Made by a program: the position numbers and the translations under genes
The notes under the pieces: generated by a model
Database searches by the model: none
Seen by the model: only the letters and a program-made list of their open reading frames with translations
What the model was told of the DNA's origin: nothing
Shown here: one piece after another, positions 1 to 12,974 of the stretch
Numbering within the stretch: position 1 is the stretch's first letter
Layout: every line of letters begins with the position of its first letter
NCBI GenBank assembly: GCA_041500405.1
Contig: JBGQMB010000025.1
Coordinates: 1 to 12,974 of the forward strand
Direction: 5' to 3'
Source: Candidatus Micrarchaeia archaeon
GTDB lineage: Archaea; Micrarchaeota; Micrarchaeia; Anstonellales; J096
DNA length: 12,974 bases

Positions 1-784
1 CAACCGGAGCCGCCGTCGGCGCCATATTTGCCATCGCTGTCGGTTGCACTGTAATGGGATTTGCCGGAAGGGGTTGCGCCGCCGGCTTCTGCGCCTGCCT
101 TTCCGCCAGCTTCCGCAGGCTGTCTTCGGCAAAGATGGCTTTCCACACGTTGAGCGGGGCCTCCGCGTTTGTTGCTGGGGCTTTTGTTTCAGTAGGCACG
201 TCGTCCTCGCCCCAGAGGTTGCCCCACGGGTTGTTTTTGTCGAAAACCCTTCTTGCCGCAGGGGGCTTGCTAGCCTTTTTCTGCTCGTTTAACAAAGCCA
301 TATATTTGCGCTCATATCTTTTGACAAGCTTCTCGGTTTCCGCGTCATCGGCGCTTATGCTGCGCTTGGCTTTCCTCAGGCTTTCTTTGGGCGCTTCCAC
401 CTTGATTGCAATCTTTGCTGGCACGGGCGTCGGGCCTGCCGTGTCCTTTTCTGCAACAGCAACAGGGGCCGGCTTTTCAGCAGGCACAGGCTTTGCGGCC
501 GGCGCCGGAAGATAGATTATCCTTACGGCCGGCTCTGACGGGGGCTTGAAAATTTCCATCTGCCTGGCCTTGTTCTGCACCCAGTTTGACCACGGGCCGG
601 CCATGCGCCAGCCTATTGTCCCGCAGATGGCAGTTGCGCCGCAGACGGCGCCGATAAGCATAGCCCTTTTCATTGCGGTTTTCCAGGGCTTCTCTGCCTC
701 GTCCCTGGCCCTTTTCATTGCCTTGACTATTCTCTTGTAATCGGCAGAATGAAGCTCCCCGGGATATACTATTCTCTGAGCCAT
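1..784 (-). CDS. Hypothetical membrane-anchored Pro/Ala/Lys-rich protein with the array-type leader; 3' end lies outside the window
   Basis: Absent from the ORF track because it has no stop in the window. Manual translation from ATG 784 is open to the edge: MAQRIVYPGELHSADYKRIVKAMKRARDEAEKPWKTAMKRAMLIGAVCGATAICGTIGWRMAGPW...PAPAAKPVPAEKPAPVAVAEK.... It has a hydrophobic segment near residues 41-60 and a TTTAAAAA box ending 23 nt upstream. Confidence 0.85.
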   Translation of the reverse strand, partial: MAQRIVYPGELHSADYKRIVKAMKRARDEAEKPWKTAMKRAMLIGAVCGATAICGTIGWRMAGPWSNWVQNKARQMEIFKPPSEPAVRIIYLPAPAAKPVPAEKPAPVAVAEKDTAGPTPVPAKIAIKVEAPKESLRKAKRSISADDAETEKLVKRYERKYMALLNEQKKASKPPAARRVFDKNNPWGNLWGEDDVPTETKAPATNAEAPLNVWKAIFAEDSLRKLAERQAQKPAAQPLPANPITVQPTAMANMAPTAAPV

Positions 785-806
785 ACCATTATTTTGGGGC
801 GTACTG

Positions 807-838
807 TTTTTAAACATTCATGTTCATTAAAAAACACA
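807..838 (-). promoter_or_regulatory. Bipartite archaeal-type promoter (TGTG element + TATA box) for the gene starting at 784
   Basis: Minus strand reads TGTGTTTTTTAATGAACATGAATG-TTTAAAAA, ending 23 nt from the ATG. The same architecture occurs at five other sites. Confidence 0.7.
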
Positions 839-859
839 TTAAAATAAGCTGTTTTCCGG

Positions 860-1159
860 CTATTTCCCGACGGCTCCCCGCCCGCCGACGCTTGCGCGGA
901 ACTCCTTATCCGAATCTATCATATAATTTACCCAGGCGTCGTGCATCCTTTTTAGGTTTACTTTCTTGAACTGCCCTGTGCCTGCCAAAACGCCTGCAAG
1001 GACTCCAATTGCCGCAAGCCCGATAACAAGCCTTTTGTTTCTCCTAGCAAAGCCGGTTCTTTCAGATTCGTCTTTTGCCTTCCTCAATATCATGCCGATG
1101 TGCGTTCCGCAATTTCTGCAATTGCCTGGCTTGAGCATAAGGGGCTTTTCAAGCGACAT
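860..1159 (-). CDS. Small (99 aa) leader-only membrane protein, paralogous to the N-terminus of the 5481-6521 ankyrin protein
   Basis: Start reassigned from 1249 to ATG 1159, 4 nt after the upstream stop (GAGTGATATCATG). MSLEKP...GMILRKAKDESERTGFARR...AAIGVLAGVLAG...KKVNLKR aligns with MPIEKP...GMVLRKAKDAIEKTGFAKR...ATIGMLAAFIAG...KDVNLKK. No ankyrin repeats follow. Confidence 0.8.
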   Translation of the reverse strand: MSLEKPLMLKPGNCRNCGTHIGMILRKAKDESERTGFARRNKRLVIGLAAIGVLAGVLAGTGQFKKVNLKRMHDAWVNYMIDSDKEFRASVGGRGAVGK

Positions 1160-1163
1160 GATA

Positions 1164-2765
1164 TCACTCTTTGGCGCCATGCTCTTTAAGGAATTTCGCG
1201 ATTTTTGTATTGTTATAATACTTGGCGTAATAAAGGGCCGTTTTGCCATCTTTATCTCTCGCGTTCACGTCCGCAGGACCCATCCCAAGCACCACCCTGG
1301 CAATCTCCAAATTGTCGCTCTGAACGGCAAAAATCAGGATAGTTGAGCCATCATTATTCTTAGCTTTCACGTCCGCGCCATGTTCAATCAGGAATTTGCA
1401 GGTTTGCATGTGTCTGTTCTCTGCGGCCCACATGAGCGCGGTCCTGCCCTCCTTGTCCTTTGCCTCTATGTCTGCGCCTTTCTCTAGCAGGAAAGCGCAG
1501 GTTTCGGTGCATCCGTTCTCTGCGGCAATCATGAGCGCGGTCATGCCGTAGTAGTCGTCCTTAGCTTCGATGTTTGCTCCTTTTTTGATTAGGAAAGCGC
1601 AAGTTTCAGTGCGGCCTGCAAATGCGGCCTCCATCAGCGCAGTCCAGCCCCAGCCGTTTTTTGCCTCTATGTCTGCGCCTTTTTTGATTAGGAAAGCGCA
1701 GGTTTGCATGTGTCTGTTCTCTGCGGCCCACATGAGCGCGGTCCTGCCGTTCTTGTCCCTTGCATCCATATCCGCGCCTTTATTAACCAGTAGCTTGCAG
1801 GTCTCTAAGTTTCCTATAGATGCAGCCTCCATCAGCGCAGTCATGCCCCAGTCATTCTTTGCCTCAATGTCTGCACCTTTCTCAAGCAAGAATTTGCAGA
1901 TGTCGGTGTATCCGTTCTCTGCGGCCCACATGAGCGCGGTCCTGCCGTCGTAGTCCTTAGCTTCGATGTTTGCGCCTTTTTCAAGCAGTAATGCACATGT
2001 TTGGGTGTGTCCTGCCAGTGCAGCACGTATGAGCGCAGTCCATCCGTAGTAATTATCCTTTGCCTCAATGTCTGCGCCTTTTTTGATTAGGAATGCGCAG
2101 GTTTGAGTGTGTCCGTTATATGCGGCCGACATGAGCGCAGTCCATCCGTAGTTGTCCTTTACCTCGATGTCCGCGCCCTTTTCAAGCAATAAAGCGCAGG
2201 TTTCGGTGCATCCATTCTCTGCGGCCCACCTCAGCGCAGTCTCGCCGAAGATATTCGTTGCCTTGACGTTTGCGCCTTTTTCAATCAGTAATTCGCAGGT
2301 TTGGGCATTTCCCTTCTGTGCGGCCGACATGAGCGCAGTCCATCCGTAGTTGTCCTTTGCATCAATGAGCTCCTTTACGTTTCCGCCCGCCTTTGCATAT
2401 TCTTGTATTATCAGGATGCAGATTTGGGTATTTCCATTCCGTGCGGCCTCCATGAGCGCCGTCCGGCCCAATGTGTTCTTTACCTTGATGTCTGCGCGTC
2501 TTTCAGGCAGTAATTCGCAGGTTTGGGCATTTCCCTTCTGTGCGGCAACAATGGGCGCGGATGCGCTTTCCTGCGAGTAGGCCATCATGTTGGGAGAAAC
2601 AACCGCCAGGCTTGCCGCCATTACGGTTATCGCGGTTTTTGAGCGGAAGAACTTGCACGCCCTTTCAATGCCGTCTTTTGCCTTCCTCAGAACCATGCTT
2701 ATAGGCTTTGCGCTGTCCCTTACGCCGGTTGCAACCCTTGTTCCAAACGTCTTTTCAATTGGCAT
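1164..2765 (-). CDS. Ankyrin-repeat protein (about 13 full + 1 partial repeats) with N-terminal signal/membrane segment
   Basis: Repeated 33-34 aa G-x-TALM-x-AA-xx-G-xxx-TC-xx-L-xx-KGA[DN] units, ending FLKEHGAKE. Start 2765 (MPIEK) is preferred by homology with the gene starting at 6521; ATG 2774 is an alternative. Confidence 0.95.
   Translation of the reverse strand: MPIEKTFGTRVATGVRDSAKPISMVLRKAKDGIERACKFFRSKTAITVMAASLAVVSPNMMAYSQESASAPIVAAQKGNAQTCELLPERRADIKVKNTLGRTALMEAARNGNTQICILIIQEYAKAGGNVKELIDAKDNYGWTALMSAAQKGNAQTCELLIEKGANVKATNIFGETALRWAAENGCTETCALLLEKGADIEVKDNYGWTALMSAAYNGHTQTCAFLIKKGADIEAKDNYYGWTALIRAALAGHTQTCALLLEKGANIEAKDYDGRTALMWAAENGYTDICKFLLEKGADIEAKNDWGMTALMEAASIGNLETCKLLVNKGADMDARDKNGRTALMWAAENRHMQTCAFLIKKGADIEAKNGWGWTALMEAAFAGRTETCAFLIKKGANIEAKDDYYGMTALMIAAENGCTETCAFLLEKGADIEAKDKEGRTALMWAAENRHMQTCKFLIEHGADVKAKNNDGSTILIFAVQSDNLEIARVVLGMGPADVNARDKDGKTALYYAKYYNNTKIAKFLKEHGAKE
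1398..1748. repeat. 51-bp exact direct repeat (1398-1448 and 1698-1748) inside the ankyrin gene
   Basis: gcaggtttgcatgtgtctgttctctgcggcccacatgagcgcggtcctgcc occurs twice, offset by 300 bp, and encodes GRTALMWAAENRHMQTC. Confidence 0.9.
2121..2546. repeat. Two exact direct repeat pairs inside the ankyrin gene: 2121-2160/2319-2358 (40 bp) and 2286-2324/2508-2546 (39 bp)
   Basis: Read directly from the sequence. The pairs encode KDNYGWTALMSAA and AAQKGNAQTCELL respectively. Confidence 0.88.
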
Positions 2766-2770
2766 TTTTA

Positions 2771-4759
2771 TCATTCCTTGGCGCCCTTGGATTTCAGGAA
2801 TTTAATAATGCTCCGTTTGCCGGCCAGGCTGAGCGCCGTATGGCCATCATTATCCTCCGCATTCACATCAGCATATCCTTTAACAAGAAGCCTGACAATC
2901 TCCTCCGCGTCTTCACCGCAGGCATACATAAGCGCCGTAATGCCGCTGCTGTCCCTTACATTTATGTTGACTTTATTGGAAAAAAGGCGGTCTACTGGGC
3001 TCTTTGATGTATCGATTGTTCCAAGAAGGAGTTTTGCTACTCTTAGCCCCCCATTACGAATTGCATGCATCAGCGCCGTTTTGCCATCCTTGTCTATCGC
3101 ATTAATATCCGCGCCCTTTTCTATGAAACGTTTGGCATCGGCTACGCGGTCTTTGGAAGCGGCGATCATCAGCACAGTAATGCCATCTTTATCTTTTGCA
3201 TTCACATCAGCGCCTTTGTCAATAAGCATATCCACGATATTATCATAATTGCCATAATTTGCGCCCGGAGTGGGCATTACATATTCCACAATCCTATACA
3301 TGCACGCATACATCAGCACCGTAATACCATCATTGTCCATTGCGCGCACGTCTGCATTTCTGTCAAGAAGAATCTTGGCAATGCCGGCCTGGCCGTCATG
3401 GCAGGCATACATCAGCGCAGTCTTCAAGTCCTTGTTTTTGGCGTTTACATAAGTGGCTTTCCTGTCAATAAGCAGCCTGGCGATGCTCTCGTGCCGTTTA
3501 GCAATGGCCAGCATCAGCGCCGTCATGCCTTTCTTGTCTTTTGCGTTGAGGTCGGCGCCCTTGTCAATGATGAGTTTGACAAGTTCTGCATCTCCTCTCT
3601 TCACGGCCCATAGGAGCGGCGTCACGCCATTAGTGTCCTTCACATTAACATTGGCGCCTTTTTCAATAAGGAACTTGACCAGTCTGTCGTTATCATTTTT
3701 CATCGCCAGCGAAAGCGGAGTCCAACCGTCCTTGTCCTTCACGTTCACCTTAGCGCCATATTTACCTACTAGTACTTTTGAAAGAATATCCTGTTCTTTA
3801 TTCTTAGAATGTTCAACTGCGTACATGAGCGCCGTCCTGCCGTGATTGTCCCTTAGATTCGCCTTAAGCTGCATGTCAGACCATATCATTGTCAAAGCAG
3901 ATAGATTGTTCCCACTTATCAGGGCATTCATCAGCGTCGTGCGCTTGTCGTCGCCATATTTTATGTTTACATCTGCGCCTTTCTGTATAAGCATACGTAT
4001 AGCATCAAAATTCTCTCCGCATACGGCATAGTCGAGCGCCGTCCTGCCATCCTTGTCTCTTGCATTGAGGTTAGCCCCTTTATCAGCAATCAGCTTGACA
4101 AGGGAAGAATCGCCTTTCTTTACGGCCCACATGAGCGGCGTCCTGCCTTTGCTGGATTTTATATTCACTTTCGCGCCTGCATCAAGAAGGAGCCTGACGA
4201 TTTCAACATTTTTTTGGCCAGCAGCAAACAACAGCGCCGTCCTGCCGCTGCTGTCTTTCTCATTAACATTGGCATGGTTGCCGATAAGCATCCTGACAAT
4301 GTCTGCATTCTCGTGAATTACGGCATACGTCAGCGCCGTAAATCCTTCTTTGTCCTTCGCATTCACATCAGCTCCTTTGTATATCAGGAGCTTGGCTTGA
4401 TCATCCTGTTCACACCAGATCGCACAGCTCAGCGGCGTCCAGCTGTTTCCTTTCCCAGCATCTATGTTTGCGCCGCCTTCTATTAGAGACCTGGTCCTTC
4501 CCAGGTCGCTTTTTCCTACGCTTTCAAAAAGCAGGCTATCCTGCGTGCTGAGCTTTTGCGAAGACGAGTCCTTGTGAGAACAGGACATTATGCCCAAAGC
4601 ACCCGCGGCAAGACCCGCCGCCAGCATGGTTATCGCGGTTCTTGAGCGGAAAAACCTGCGCGTGCTTTCCATGCCTTCTTTTGCCCTTCTGAAAATTTCA
4701 ACGAGCCTTCTGCGGCCGCCACTATCTTCCCTTGGAACATCCAGGCTTTTCAGCGCCAT
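2771..4759 (-). CDS. Ankyrin-repeat protein (about 16 repeats plus N-cap), predicted lipoprotein
   Basis: Repeated G-x-T[AP]L...GA[DN]VN[AV]KD units. The leader MALKSL...FRRAKEG...STRRFFRS is followed by hydrophobic TAITMLAAGLAAGALG and lipobox-like IMS-C. Ends FLKSKGAKE. Confidence 0.95.
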   Translation of the reverse strand: MALKSLDVPREDSGGRRRLVEIFRRAKEGMESTRRFFRSRTAITMLAAGLAAGALGIMSCSHKDSSSQKLSTQDSLLFESVGKSDLGRTRSLIEGGANIDAGKGNSWTPLSCAIWCEQDDQAKLLIYKGADVNAKDKEGFTALTYAVIHENADIVRMLIGNHANVNEKDSSGRTALLFAAGQKNVEIVRLLLDAGAKVNIKSSKGRTPLMWAVKKGDSSLVKLIADKGANLNARDKDGRTALDYAVCGENFDAIRMLIQKGADVNIKYGDDKRTTLMNALISGNNLSALTMIWSDMQLKANLRDNHGRTALMYAVEHSKNKEQDILSKVLVGKYGAKVNVKDKDGWTPLSLAMKNDNDRLVKFLIEKGANVNVKDTNGVTPLLWAVKRGDAELVKLIIDKGADLNAKDKKGMTALMLAIAKRHESIARLLIDRKATYVNAKNKDLKTALMYACHDGQAGIAKILLDRNADVRAMDNDGITVLMYACMYRIVEYVMPTPGANYGNYDNIVDMLIDKGADVNAKDKDGITVLMIAASKDRVADAKRFIEKGADINAIDKDGKTALMHAIRNGGLRVAKLLLGTIDTSKSPVDRLFSNKVNINVRDSSGITALMYACGEDAEEIVRLLVKGYADVNAEDNDGHTALSLAGKRSIIKFLKSKGAKE

Positions 4760-4781
4760 GCCATATTTCCTGCAGGAACAG

Positions 4782-4814
4782 TTTTTAAACCATTATTACT
4801 CATTTAAAAACACA
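4782..4814 (-). promoter_or_regulatory. Bipartite promoter for the 4759-2765-1159 operon
   Basis: Minus strand reads TGTGTTTTTAAATGAGTAATAATGG-TTTAAAAA, ending 23 nt from ATG 4759. Confidence 0.7.
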
Positions 4815-4833
4815 AAAAGCTGTCTATGGCGTT

Positions 4834-5409
4834 TCACTCCTTTGCGCCTGCGGCTTTCAGGAGCTTGACGATGCCGGTTTTTCCGTAAATCATCTCGCCC
4901 AATTCGGCATAATGCAGGACGGCCCTGCCGTTCCTGTCCTTTGCGTTCACGTCCGCGCCGTTGTCAATAAGCAGCCTTGCGATTTCGATGTTGCCTGCCT
5001 TCGCCGCGTCCATGAGCGGGGTTATGCCAGTTGCCTCGTCCCTTGCATTGGGGTCTGCGCCCTTTTCTAGCAGCGATTCAACGTCCGCACAGGTGCCGTT
5101 TTGGGCATGGAAGATGATGTCGTCCGCATATTTTTCCGCATTCGTAGCCTTATAGTTTAGTGGGGCTGCGCTTTTGCCTGCAACAGCGGCCTGCGCTGCA
5201 TTTGGCTTTCCCATCGGGCCCCATACAAATGCCTGCATCGGCACAACTATGCATAATCCAACAATAGCACCTGTAATTAAACCTGTTTTAGTTAGCTTAT
5301 TCCATTCCTGATCATCTGTTATGTTCTTCGCAGCCCTGAATATCATGTTCTTTGGCTTTGTCCTTCCGCCGTTGAGGCTTTTTTTCTGCTTTTCAGATAG
5401 CATAACCAT
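4834..5409 (-). CDS. Short membrane-anchored ankyrin-repeat protein (cap + 2 repeats)
   Basis: LLEKGADPNARD...GITPLMDAAKAGNIEIARLLIDNGADVNAKD. Hydrophobic segment GLITGAIVGLCIVVPMQAFVW. Ends LLKAAGAKE. ATG 5403 fits the promoter spacing better than 5409. Confidence 0.92.
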   Translation of the reverse strand: MVMLSEKQKKSLNGGRTKPKNMIFRAAKNITDDQEWNKLTKTGLITGAIVGLCIVVPMQAFVWGPMGKPNAAQAAVAGKSAAPLNYKATNAEKYADDIIFHAQNGTCADVESLLEKGADPNARDEATGITPLMDAAKAGNIEIARLLIDNGADVNAKDRNGRAVLHYAELGEMIYGKTGIVKLLKAAGAKE

Positions 5410-5426
5410 ATCTTAGTCCCCAACAC

Positions 5427-5458
5427 CTTTTAAACATATCATCTCGCCAATAACCACA
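5427..5458 (-). promoter_or_regulatory. Bipartite promoter for the 4834-5409 gene
   Basis: Minus strand reads TGTGGTTATTGGCGAGATGATATG-TTTAAAAG. TGTG begins exactly 24 nt before the TATA box. Confidence 0.6.
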
Positions 5459-5480
5459 GTGGCTCCGTCTGTGCGGCATC

Positions 5481-6521
5481 TCATTCCTTTGCGCCGAGAG
5501 ACTCAAGGTACTCGATTGCAGCAGGAAGCCCAAACCTTTTGGCATAGCCAAGCGCAGTCATGCCTTCTTTGTCCCTTTTGCTTATGTAATTTTTAACGTC
5601 TCCGCCGGCTTTTTCGTACTTGGACACTAGAAACTCGCAGAATTCTGCAAGCCCAAGTTGTGCCGCATACATGAGCACAGTCATGCCGTATTTGTCCGCT
5701 GCCTCGATGTATCTTTTCAGGTTTCCGCCAGCCTTGGCATATGCGGAGATGAGCGCCTTGTATTCGCTGGTATCGCGGCTGCAAGCCGCATGCATGAGCG
5801 CAGTCTTTCCGTCCTTGTCCGCTGCCTCGATGAGCCCCTTAACATTCCCGCCCTTCTTCGCGTATCTTTCAATGAACAGCGCCCACGTCTTTTCATGGTG
5901 ACCCAGCACAGCTGCCCACATGAGCACAGTCAGGCCGTCATTGTCCCTTGCATTGATTTTTGCCCTTTTTTCAATCAAGAACTTGCAGACGTCATAGCTC
6001 CCGACCCATGCGGCCCTCATGAGCGCAGTCTCGCCATAACCGCCGGTTGCAGTAGCATTCACGTCCGCGCCCTTGCCTACCAGCAGCTTGACAGCTTCGA
6101 CGCTTCCGCCGGCTGCGGCGCATATGAGCGCTGTCCAGCCGTGCTCGTTCCTTGCGTTCGGGTCCGCGCCCTGCCTCAGGAGATTTTCAACGCTCGCGAC
6201 TGTCACGTAGTCCGAGACTGCATCCAAAAGCGCCTTGTTCATGCGCTGCTGTTTTTCGGAGATTTTGGATTTCTTTTCAACGGCGCTTATTTGTTTGGCG
6301 TTTGCCTTTTTCAGATTGACATCCTTTAGGTTTTCGGCGCCTGCAATGAACGCGGCAAGCATGCCTATTGTCGCAACCCTGGCGACGGCATGCCAGCTTC
6401 TTTTTGCAAAACCAGTTTTCTCGATTGCATCTTTTGCCTTCCTCAGAACCATGCCGACAGGCTTTCCGCTGCTGTTTTCGCCGGTTGCAATCTTTGACCC
6501 AAACGGTTTTTCGATTGGCAT
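5481..6521 (-). CDS. Ankyrin-repeat protein (cap + about 6 repeats, three of an extended type) with N-terminal signal/membrane segment
   Basis: GWTALICAA, GETALMRAA, GLTVLMWAA, GKTALMHAA, GMTVLMYAA and GMTALGYA motifs. Leader MPIEKP...LRKAKD. Ends YLESLGAKE. Confidence 0.95.
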   Translation of the reverse strand: MPIEKPFGSKIATGENSSGKPVGMVLRKAKDAIEKTGFAKRSWHAVARVATIGMLAAFIAGAENLKDVNLKKANAKQISAVEKKSKISEKQQRMNKALLDAVSDYVTVASVENLLRQGADPNARNEHGWTALICAAAGGSVEAVKLLVGKGADVNATATGGYGETALMRAAWVGSYDVCKFLIEKRAKINARDNDGLTVLMWAAVLGHHEKTWALFIERYAKKGGNVKGLIEAADKDGKTALMHAACSRDTSEYKALISAYAKAGGNLKRYIEAADKYGMTVLMYAAQLGLAEFCEFLVSKYEKAGGDVKNYISKRDKEGMTALGYAKRFGLPAAIEYLESLGAKE

Positions 6522-6525
6522 ATTA

Positions 6526-7617
6526 TCAGTTCTCTTGGCAGCATAACTTCAAAATCATTTCTCTCTGTTCATTACTGTACTTATTGGAAAACTTAACTTC
6601 CTCTTTTTTCAGAAAATAGTATGTCTTATCGTATCCTTTACTCAATTCAAGTGCAGTCGCGCCAAAATTACCCTCTACGTCTATATATTCTCCAATATTT
6701 CCGCCATACCTGGCAAGTTTTTCAAGCAGCAATTTGCAGATTTCTAAGTTATTTTGCTGAGCGGCATTCATTAATGCAGTCCGGCCACCATCTCCCCAAT
6801 CGTAACTAGTCTTTGCCTCAATGAACTTCCTAACATTTCCGCCATACTTAGCAAGCTTTTCAAGCAGGAATGCGCAGACTTCCGTGTCGCCGTAGGGGGC
6901 AGGCCGCTCGGCCATGCAACCAGGCATCGCTGCGGCATGCATAAGAGCATTCTCGCCATATTTATCCTTTGCTTCAATATATTTTTTTACATTTCCACCT
7001 TTTTCAGCAACTTTTTCAATCAGAACTCTACAGCAATTAATATCTCCTAGAGAATGCATGAGTACAGTGCGTCCAGTTGTATCCCTAGCATACATGTTTG
7101 CGCCATGCTCAATCAAGAATTCACAGGCTTTGGCATCACAAGACTCCATGGCAAGCATAAGCGCGGTGCTACCGTCGCTAGTCTTTGCATCAACCTTGGC
7201 GCCAAGCTTGATAAGGAGACTGCCAACGACGAGGTTTCCGTCCCATCCAATTACACTCTCCATCAATGGAGTCCAGCCCCGCTTGTTCCTGCAGTTCACA
7301 TCTACGCCATACAAAACAATTCCCCTGATTTTTTTCTTATCTCTTTTTTCAACAGCGTCAAAAAGCATGCTATCTACAGTGCTGATCGTGGCAACAGCGG
7401 GTGCTGGTGCTTCCCAGTGCGGTGTATTTTCCTTATGTGAACAGGATATCAGATTCGGCGAAACCACGGCCAAGCTGGTCGCAAGCATCGTCATTGCGGT
7501 TTTTGAGCGCAGGAACTTGCAAGTCCTTTCAATGCCGTCCTTTGCCCTTATGAAACAACCAAGGATACGTCTGTTACCATTTCTGCTTTCTTTTGACACC
7601 AGGCTTTTCAGTGCCAT
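6526..7617 (-). CDS. Ankyrin-repeat protein (cap + about 6 repeats), predicted lipoprotein
   Basis: GWTPLMES, GSTALMLA, GRTVLMHS, GENALMHAA and GRTALMNAA motifs. The leader MALKSL...FIRAKDG is followed by a hydrophobic segment and lipobox-like LIS-C. Confidence 0.93.
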   Translation of the reverse strand: MALKSLVSKESRNGNRRILGCFIRAKDGIERTCKFLRSKTAMTMLATSLAVVSPNLISCSHKENTPHWEAPAPAVATISTVDSMLFDAVEKRDKKKIRGIVLYGVDVNCRNKRGWTPLMESVIGWDGNLVVGSLLIKLGAKVDAKTSDGSTALMLAMESCDAKACEFLIEHGANMYARDTTGRTVLMHSLGDINCCRVLIEKVAEKGGNVKKYIEAKDKYGENALMHAAAMPGCMAERPAPYGDTEVCAFLLEKLAKYGGNVRKFIEAKTSYDWGDGGRTALMNAAQQNNLEICKLLLEKLARYGGNIGEYIDVEGNFGATALELSKGYDKTYYFLKKEEVKFSNKYSNEQREMILKLCCQEN

Positions 7618-7638
7618 ATATCCTTTTCACATAGTTCT

Positions 7639-7670
7639 CTTTTTAACATGCACGCTCGTTTATAAACACA
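7639..7670 (-). promoter_or_regulatory. Bipartite promoter for the 7617-6521 operon
   Basis: Minus strand reads TGTGTTTATAAACGAGCGTGCATG-TTAAAAAG, ending 22 nt from ATG 7617. Confidence 0.62.
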
Positions 7671-7688
7671 CCAACCCGCCTGCCGTCT

Positions 7689-7703
7689 GACAACCTTTAA
7701 ATA
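7689..7703 (+). promoter_or_regulatory. Canonical BRE/TATA promoter of the adenosine-specific kinase operon
   Basis: GACAACC-TTTAAATA, ending 23 nt before ATG 7726. Confidence 0.6.
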
Positions 7704-7725
7704 CTCATCCGGAACATCAATACGC

Positions 7726-8217
7726 ATGGCCGACATAAGCCTTGAGATTGTCAAGCTTGCGCCTGCAAACGGGGAAAACATAATCCTGGGCCAGTCGCAC
7801 TTCATTAAAACGGTGGAGGACATTTACGAGGCCATAGTGGAGACCAACCCGGCAATAAAGTTCGGGGTCGCGTTCTGTGAAGCCAGCGCCGACCTTCTCA
7901 TAAGGCACGACGGCAACGACGACGCGATGGCGAAAAAGGCGATAGAAGCCGCAAGGAGAATCGGCGCAGGCCACTCGTTCGTGATATGGATGACAGGGGG
8001 CTGGCCGCTCAACATAATAAACAGGCTCATGGCGGTCTCAGAAGTCGTCAACATATTCGCGGCAACGTCAAACACGCTTGAAGTTATCGTAGCCGAAACG
8101 TCCCAGGGAAGAGGCATAATGGGCGTGATAGACGGCAACAAGCCGGTCGGCGTGGAGACCCCGGCAAAAGCAAAAGAGAGGAAGGCCCTGCTGAGGGGTC
8201 TGGGATACAAAAGGTGA
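7726..8217 (+). CDS. Adenosine-specific kinase family protein (PAE2307/COG1839-like)
   Basis: Family motifs NIILGQSHFIKTVEDIYEA, FGVAFCEAS, GAGHSF and GRGIMGVIDG, C-terminal GYKR, and the typical length of about 163 aa. Confidence 0.93.
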   Translation: MADISLEIVKLAPANGENIILGQSHFIKTVEDIYEAIVETNPAIKFGVAFCEASADLLIRHDGNDDAMAKKAIEAARRIGAGHSFVIWMTGGWPLNIINRLMAVSEVVNIFAATSNTLEVIVAETSQGRGIMGVIDGNKPVGVETPAKAKERKALLRGLGYKR

Positions 8218-8222
8218 AAAAG

Positions 8223-8555
8223 ATGATTTTCCAGATATACAAAGGGGAAGACGAGGAGCAGCAGCTTGAACAGAAAAAAGCGCCAGAGAAAAAGGCGGAA
8301 GAGGAAAAGAGCAGCAAGTTCAAGGACTTTTACGCAAGCAACAAGCTTGCGCTTGACGGCATGGTGAACGGCCTAAAGAGGGAAGACCCGAACATAACAA
8401 AGGCGTTCCTGAAAAAGGTCATAACGCTCATTTGGCTTTCCTCGGAAAGCGACCCAAAGGCGATTGAGGGAGTAAAAAGGCTTTTCAGCATAGCGACGGT
8501 GAAGAGCATAGCGAGCATGTTCGGGAAGCTGAAGCTCGCGCCGTCCAGGAAGTAG
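8223..8555 (+). CDS. Small hypothetical protein, probably co-transcribed with the kinase
   Basis: Open frame with a charged N-half and a helical-looking C-half. GGTGA (8213-8217, containing the kinase stop) precedes ATG 8223; GTG 8214 is an alternative start. Confidence 0.75.
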   Translation: MIFQIYKGEDEEQQLEQKKAPEKKAEEEKSSKFKDFYASNKLALDGMVNGLKREDPNITKAFLKKVITLIWLSSESDPKAIEGVKRLFSIATVKSIASMFGKLKLAPSRK

Positions 8556-8562
8556 GGCTTCG

Positions 8563-8961
8563 TCAGCCTGCTTCTTTGTTGCGGTGCGCCCTTAGGAATT
8601 CAGCAGTGCCATCGCGGCCTCCTGCTGTTGCAAGCATGAGCGCAGTCATGTCGTAGTTGTCAATTGCATTGACGTCAGCTTTGTGTTCAAAAAGAAGTTT
8701 GCACATTCCAGTATATCCAGTGTATGCGGCAAGCATGAGCGGGGTTCTTCCGTCGCTGTTCCTTATATTCACGTCCGCCCCGGCATCCAGCAGCCTTTTG
8801 GCGTTTTCAATTTTTCCCTTCTTGGCAAACTCAAGCAGCCTCATGTTCAGGCTCTCCAGCCTTTCTTTATCGGGCATTATGCCCTCAGTTTTCGGCTTGT
8901 TGGCAGCAATGCCGGGCTTTACTGTTGCTTTCCTGCATTTGGGCAGATTTCTTTCCTGCAT
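8563..8961 (-). CDS. Short ankyrin-repeat protein (cap + 2 repeats) with no hydrophobic signal
   Basis: LLDAGADVNIRNSDGRTPLMLAAYTG...ADVNAIDNYDMTALMLA. ATG 8961 is preferred over TTG 8985 because a TTTTAAAT box overlapping the thpR stop ends about 24 nt upstream of it. Confidence 0.9.
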   Translation of the reverse strand: MQERNLPKCRKATVKPGIAANKPKTEGIMPDKERLESLNMRLLEFAKKGKIENAKRLLDAGADVNIRNSDGRTPLMLAAYTGYTGMCKLLFEHKADVNAIDNYDMTALMLATAGGRDGTAEFLRAHRNKEAG

Positions 8962-8986
8962 ATGCCGTTTATGTGCAGGCAACAAT

Positions 8987-9496
8987 TTAAAAGCCGTATT
9001 TTTTGAGAAGTCTGTATTCCGGATTTGGCTTTTTCAGCACGCTTTCATACAGGCAGATGGAGTCGGGCCTGAAAGTCCCGAAGTCGGTTGCACAATATTT
9101 TTCAACAAACGATTTCGCATTGTCCGTTTTTCCCTGGATTCTGGCAACAGTCAGGTGCAATTTTGCCTCCCTGCCTTCCTCAATCCTGAACGCCTTTATC
9201 ATCACGTTGGCGTTCCTTTTCATCCCTGCCCCTTCAACGCCGACCCACGCTATTCTGACAAACTCGGGGTTCGGGAACACGCCCGCGCCTTTCAGCGTAA
9301 CGTCCCCTTTCTCAAACTTCAGGCCGGCCAGAACCTTTTCCGCGTCCTCCTGTTTCATTTCGCCAAGGAACGCAAGCGTAATGTGAAGGTTCTCGCGCGG
9401 AATAATCTTCACGTTCGGGCCCTCAAGCGACTTCGCCGCCTCGCACACCCTGTCCAAAATTCCGTCCGGAATGTCAACTGCGACGAAAAGCCTCAT
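8987..9496 (-). CDS. thpR: RNA 2',3'-cyclic phosphodiesterase (2H phosphoesterase, LigT/ThpR)
   Basis: Starts MRLFVAVDIP, has two HxT motifs (NLHITLAFLGE, LHLTVARI) and C-terminal LYESVL...PEY. Confidence 0.95.
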   Translation of the reverse strand: MRLFVAVDIPDGILDRVCEAAKSLEGPNVKIIPRENLHITLAFLGEMKQEDAEKVLAGLKFEKGDVTLKGAGVFPNPEFVRIAWVGVEGAGMKRNANVMIKAFRIEEGREAKLHLTVARIQGKTDNAKSFVEKYCATDFGTFRPDSICLYESVLKKPNPEYRLLKKYGF

Positions 9497-9517
9497 GGAT
9501 GGATGATGCAAGGAAAG

Positions 9518-9525
9518 ATATATAA
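9518..9525 (-). promoter_or_regulatory. TATA box of thpR
   Basis: Minus strand TTATATAT, ending about 22 nt before ATG 9496 and preceded by the A-rich GATAAA. Confidence 0.55.
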
Positions 9526-9573
9526 TTTATCTGCTGCCGTCCGCCCATTTCACAGAACACAAACTTATTTTAT

Positions 9574-9605
9574 TGTTTATTTTAATGGGGAGATATGCTT
9601 AAAAA
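9574..9605 (+). promoter_or_regulatory. Bipartite promoter for the J-domain protein gene
   Basis: TGTTTATTTTAATGGGGAGATATG-CTTAAAAA, ending 25 nt from ATG 9630. It shares AGATATGCTTAAAA exactly with the 12895-12926 promoter. Confidence 0.62.
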
Positions 9606-9629
9606 CTGTTATAAGCAGCGTTATTATCG

Positions 9630-11405
9630 ATGTTCAATGAAAGATTGATGCCCGTTTCAAAACTAAATCCAAGAATAAAGAGATGCTTATCCACACTGCA
9701 GATTTTGGACAGCGCGCCGCTCACCGAAGACACAGTGAAGGCCGCCTATAGGACATTGGCAATGAGATATCATCCTGACAAAAATCCCGGCAACACGGAT
9801 ATCGGGGCAAAATTCAGGGAAGCGACTGATGCATACCATGAAATGAAGAGATTATTTGAAAGCTCAGGCCAAGAAACAATCCAACTTGAAACAGAACCCA
9901 ACATAAAAAGCAGGGACTTGCTAAAAAAAGGATTTTCCTCTGCAGTGGAAAGGCTGTTGAGGGAAAAGGATGAAGCGGATAAAGGGAGGAAAGACGCATC
10001 CATCTATGAAATGCCAAGGGAATATGTGCAAAGGCCATTTTCAGATACGGTGCGTTTGCATATGCAGAAGATAGAAAGGATATTCCTTCTCGAACAGCCT
10101 GCATTGGACAAAAACCAGTCTGTTGACGAAATAGTAATATCCATATTCGGCGTAGAACCGGAAAGCCCTGTTGTTGCGCAAGCGCGCAAAGTTTTTGATG
10201 AAAGCCAAAAATCGAAAAAGGACTTCGTAGATGCGCTATCCCTGGCATACTGGATAACTGAGATGTTCGGGGGCGCGTCACCGCAAAAAGCGCTGGAAAG
10301 AACGGCAAAATTTCTTGAATGCGGCGATAAAGCCCAAATGAAAATGGCAGCGGGCTGCGCATTGGCCTCTCTGGATGCGGACTTGCATGTGATGATGGAA
10401 CCGAAAAAGGAAGGAAAGAGATATTCCATGGCATTTGATGAGCTGTACGGCCTGATTTTCCGCTCAATAAAAACCGACGGAGAAATGGACCAATACGGTT
10501 TATTGATGAAAGAGGCGCAAAAATGCGCCTTGCGTTCCCAAAGACCCCTGCTGTTCAGCGGCAAAAACCACGTCTATGCCGCCAAAATACTGACGAAAGC
10601 GTGCAGGAACAGGAGCATAAGCGAGGCAAGGCTGTTTCTTGACAAGGCCGTTTCCCTTTGCGAAAAGTTATTCTACGATCCTTTTGCAGATAACAGCCTT
10701 GACATGCTGGATGAAAAGATGGCCGCCATGGAAGCCGAAAGGCTGAATTTAGGGCGGACCAGGGGATTCACAGAGCAAGAATTCTTTGACTTGGTGAATC
10801 TTGTCGAAGCGATAAGAAACGACGGCAGCCTGAGTTTCAAGATGAGGCTTCTCACATTCTCCAAATTTATCAATTCATTAAGCGAAACCATACCGAAGGA
10901 TAAAATGTTATATGCAAATACCTTTGTGGATTCCGTCTCCGAAGCCGCCAACGGATATGTTGACGGAAATACGGCGCATATCGTAAATGAATGGAGCAGG
11001 GCATTCAAGAGCCATTTTGGCTCATTCATGCAAAATCCGGAGAGTTTTTGGAGGGCCATGAATGCGATAGGGTGCCTGAGAAAAAACATCGGTAAAAAGA
11101 ATCGCGGCTTCAGGAAACCTTTTTACGTTACCGTGGAGGCTGCCGCATATTGCGGGTCAAGGATAGTGGGCAAAAGCCCGGAAACAAGAAAGATTGAGGA
11201 ACTGCAAAGACTGTGCGACAATTACAGGAACAGCGAATACTTCGTAACCCAAACGAAAAAAGGCAGGCAGACAATCCCGGCAGAAAGCCTCACACCCAAA
11301 GAAAAAAGGATTTACATGGGATTACAAGATATACAGAGGGGCTCTTCAAGAAAAATCAAGACAGAACAAATGAAGGAAATCCTGGATGTTTTCTACGACG
11401 AATGA
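9630..11405 (+). CDS. J-domain (class C DnaJ-like) protein with a large uncharacterised C-terminal region
   Basis: N-terminal VKAAYRTLAMRYHPDKNPG...KFREATDAY with an intact HPD motif. It has no G/F-rich region or CxxCxGxG repeats, so it is not canonical DnaJ. Confidence 0.9.
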   Translation: MFNERLMPVSKLNPRIKRCLSTLQILDSAPLTEDTVKAAYRTLAMRYHPDKNPGNTDIGAKFREATDAYHEMKRLFESSGQETIQLETEPNIKSRDLLKKGFSSAVERLLREKDEADKGRKDASIYEMPREYVQRPFSDTVRLHMQKIERIFLLEQPALDKNQSVDEIVISIFGVEPESPVVAQARKVFDESQKSKKDFVDALSLAYWITEMFGGASPQKALERTAKFLECGDKAQMKMAAGCALASLDADLHVMMEPKKEGKRYSMAFDELYGLIFRSIKTDGEMDQYGLLMKEAQKCALRSQRPLLFSGKNHVYAAKILTKACRNRSISEARLFLDKAVSLCEKLFYDPFADNSLDMLDEKMAAMEAERLNLGRTRGFTEQEFFDLVNLVEAIRNDGSLSFKMRLLTFSKFINSLSETIPKDKMLYANTFVDSVSEAANGYVDGNTAHIVNEWSRAFKSHFGSFMQNPESFWRAMNAIGCLRKNIGKKNRGFRKPFYVTVEAAAYCGSRIVGKSPETRKIEELQRLCDNYRNSEYFVTQTKKGRQTIPAESLTPKEKRIYMGLQDIQRGSSRKIKTEQMKEILDVFYDE

Positions 11406-11409
11406 ATGG

Positions 11410-12870
11410 TCATTTCATTGAGGAAACCAGGTTTTCCAGCCTTTTTATCCCACCCTGCAGCATCAGTGCCAGTTTGGAGTCCAAATCCGCGGTATCCAGC
11501 CCCAATTGTGCCAGCATGCCCTTGGCCCTGGACAGAAGCAAAACCTGTTTTATGTCCTCCGGAGGGGATGTCACAATCAATCCCGTGTACGTTGCATGGT
11601 CTTCAAGCATTGTGGTCAGGCCAACGACAAATTGGCTTTCCCCCTTCGTTAAGGGAACAAGCGCTGTTGTGCCGGTGGTTTGGATATGCCCCAGCAGGTA
11701 TCTGCTTATTAGCTCCTTCAGCGGTCCGGATACGTCCTCACGGGCCAATTTCACGCGGGAAACGACTTCATCAATGTGCTCCAGGGCCTTTGTTGCAATC
11801 TCGTGCTCTTTCACAACATTATGCAGAATCCTTTTTTCCAGTGAAGCAAAATACCTCTTGCTTCTTGCGCGCAGCTCAATCACATTTGTCCTGTTCTCTC
11901 TGTCAAGCTCGACAAACCTGAAAGGCGCGCTCTTTGTGCGGTTCACAAAAGGTTCATAGCAAAGGTAAAACAGCCTGCTTTGCATCTCATTAAGCGTTAT
12001 CCTATCTCCTGGATTGTGTTTCTTGATCTCTGATATCATCTCCGCAATCTCGGGTATCTGGGCTTTGAACACACGGTCGCTGATAATGCTCTGGTGCGCA
12101 GGCTCGCAGCCTGCGGCAGATGACCCGAACCATTTTCTTAGGCGGGGATTGGATGAGACAAGCCTTGAATATCTGACCCATTTGTTGTTGTGATGAGCCG
12201 ATATGTACCTGCTTATCTGCTCAAAATAAAATGAATTGCTCTCGTTTGTCCTTTCAACCAAGGCATTGACGCTTTCCCCCGAGTATCTTTTCGAGATAGA
12301 AGCCAGAATGTCCCTGTGCATTTTTGAGTCATGGTTTGGCTCTTTCTGCAAAAGGCCGACGAACTGCTCCATTTCGGCACTGCGCAGCAGTCTGCCCGCA
12401 ATGTCAAGTATCGATTCCAGGAGGGCCGCCTTTATCTCAGAATGGTTTAGCCTGTCTGCCCCTTCGCCAAGCGTTTTCTGTATTTGGCTGGATTCCAAAT
12501 CCATGTAATGTAGGTACAAAACCGCAAATGGAACCACAGTGGGTGCAAGATTCATGTTTACAAAAATCATGTCGCCATATTTGTATCCTATGCCCGAACC
12601 GTCGCACTGGCTGTCCAGGAATGGTTTCGAACAGAAAACGTACTTTAGGTTCTCTCCGGCTATCTCTACGCTGAATTTATGGTTTTTTCTGTAATAATTT
12701 TCAATGTCGCTTAGCGGATCAAGACATAGTGTTTGGCATAGCGATAATGTCGGACCTCTGGTACCAGAGCCATCAGGGGCTATGATATCATTTGCCCTAA
12801 ATGCCCTTTTAGTATCAGGGCTAGGTTTTCCATTTGCATTTTTTGGCATGTCTCCTTTTTCAGTAGCCAT
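11410..12870 (-). CDS. Hypothetical protein (486 aa)
   Basis: Long ORF convergent with the J-domain gene (4 nt gap). ATG 12870 is preferred over TTG 12891 because the TATA box ends 25 nt upstream of it. No family recognised. Confidence 0.85.
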   Translation of the reverse strand: MATEKGDMPKNANGKPSPDTKRAFRANDIIAPDGSGTRGPTLSLCQTLCLDPLSDIENYYRKNHKFSVEIAGENLKYVFCSKPFLDSQCDGSGIGYKYGDMIFVNMNLAPTVVPFAVLYLHYMDLESSQIQKTLGEGADRLNHSEIKAALLESILDIAGRLLRSAEMEQFVGLLQKEPNHDSKMHRDILASISKRYSGESVNALVERTNESNSFYFEQISRYISAHHNNKWVRYSRLVSSNPRLRKWFGSSAAGCEPAHQSIISDRVFKAQIPEIAEMISEIKKHNPGDRITLNEMQSRLFYLCYEPFVNRTKSAPFRFVELDRENRTNVIELRARSKRYFASLEKRILHNVVKEHEIATKALEHIDEVVSRVKLAREDVSGPLKELISRYLLGHIQTTGTTALVPLTKGESQFVVGLTTMLEDHATYTGLIVTSPPEDIKQVLLLSRAKGMLAQLGLDTADLDSKLALMLQGGIKRLENLVSSMK

Positions 12871-12894
12871 ATACACTACCCTTGTACACAACGC

Positions 12895-12926
12895 CTTTTA
12901 AGCATATCTTTCCTTTAAAAAACACA
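12895..12926 (-). promoter_or_regulatory. Bipartite promoter for the 11410-12870 gene
   Basis: Minus strand reads TGTGTTTTTTAAAGGAAAGATATG-CTTAAAAG. Confidence 0.65.
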
Positions 12927-12928
12927 GT

Positions 12929-12957
12929 AAAAAAAGGGCTAATCAAAGGACAGCCCT
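12929..12957 (-). terminator. Possible terminator (hairpin + T-tract) of an upstream minus-strand gene
   Basis: Minus strand AGGGCTG-TCCTTTGAT-TAGCCCT followed by TTTTTT. The upstream gene itself lies almost entirely outside the window. Confidence 0.4.
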
Positions 12958-12974
12958 GAACACCGGCCTCTTCG

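Follow-up and report, generated by a model that had tools for sequence, protein, structure and literature searches.

Expansions of ankyrin-repeat genes are a classic hallmark of bacteria that live in association with a host. A membrane-anchored ankyrin facing the periplasm is represented by AnkB from Pseudomonas aeruginosa, encoded by one gene within a catalase operon, while large repeat proteins in which a conserved extension precedes an ordinary hydrophobic core are represented by those carrying the ESPR of autotransporters or the YSIRK-type signals. How DPANN archaea recognize their hosts and attach to them is, to our knowledge, largely unknown. In the survey by Jernigan and Bordenstein (2014, PMC3932732), ankyrin proteins were found in only 15 of 133 archaeal strains. 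A literature search at the level of titles and abstracts revealed no description of an ankyrin expansion in DPANN archaea, and one DPANN paper states that its own lineage is devoid of ankyrin genes.

The array described here occupies positions 2–7617 of a 12,974-nt stretch of DNA, which was analysed as a whole and is referred to below as the window (contig C25 of a 916-kb genome). Judging from its sequence, the source organism is a Micrarchaeia archaeon of the DPANN group, in line with the DPANN-like archaeon supposed in the preliminary description of this locus: the SSU rRNA scored 1413 bits with the archaeal model versus 1068 bits with the bacterial one, and the small genome agrees with this placement. 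This tiny archaeon probably has a symbiotic lifestyle. The ankyrin expansion proved to be strong, with 59 ankyrin ORFs accounting for 4.4% of the genome; numerous ankyrin matches were also obtained in the other two species of the same genus used for comparison (G001 and G002), so that the expansion is found in all three species. As a separate observation, 34 genes of this arsenal share a conserved C-terminal Cys tail resembling a CaaX box.

The array comprises seven minus-strand genes (named here by their lower coordinate) in four transcription units, and all seven frames are open, the longest with 662 codons. Unit A consists of gene 6526 (6526–7617; 363 aa, ankyrin protein with a MALKSL-type leader ending in L-I-S-C) followed by gene 5481 (5481–6521; 346 aa, ankyrin protein with a MPIEK-type leader). 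Unit C is a single gene for a short ankyrin protein (4834–5409; 191 aa, 2–3 repeats, homolog P0008), whose leader and upstream element appear by eye to be nearest those of the gene at the end of the array. In unit B, gene 2771 (2771–4759; 662 aa, 14–16 ankyrin repeats, MALKSL-type leader ending in I-M-S-C) is followed by gene 1164 (1164–2765 or 2774; 533–536 aa, about 14 ankyrin repeats, mosaic leader) and by gene 860 (860–1159), which encodes a small leader-only protein of 99 aa with a basic N-terminal part, a glycine-rich TM helix and a short tail. The listed ORF of the latter (860–1249) runs into its neighbor, and a start at 1159 (MSLEKP) fits the paralogs; its homologs are P0006 (95 aa, 52% identical) and P0007 (100 aa, 48% identical). 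All three operon-internal starts share the same junction, TGA followed by 4–6 nt and ATG-(C/T)C(A/G)-(A/C)T(T/C)-GAA. The last unit is the gene of a bitopic membrane protein (2–817, truncated by the contig end), below called the resident gene, which carries the leader module and a Pro/Ala-rich linker. Its true start is probably the ATG at 784 (MAQRIV), the beginning shared by P0004, the full-length form of this protein (418 aa) from a near-identical strain. Upstream of the array lie an adenosine-specific-kinase family gene (PF04008; 7726–8217, plus strand), which belongs to the conserved flank and serves as a synteny anchor, and an additional leaderless ankyrin gene (8563–8985, minus strand, likely start MQERN at 8961) between a small conserved ORF and ThpR; this last ankyrin gene is missing from the equivalent place in G001 and in G002.

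The Pfam analysis confirmed ankyrin repeats in five of the seven genes (PF00023/PF12796, E-values from 1e-113 to 4e-16), all of which passed the curated cut-offs for these tandem 33-residue helix-loop-helix repeats; an HMM derived from the repeats of the window itself counted 14, 14–16, 2, 5–7 and 5–7 of them. Genes 2–817 and 860–1159 matched no Pfam family, and none of the seven proteins matched a non-ankyrin family at E≤0.01 (best E-value for gene 860: 0.14). In the ESM Atlas, P0004 gave no usable match and gene 860 reached a best score of 0.78. The AlphaFold2 models (mean pLDDT 38.4 for gene 6526 alone and 41.0 for the resident protein when a 3-row alignment was supplied) were too poor for a fold search.

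What unites the seven proteins is their N-terminus, a basic part of 39–43 residues with a R-x-A-K-D/E core, behind which lies a single hydrophobic helix, an uncharged stretch of 19–26 residues that begins at residue 40–44. The preliminary description of a paralogous same-strand array with a common leader, hydrophobic segment and promoter thus holds for all seven genes and four units. A profile HMM of the leader, run against 9063 six-frame ORFs of the genome, identified exactly these seven (E-values from 3e-21 to 5e-17, next 0.25), with several of the sub-threshold matches (E-values 0.25–4.3) falling in ankyrin ORFs; the reciprocal search of the window leaders with an HMM of seven other ankyrin N-termini gave no match at E≤20. 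Among 1.84 billion protein representatives the leader family has 9 matches, including one spurious match and 3 proteins of the window itself. A word-based protein search with residues 1–80 of gene 5481 returned the self-match only, and a scan of metagenome contigs with alignment A2 gave 94 pattern matches, none of them confirmed. The leader also occurs on non-ankyrin proteins, namely the products of the resident gene and gene 860 as well as P0006–P0008. Its confinement to the duplicates, the resident gene as their source and the orthologs of the latter in close relatives does not bear out the suggestion of an export signal of its own. The signs of leader swapping, on the other hand, were confirmed: in gene 1164 the leader clearly combines two types in a mosaic, with 71–84% nucleotide identity to gene 5481 in five 45-column windows that extend from the start codon as far as the RKAKD codons, and 82–89% identity to genes 6526 and 2771 in the next two.

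Each of the four units is preceded by a copied promoter module, P1, with the pattern TGTG-N9-GAR-N5-RTG(N0-1)TTWAAAA. The 916-kb genome contains four copies of P1, all in the window and on the minus strand: at 7670 (unit A, 7640–7670), 5458 (unit C, 5428–5458), 4814 (unit B, 4783–4814) and 838 (resident gene, 807–838, with the upstream element and TATA-like box ATGTTTAAAAA); the reversed genome, used as a control, contains none. Over 33 nt, the copy of unit C shares 82% identity with the region 5' of the resident gene in G001, where P1 occurs once, ahead of the resident-gene ortholog, and a partly conserved form precedes a leader-ankyrin gene of that species. The element is kept between species amid DNA that is otherwise not alignable. 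The preliminary description had proposed a dedicated regulon and had itself regarded confinement of the motifs to these duplicates as counterevidence. P1 precedes no unrelated gene elsewhere in the genome, its TATA box is of the genome's generic type, and the upstream element is found only on the duplicates, the resident source gene and its orthologs; by the standard just mentioned, this restriction of promoter and leader argues against a regulon.

Both congeners keep the synteny of ThpR, the small ORF, the kinase and the resident gene without any intervening ankyrin gene, the resident-gene ortholog adjoining the kinase or lying one gene away; the array is absent from this site. The closest array gene to the leader-ankyrin protein of G001 is gene 5481 (39% identity over 317 aa), and the alignment starts at residue 1, so the fusion of leader and ankyrin repeats is older than the split of the two species. 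A plausible course of events would begin with copying of the 5' end of the resident gene, i.e. P1, the basic segment of about 40 residues with R-x-A-K-D/E and the single hydrophobic helix. This end may then have been joined to ankyrin repeats drawn from the very large repertoire of the genus, and a two-gene cassette (a MALKSL-type ankyrin with a putative lipobox, then a MPIEK-type ankyrin) would have been duplicated afterwards, with recombination among the leader parts following that duplication. The best explanation of the locus appears to be a species-specific tandem expansion, the gain here, as opposed to loss in both congeners, being judged from two relatives; taken jointly with a surface-anchored, N-in/C-out orientation of the ankyrins, this reading has in our estimate a probability of roughly 0.55. 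The window would encode a species-specific row of binding proteins that are probably displayed on the surface.

The predicted orientation follows from the positive-inside rule: with one helix and a net charge of +5 to +8 in the preceding N-terminal part (versus -1 to +3 over the 15 residues past the helix), the N-terminus is expected inside and the C-terminus outside in all seven proteins. The strongly basic part would be kept in the cytoplasm while the helix enters the Sec translocon, which would place the ankyrin solenoid on the outer face of the membrane, and the ankyrins could serve to bind proteins on the cell surface or at the contact with the host. SecY is present in the genome. Export via Tat (motif S/T-R-R-x-F-L-K) was considered and rejected: a search of the genome, which is 86% complete, recovered no TatC, and gene 2771 is the only one with RR directly in front of F-F (T-R-R-F-F). 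A putative lipobox (pattern [LVI][ASTVI][GAS]C after the hydrophobic core) directly follows the h-region in genes 6526 (L-I-S-C) and 2771 (I-M-S-C, whose Met at -2 lies outside the strict set), and Cys is missing in the other five; elsewhere in the genome the strict pattern was found in 12 of 851 crude genes. Two of the proteins may accordingly be lipoproteins of the lipobox kind, and the remaining five type II proteins held by a signal anchor. The N-region of 39–43 residues, far above the 0–10 of most signal peptides seen in this genome, speaks against this reading, as does the restriction of the lipobox Cys to two of the seven. Or could the ankyrin domains perhaps stay in the cytoplasm, with the helix only holding them at the inner membrane face or not inserted at all, and serve as scaffolds for membrane-associated complexes in the manner of the leaderless ankyrins? 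The composition of these domains favors this and contradicts the predicted topology: they have 0–0.46 N-x-S/T sequons per 100 residues, which resembles the median of cytoplasm-like proteins of this genome (0.16, n=542) and not that of proteins with a signal-like N-terminus (1.57, n=53), their pI ranges from 5.8 to 9.3, and Cys accounts for up to 4.2% of residues. Moreover, of the 54 ankyrin ORFs that do not belong to the array, 51 possess no segment above 1.4 before the first repeat in a 17-residue Kyte-Doolittle scan, and two of the array's own hydrophobic stretches are merely moderate (1.4–1.5 over 19 residues). Against a cytoplasmic location speak the uniform charge pattern, the two putative lipoboxes right behind the h-region, and the same module on the resident protein, whose Pro/Ala-rich spacer and beta-rich C-terminal part (the latter called from a low-confidence model) resemble an outward-facing stalk; we regard a cytoplasmic location as somewhat unlikely.

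The array had also been proposed to be actively self-diversifying, i.e. a co-regulated set of exported ankyrins that serve as effectors or decoys and possess a regulon and an export signal of their own. The family-specific P1 ahead of four of four units, with its partial form ahead of the G001 leader-ankyrin gene, would fit such a system, as would the mosaic leader, the ankyrin expansion in all three species and the signs of repeat shuffling, which were verified as internal duplications of 99 nt and about 300 nt. These repeat copies are, by their divergence, old: both they and the paralogs are mostly 60–80% identical at the nucleotide level. The comparison of strains, carried out on contigs of four metagenome runs from 4 studies, revealed array pieces differing by 0–3 letters per 0.9–2.8 kb, and a 66-nt diverged patch at 985–1052 in three of the four runs is the exception that agrees with diversification. 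Joints at 1300–2400 were examined as possible repeat-number variants and rejected, as their short sides matched at 85% likeness on contigs of only 223–376 nt; the 7 metagenome runs found included no RNA samples. The single DGR of the genome, on contig C18, has 20 of 20 TR/VR mismatches at template adenines, and a search of the window's contig for its template repeat gave no match at E≤1, which excludes the array as its target. A role in anti-phage defence, suggested by PADLOC matches (PDC-M72A, MzaA, Ankyrin), was likewise dismissed, since these cover the repeat region only, and no PADLOC family was found in five non-ankyrin proteins (four from the window and P0004). Given also that the leader sits on non-ankyrin proteins and that promoter and leader are restricted to the duplicates and their source, we consider this proposal as a whole quite improbable. 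Neutral genomic churn, in which the genes would be paralogs of recent duplication that are decaying and serve no particular function, could account for the array missing at this site in both congeners and for the tiny size of the leader family, but is at odds with the intact frames, with paralogs that have diverged this far while the leader geometry stayed constant within a few residues, and with the promoter element conserved across species inside non-aligning DNA. It seems to us most improbable.

If the expansion indeed displays its ankyrins on the surface, the array would supply concrete candidate surface binding proteins, which can be tested by proteomics or pull-downs. One may speculate further, with the odds clearly against it, that the array is the membrane-displayed arm of the arsenal of about 59 ankyrin genes, used against or with a host cell, with the leader and private promoter as a dedicated co-regulated targeting module and the genes with the CaaX-like tail as the other arm; were this true, the two arms would form an effector-like protein repertoire, the first to be reported from an archaeal symbiont. 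Apart from that, ankyrin genes number in the dozens in this genus, whose genomes are about 1 Mb in size, and the window appears to lay out how some of them stepwise acquired membrane anchor and promoter through copying of the 5' end of a neighboring gene, which would make it a clean example of how new gene architectures may arise through promoter-plus-leader capture.

Compared with DGR systems, one of which the genome does possess, the array lacks any match to the template. It has more in common with the ankyrin expansions of Wolbachia, Legionella, Coxiella and Orientia, which, according to the survey cited above (PMC3932732), likewise comprise many, often tandem paralogs in small genomes with presumed host dependence, and exhibit duplication and reshuffling of repeats within genes. 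It differs from them in its archaeal origin and in the N-terminal membrane anchor, and the resemblance to the translocated Ank effectors of intracellular bacteria is one of gene-family behavior only. The lipobox signals of bacteria and haloarchaea share with genes 6526 and 2771 the positive n-region, the h-region and the L-I-S-C/I-M-S-C ending, whereas here the n-region of these two is 39–40 residues long and conserved in sequence, and five of the seven proteins are without the Cys; N-termini of the classical lipobox type are numerous elsewhere in this genome. With the ESPR and YSIRK-type signals the leader has in common a conserved extension ahead of a hydrophobic core on large repeat proteins, yet it is archaeal, bears no sequence relation to them according to Pfam, and is also present on the cargo-less 99-residue protein. 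AnkB, likened here by description, is a lone operon gene and not part of a paralog array, but exhibits the same order, with a hydrophobic anchor at the N-terminus and, behind it, ankyrin repeats that face away from the cytoplasm, the arrangement predicted for the proteins of this array.

Seven minus-strand genes occupy the low-coordinate 7.6 kb of the window, which is one entire contig (C25) of an assembly comprising 916,473 bases in 60 contigs and estimated to be 86% complete. Pfam ankyrin families match five of them (Ank E-values from 1e-113 to 4e-16), named here by their low coordinates: gene 1164 (1164–2765/2774), gene 2771 (2771–4759), gene 4834 (4834–5409), gene 5481 (5481–6521) and gene 6526 (6526–7617), in which 14, 14–16, 2, 5–7 and 5–7 repeats, respectively, were counted with an HMM based on repeats of the window itself. 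The remaining two match no Pfam family, i.e. gene 860 (860–1159) and the bitopic membrane-protein gene at 2–817 (hereafter the resident gene), which is truncated by the contig end. As listed, the ORF of gene 860 (860–1249) overlaps the neighboring gene; its start was taken as 1159, because the MSLEKP sequence found there matches the MPIEK with which genes 1164 and 5481 begin, and lies 4 nt past the upstream stop codon. Elsewhere in the window, the region 9630–12891 encodes a 591-residue protein, whose sole recognized part is an N-terminal J-domain (PF00226, E-value 1.7e-10), and a 493-residue protein without a family, neither of which has a counterpart in the syntenic locus (L012) of G001, another species of the genus.

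All seven array proteins exhibit a common geometry: an N-terminal part of 39–43 residues with a net charge of +5 to +8, a leader core resembling h-h-[LF]-R-[KR]-A-K-[DE]-x-x-E, and an uncharged stretch of 19–26 residues, which begins at residue 40–44. Of the 9063 six-frame ORFs in this genome, exactly these seven matched the leader HMM (E-values from 3e-21 to 5e-17, next best 0.25), and the array of leader-sharing genes with ankyrin cargo in five of seven, as proposed in the preliminary description, is real and well beyond chance. A full HMMER pass against 1.84 billion representatives returned 9 proteins at E<=1e-3: three from the window itself, two resident-gene orthologs (P0004 and P0005), two homologs of gene 860 (P0006 and P0007), one protein with a gene-4834-type leader but without ankyrin (P0008), and one spurious repeat protein (P0009). 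Matches in 41 related genomes (this one included) are confined to the present genome and G001, i.e. 2 of 19 genomes of the family. Because matches are so few among both representatives and relatives, and some of them lack ankyrin repeats, we infer that the leader is a tiny genus-level module, which is not bound to ankyrin cargo; a private export pathway, as suggested earlier, is unsupported.

The preliminary description also suggested a regulon of the array's own. Of 849 crude genes of the genome, 286 have a TATA-like hexamer between -38 and -17 relative to the start codon, compared to 56/847 at an upstream control position and 16/847 inside genes, hence the TATA box is the generic one of this genome and suggests leaderless mRNAs. 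The more specific P1 pattern, TGTG-N9-GAR-N5-RTG(N0-1)TTWAAAA, has four copies in the genome, all on C25 (7670, 5458, 4814 and 838), one ahead of each of the four units, and none in the reversed genome used as a control; a wider regulon is thus unsupported. G001 has one P1 copy, ahead of the resident-gene ortholog; the strict pattern is absent from G002, the other species of the genus examined, and a looser version precedes the leader-ankyrin gene of G001 and the resident ortholog of G002. The apparent "MFKNSTP" start of the resident gene results from translating this TATA box (ATGTTTAAAAAC); in both species there is an ATG 22 nt further downstream, at which P0004 begins. Many ankyrin genes of the genome, among them most of the leaderless ones, exhibit another strongly conserved promoter/5' region, (c)tgaTTTTTAAcccctttgccgcacaataaagcc-ATG (e.g. 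C2:27103-27606 and C19:20002-20748, also window 8962–8995), which gives 'FLTPLPHNKAM' when read through; a related ~50-nt element turns up repeatedly, on more than 10 contigs.

Comparison of gene orders bears on the origin of the array. G001 (L012/L006) has ThpR, a small ORF, the gene of the adenosine-specific-kinase family and the resident gene in this order, with no ankyrin gene among them, and G002 has the same order apart from one unrelated 109-codon ORF; thus both other species examined lack the array at this site. In the window, six array genes are located between the kinase gene (7726–8217, plus strand) and the resident gene, and an additional ankyrin gene lies between the small ORF and ThpR. 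The three operon-internal junctions have a common form (TGA, 4–6 nt, ATG-(C/T)C(A/G)-(A/C)T(T/C)-GAA), which argues for duplication of a cassette consisting of an MALKSL-type and an MPIEK-type ankyrin gene (6526+5481; 2771+1164+860). Gene 1164 has a mosaic leader: in five 45-column nucleotide windows spanning the start codon through the RKAKD codons, 32–38 of 44–45 aligned columns match gene 5481, whereas in the next two windows the matches are 37–40 of 45 with genes 6526 and 2771 and only 11–18 of 45 with gene 5481. The promoter of gene 4834 and the sequence preceding the resident gene in G001 share 82% identity over 33 nt, while the surrounding DNA does not align. G001 possesses a single leader-ankyrin gene, at a different locus, as the first of a three-gene ankyrin operon; its product and that of gene 5481 can be aligned starting at residue 1 and are 39% identical over 317 residues, so the leader-ankyrin fusion predates the two species. 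Judged from these sequence comparisons, promoter-plus-leader capture together with cassette duplication gave rise to the array, which is species-specific. G008, which represents another ankyrin-rich genus of the family, has ankyrin genes that share a different N-terminus (MEVKDKEKE...) within ~4–6 kb of the same kinase gene (G008:C1:543000-557000).

Active self-diversification of the array, also proposed previously, is unsupported. The direct repeats inside the array are mostly 60–80% identical (at best 95% over 43 nt), and array pieces of 0.9–2.8 kb recovered in contigs of four sediment-metagenome runs, which belong to four studies and may sample one population, differ by 0–3 letters; these contigs are short and break up the repeat region of gene 1164. 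A single deviation stands out locally, namely a 66-nt stretch (985–1052) within the part of gene 860 that encodes the helix, which is equal in length but diverged in three of four runs, with identical flanking DNA. The Pro/Ala-rich linker of the resident gene (93–407) varies among strains: one metagenome contig differs at 23 letters and carries 15 additional nt inserted after position 160, and the near-identical homolog P0004 also differs there. The genome does encode a complete DGR (C18:11149-13344), comprising the target ORF (C18:11149-11949) with the variable repeat inside it (C18:11706-11792), the template repeat (C18:12154-12240) and the reverse transcriptase (C18:12241-13344), with 20 of 20 TR/VR mismatches at template adenines, but its template has no match on C25. 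Paralogs of the DGR target are found on C3 and C39.

The guess that the source organism is a DPANN-like archaeon holds, because the archaeal model gives 1413 bits for its SSU rRNA vs 1068 with the bacterial one, and the kinase-family protein encoded beside the array shares 82% identity with its counterpart at L012 from a Candidatus Micrarchaeia archaeon. The genome contains 59 ankyrin-repeat ORFs (together 40.2 kb, 4.4% of the genome), 48 of which have another within 1.5 kb. Ank_2 matches number 95 here, 113 in G001 and 93 in G002, compared to 73 in another genus of the family (G008), 42 and 25 in another family of the order (G020 and G030), and 0–19 in the remaining 35 genomes searched. Ankyrins are remarkably expanded across all three species of this genus. 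A 2014 survey counted no more than 15 archaeal strains with any ankyrin protein out of 133 (PMC3932732), the Undinarchaeota lineage is described as having no ankyrin genes (PMC7414124), and no ankyrin expansion in DPANN was found in titles or abstracts of the literature searched. Outside the array, 51 of 54 ankyrin ORFs have no segment above 1.4 before the first repeat in a 17-residue Kyte-Doolittle scan, the exceptions being one on C37 with a classical lipobox signal, C11_13795 and C12_17939. Thirty-four of the 59, none in the array, share a conserved C-terminal tail of ~30 residues, F..F.[ED]C followed by 2–5 residues (3 in 19 cases, 2 in 11), which resembles a CaaX box (e.g. C2:26394-27056, C8:21614-22321, C19:19171-19998 and C36:2396-3106; also L012:1417-1899). 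The tail HMM identified 35 ORFs in this genome (34 ankyrin) and 2 among the fetched G001 loci; an ICMT-family match is present at C57:1786-2037, and a search of the genome for a Rce1-like protein gave no match.

Since ankyrin repeats generally bind, the array proteins have a putative binding role. The 86% complete genome contains SecY, and no TatC was detected in it. Two array proteins look like lipoprotein precursors, with hydrophobic cores ending in the lipobox-like L-I-S-C (gene 6526) and I-M-S-C (gene 2771); gene 1164 has M-M-A-Y at the equivalent position. In the helices of gene 860 and the resident gene small residues are abundant and spaced by four. With one helix and a strongly basic N-terminal part, all seven proteins would be oriented N-in/C-out according to the positive-inside rule, which argues for surface display of the ankyrin domains and against their remaining in the cytoplasm, tethered to the membrane. 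Surface display is in turn opposed by sequon density, since the ankyrin domains of the array have 0–0.46 sequons per 100 residues, near the median of 0.16 for cytoplasm-like proteins of this genome (n=542) and below that of 1.57 for proteins with a signal-like N-terminus (n=53), and by the leader N-regions, which far exceed the 0–10 residues of most signals in the genome. Weighing the predicted topology against these opposing features, we estimate the probability of surface display at roughly 55% and regard the cytoplasmic tether as rather unlikely. Surface display would also agree with the resident protein, which carries the same module and in which a Pro/Ala-rich spacer precedes a domain called beta-rich from a low-confidence model, an arrangement like that of outward-facing stalks.

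Follow-up and report, generated by a model that had tools for sequence, protein, structure and literature searches.

A long basic leader shared by seven array genes of a Micrarchaeia archaeon is probably a genus-specific, extended Sec/SRP signal sequence

Why do seven neighbouring genes, which do not all encode the same kind of protein, begin with the same long leader? This question is raised by a locus of a Candidatus Micrarchaeia archaeon, a small-genome (DPANN-type) organism whose genome is 86% complete. The window, that is, the whole stretch of DNA that was analysed, comprises 12,974 nucleotides of contig JBGQMB010000025.1. A first-pass annotation had described a long leader with a basic-Ala-[Lys/Arg]-[Asp/Glu/Asn] motif on all proteins of the array, and had suggested that it might serve an undescribed route of export or sorting. 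In effect, all seven motif strings that it quoted are found in open reading frames of the minus strand, here called g1 to g7, and about 40 basic residues open each of the seven proteins. With the start codons used in that annotation, the motif Ala falls at residues 26, 28, 29, 26, 27, 29 and 25 of g1 to g7, as claimed (residues 25-29), and a hydrophobic segment does follow the motif, beginning 14-16 residues past the Ala, at residue 41-45.

All seven genes and their parts lie on the minus strand. The first, g1 (2..784), encodes a non-ankyrin protein that is truncated by the contig end; its leader (608-784) contains the motif core (692-721) and the hydrophobic segment (608-664), which is followed by a Pro/Ala-rich stretch, and P0006, a relative that is complete and nearly identical, is 418 aa long. 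The second, g2 (860..1159), encodes a mini-protein of 99 aa, consisting of the leader (974-1159, with the core at 1061-1090 and the hydrophobic segment at 974-1030) and a tail of 37 residues. The remaining genes encode ankyrin proteins: g3 (1164..2765; 533 aa; leader 2580-2765, core 2664-2693), g4 (2771..4759; 662 aa; leader 4583-4759, core 4667-4696), g5 (4834..5403; 189 aa from the ATG at 5403, or 191 aa from 5409; leader 5218-5403, core 5314-5343, hydrophobic segment of 22 residues), g6 (5481..6521; 346 aa; leader 6336-6521, core 6420-6449) and g7 (6526..7617; 363 aa; leader 7444-7617, core 7528-7557). The motif is thus carried by non-ankyrin cargo as well, g1 and g2 having no Pfam match. 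The description of the leader as independent of cargo is nevertheless only partly borne out, for three types of cargo carry it, yet ankyrin paralogs make up five of the seven cargos, and the residues of g6 just past the membrane segment resemble those of g2.

In general, the leader is a module of about 60 residues, made of about 20 variable basic residues, which are probably disordered, a core helix, a linker of about 10 variable basic residues and the hydrophobic segment. The core spans 10 residues and follows the pattern hydrophobic-hydrophobic-R-x-A-K-D-x-x-E. It reads AMKRARDEAE in g1, ILRKAKDESE in g2, VLRKAKDGIE in g3, IFRRAKEGME in g4, IFRAAKNITD in g5, VLRKAKDAIE in g6 and CFIRAKDGIE in g7.

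A leader of this length could, in principle, be an artefact of over-extended reading frames, the true start being a Met just before the core (M-V-L-R-K-A-K-D), which would leave an n-region of 20 residues. There is a Met three residues before the core Arg in four of the seven genes (g2, g3, g5 and g6) and two residues before it in g1, and over-extension did happen at g1, where a start at ATG 817 was considered and rejected: this ATG lies inside the promoter, the apparent MFKNSTP extension is promoter sequence translated as protein, and the spacing of the TATA-like box favours 784. However, g4 and g7 have Glu and Gly, respectively, in place of that Met, and it is also missing from the aligned homologues from elsewhere (5/5, apart from G001a). 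TATA spacing indicates the upstream ATGs in four genes, with A/T boxes 29-31 nt ahead of them and equal spacing in 20 other ankyrin genes. These boxes, all on the minus strand, are tttaaaaa at 807..814 for g1 (30-23 nt ahead of the ATG at 784), tttaaaaa at 4782..4789 for g4 (30-23 nt ahead of its ATG), tttaaaa at 5428..5434 for g5 (31-25 nt ahead of the ATG at 5403) and ttaaaaa at 7640..7646 for g7 (29-23 nt ahead of its ATG). On the same grounds, 5409 is less favoured than 5403 as the start of g5, and with the latter the motif Ala of g5 becomes residue 25. The other three genes, g2, g3 and g6, begin right behind the preceding stop codon, 4-9 nt past it (4 nt past the g3 stop for g2 and 4 nt past the g7 stop for g6). 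The N-terminal ends are conserved at the protein level too, as MPIEK in g3 and g6, MALKSL in g4 and g7, and M-x-x-E-K/R in six of 12 sequences. The long start codons are therefore supported by conserved TATA-box spacing and stop-start coupling, and an internal start is hardly credible.

The seven leaders are homologous rather than convergent. Out of 12,102 six-frame ORFs in the genome, an HMM of the leader recovers seven, all at E <= 1.7e-19, with the next best match at E = 0.054, and a profile of the part ahead of the membrane segment alone recovers the same seven. When the core is written as a strict regular expression, nine ORFs of the genome match, seven of which are those of the array, while five shuffles give 1-6 matches, a comparison that is partly circular since the expression was built from the seven cores. 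On the basis of the HMM and the regular expression, the repetition of the leader reflects homology at a fixed register and not chance.

Among the genomes searched, the leader family is confined to one genus. Leader matches were found in two of 41 genomes of relatives and, among 401 genomes of the phylum, only in the genome studied here (G000, 7 genes) and in another of the same genus (G001, 2 genes), at E <= 8e-19. Eight other genomes of the phylum gave weak partial matches (E 1.5e-4 to 9.8e-3), and in the one inspected, G139, no leader-like ORF was present. In a set of 1.84 billion representative proteins, 11 matched the leader profile at E <= 1e-3, and nine of these are credible: g5, g6, g7, the two G001 genes, two more g1-type proteins and two g2-type proteins. 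In G001, a g1 homologue occupies the syntenic site, where there is no array, and a single leader-bearing ankyrin gene is located elsewhere. No dedicated partner gene that travels with the leader was found in either genome.

Within the array, the leaders have been recombined. In g3, nucleotides 1-92 of the leader DNA are 82.6% identical to g6, whereas nucleotides 84-182 are 78.8% identical to g7 and nucleotides 84-152 are 84.1% identical to g4. The same break is observed in the protein, which has 57% identity to g6 and 21% to g7 ahead of the motif, and 68% to g7 and 15% to g6 past it. The g3 leader is, consequently, a chimera with a g6-like 5′ half and a g7/g4-like 3′ half, the crossover being at the motif. 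The sharing of the leader across the array is explained by the duplication and recombination of one module.

Such recent copying raises the question of whether the motif is conserved for any reason of its own. The leader could simply be the inherited N-terminus of a young and fast-evolving family, in which any stable positive helix in front of the anchor would satisfy the positive-inside rule. The very small size of the family, its restriction to a single genus, the 79-84% nucleotide identity between leader halves and the near-neutral flanks (pN/pS 0.78-0.88) all fit with this reading. Nevertheless, the core is kept where the flanks are 4-30% identical, for example between g1-type and g2-type proteins, and across two species. 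The Ala is invariant and the next residue remains Lys or Arg in 12 of 12 aligned sequences; the Asp/Glu/Asn after it and the Glu/Asp at +5 are likewise kept, while the codons vary synonymously (GCA, GCC or GCG for Ala; AAA, AAG or AGG for Lys/Arg; GAC or GAT for Asp). For the core, the pooled pN/pS amounts to 0.46, compared with 0.88, 0.86 and 0.78 for the segments around it, values that come from nine DNA sequences with non-independent pairs and saturated p-distances; between g3 and g6, core pS is 0.57 and pN 0.04. The lowest pN/pS lying in the core, together with the synonymous variants, points to constraint at the protein level, and a fixed Ala goes beyond a generic charge requirement. The absence of any specific role is thus distinctly unlikely.

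As for the structure of the constrained element, the earlier proposal that it is amphipathic agrees with the predictions, as the core is predicted to be helical and, in all 12 sequences, has a hydrophobic moment above the mean of shuffled versions. An AlphaFold2 model of the g2 family gives a single helix over residues 19-61, with low confidence, as in both structure models obtained (mean pLDDT 57.2 and 41.3). The core is thus predicted to form a net-basic amphipathic helix that continues into the membrane helix.

The hydrophobic segment comes in more than one form. In g7 its last residues form the lipobox L-I-S-C (with the Cys codon at 7441-7443, minus strand) and in g4 they read I-M-S-C (Cys codon 4580-4582, minus strand), with Met at position -2, while g3 has Tyr at the place of this Cys. 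With the lipobox published as [L/V/I][A/S/T/V/I][G/A/S]C (PMC12462473), there is a strict fit in g7 only and a near fit in g4; g1, g2, g5 and g6 have no Cys. Ser/Thr/Gln-rich linkers lie behind the Cys of g7 and g4. These two proteins combine a lipobox-like Cys with a polar linker, and a polar linker also lies behind the Cys of C37:110-610, another ankyrin protein encoded by this genome, which has a canonical short lipoprotein signal, MKVAILVIALGLILLFGC. They differ from archaeal lipoproteins in the n-region, which is of a few residues there and of about 40 here, and in the Cys being present in two of seven genes plus a degenerate third. Typical lipoprotein signals have their Cys much earlier than residue 59-60, where it lies in g7 and g4. 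AliA, of the AliA/AliB pathway of archaeal lipoproteins, has been reported in DPANN archaea (PMC12462473).

In g1, g2, g5 and g6, the segments of 19-22 residues should remain as N-in/C-out anchors, to judge from their sequence. The features of a Sec signal anchor are all found here: a net-positive flank, with 9-12 Lys/Arg residues ahead of the segment, one helix of about 19 residues or more in these four proteins, and SecY and SRP54 in the genome. For g2 and g6 the orientation is less certain because basic residues are as many just past the segment as before it. The layout of the four is that of TonB-like type II signal anchors, with a basic cytoplasmic N-tail and one helix of 19-22 residues, and in g1 and g5 a Pro/Ala-rich spacer after the segment, ahead of a C-terminal domain; the likeness is one of layout, Pfam and NCBIfam searches having found no sequence relation of the leaders to TonB or TolA. 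Ankyrin repeats exposed at the surface are uncommon. A single-pass protein with a cytoplasmic tail of 40 residues is nothing unusual in itself. A crude survey of the genome covered 211 ORFs with a hydrophobic segment near the N-terminus, and in 31 of them this segment started 31-60 residues from the first Met, although many of these 31 are probably over-extended ORFs or multi-pass proteins.

The basic helix could also act as a permanent cytoplasmic tail for docking or oligomerisation. Together with the membrane helix, the leader would then gather the array proteins, with the g2 mini-protein and the g1 stalk protein among them, in a single membrane complex, or bind them to a partner in the cytoplasm. 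The g2 protein, nearly a free-standing leader with a short tail, belongs to a conserved family, with identities of 66% and 52% to P0007. The motif helix is predicted to continue into the membrane helix, and a g2-type and a g1-type protein known from elsewhere may be neighbours there too, as the longest contig given for each is 8,107 bases. However, cleavage of g4 and g7 at the lipobox Cys would leave their mature proteins without such a tail; moreover, the g1 homologue of G001 has neither g2 nor an array adjoining it, and no candidate partner was found. A docking tail is, thus, unlikely.

How, then, might these proteins be exported? SecY and SRP54 are the sole general export machinery found in the genome. 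The leaders might be long Tat signal peptides that export folded ankyrin domains. Ankyrin repeats fold fast, the n-regions of Tat signals are often long, and in g4 the sequence S-T-R-R-F-F-R directly ahead of the segment resembles the Tat consensus, S/T-R-R-x-F-L-K. Yet T-R-R-F-F-R is found in g4 only: the Arg pair is replaced by C-K in g3 and g7 (C-K-F-F/L-R) and is missing from g1 and g5, and the g4 leader has no match to a Tat-signal model at E <= 1 in Pfam or NCBIfam. TatC (PF00902) and TatA (PF02416) gave no match in the 86%-complete genome, while the controls matched 11 of 14 reference genomes. The Tat reading is therefore largely refuted. A class III (pilin-like) signal was also rejected, as its n-region is short and basic and cleavage takes place immediately ahead of the hydrophobic segment, whereas the n-region here is of about 40 residues, with 10 variable residues between motif and segment.

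The undescribed route itself, with the leader as its address tag or as the site to which a targeting factor or chaperone of its own binds, is very unlikely. The motif does occur at a fixed register on three types of cargo, and the leader has no match to a described signal family in Pfam (four leaders searched at E <= 1), NCBIfam (six leaders, E <= 1) or PDB. Archaea are not known to have SecA or SecB, and the 86%-complete genome yielded no Hsp70, so the export-competence of a fast-folding ankyrin cargo needs explaining. Nevertheless, no candidate machinery was linked to the leader in either genome, an ordinary Sec-type hydrophobic segment follows the leader in every member, and C37:110-610, with its short signal, indicates that ankyrin cargo does not require the leader. 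Nine proteins in one genus are, in addition, a weak basis for a pathway. Thus, with SecY and SRP54 as the only machinery, no partner gene and a family within one genus, this proposal found no support.

The premise that long n-regions are foreign to Sec signals was also too strong. Bacteria are described to have long signal sequences whose N-terminal parts are conserved (PMC2805444, PMC5962339), with a common domain organisation in 79 of 90 long signal sequences (PMC2805444). The best functional analogy is the YSIRK signal of Gram-positive surface proteins, which is likewise a long Sec signal with a conserved n-region motif on many unrelated surface cargos. The YSIRK motif is described as acting before or during translocation and setting the site of secretion (PMC5962339, PMC12004944). 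Its motif is, however, a different one and lies at the edge of the hydrophobic region, while that of the array is 14-16 residues upstream; YSIRK signals are bacterial and SecA-dependent, whereas the array leader is archaeal and its segment probably stays on as an anchor in some members. ESPR, the extended signal peptide region of autotransporters and two-partner secretion proteins, resembles the leader in being a conserved N-terminal extension; it precedes an ordinary Sec signal and is found on large surface proteins of repetitive sequence. It is proteobacterial and has charged and hydrophobic sub-domains of its own, while the extension in the array is polar and basic throughout, with no hydrophobic stretch in the first 40 residues. 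The analogy is functional only: neither the YSIRK/GXXS profile (PF04650) nor that of ESPR (PF13018) matched the seven full proteins in Pfam at E <= 0.01, and neither family gave a match at E <= 1 among the leaders searched alone in Pfam (4/7) or NCBIfam (6/7).

Taken together, the leader is probably a genus-specific, extended Sec/SRP signal peptide or signal anchor that has spread by duplication and recombination and whose helix has a role in biogenesis. The many Lys/Arg residues would keep the N-terminus in the cytoplasm, and the cargo would end up outside the membrane; the exported cargos would be the ankyrin domains, the Pro/Ala-rich stalk protein of g1 and the mini-protein of g2. The module would have multiplied by tandem duplication and by recombination within the leader. 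The segment has two forms, one that would be cleaved at the lipobox-like Cys (g7 and g4, degenerate in g3) and one that would be retained as an anchor (g1, g2, g5 and g6). As the helix is kept on forms that would be cleaved and on forms that would not, its role is most likely in biogenesis, where it may assist in orientation, in targeting or in the timing or site of insertion. By analogy, the helix would most likely act as YSIRK and ESPR do in the signal peptides of bacteria.

The N-terminal leader shared by seven neighbouring genes, g1 to g7, is a real, constrained and genus-restricted module of about 60 residues. The genes follow one another head to tail along the minus strand of contig C25, which makes up the entire window and belongs to an assembly (G000) of 916,473 bases in 60 contigs that is 86% complete. 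This genome is archaeal, because it encodes ribosomal protein L24e, which among the control genomes was present only in the four archaea. Five of the genes, g3 (1164-2765), g4 (2771-4759), g5 (4834-5403), g6 (5481-6521) and g7 (6526-7617), encode ankyrin-repeat proteins (Pfam, E down to 1e-113). The other two, g1 (2-784, truncated at the contig end) and g2 (860-1159), have no Pfam family and carry the leader all the same, as the first-pass annotation had claimed when it described the motif on non-ankyrin cargo. The seven motif strings quoted there are all present, with the alanine at residue 25-29 in every protein and the hydrophobic segment starting at residue 41-45. The common core is longer than had been noted: two hydrophobic residues, Arg (Lys in g1, Ile in g7), any residue, Ala, Lys/Arg, Asp/Glu/Asn, any two residues and Glu/Asp. 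A leader profile run on the genome's 12,102 six-frame ORFs retrieves exactly g1 to g7 (E <= 1.7e-19; next best 0.054), and a profile of the pre-membrane part alone again retrieves exactly these seven. Thus, the leaders recur because they are homologous, in a fixed register.

Upstream of the array, on the other strand or beyond, are an adenosine-specific kinase, a 113-aa ORF (8214-8555, +), a small ankyrin gene that lacks the leader, a LigT-type phosphoesterase, a J-domain protein and a 493-aa ORF (11410-12891, -). The 113-aa and 493-aa ORFs have no Pfam family. The J-domain protein (591 aa, 9630-11405, +) has its J domain at the N-terminus (PF00226, E 1.7e-10) and no assigned family in the rest. 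Rfam and tRNA scans found no Rfam families or tRNAs in the window.

The start codons of the array can be placed from upstream sequence. A promoter-like region is conserved ahead of 20 other ankyrin genes of G000: its tttttaa box occupies about -30 to -24 relative to the ATG, and ...cataataaagcc stands immediately 5′ of the start codon. This spacing, together with cataataaagcc abutting the ATG, implies leaderless or very short-leader mRNAs. Where the region is translated within ORFs, it yields a false 'FLTPLPHNK' extension. Equally spaced boxes precede the ATGs at 784 (g1), 4759 (g4), 5403 (g5) and 7617 (g7), and one at 8984-8991 precedes the small ankyrin gene starting at 8961. The box spacing shows that 784 had been correctly chosen as the g1 start. 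An alternative start at ATG 817 is ruled out, as its 'MFKNSTP' extension is translated promoter, present in the G001 homologue too (G001 being a genome of the same genus). By contrast with these genes, g2, g3 and g6 are without such a box, and their ATGs lie 4-9 nt past the preceding stop codon. From the boxes and this stop-start coupling, the likely transcription units are g7-g6, g5, g4-g3-g2 and g1. Initiation at an internal Met ahead of the core was also rejected as a general start, because this Met is missing in g4, g7 and most homologues.

All 12 aligned sequences keep the alanine and follow it with Lys or Arg, and the core codons vary synonymously. The proposed check for constraint found the motif constrained: pooled over nine DNA sequences (uncorrected Nei-Gojobori), pN/pS is lowest in the core, at 0.46, as against 0.88 before it, 0.86 in the linker and 0.78 in the hydrophobic segment, values that give a ranking and not a rate, as the pairs are non-independent and the distances saturated. 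Between the cores of g3 and g6, pS is 0.57 and pN 0.04. In an AlphaFold2 model of the g2 family, residues 1-18 are disordered and 19-61 form a single helix, at low confidence (mean pLDDT 57); the model of the g1 family agrees at the N-terminus and is otherwise unusable (pLDDT 41). In each of the 12 sequences, the hydrophobic moment of the 18 residues around the core (0.40-0.76) lies above the mean of the shuffles; taken singly, a fraction of 0.001 to 0.145 of the shuffles is as high as the real sequence.

In DNA comparisons of the paralogs, no part is better conserved than the leaders, which are also mosaic. Nucleotides 1-92 of g3 are 82.6% identical to g6, nucleotides 84-182 are 78.8% identical to g7, and nucleotides 84-152 are 84.1% identical to g4, which puts the switch point within the core. 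Segment-wise protein identities are consistent with this mosaic: besides that of g1, the array has two types of pre-motif segment, and there are two types of post-motif segment, in combinations that differ by gene. The locus recurs, nearly identical, on contigs assembled from four sediment-metagenome runs of other studies, where long pieces (e.g. 4235-6629 and 6410-7600) differ by 0-3 letters. These contigs support the assembly across the leader junctions and gave no usable polymorphism inside the leaders. No RNA run is listed as holding the locus. In runs X2, X3 and X4, 66 bases covering the linker and hydrophobic segment of g2 (986-1051) are replaced by a diverged stretch of the same length between identical flanks; this stretch may represent another allele or a segment acquired by conversion from a different leader. 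Within the g3 repeats (1405-2288), joints in the contigs from other runs skip or repeat 91-866 bases, the joint from 1405 to 2272 being found in all four; these joints represent either repeat-number variation or assembly collapse of the repeats.

The expectation that a leader HMM would find matches outside the array held in part: such matches exist, in G001 and in further proteins, yet they are few. In 41 related genomes, the leader was matched only in G000 and G001, and the same two were the only ones at E <= 8e-19 among 401 genomes across the phylum. Eight further genomes of the phylum gave weak, partial matches (E 1.5e-4 to 9.8e-3); one of these, G139, was inspected and has no leader-like ORF. 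G002, the third genome of the genus (77% complete), gave no match. A search of 1.84 billion representative proteins returned 11 matches at E <= 1e-3, of which nine are credible family members and two, internal matches in repeat proteins, were judged spurious. The credible nine are g6, g7 and g5 from the array (the latter two recognised by protein length), the two G001 proteins, a full-length protein of 418 aa near-identical to g1, another g1-type protein of 447 aa and two g2-type mini-proteins of 95 and 100 aa. As g3 and g4 are missing from these matches, leader-bearing ankyrin proteins can hide behind cluster representatives, and nine is a lower bound for the family. All named members are annotated 'hypothetical protein'. 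Pattern-based searches of genome and metagenome contigs found no locus encoding a relative, and protein searches by word index, queried with the leaders of g6 and g3 and with whole g2, returned nothing beyond the query itself.

The g1 homologue of G001 directly adjoins the adenosine kinase, without an intervening array, and the single leader-bearing ankyrin gene of that genome lies on a different contig. Therefore, the array is a species-level expansion. The gene order at this G001 locus (L012) is LigT, 113-aa gene, adenosine kinase and g1 homologue, so the 113-aa ORF is kept beside the kinase there too. When window positions 7726-9511 are compared with it, G000 shows two insertions: g2-g7, which separate g1 from the kinase, and an ankyrin gene of 132-140 aa (8563-8961/8985, -), which separates the 113-aa gene from LigT.

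Ankyrin genes are massively expanded in this 0.92-Mb genome, where about 59 six-frame ORFs match the ankyrin region of g3; examples are C8:21614-25699, C9:4493-8117, C2:26394-28350 and, in the window, 8563-8961 (-). Ank_2 matches come to at least 95, 113 and 93 in the genus's three genomes. Elsewhere in the family, among the matches listed, another genus reaches at least 73 and the other genomes 0-19, and within the order two genomes have 42 and 25 and the rest 0-12. Undinarchaeota are reported to lack ankyrin proteins (PMC7414124). Most ankyrin proteins of G000 are 150-240 aa long, lack a membrane segment and begin with a different kind of basic N-terminus, about 45 residues in length (MQERK...KEPAPSEKP...). 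Against 34 other ankyrin N-termini, the pre-membrane leader profile reached a probability of 2.1% (hhalign), and the pre-membrane HMM found no significant match among other ankyrin N-termini of the genome. A 20-column motif HMM placed seven non-array ankyrin N-termini within ranks 8-57, where about 1.3 were expected. This enrichment was rejected as evidence of kinship and kept only as a lead, as none of the seven is significant by itself (E 2.6-23) and basic composition may account for it. Motif-like strings also occur in a 108-aa ORF at C53:1494-1862 (-), as MLAMKKAKEG with a membrane segment 18 residues on, and in a 309-aa ORF at C1:31191-32117 (-), as CIAKAKDCME; neither is significant (E 0.2-1.4).

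The likeliest reading of the leader is an extended Sec signal peptide or signal anchor that spread through duplication and recombination. Ahead of the hydrophobic segment there are 9-12 Lys/Arg, which would have to traverse the membrane in an N-out/C-in topology; that topology was rejected. The segment ends in L-I-S-C in g7 and I-M-S-C in g4, followed by Ser/Thr/Gln-rich linkers. The g3 segment is g7-like with Tyr replacing Cys. In g1, g2, g5 and g6, the segment is uncharged, 19-22 residues long and free of Cys, and in g1 and g5 a Pro/Ala-rich spacer comes after it. Another ankyrin protein of this genome (C37:110-610) has a canonical two-residue n-region and a lipobox, and thus provides a precedent for extramembrane ankyrin domains in which the long leader is dispensable. 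Archaeal lipoproteins and the enzyme AliA are reported for DPANN (PMC12462473). SecY and SRP54 are present in the genome. TatC and TatA were not found in the 86%-complete assembly, and a Tat signal was rejected as a reading of the leader. The separate export route suggested in the first-pass annotation found no support.

No described signal family was matched, the leader having no Pfam, NCBIfam or PDB relation; the best hit of a PDB profile search, none being credible, had E = 0.13, and an ESM Atlas search with g2 gave no lead (best score 0.78). Among known systems, the nearest are conserved extensions at the N-terminus of Sec signal peptides, for example the YSIRK/GXXS type of Gram-positive cocci (PMC5962339) and the long signal sequences of autotransporters (PMC2805444). 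The leader belongs to neither family, and the likeness is confined to layout and presumed mode of action. Literature searches on ankyrin proteins in Micrarchaeota or DPANN, and on extended signal peptides in archaea, listed no description of such a leader.

By analogy with those extensions, the conserved helix may have a role of its own. It seems a long shot that it is a lineage-specific sorting or holding signal whose core is read by a cytoplasmic factor or by SRP/FtsY itself. As a sorting signal, the helix would route a set of surface ankyrin proteins and a stalk protein to a particular membrane site, such as the host-cell contact zone. Archaea are not known to possess SecA or SecB, and Hsp70 (PF00012) was not found in the 86%-complete genome; as a holding signal, the helix would keep fast-folding ankyrin cargo export-competent without these three.

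Small-genome symbiotic archaea depend on contact with host cells, and their surface proteins are largely uncharacterised. In a genus with an unusual degree of ankyrin-gene expansion, the array is predicted to mark the few ankyrin proteins that reach the cell surface. Standard predictors look for a short n-region and a lipobox Cys no further in than about 35 residues, and proteins of this kind may escape them in these genomes. If the helix modulates targeting, archaea too would add lineage-specific extensions to Sec signals, and the leader would offer a handle on how SecA-less archaea export fast-folding proteins; as a sorting or holding signal, it would be the first archaeal counterpart of the YSIRK/ESPR-type signal-peptide extensions of bacteria. 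If the helix has no targeting role, the array would still be a clear, small example of a membrane-targeting module moved by duplication and recombination.

Follow-up and report, generated by a model that had tools for sequence, protein, structure and literature searches.

A fixed-spacing module upstream of the TATA box is shared by six promoters in one variable region of a Micrarchaeia genome

Gene content of the locus

The window analysed here covers positions 1-12,974 of contig JBGQMB010000025.1 (C25), part of a 916-kb, 86% complete assembly of a Candidatus Micrarchaeia archaeon (GCA_041500405.1, hereafter G000). Its genes and the promoter features considered below are collected in Table 1. 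The core backbone, comprising an adenosine-specific kinase, a 113-aa gene and thpR, retains its synteny in the relatives G001 and G002. Relative to the congener G001, the J-domain gene and u486 form an insertion between thpR and the 3' end of thrS, and the ankyrin block is likewise an insertion. All three products of the g4759 operon carry a basic N-terminal helix and a transmembrane (TM) anchor. No Hsp70 was found in G000 or its family. Within the window we found no DNA-binding gene, and comparisons with Pfam, NCBIfam, PHROGs and PADLOC found no transposase or integrase family there.

Table 1. Genes and promoter features of the window, with scores of the promoter sites against profile R1.
Feature	Positions (strand)	Description
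g784	2..784 (-)	Membrane-anchored protein, Pro/Ala-rich linker, no Pfam family; truncated by contig end
g784 promoter	807..838 (-)	Module TGTGTTTTTTAATGAACATGAATG 815-838; TATA TTTAAAAA 807-814; start codon 784; R1 32.4 bits
g4759 operon, three genes	860..4759 (-)	ank662 2771-4759; ank536 1164-2774; 99-aa protein 860-1159
g4759 operon promoter	4782..4814 (-)	Module 4791-4814; extra G 4790; TATA TTTAAAAA 4782-4789; R1 26.2 bits
ank191 (g5409)	4834..5409 (-)	Ankyrin protein with TM anchor
g5409 promoter	5427..5458 (-)	Module TGTGGTTATTGGCGAGATGATATG 5435-5458; TATA TTTAAAAG 5427-5434; R1 30.3 bits
g7617 operon	5481..7617 (-)	ank363 6526-7617; ank346 5481-6521
g7617 operon promoter	7639..7670 (-)	Module 7647-7670; TATA TTAAAAAG 7639-7646; R1 27.6 bits
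Core backbone	7726..9511	Adenosine-specific kinase 7726-8217 (+); 113-aa gene 8214-8555 (+); thpR 8987-9511 (-)
ank140	8563..8961 (-)	Accessory ankyrin gene of the genome-wide 'MQER...' family; start 8961
g9630 promoter	9574..9605 (+)	Module TGTTTATTTTAATGGGGAGATATG 9574-9597; TATA CTTAAAAA 9598-9605; R1 28.4 bits
J-domain gene (g9630)	9630..11405 (+)	591 aa; J-domain N-terminal, HPD present; remainder without family
u486 (g12870)	11410..12870 (-)	ORFan, 486 aa
g12870 promoter	12895..12926 (-)	Module 12903-12926; TATA CTTAAAAG 12895-12902; R1 30.8 bits

A fixed-spacing module precedes the TATA box at six promoters

At six promoters of the window, the sequence TGT[G/T]-N17-ATG (hereafter the module) is followed directly by a near-consensus TATA box, and the six sequences quoted in the original prediction were all recovered in place on the sense strand. 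The internal spacing is exact at 6/6 sites. The offset from the module to the TTAAAA core differs by a single nucleotide either way, being +1 at g4759 and, when sites are aligned on the core, -1 at g7617. The g7617 operon promoter stands back-to-back with that of the kinase (TATA 7696-7703, +).

A seventh site lies in G001, 5' of the positional orthologue of g784, a 381-aa protein that shares 34% identity with g784 over 113 aa, so that seven sites are known in two genomes. Across these seven, the invariant columns are TGT, one T of the T-rich run, G14 and ATG. The T-rich half is variable, reading TTTTTTAA at four sites, GTTATTGG in g5409 and TTGATTGG in G001.

The core of the six promoters is the ordinary promoter of this genome. 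Their TATA boxes begin 29-32 nt before the start codon, the genome-wide peak of this distance being 28-33 nt, and given this distance the mRNAs are probably leaderless. An A at -3 to -5 is the only BRE signal of the genome (A 0.43-0.50 at -5 and -3 among 121 generic promoters), and an A at -3 is present in 6/6 of the promoters studied here. The module sites are set apart by an invariant ATG at -3 to -1, whereas the generic promoters have T at -2 and G at -1 at frequencies of 0.29 and 0.30.

The module is specific to one region

Searching the window with the regular expression TGTK-N17-ATG-B-TWAAAAR returned 5 matches against 0.00 expected from 200 dinucleotide shuffles; g4759 was missed because of its extra G alone. 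Over the whole genome, a regular expression matched 7 times, 5 of them on C25. As controls, we took 121 other G000 promoters whose TATA box lies 27-34 nt 5' of the start codon. In this set, for which ORFs were called crudely and TATA boxes picked by a regular expression that overlooked g7617 itself, ATG adjoined the box in 8/121 and TGT[G/T] stood at -24 in 9/121, but the two coincided in 0/121. The comparison with housekeeping genes, which the original prediction had named as a check, came out in favour of specificity: the pattern is absent from housekeeping and the other control promoters.

Position weight matrices (PWMs) gave the same separation. In leave-one-out scoring the six sites reached 14.2-25.1 bits, compared with a maximum of 8.4 among the controls (mean -8.2, sd 6.6), and in a scan of the whole genome they scored 23.5-29.7, the top site elsewhere reaching 20.3. 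Profile R1, trained on seven sites (the six and the G001 orthologue), was searched over 41 genomes, namely G000 and 40 relatives. The training sites scored 26.2-32.4 bits, the next match 19.2 and the top match in G000 outside C25 12.0. A profile match in G005 was considered as an extra site and rejected as a false positive. Apart from the G001 orthologue, neither the PWM scan nor R1 found a further site in G000 or the 40 relatives, and since no independent locus carries the module, we propose no regulon beyond this island.

Within the island, the module is absent from the core backbone, and both inspection and PWM scoring confirmed the claim that the kinase and thpR promoters lack it. It is absent also from ank140, whose promoter is that of its own family (TTTTAAAT-N12-CACATAA-N7-ATG), while some 40 ankyrin genes elsewhere in G000 have a different promoter class with a T-rich TATA box (TTTTTAAC/TTTTTTAAAC). 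The original prediction had the pattern shared by six accessory units and expected it to separate accessory from core genes. The six sites are real, but a seventh accessory unit, ank140, lacks the pattern and two of the six (4759 and 7617) are segmental duplicates; the proposed split does not hold, as ank140 and the ~40 other ankyrin genes use another class of promoter.

Origin and conservation of the copies

All six copies of the module lie inside 13 kb, and comparison of their sequences indicates that they are related by descent. For example, the promoters of g784 and the J-domain gene are 76% identical over 46 nt, the modules of g9630 and g12870 are the most alike of any pair (79%), and the ank363-ank346 operon (7617) and the ank662-ank536 unit (4759) are linked by segmental duplication, promoters included. 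Being related by copying within 13 kb, the six sites are not independent witnesses of function. The module now stands in front of five 5' coding ends that are unrelated to each other: when g784 and ank191 were compared by their N-terminal 75 residues, and the J-domain and u486 proteins over their full length, none significantly matched the others. The earlier claim of sharing across unrelated genes is therefore upheld for the 5' ends of these four genes. Its corollary, that gene duplication offers no explanation, is correct at the level of genes only, as duplication of a promoter cassette accounts for the origin of the copies (76% over 46 nt; 4759/7617).

Shared descent might even be the whole explanation, the six promoters being copies of one ancestor spread by local duplication and recombination, and the module having no role beyond being part of a working promoter. 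Confinement of all copies to 13 kb, with none elsewhere in the 41 genomes, would fit this account, as would the duplicated two-gene unit that holds 4759 and 7617, the similarity of the g784 and J-domain promoters, and that of the g9630/g12870 pair (0.79). Paralogous ankyrin genes elsewhere in the genome likewise bring a family-specific promoter along. Neutral copies of equal age, however, are expected to decay alike, and these have not: pairwise identity among the six promoters averages 0.65 in the module (minimum 0.54) but falls to 0.28 in the 30 nt upstream and 0.30 in the 20 nt before the ATG, close to random (0.26 between unrelated promoters). This difference suggests selection on the module, and the same columns are invariant at 7/7 sites. 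The comparison with G001 also speaks against mere descent, in that the g784 promoter (44/64 identical) is better kept than the start of its coding sequence (208/360); the kinase promoter stands at 27/60. Within the g784 promoter, identity in the module (15/24) does not exceed that in the spacer between TATA box and ATG (16/22), a point against selection on the module. On balance, we consider descent alone an unlikely account of the module.

Alternative readings of the module

We give a similarly low rating to the suggestion that the module is a feature read by the general transcription machinery. Here the T-rich half (TTTTTTAA; inverted, TTAAAAAA) would be a second TATA-like box, an idea already raised in the original prediction, centred ~21 bp, or two helical turns, upstream of the real one. 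The result would be a tandem or divergent promoter, or else a bendable A/T-rich stretch that enhances the binding of TBP. A T/A tract occupies module positions 5-12 in 5/7 sites; in g4759 it forms a perfect 9-nt inverted repeat of the TATA region (GTTTTTAAA ... TTTAAAAAC); the ~40 ankyrin genes elsewhere in G000 use the T-rich type TTTTTAAC/TTTTTTAAAC as their TATA box; and TG steps repeat every ~10-12 nt. The idea thus fits five of the seven sites, the exceptions being g5409 and the G001 orthologue, where GTTATTGG and TTGATTGG are not TATA-like and TGTG, G14 and ATG are nevertheless kept. Read in reverse, the second box would have pyrimidines at -5 to -3 and no BRE-type A, and in 4/6 cases there is no divergent gene at promoter distance; the two neighbours that do diverge, the kinase and thpR, have TATA boxes of their own. 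Read forward, a start directed by the upstream box would land just past the real TATA box.

That the copies might be mobile-element ends, or recombination sites delimiting gene cassettes, is suggested by the J-domain/u486 insertion, which is bounded by module copies facing inward, and by the inserted ankyrin block. We judge this very improbable, as every copy is spaced from a start codon exactly as a promoter would be, four share one orientation without a partner, no copies occur elsewhere in the genome, and the window holds no transposase or integrase family. Least credible of all is a promoter class of an alternative TFB or TBP paralogue, as had been proposed from the pattern: the invariant ATG at BRE positions -3 to -1 is atypical of other promoters, but a count of paralogues in the 86%-complete assembly gave one TFB ORF (C20) and one TBP ORF (C6).

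A promoter cassette as the putative docking site of a regulator

Since TFB and TBP were each found only once, what is left to read the module is a gene-specific factor. Gene-specific regulation is further suggested by the specificity of the sites, their placement before unrelated genes and at the position of an activator, the ordinary core, and the retention of the orthologue. Our preferred reading, to which we assign a probability of about one half, is that a promoter cassette has been copied locally and that selection maintains it as a place where a putative regulator docks. The cassette would measure ~46 nt and consist of a T-rich run, the 24-nt module (TGTG-N17-ATG), a near-consensus TATA box and then C/G-N-G-T; copied inside one 13-kb variable region, it would drive six transcription units. 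The module spans -24 to -1 from the TATA box, corresponding to the BRE and a further 17 nt upstream, a stretch commonly occupied by archaeal regulators and by activators in particular. From this arrangement we infer binding by one sequence-specific protein, encoded elsewhere in the genome, which may switch the six units together as a regulon (the TM-anchored ankyrin proteins, the orphan J-domain protein, the ORFan and g784). Transcription would presumably start downstream of these TATA boxes, and the sign of the regulation may be activation, as the position of the module suggests. The near-consensus TATA boxes count against an activator, as activator-dependent archaeal promoters, so far as they are described in PMC5512572, often have weak ones.

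A more far-reaching version of this reading, in which the module switches a small host-interaction programme of a Micrarchaeota episymbiont, is distinctly doubtful. One regulator, perhaps responsive to host contact, would activate the membrane-anchored ankyrins, the ORFan and the J-domain protein, and new effector genes would join by cassette capture. As no Hsp70 was found in the lineage, the J-domain protein would here have to act on that of the host.

To our knowledge, very little has been learned about gene regulation in DPANN archaea, and our literature searches, which covered Micrarchaeota with ankyrin as well as DPANN promoters, returned nothing pertinent. Against this background, a defined 24-46-nt element singles out precisely those insertions that are species-specific within an otherwise conserved backbone, and the module offers a concrete probe with which to fish for the putative regulator. 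It also illustrates how an existing control circuit may take up new accessory genes through the copying of a promoter cassette. The gene set raises a possible link to host interaction, as it combines TM-anchored ankyrins with a J-domain protein and the family yielded no Hsp70.

Comparison with known systems

The EarA sites of Methanococcus maripaludis (fla), the Ptr2 sites of Methanocaldococcus jannaschii (rb2) and the ara-box of Sulfolobus are, by the description in PMC5512572, activator sites immediately upstream of the BRE/TATA, where archaeal activators usually bind. As far as that description extends, the module resembles them as a short conserved element immediately 5' of the BRE/TATA, at a fixed distance and confined to a small number of the genome's promoters. 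To the extent that those sites are described there, its sequence is unrelated to theirs, and it differs further in overlapping the BRE (ATG at -3 to -1) and in preceding strong rather than weak TATA boxes. Moreover, the regulator of the module is putative, and the module sites all lie in one island and are derived by copying. A second comparison is offered within G000 by the promoter of the 'MQER' ankyrin family (TTTTTAAC-N~12-CACAAT-N~8-ATG), which, like the module, is inherited with locally amplified accessory genes. Unlike that promoter, which belongs to one gene family and is the core promoter itself, the module lies upstream of the core and fronts five unrelated 5' coding ends.

Identification of a promoter element restricted to the island

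The six promoter strings on which the original prediction was built are all present where it placed them, and the fixed spacing it described proved exact, with TGT[G/T]-N17-ATG occurring in 6/6 promoters as a 24-nt module directly upstream of the TATA box. These sites are named here by their start codons (g784, g4759, g5409, g7617, g9630 and g12870). The offset to the TTAAAA core differs by one base in 2/6 sites. A degenerate pattern matched five times in the window, versus 0.00 in 200 dinucleotide shuffles; the sixth, unmatched site has one extra G. Genome-wide, 5/7 matches to a regular expression fell on this contig. Among 121 control TATA promoters outside the contig, ATG adjoined the box in 8 and TGT[G/T] lay at -24 in 9, with the two occurring together in 0/121. 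Scores of a position weight matrix (PWM) for the 24-nt module reached at most 8.4 bits on the controls (mean -8.2, sd 6.6), compared with leave-one-out scores of 14.2-25.1 bits for the six sites; when all genome positions were scored, the six sites gave 23.5-29.7 and the best position elsewhere 20.3. A 40-position profile based on sequence alone (R1) was also derived from the six sites together with one orthologous site in a congener (G001). Over 41 genomes, the seven training sites scored 26.2-32.4 bits and the next match 19.2, while the top match in the source genome outside this contig reached 12.0 bits. The outcome that the original prediction had named as counting against it, a motif just as common ahead of housekeeping genes or in shuffles, was therefore not found. 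The promoter cassette is real, statistically solid and restricted to the island.

Several further matches were examined and rejected. The 19.2-bit match, found in the relative G005, faces into a convergent gene's 3' end and represents another gene's TATA box read in reverse. Of nine loose-pattern matches in the relative G004, five are copies of a different element without an ORF at promoter distance. This repeat (loci L045, L046, L048, L049, two copies) is longer, reading ...ttttctcatta TGTTAAT.ATTGTG..G.AAATG TTTAAAAA cttaaatgg..., and its copies may be promoters of small RNAs. Searches of metagenome contigs, a collection that may lack records of the source genome, with a 31-nt degenerate pattern returned two matches, both unrelated and in DNA of 33-35% GC. 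Contigs from four sediment DNA runs carried near-identical copies, with no population variation at the sites, and a look-up of RNA runs for window 2975-12974 listed none. Literature listings on Micrarchaeota with ankyrin and on DPANN promoters contained nothing on such an element.

Core promoters and general transcription factors

Using a crude ORF caller (937 ORFs in the genome), we found that TATA-like octamers most often begin 28-33 nt before a start codon genome-wide, a sharp peak, so that leaderless genes are probably numerous. In the logo of the 121 control promoters, A at -5 to -3, TTTAAAAA, a T three bases past the box and AAA approximately 10 nt ahead of the start stand out, with no signal upstream of -6. 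At the six sites the boxes lie 29-32 nt from the start, with A at -3, and the core promoters of these units are ordinary for the genome. An alternative TFB or TBP, originally offered as one option, is not supported, because a single ORF of each was found (TFB with two cyclin repeats on contig C20; TBP with two repeats on contig C6) in an assembly that is 86% complete (916,473 bases, 60 contigs, 51% GC). The window corresponds to the entire contig C25 of this assembly, and an assignment to Micrarchaeota (DPANN) agrees with the genome size, the TATA promoters and the archaeal TFB and TBP.

Gene content of the contig

Genes of the window
Feature	Coordinates	Strand	Description
g784	2-784	-	membrane-anchored, without family
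99-aa gene	860-1159	-	same operon as ank662 and ank536
ank536	1164-2774	-	same operon as ank662
ank662	2771-4759	-	first gene of three-gene operon
ank191	4834-5409	-	
ank346	5481-6521	-	in operon with ank363
ank363	6526-7617	-	in operon with ank346
kinase	7726-8217	+	adenosine-specific kinase
u113	8214-8555	+	113-aa gene
ank140	8563-8961	-	
thpR	8987-9511	-	
J-domain gene	9630-11405	+	J-domain protein, 591 aa
u486	11410-12870	-	486-aa ORFan

Neither g784, the 99-aa protein, u113 nor u486 had a match in PADLOC, NCBIfam or PHROGs. A search of 5.8 billion proteins, limited to lengths of 267-851 aa, matched u486 only to itself; its best Atlas score, 0.76, is uninformative, and metagenome contigs yielded no relative. 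In 40 related genomes there was likewise no relative of u486, nor of the J-domain protein outside its J-domain. GC3 of the inserted genes (0.45-0.61) is below the genome-wide average of 0.64 (sd 0.08). Misbinning of the contig is rejected on the grounds of kinase/u113/thpR synteny with the congener at ~80% protein identity and of the genome-wide ankyrin promoter on ank140.

The J-domain protein retains an intact HPD motif in a lineage without detected Hsp70: PF00012 was unmatched in the source genome and 12 other genomes of its family searched, but matched in 7/8 genomes from other families of the order, and canonical DnaJ was unmatched in 18/18 family genomes. A J-domain in such a setting, with no Hsp70 of its own, points to a partner within the host.

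At its right end (12927-12974, minus strand) the contig encodes the final codons of a thrS-like gene (...PVFRAVL stop); a hairpin and a T7 run come next. The complete thrS (C41:298-2175) has an identical C-terminus but is followed by a different gene, coding for a small membrane protein (C41:35-286). These two 3' contexts could reflect a strain mixture, an insertion-made duplicate of the thrS 3' end, or an assembly break. Residues 132-261 of g784 recur at C51:3-425 as a second copy or an allele (74% identical), followed at C51:990-2657 by a homologue of the congener's 503-aa gene. One X1 contig joins the C51-type variant to window region 785-985, and two g784 variants seem to lie behind one and the same promoter in the population.

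Distribution among accessory and ankyrin genes

The 0.9-Mb genome contains 96 Ank_2 domain matches over many contigs. Of 42 ankyrin ORFs inspected outside this contig, most have a different kind of promoter upstream, TTTT(T)AAC/AAAC-N~12-CACAAT-N~8-ATG, often directly 3' of the preceding paralogue's stop codon. The accessory gene ank140 belongs to this genome-wide family, carries its promoter and lacks the module. It is a seventh accessory unit that had gone uncounted. The module thus does not distinguish accessory genes, or ankyrin genes, in general.

Short ankyrin genes (~150-230 aa) are greatly expanded in this genome, many in tandem arrays (e.g. C8:21761-25591, C9:4610-8120, C12:18248-20319, C32, C34 and C36). 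The array promoter, TTTTTAAC-N~12-CACAAT-N~8-ATG, begins right after the TAG stop of the previous gene.

Origin of the module copies

The backbone order (503-aa gene, 381-aa g784-like gene, kinase, u113, thpR, thrS) is conserved with the congener, with identities of 82% for the kinase and 80% for thpR. Relative to it, the source genome has three insertions: a 6.8-kb ankyrin block separating g784 from the kinase, ank140 placed between u113 and thpR, and the J-domain/u486 pair between thpR and a thrS 3' end. Five module copies fall in two of these; the sixth, at g784, is ancestral, given that the congener has the module at the orthologous promoter.

The g4759 and g7617 operons are segmental duplicates, their first genes being 52% identical over 66 N-terminal residues and their second genes 54% over 50 residues, with a 121-nt DNA repeat (D17) over the anchor region. 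Furthermore, the promoter of g784 matches that of the J-domain gene at 76% over 46 nt, a stretch that takes in 10 nt ahead of TGTG, and the closest module pair is g9630 and g12870 (identity 0.79). The copies are therefore only partly independent, and operon duplication, promoter alignment and the closeness of g9630 and g12870 together show that sharing arose by promoter-cassette copying rather than convergence. Whole-gene duplication does not account for the sharing, since there is no relationship among the 5' coding ends of g784, ank191, the J-domain gene, u486 and the operon pair. The original argument against simple gene duplication stands to that extent, although a promoter cassette was copied.

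Potential function of the cassette

We infer a regulatory-site function for the cassette, and give roughly even odds (about 0.5) to the module being the binding site of a putative regulator. Archaeal activators have been described as usually binding just upstream of BRE/TATA, and repressors as binding over or after the promoter (PMC5512572); as the module covers the BRE and 17 nt upstream, either sign of regulation is possible.

Plain shared descent, in which the promoters are alike through copying alone, is a less probable explanation. Mean pairwise identity is 0.65 in the module (minimum 0.54), versus 0.28 in the 30 nt upstream, 0.30 in the 20 nt before the ATG and 0.26 between unrelated promoters. 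In all seven sites TGT, one T of the T-rich run, column 14 (G14), ATG and some TATA-box positions are invariant. Conversely, the orthologous pair speaks against a special role of the module, whose identity (15/24) does not exceed that of the spacer downstream of the box (16/22). Between the two genomes, 44/64 positions are identical in the g784 promoter, 27/60 in the kinase promoter and 208/360 in the g784 coding start, with a weak g784 protein alignment (34% over 113 aa, E 0.013). Within the g784 spacer (window 785-806; L044:9726-9747 in the congener), AGTACGCCC is kept in both, which would be odd if the mRNA is leaderless and the stretch untranscribed.

Recognition of a second box or a bendable tract by the general factors is likewise a less probable explanation. 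The module is laid out as TGTG, a T/A tract, N-G-R-R, five variable positions and ATG; four sites have a further T-rich run ending in TG ahead of it, and C/G-N-G-T lies 3' of the TATA box in 6/7. The tract (TTTTTTAA in four sites, TTTATAAA in g7617, GTTATTGG in g5409, TTGATTGG in the congener) echoes the TATA box in inverted or direct form, ~21 bp centre to centre, and forms a 9-nt perfect inverted repeat with it at g4759. Given this echo, the second TATA-like box originally suggested is possible at 5/7 sites; the remaining two (g5409 and the congener) lack a TATA-like tract and nonetheless retain all invariant columns. In reverse reading the tract has no A-rich BRE.

Other alternatives are minor. 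Two further readings of parts of the cassette were rejected. The ATG before the box is in frame as a start codon only at g784, a stop being reached in the other five. The T-tract is plausible as an upstream gene's terminator at g784, g4759 and g12870, impossible at g9630 and g7617 (divergent neighbours), and g5409 has no T-run. As a putative regulator-binding site, the cassette is new in its sequence; the type of element is already known.

Follow-up and report, generated by a model that had tools for sequence, protein, structure and literature searches.

Recombination in the 5' regions of surface-protein genes is a well-known source of chimeric paralogues in bacteria and eukaryotes. Unequal crossover between tandem paralogues yields Lepore-type fusions by deletion and anti-Lepore fusions by duplication, as in the delta-beta globin genes and the red/green opsin hybrids. 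The ankyrin-repeat gene described here (g2765) shares with these fusions the 5' part of a paralogue joined in frame to the 3' part of a neighbour, with intact family members flanking it, and the two kinds of fusion mirror the two crossover readings of g2765, deletion and duplication; the first-pass annotation of this DNA had proposed this class. However, Lepore-type parents have long, highly similar tracts, whereas the two leader types joined in g2765 share 6-9 identical bases, and the parents of g2765 are not identifiable among its flanking genes.

Conserved motifs are also known in the extended N-regions of signal peptides, namely the ESPR of type V secreted proteins and YSIRK-G/S of Gram-positive surface proteins. 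The present leaders resemble them in having a long N-terminal extension, a short conserved motif ahead of a hydrophobic export or anchor segment, and varied passenger domains; in contrast, no such Pfam family matched the array at E <= 0.01, and the host is archaeal. The ank genes of Wolbachia exemplify the expanded membrane-anchored ankyrin-repeat families of host-associated microbes. Lineage-specific tandem ankyrin genes, a reduced genome, variable repeat number and N-terminal membrane segments are common to both cases, whereas the phylum and the leader differ.

A further likeness is with Helicobacter pylori. In a published account of its paralogous surface-protein genes babA, babB and babC, the genes swap 5' ends, the hybrids keep the body of one gene under the front end of another, and the 5' breakpoints lie about 60-240 bp from the start codon (PMC4552749). 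The bab events in that account are recent and recurrent, form polymorphisms among isolates and are attributed to conversion between distant loci (PMC4552749). By contrast, g2765, from an uncultured archaeon, records a single old event within a tandem array, its halves being 18-22% diverged; no polymorphism was seen, and phase-variation repeats play no part.

Layout of the array

The window analysed is the 12,974-nt contig JBGQMB010000025.1 of a metagenome-assembled genome (GCA_041500405.1, Candidatus Micrarchaeia archaeon; G000 below). It carries an array of seven neighbouring membrane-protein genes, g7617, g6521, g5409, g4759, g2765, g1159 and g817, all on the minus strand, as are the modules and motif described below. 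Their leaders form a family with a basic N-terminal tail, a [RK]xAK[DEN] motif and a hydrophobic segment, in which types A, B and C can be told apart. According to the ORF list and Pfam searches, a two-gene block (5481-7617) consists of g7617 (A type, 6526-7617) and g6521 (B type, 5481-6521). The three-gene block is headed by the A-type ankyrin gene g4759 (2771-4759), directly upstream of the chimeric-leader ankyrin gene g2765 (1164-2765); downstream of the chimera lies g1159 (860-1159), which encodes a 99-aa B-type membrane protein without ankyrin repeats. Between the blocks is g5409 (4834-5409), with a C-type leader and a short ankyrin domain. The last gene, g817 (2-817), combines a C-like leader (KRARDE motif and hydrophobic segment) with a non-ankyrin protein and leaves the contig end. 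It is the sole array member with a syntenic counterpart in a genome of the same genus (G001), and the syntenic site of G001 carries no array; therefore, the ancestral state is unreadable there.

Counted from its MPIEK start, the g2765 product has 533 aa; an alternative ATG at 2774 overlaps the g4759 stop. The protein contains 12-13 ankyrin repeats of about 33 aa each and matches the Pfam Ank/Ank_2 profiles (PF00023 / PF12796) with E 9e-114 and a score of 365 bits, the cut-off being 21.1. The products of g4759, g5409, g6521 and g7617 also match the Ank profile, and the same search gave no Pfam match for g1159 and g817. The genes are separated by 4 nt (7617 to 6521), 5 nt (4759 to 2765) and 4 nt (2765 to the MSLEK gene, g1159), and both junctions of the chimera resemble the A-to-B junction of the other operon (g7617/g6521), with a TGA stop, 4-5 nt and an ATG. 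The A genes g4759 and g7617 have spacers of 75-108 nt ahead of them and about 65 nt of upstream sequence that is homologous between the two (4569-4825 aligned with 7430-7681). The gene order and spacing given by the first-pass annotation agree with the ORF coordinates, with the start of the MSLEK gene corrected from 1156 to 1159.

The leader types also differ in possible export signals. A lipobox follows the pattern [LVI][ASTVI][GAS]C and closes the hydrophobic segment. Lipobox-like Cys residues are found in the A genes (LISC in g7617, IMSC in g4759); g2765 does not fit the pattern, having MMAY at the aligned place, with Tyr replacing Cys, and no Cys. Members of types B and C have the look of N-in membrane anchors that stay uncleaved. 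An RR pair ahead of the hydrophobic segment occurs in g4759 only (TRRFF), with CK in g7617 and g2765. TatC (PF00902) was not found in G000 (86% complete) by a search that was positive in 11 of 14 control genomes, and a Tat signal for g4759 was therefore dropped.

A leader with two nearest relatives

Ahead of the motif, the g2765 leader resembles that of g6521 (76/93 nt and 21/31 aa, motif-anchored), and past the motif it resembles that of g7617 (69/90 nt and 22/30 aa). Both resemblances had been reported in the first-pass annotation, and the peptides it quoted are present in the translations. The converse motif-anchored comparisons give 28/90 nt and 6/30 aa with g6521 past the motif and 35/81 nt and 6/27 aa with g7617 ahead of it; g4759 behaves like g7617, with 34/84 nt ahead and 65/90 nt past the motif. 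Gapped codon alignments reproduce the switch: identity falls from 76/93 nt to 23/69 with g6521, and rises from 37/81 to 56/72 with g7617 and from 41/84 to 55/72 with g4759, the back half thus showing no difference between the flanking A gene and g7617. Fisher tests of before versus after gave p = 6e-10 for g6521 and p = 6e-5 for g7617. When the window was compared with itself by BLASTN, 2665-2768 matched 6421-6524 (79.8% over 104 nt, E 2e-22) and 2572-2682 matched 7436-7546 (76.6% over 111 nt, E 6e-21); these two alignments overlap in the motif only.

The pre-motif module of g2765 (codons 1-31, 2673-2765) is of B type. Its nearest relative is the pre-motif module of g6521 (6429-6521), a gene with a B leader and an ankyrin body; identity to the B gene of G001 is 62/93 nt, and to g1159 54/90. 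The post-motif module, delimited by BLASTN (2572-2672), comprises a basic stretch and the hydrophobic segment and is of A type, with the modules of g7617 (7436-7536) and g4759 (4575-4675) equally close to it (71.9% by BLASTN to 4575-4695 of g4759). A-type similarity stops about 100 nt past the motif (about 2572), at the end of the leader, and does so likewise between the two A genes. No other leader pair in the array is as similar as the front halves of g2765 and g6521 (82%); the A types are 72-78% identical among themselves. Third codon positions differ in 6 of 31 codons ahead of the motif (versus g6521) and in 11 of 26 past it (versus g7617), which hints at a younger relationship of the front halves.

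The RKAKD motif itself is encoded by AGG AAG GCA AAA GAC (2673-2687). As the first-pass annotation had observed, positions 2675-2698 and 6431-6454 carry an identical 24-mer. In g1159 it recurs with 3 mismatches (1072-1095), and no match arose in any of 200 shuffles. The 24-nt identity is within type, joining the B-type front halves of g2765 and g6521. Between A and B leaders, identity at the motif is limited to GGCAAA (6 nt, with g7617) or GGCAAAAGA (9 nt, with g4759). Among these tracts, the longest being 6 or 9 nt, none long enough for homologous pairing was found at the junction, and they represent microhomology rather than a substrate for ordinary homologous recombination. The ancestral A and B sequences may have been more alike than those of today.

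The maximum chi-square test placed the break inside the motif (chi-square 49.3 for 85 informative sites, split 32:4 and 6:43; reached by 0 of 5000 permutations), and an identical break was recovered with four other parent pairs. B-diagnostic bases end at the third position of Lys30 and A-diagnostic bases begin at the third position of Asp31, which sets the breakpoint interval at 2673-2676 (aligned nt 90-93), inside the Asp codon of RKAKD. Separate trees for the two sides, proposed earlier as a check, conflict in their quartet topologies. Past the motif, quartets support g2765 with an A type against g6521 with g1159, and the alternatives are rejected (delta lnL 16.9-18.1, AU p = 0.002-0.003). 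Ahead of it, quartets favour g2765 with g6521 by delta lnL 2.7-3.5, with AU p only 0.11 for the alternatives and likelihood-ratio tests of the internal branch giving p = 0.008-0.019; the quartet including the G001 gene was unresolved on this side, and the (g2765, g6521) split has 62% bootstrap support in the full pre-motif tree. Quartets were used because the 7-taxon trees and constraint tests were underpowered, the AU tests of the latter falling short of significance on both sides of the motif (p = 0.09 and 0.10; 93 and 117 sites).

These full-tree results, together with the shortness of the segments (93 and about 100 nt), the near saturation of the A/B alignments and the origin of the contig from a metagenome-assembled genome, are what could be said for a reading without recombination, in which uneven rates, convergence or the mis-assembly of paralogues or strains produced the pattern. 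However, the front of g2765 nests with g6521 in the B group and its back lies inside the A group, and no single tree fits both. The back half of g6521 is moreover homologous to that of g1159 (38/69 nt, with TGFA.R, IG.LA and K.VNLK strings in common) and to those of the g1159 relatives P0006 and P0007. A B front followed by a B back thus occurs in g6521, the G001 gene, P0006 and P0007; therefore, the B front with A back of g2765 is derived. The earlier note had also named an assembly artefact as a concern, and this was not borne out: the halves are 18% and 22% diverged from their nearest copies, neither is identical to any other copy in the genome, and a search of the genome found the motif family on this contig only. 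In addition, independently assembled contigs, rather than raw reads, from two samples cross the junction, namely a 2756-nt Logan contig from run X1 over 2517-5272 (1 difference) and a 300-nt contig from run X5, a different sample, over 2420-2719 (0 differences); run X6 yielded no junction-spanning contig. The reading without recombination is largely refuted and extremely improbable.

A supported breakpoint, different nearest relatives on its two sides and incongruent phylogenies mark g2765 as a mosaic paralogue. Its leader very probably arose by recombination of some kind, and recombination at the motif is well supported. The event is old, and its junction is the single one visible.

Origin of the junction

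Our tentative preference is for a crossover of a B and an A gene at the microhomology of the motif, in its simplest form a deletion; both the choice of crossover over conversion and that of deletion over duplication are inferred. The setting would be an array in which [A][B][C]-like units repeat in tandem, with B and A genes in the same orientation. One crossover at a few microhomologous bases would fuse the 5' end of the B gene to the 3' part of the A gene, the first 31 codons of g2765 deriving from the B-leader lineage of the ankyrin gene g6521 and the next 33 or so, with the basic stretch and the hydrophobic signal or anchor, from the A-type lineage of g7617 and g4759. Such an exchange would leave native, tightly coupled A-to-B junctions flanking the fusion on both sides. 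In the simplest form, the deletion would run from the B gene of a unit into the A gene of the unit that follows; the array would thereby have contracted, and a postulated three-unit ancestor would be required. The junction would fall at the motif because nowhere else are A and B leaders similar in nucleotide sequence. The motif is also the boundary between the modules of N-terminal tail and membrane segment, and the hybrid protein would stay functional. The resulting ankyrin protein would carry a basic tail of B type and a hydrophobic segment of A type from which the lipobox-like Cys has been lost.

The tight junctions on both sides of g2765 (stop, 4-5 nt, ATG) are as a single B-by-A crossover predicts. 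For a 3' part derived from an A gene, a comparison of the C-terminal 50 aa finds 26 residues in common between g2765 and g4759 and 16 between g2765 and g6521; against this, the C-type g5409 is about as similar (25/50). Ankyrin bodies fail to distinguish A from B, and both the bodies and the C-termini were dropped as parent markers, since neither identifies a parent. One point against a crossover is the limited extent of the B-like tract, which covers about 95-105 nt, roughly from the stop/start junction to the motif.

A patch bounded at both ends (2665-2768) is what gene conversion would leave. Here, the 5' end of g6521 would have replaced the first 95-105 nt or so of an A-type ankyrin gene already present between g4759 and g1159, in a tract that begins at the start codon or the conserved GAKE-stop island and finishes at the motif; in a converse variant, a B-leader gene would have had its membrane segment of about 100 nt overwritten from an A gene. 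The donor lineage g6521 survives and forms with g2765 the most similar leader pair, as a late conversion would leave them, the third-position differences point the same way, and the bab chimeras of Helicobacter pylori are ascribed to conversion (PMC4552749). However, g2765 starts only 5 nt past the g4759 stop, whereas the A genes have the longer spacers described above, and the tract must also have deleted a spacer, or the tight junction would be a coincidence. The cross-type homology that would anchor the right end of the tract is likewise only the 6-9 nt at the motif. Conversion seems somewhat unlikely.

The first-pass annotation had instead proposed that the array expanded when two [A][B] copies underwent unequal crossover at the motif, the B gene of the first recombining with the A gene of the second, and that the motif acts as a recombination hinge. 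The order A, B/A chimera, B, the tight A-to-B-type junctions on either side, a junction exactly at the motif, and the similar divergence of the two halves from the genes of the other operon (18% and 22%) agree with this proposal. Yet an intra-operon version predicts a front half like that of g1159, and the observed identity is 54/90 to g1159 versus 76/93 to g6521 (p = 0.002); the front half belongs to the 6521 lineage (82%) and not to the flanking 1159 (60%), and therefore the intra-operon version does not hold in its simplest form. An appeal to fast divergence of g1159 is a poor escape, since its distance from the G001 B gene (31/90 differences) does not exceed that of the others (31/93 and 32/93). 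A version between copies predicts that g1159 and g6521 are as close as the chimera back and g7617, whereas 55/90 versus 56/72 was seen (p = 0.03); it also predicts further duplicated genes, of which none was seen on the contig, which ends in g817. Because a deletion between a B gene and a downstream A gene yields the same A, chimera, B order, this order is no proof of expansion. Unequal crossover as the cause of expansion is thus improbable, deletion or conversion fitting equally well. As to the hinge, a recombinant leader with its junction at the motif stands; with one event and no other junction combination in the searches, no general hinge role is demonstrated.

Distribution and modularity of the leader family

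The leader family was seen only in G000, G001 and a few metagenome proteins. An order-wide search of 176 genomes gave 11 with a match at E <= 0.01, with family-level scores from G000 and G001 only. Among 1.84 billion representative proteins there were 9 matches at E <= 0.001. In a 5.8-billion-protein index, among the best 8000 word-sharing candidates of the longer proteins, 5 matches were found: g6521, g5409 and g7617 themselves, the G001 gene and one g817-like protein. The first-pass annotation had suggested looking for other junction combinations in relatives, and none appeared across the 176 genomes and both protein searches. Residues 1-70 of g2765, a query too short for significance, gave 27 candidates in a word-index search of the 5.8 billion sequences, none at E <= 1. 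The products of g2765, g4759 and g1159 with these exact starts are absent from the protein collection.

The relatives of g1159 are P0006 (100 aa) and P0007 (95 aa), with 48-52% identity, and g1159 belongs with them to a separate, old subfamily without ankyrin repeats. An alignment of the three gave 99 pattern matches in genome contigs, none of them confirmed, and all Atlas look-alikes of g1159 scored 0.78 or less, offering no lead. A metagenome scan with a four-row B-type alignment gave 97 pattern matches, of which the one confirmed, at locus L027, was rejected as an unrelated protein merely containing MVTRKAKDG. A literature search for Micrarchaeota or DPANN with ankyrin found nothing on such arrays.

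The leaders stand before different bodies: B with ankyrin (g6521) or with a 30-aa tail (g1159), C with ankyrin (g5409) or with a non-ankyrin protein (g817, P0009), and the B front with the A back in g2765. The leader is modular because tail and membrane segment have recombined at least once. One could go further and regard the RKAKD codon island as a reusable joint by which this small symbiotic archaeon reassorts tails, anchors and ankyrin or other ectodomains among its surface proteins, a cassette system for surface variation in Micrarchaeota; we consider this very unlikely. The reduced genome of this archaeon is probably host-dependent. An archaeal case in a reduced genome adds an example to the known chimeric paralogues, not a principle. 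The array nevertheless represents a lineage-specific seven-gene family with a previously undescribed leader and almost no relatives in very large databases, and if more genomes of this genus held further combinations, the locus would lend itself to the study of surface-protein diversification in DPANN archaea.

Array genes and their leaders

The window is the complete contig C25 of a 916 kb bin (60 contigs, 86% complete), and its minus strand carries seven array genes, named here by start position and arranged head to tail. These are g7617 (6526-7617, A leader, ankyrin body), g6521 (5481-6521, B leader, ankyrin body), g5409 (4834-5409, C leader, short ankyrin domain), g4759 (2771-4759, A leader, ankyrin body), g2765 (1164-2765, B/A chimera leader, ankyrin body), g1159 (860-1159, B leader, 99 aa, without ankyrin) and g817 (2-817, C-like leader, non-ankyrin body), which runs off the contig. 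The start of g1159, the MSLEK gene, is at 1159 and not at 1156.

The leader is common to all seven genes. It begins with a net-basic N-tail of about 25-30 variable residues (9-12 K+R versus 3-6 D+E); after the motif [RK]xAK[DEN] come a short basic stretch and a hydrophobic segment some 19 residues long. The positive-inside rule is a guide to membrane orientation, and by this rule the N-tail is predicted to be cytoplasmic and the ankyrin part to lie outside. The A-type hydrophobic segments (7440-7450 and 4580-4590, minus strand) close with a lipobox-like sequence, LISC or IMSC, before SHK[ED]. In g2765 (2585-2600, minus strand), MMAYSQE is aligned where the A genes have this Cys; the Cys is lost, and with it, probably, a putative lipid anchor, if the A genes have any. 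The string TRRFF occurs in g4759 alone, and a TatC gene was not found in the 86% complete bin.

The g2765 body (1164-2560, minus strand) contains 12-13 ankyrin repeats, mostly of exactly 33 aa and with 63-77% DNA identity among themselves. Within these repeats, public k-mer contigs fragment and contain many inter-repeat joints, e.g. 1405-2272 and 2009-1911; the assembled repeat number may therefore be uncertain or variable. A second start candidate is the in-frame ATG at 2774, which lies three codons before the homologous MPIEK start at 2765 and overlaps the g4759 TGA stop (ATGA, 2771-2774); the overlap suggests translational coupling. The ending GAKE-stop (GGCGC[CA]AA[GA]GA[AG]TGA) is common to four of the five array ankyrin genes. 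The 3' end of g7617 (6526-6600, minus strand) lacks it and reads LKLCCQEN-stop, following a non-ankyrin tail of 25 aa; a frameshift or remodelling of this end is suggested by its last bases, GCTGCCAAGAGAACTGA, which resemble the family ending plus two insertions of 1 nt each. Elsewhere in the window, a 591-aa protein (9630-11405, plus strand) is recognisable only by a DnaJ domain at its N terminus (E 1.7e-10); the ORF convergent with it (493 aa, 11410-12891, minus strand) has no Pfam match.

Recombinant origin of the g2765 leader

Up to the motif (RKAKD, codons at 2673-2687, minus strand), the g2765 leader shares 76/93 nt and 21/31 aa with that of g6521, and 35-37/81 nt with that of g7617. Beyond the motif its identity is high to g7617 (69/90 nt without gaps, 56/72 with gaps; 22/30 aa) and g4759 (65/90 and 55/72), and drops to 28/90 nt ungapped (23/69 gapped) for g6521. 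The 24-mer at 2675-2698 recurs identically at 6431-6454, with no match in any of 200 shuffles, and the two self-BLASTN alignments (E 2e-22 and 6e-21) have only the motif in common. All first-pass statements on the sequence were reproduced.

The break was located by maximum chi-square on the triplet g2765/g6521/g7617, where it divides 85 informative sites into 32:4 upstream and 6:43 downstream. The statistic (49.3) was reached by none of 5000 permutations, and the break falls between aligned nt 90 and 93 (window 2673-2676), within the Asp codon of the motif; four other parent choices place it at nt 83-95, each with 0/5000 permutations. This bears out the break at the motif that the first reading had proposed, and quartet topologies likewise differ on the two sides. 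After the motif, (g2765, A) | (g6521, g1159) is best by 16.9-18.1 lnL units (AU p = 0.002-0.003), and in the full tree g2765 groups with the A pair at 99% bootstrap. Before it, (g2765, g6521) is best by 2.7-3.5 lnL units (AU p = 0.11; p = 0.008-0.019 in an LRT of the internal branch); in the full tree this split has only 62% bootstrap, and g2765 is left outside the A pair at 99%. Trees are weak on such short segments: constraint tests with seven taxa did not reach significance (AU p = 0.09 and 0.10), the clearer quartets are those including a second B gene, and the quartet with the gene of the same-genus genome G001 resolves no topology before the motif.

Nesting is a stronger argument than any single test. 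The g6521 back half is homologous to those of g1159 and of the metagenome proteins P0006 and P0007, and a B front with a B back is also present in another species of the genus. Since the g2765 front lies within the B group with g6521 and its back within the A group, no single tree fits. On these comparisons, a recombinant leader is well supported, and an origin with no recombination is very improbable. An assembly artefact is rejected: the halves diverge by 18% and 22% from their nearest copies, so g2765 cannot be a join of present paralogues, and Logan contigs span the junction in run X1 (2756 nt, 2517-5272, one difference) and in run X5 from a different sample (300 nt, 2420-2719, no differences). 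X1 may be the source sample, and this evidence consists of independently built contigs, not raw reads.

The motif had also been proposed as a recombination hinge. At the motif, the A genes are identical to the B genes only in GGCAAA (g7617) or GGCAAAAGA (g4759), and it is the only place where A and B leaders can be aligned; therefore, any homology-guided join would fall there. It is also a module boundary, and selection would therefore keep hybrids joined there. In this one event, homology-guided joining and selection appear inseparable as causes. Ala is encoded by GCA in 6/6 A/B-type motifs, including the G001 gene (genome-wide GCA share, 0.28); these sequences are not independent, so nothing is drawn from this uniformity.

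Candidate mechanisms

All three candidate mechanisms require a join at the motif. Ranked first, tentatively, is a deletion-fusion, in which the B gene of one unit would have been joined to the A gene of the next by crossover or slippage. This would give the A, chimera, B order through array contraction and would retain native A-to-B junctions on both flanks of the chimera. Both flanking junctions consist of stop TGA, 4-5 nt and ATG, as does that of g7617-g6521; the A genes otherwise have 75-108-nt spacers, with about 65 nt of upstream sequence in common. Possible, and placed second, is conversion of a short tract by g6521. The stretch resembling B is bounded and some 95-105 nt long, no other leader pair in the array is as similar as the front halves of g2765 and g6521, and third-position differences are fewer in the front (6/31, versus g6521) than in the back (11/26, versus g7617).

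The first-pass annotation had favoured unequal crossover with array expansion. Its recombination stands, and expansion is retained as one of three live mechanisms, although an unlikely one. In its simplest form, with misaligned sister [A][B] copies, the halves should match the flanking genes, but the front half matches flanking g1159 at 54/90 against 76/93 for g6521 (p = 0.002). Moreover, g1159 is part of an old subfamily that lacks ankyrin repeats and whose other members, found elsewhere, are 95-100 aa long, and it is no further from the G001 B gene than the other B sequences are, so rapid decay of g1159 offers no rescue. Inter-copy versions require extra copies, later lost. More complex histories take the remainder of the probability. 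Among the array genes compared, neither ankyrin bodies nor C-termini identify a parent of g2765.

Rather than a truncated ankyrin gene, g1159 is a member of a conserved 95-100-aa single-pass membrane protein family, to which P0006 and P0007 belong (48-52% identity). The tail AGTGQF..K..LK.MHD.WV after the hydrophobic segment is invariant in the three, and g1159 has no Pfam match.

Relatives and history of the array

A leader profile search matched 11 of 176 genomes of the order (E <= 0.01). Scores at the family level (1e-13 to 1e-28) were confined to this genome and its congener G001; the other nine matches are weak (E 2e-4 to 1e-2). Among 1.84 billion representative proteins there were nine matches (E <= 0.001), namely three own window genes, the G001 B gene, two g817-like, two g1159-like and one g5409-like protein, with no new front-back combination among them. 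The neighbouring genes adenosine kinase, orf8214 and LigT have syntenic counterparts in G001 at 79-82% nt identity. At the syntenic site (G001:C14, 5222-7092, versus window 817-7725), adenosine kinase is followed after 141 nt by a g817-like gene; the six-gene block g7617 to g1159 is absent and there is no ankyrin array. The small ankyrin gene between orf8214 and LigT (8563-8985) is also absent from the G001 counterpart. Since the site has no array and the G001 B gene lies on another contig, the array would be either lineage-specific or lost in G001.

The g2765 halves diverge from their nearest copies about as much as the orthologous neighbours do between the two genomes. No date is claimed for the chimera, because the front half evolves without third-position bias: the front halves of g2765 (2673-2765) and g6521 (6429-6521) differ at 6, 5 and 6 sites by codon position 1, 2 and 3, with 10 replacement versus 4 silent codons. 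The leader tail, MPIEK and motif excepted, evolves with almost no constraint on its residues. The membrane segments of g2765 and g7617 differ at 6, 0 and 11 sites.

Chimeric 5' ends among paralogous genes for surface proteins are a known class of event, described for the H. pylori bab genes (PMC4552749). The g2765 gene is a new case of this class, in a little-studied archaeal lineage.
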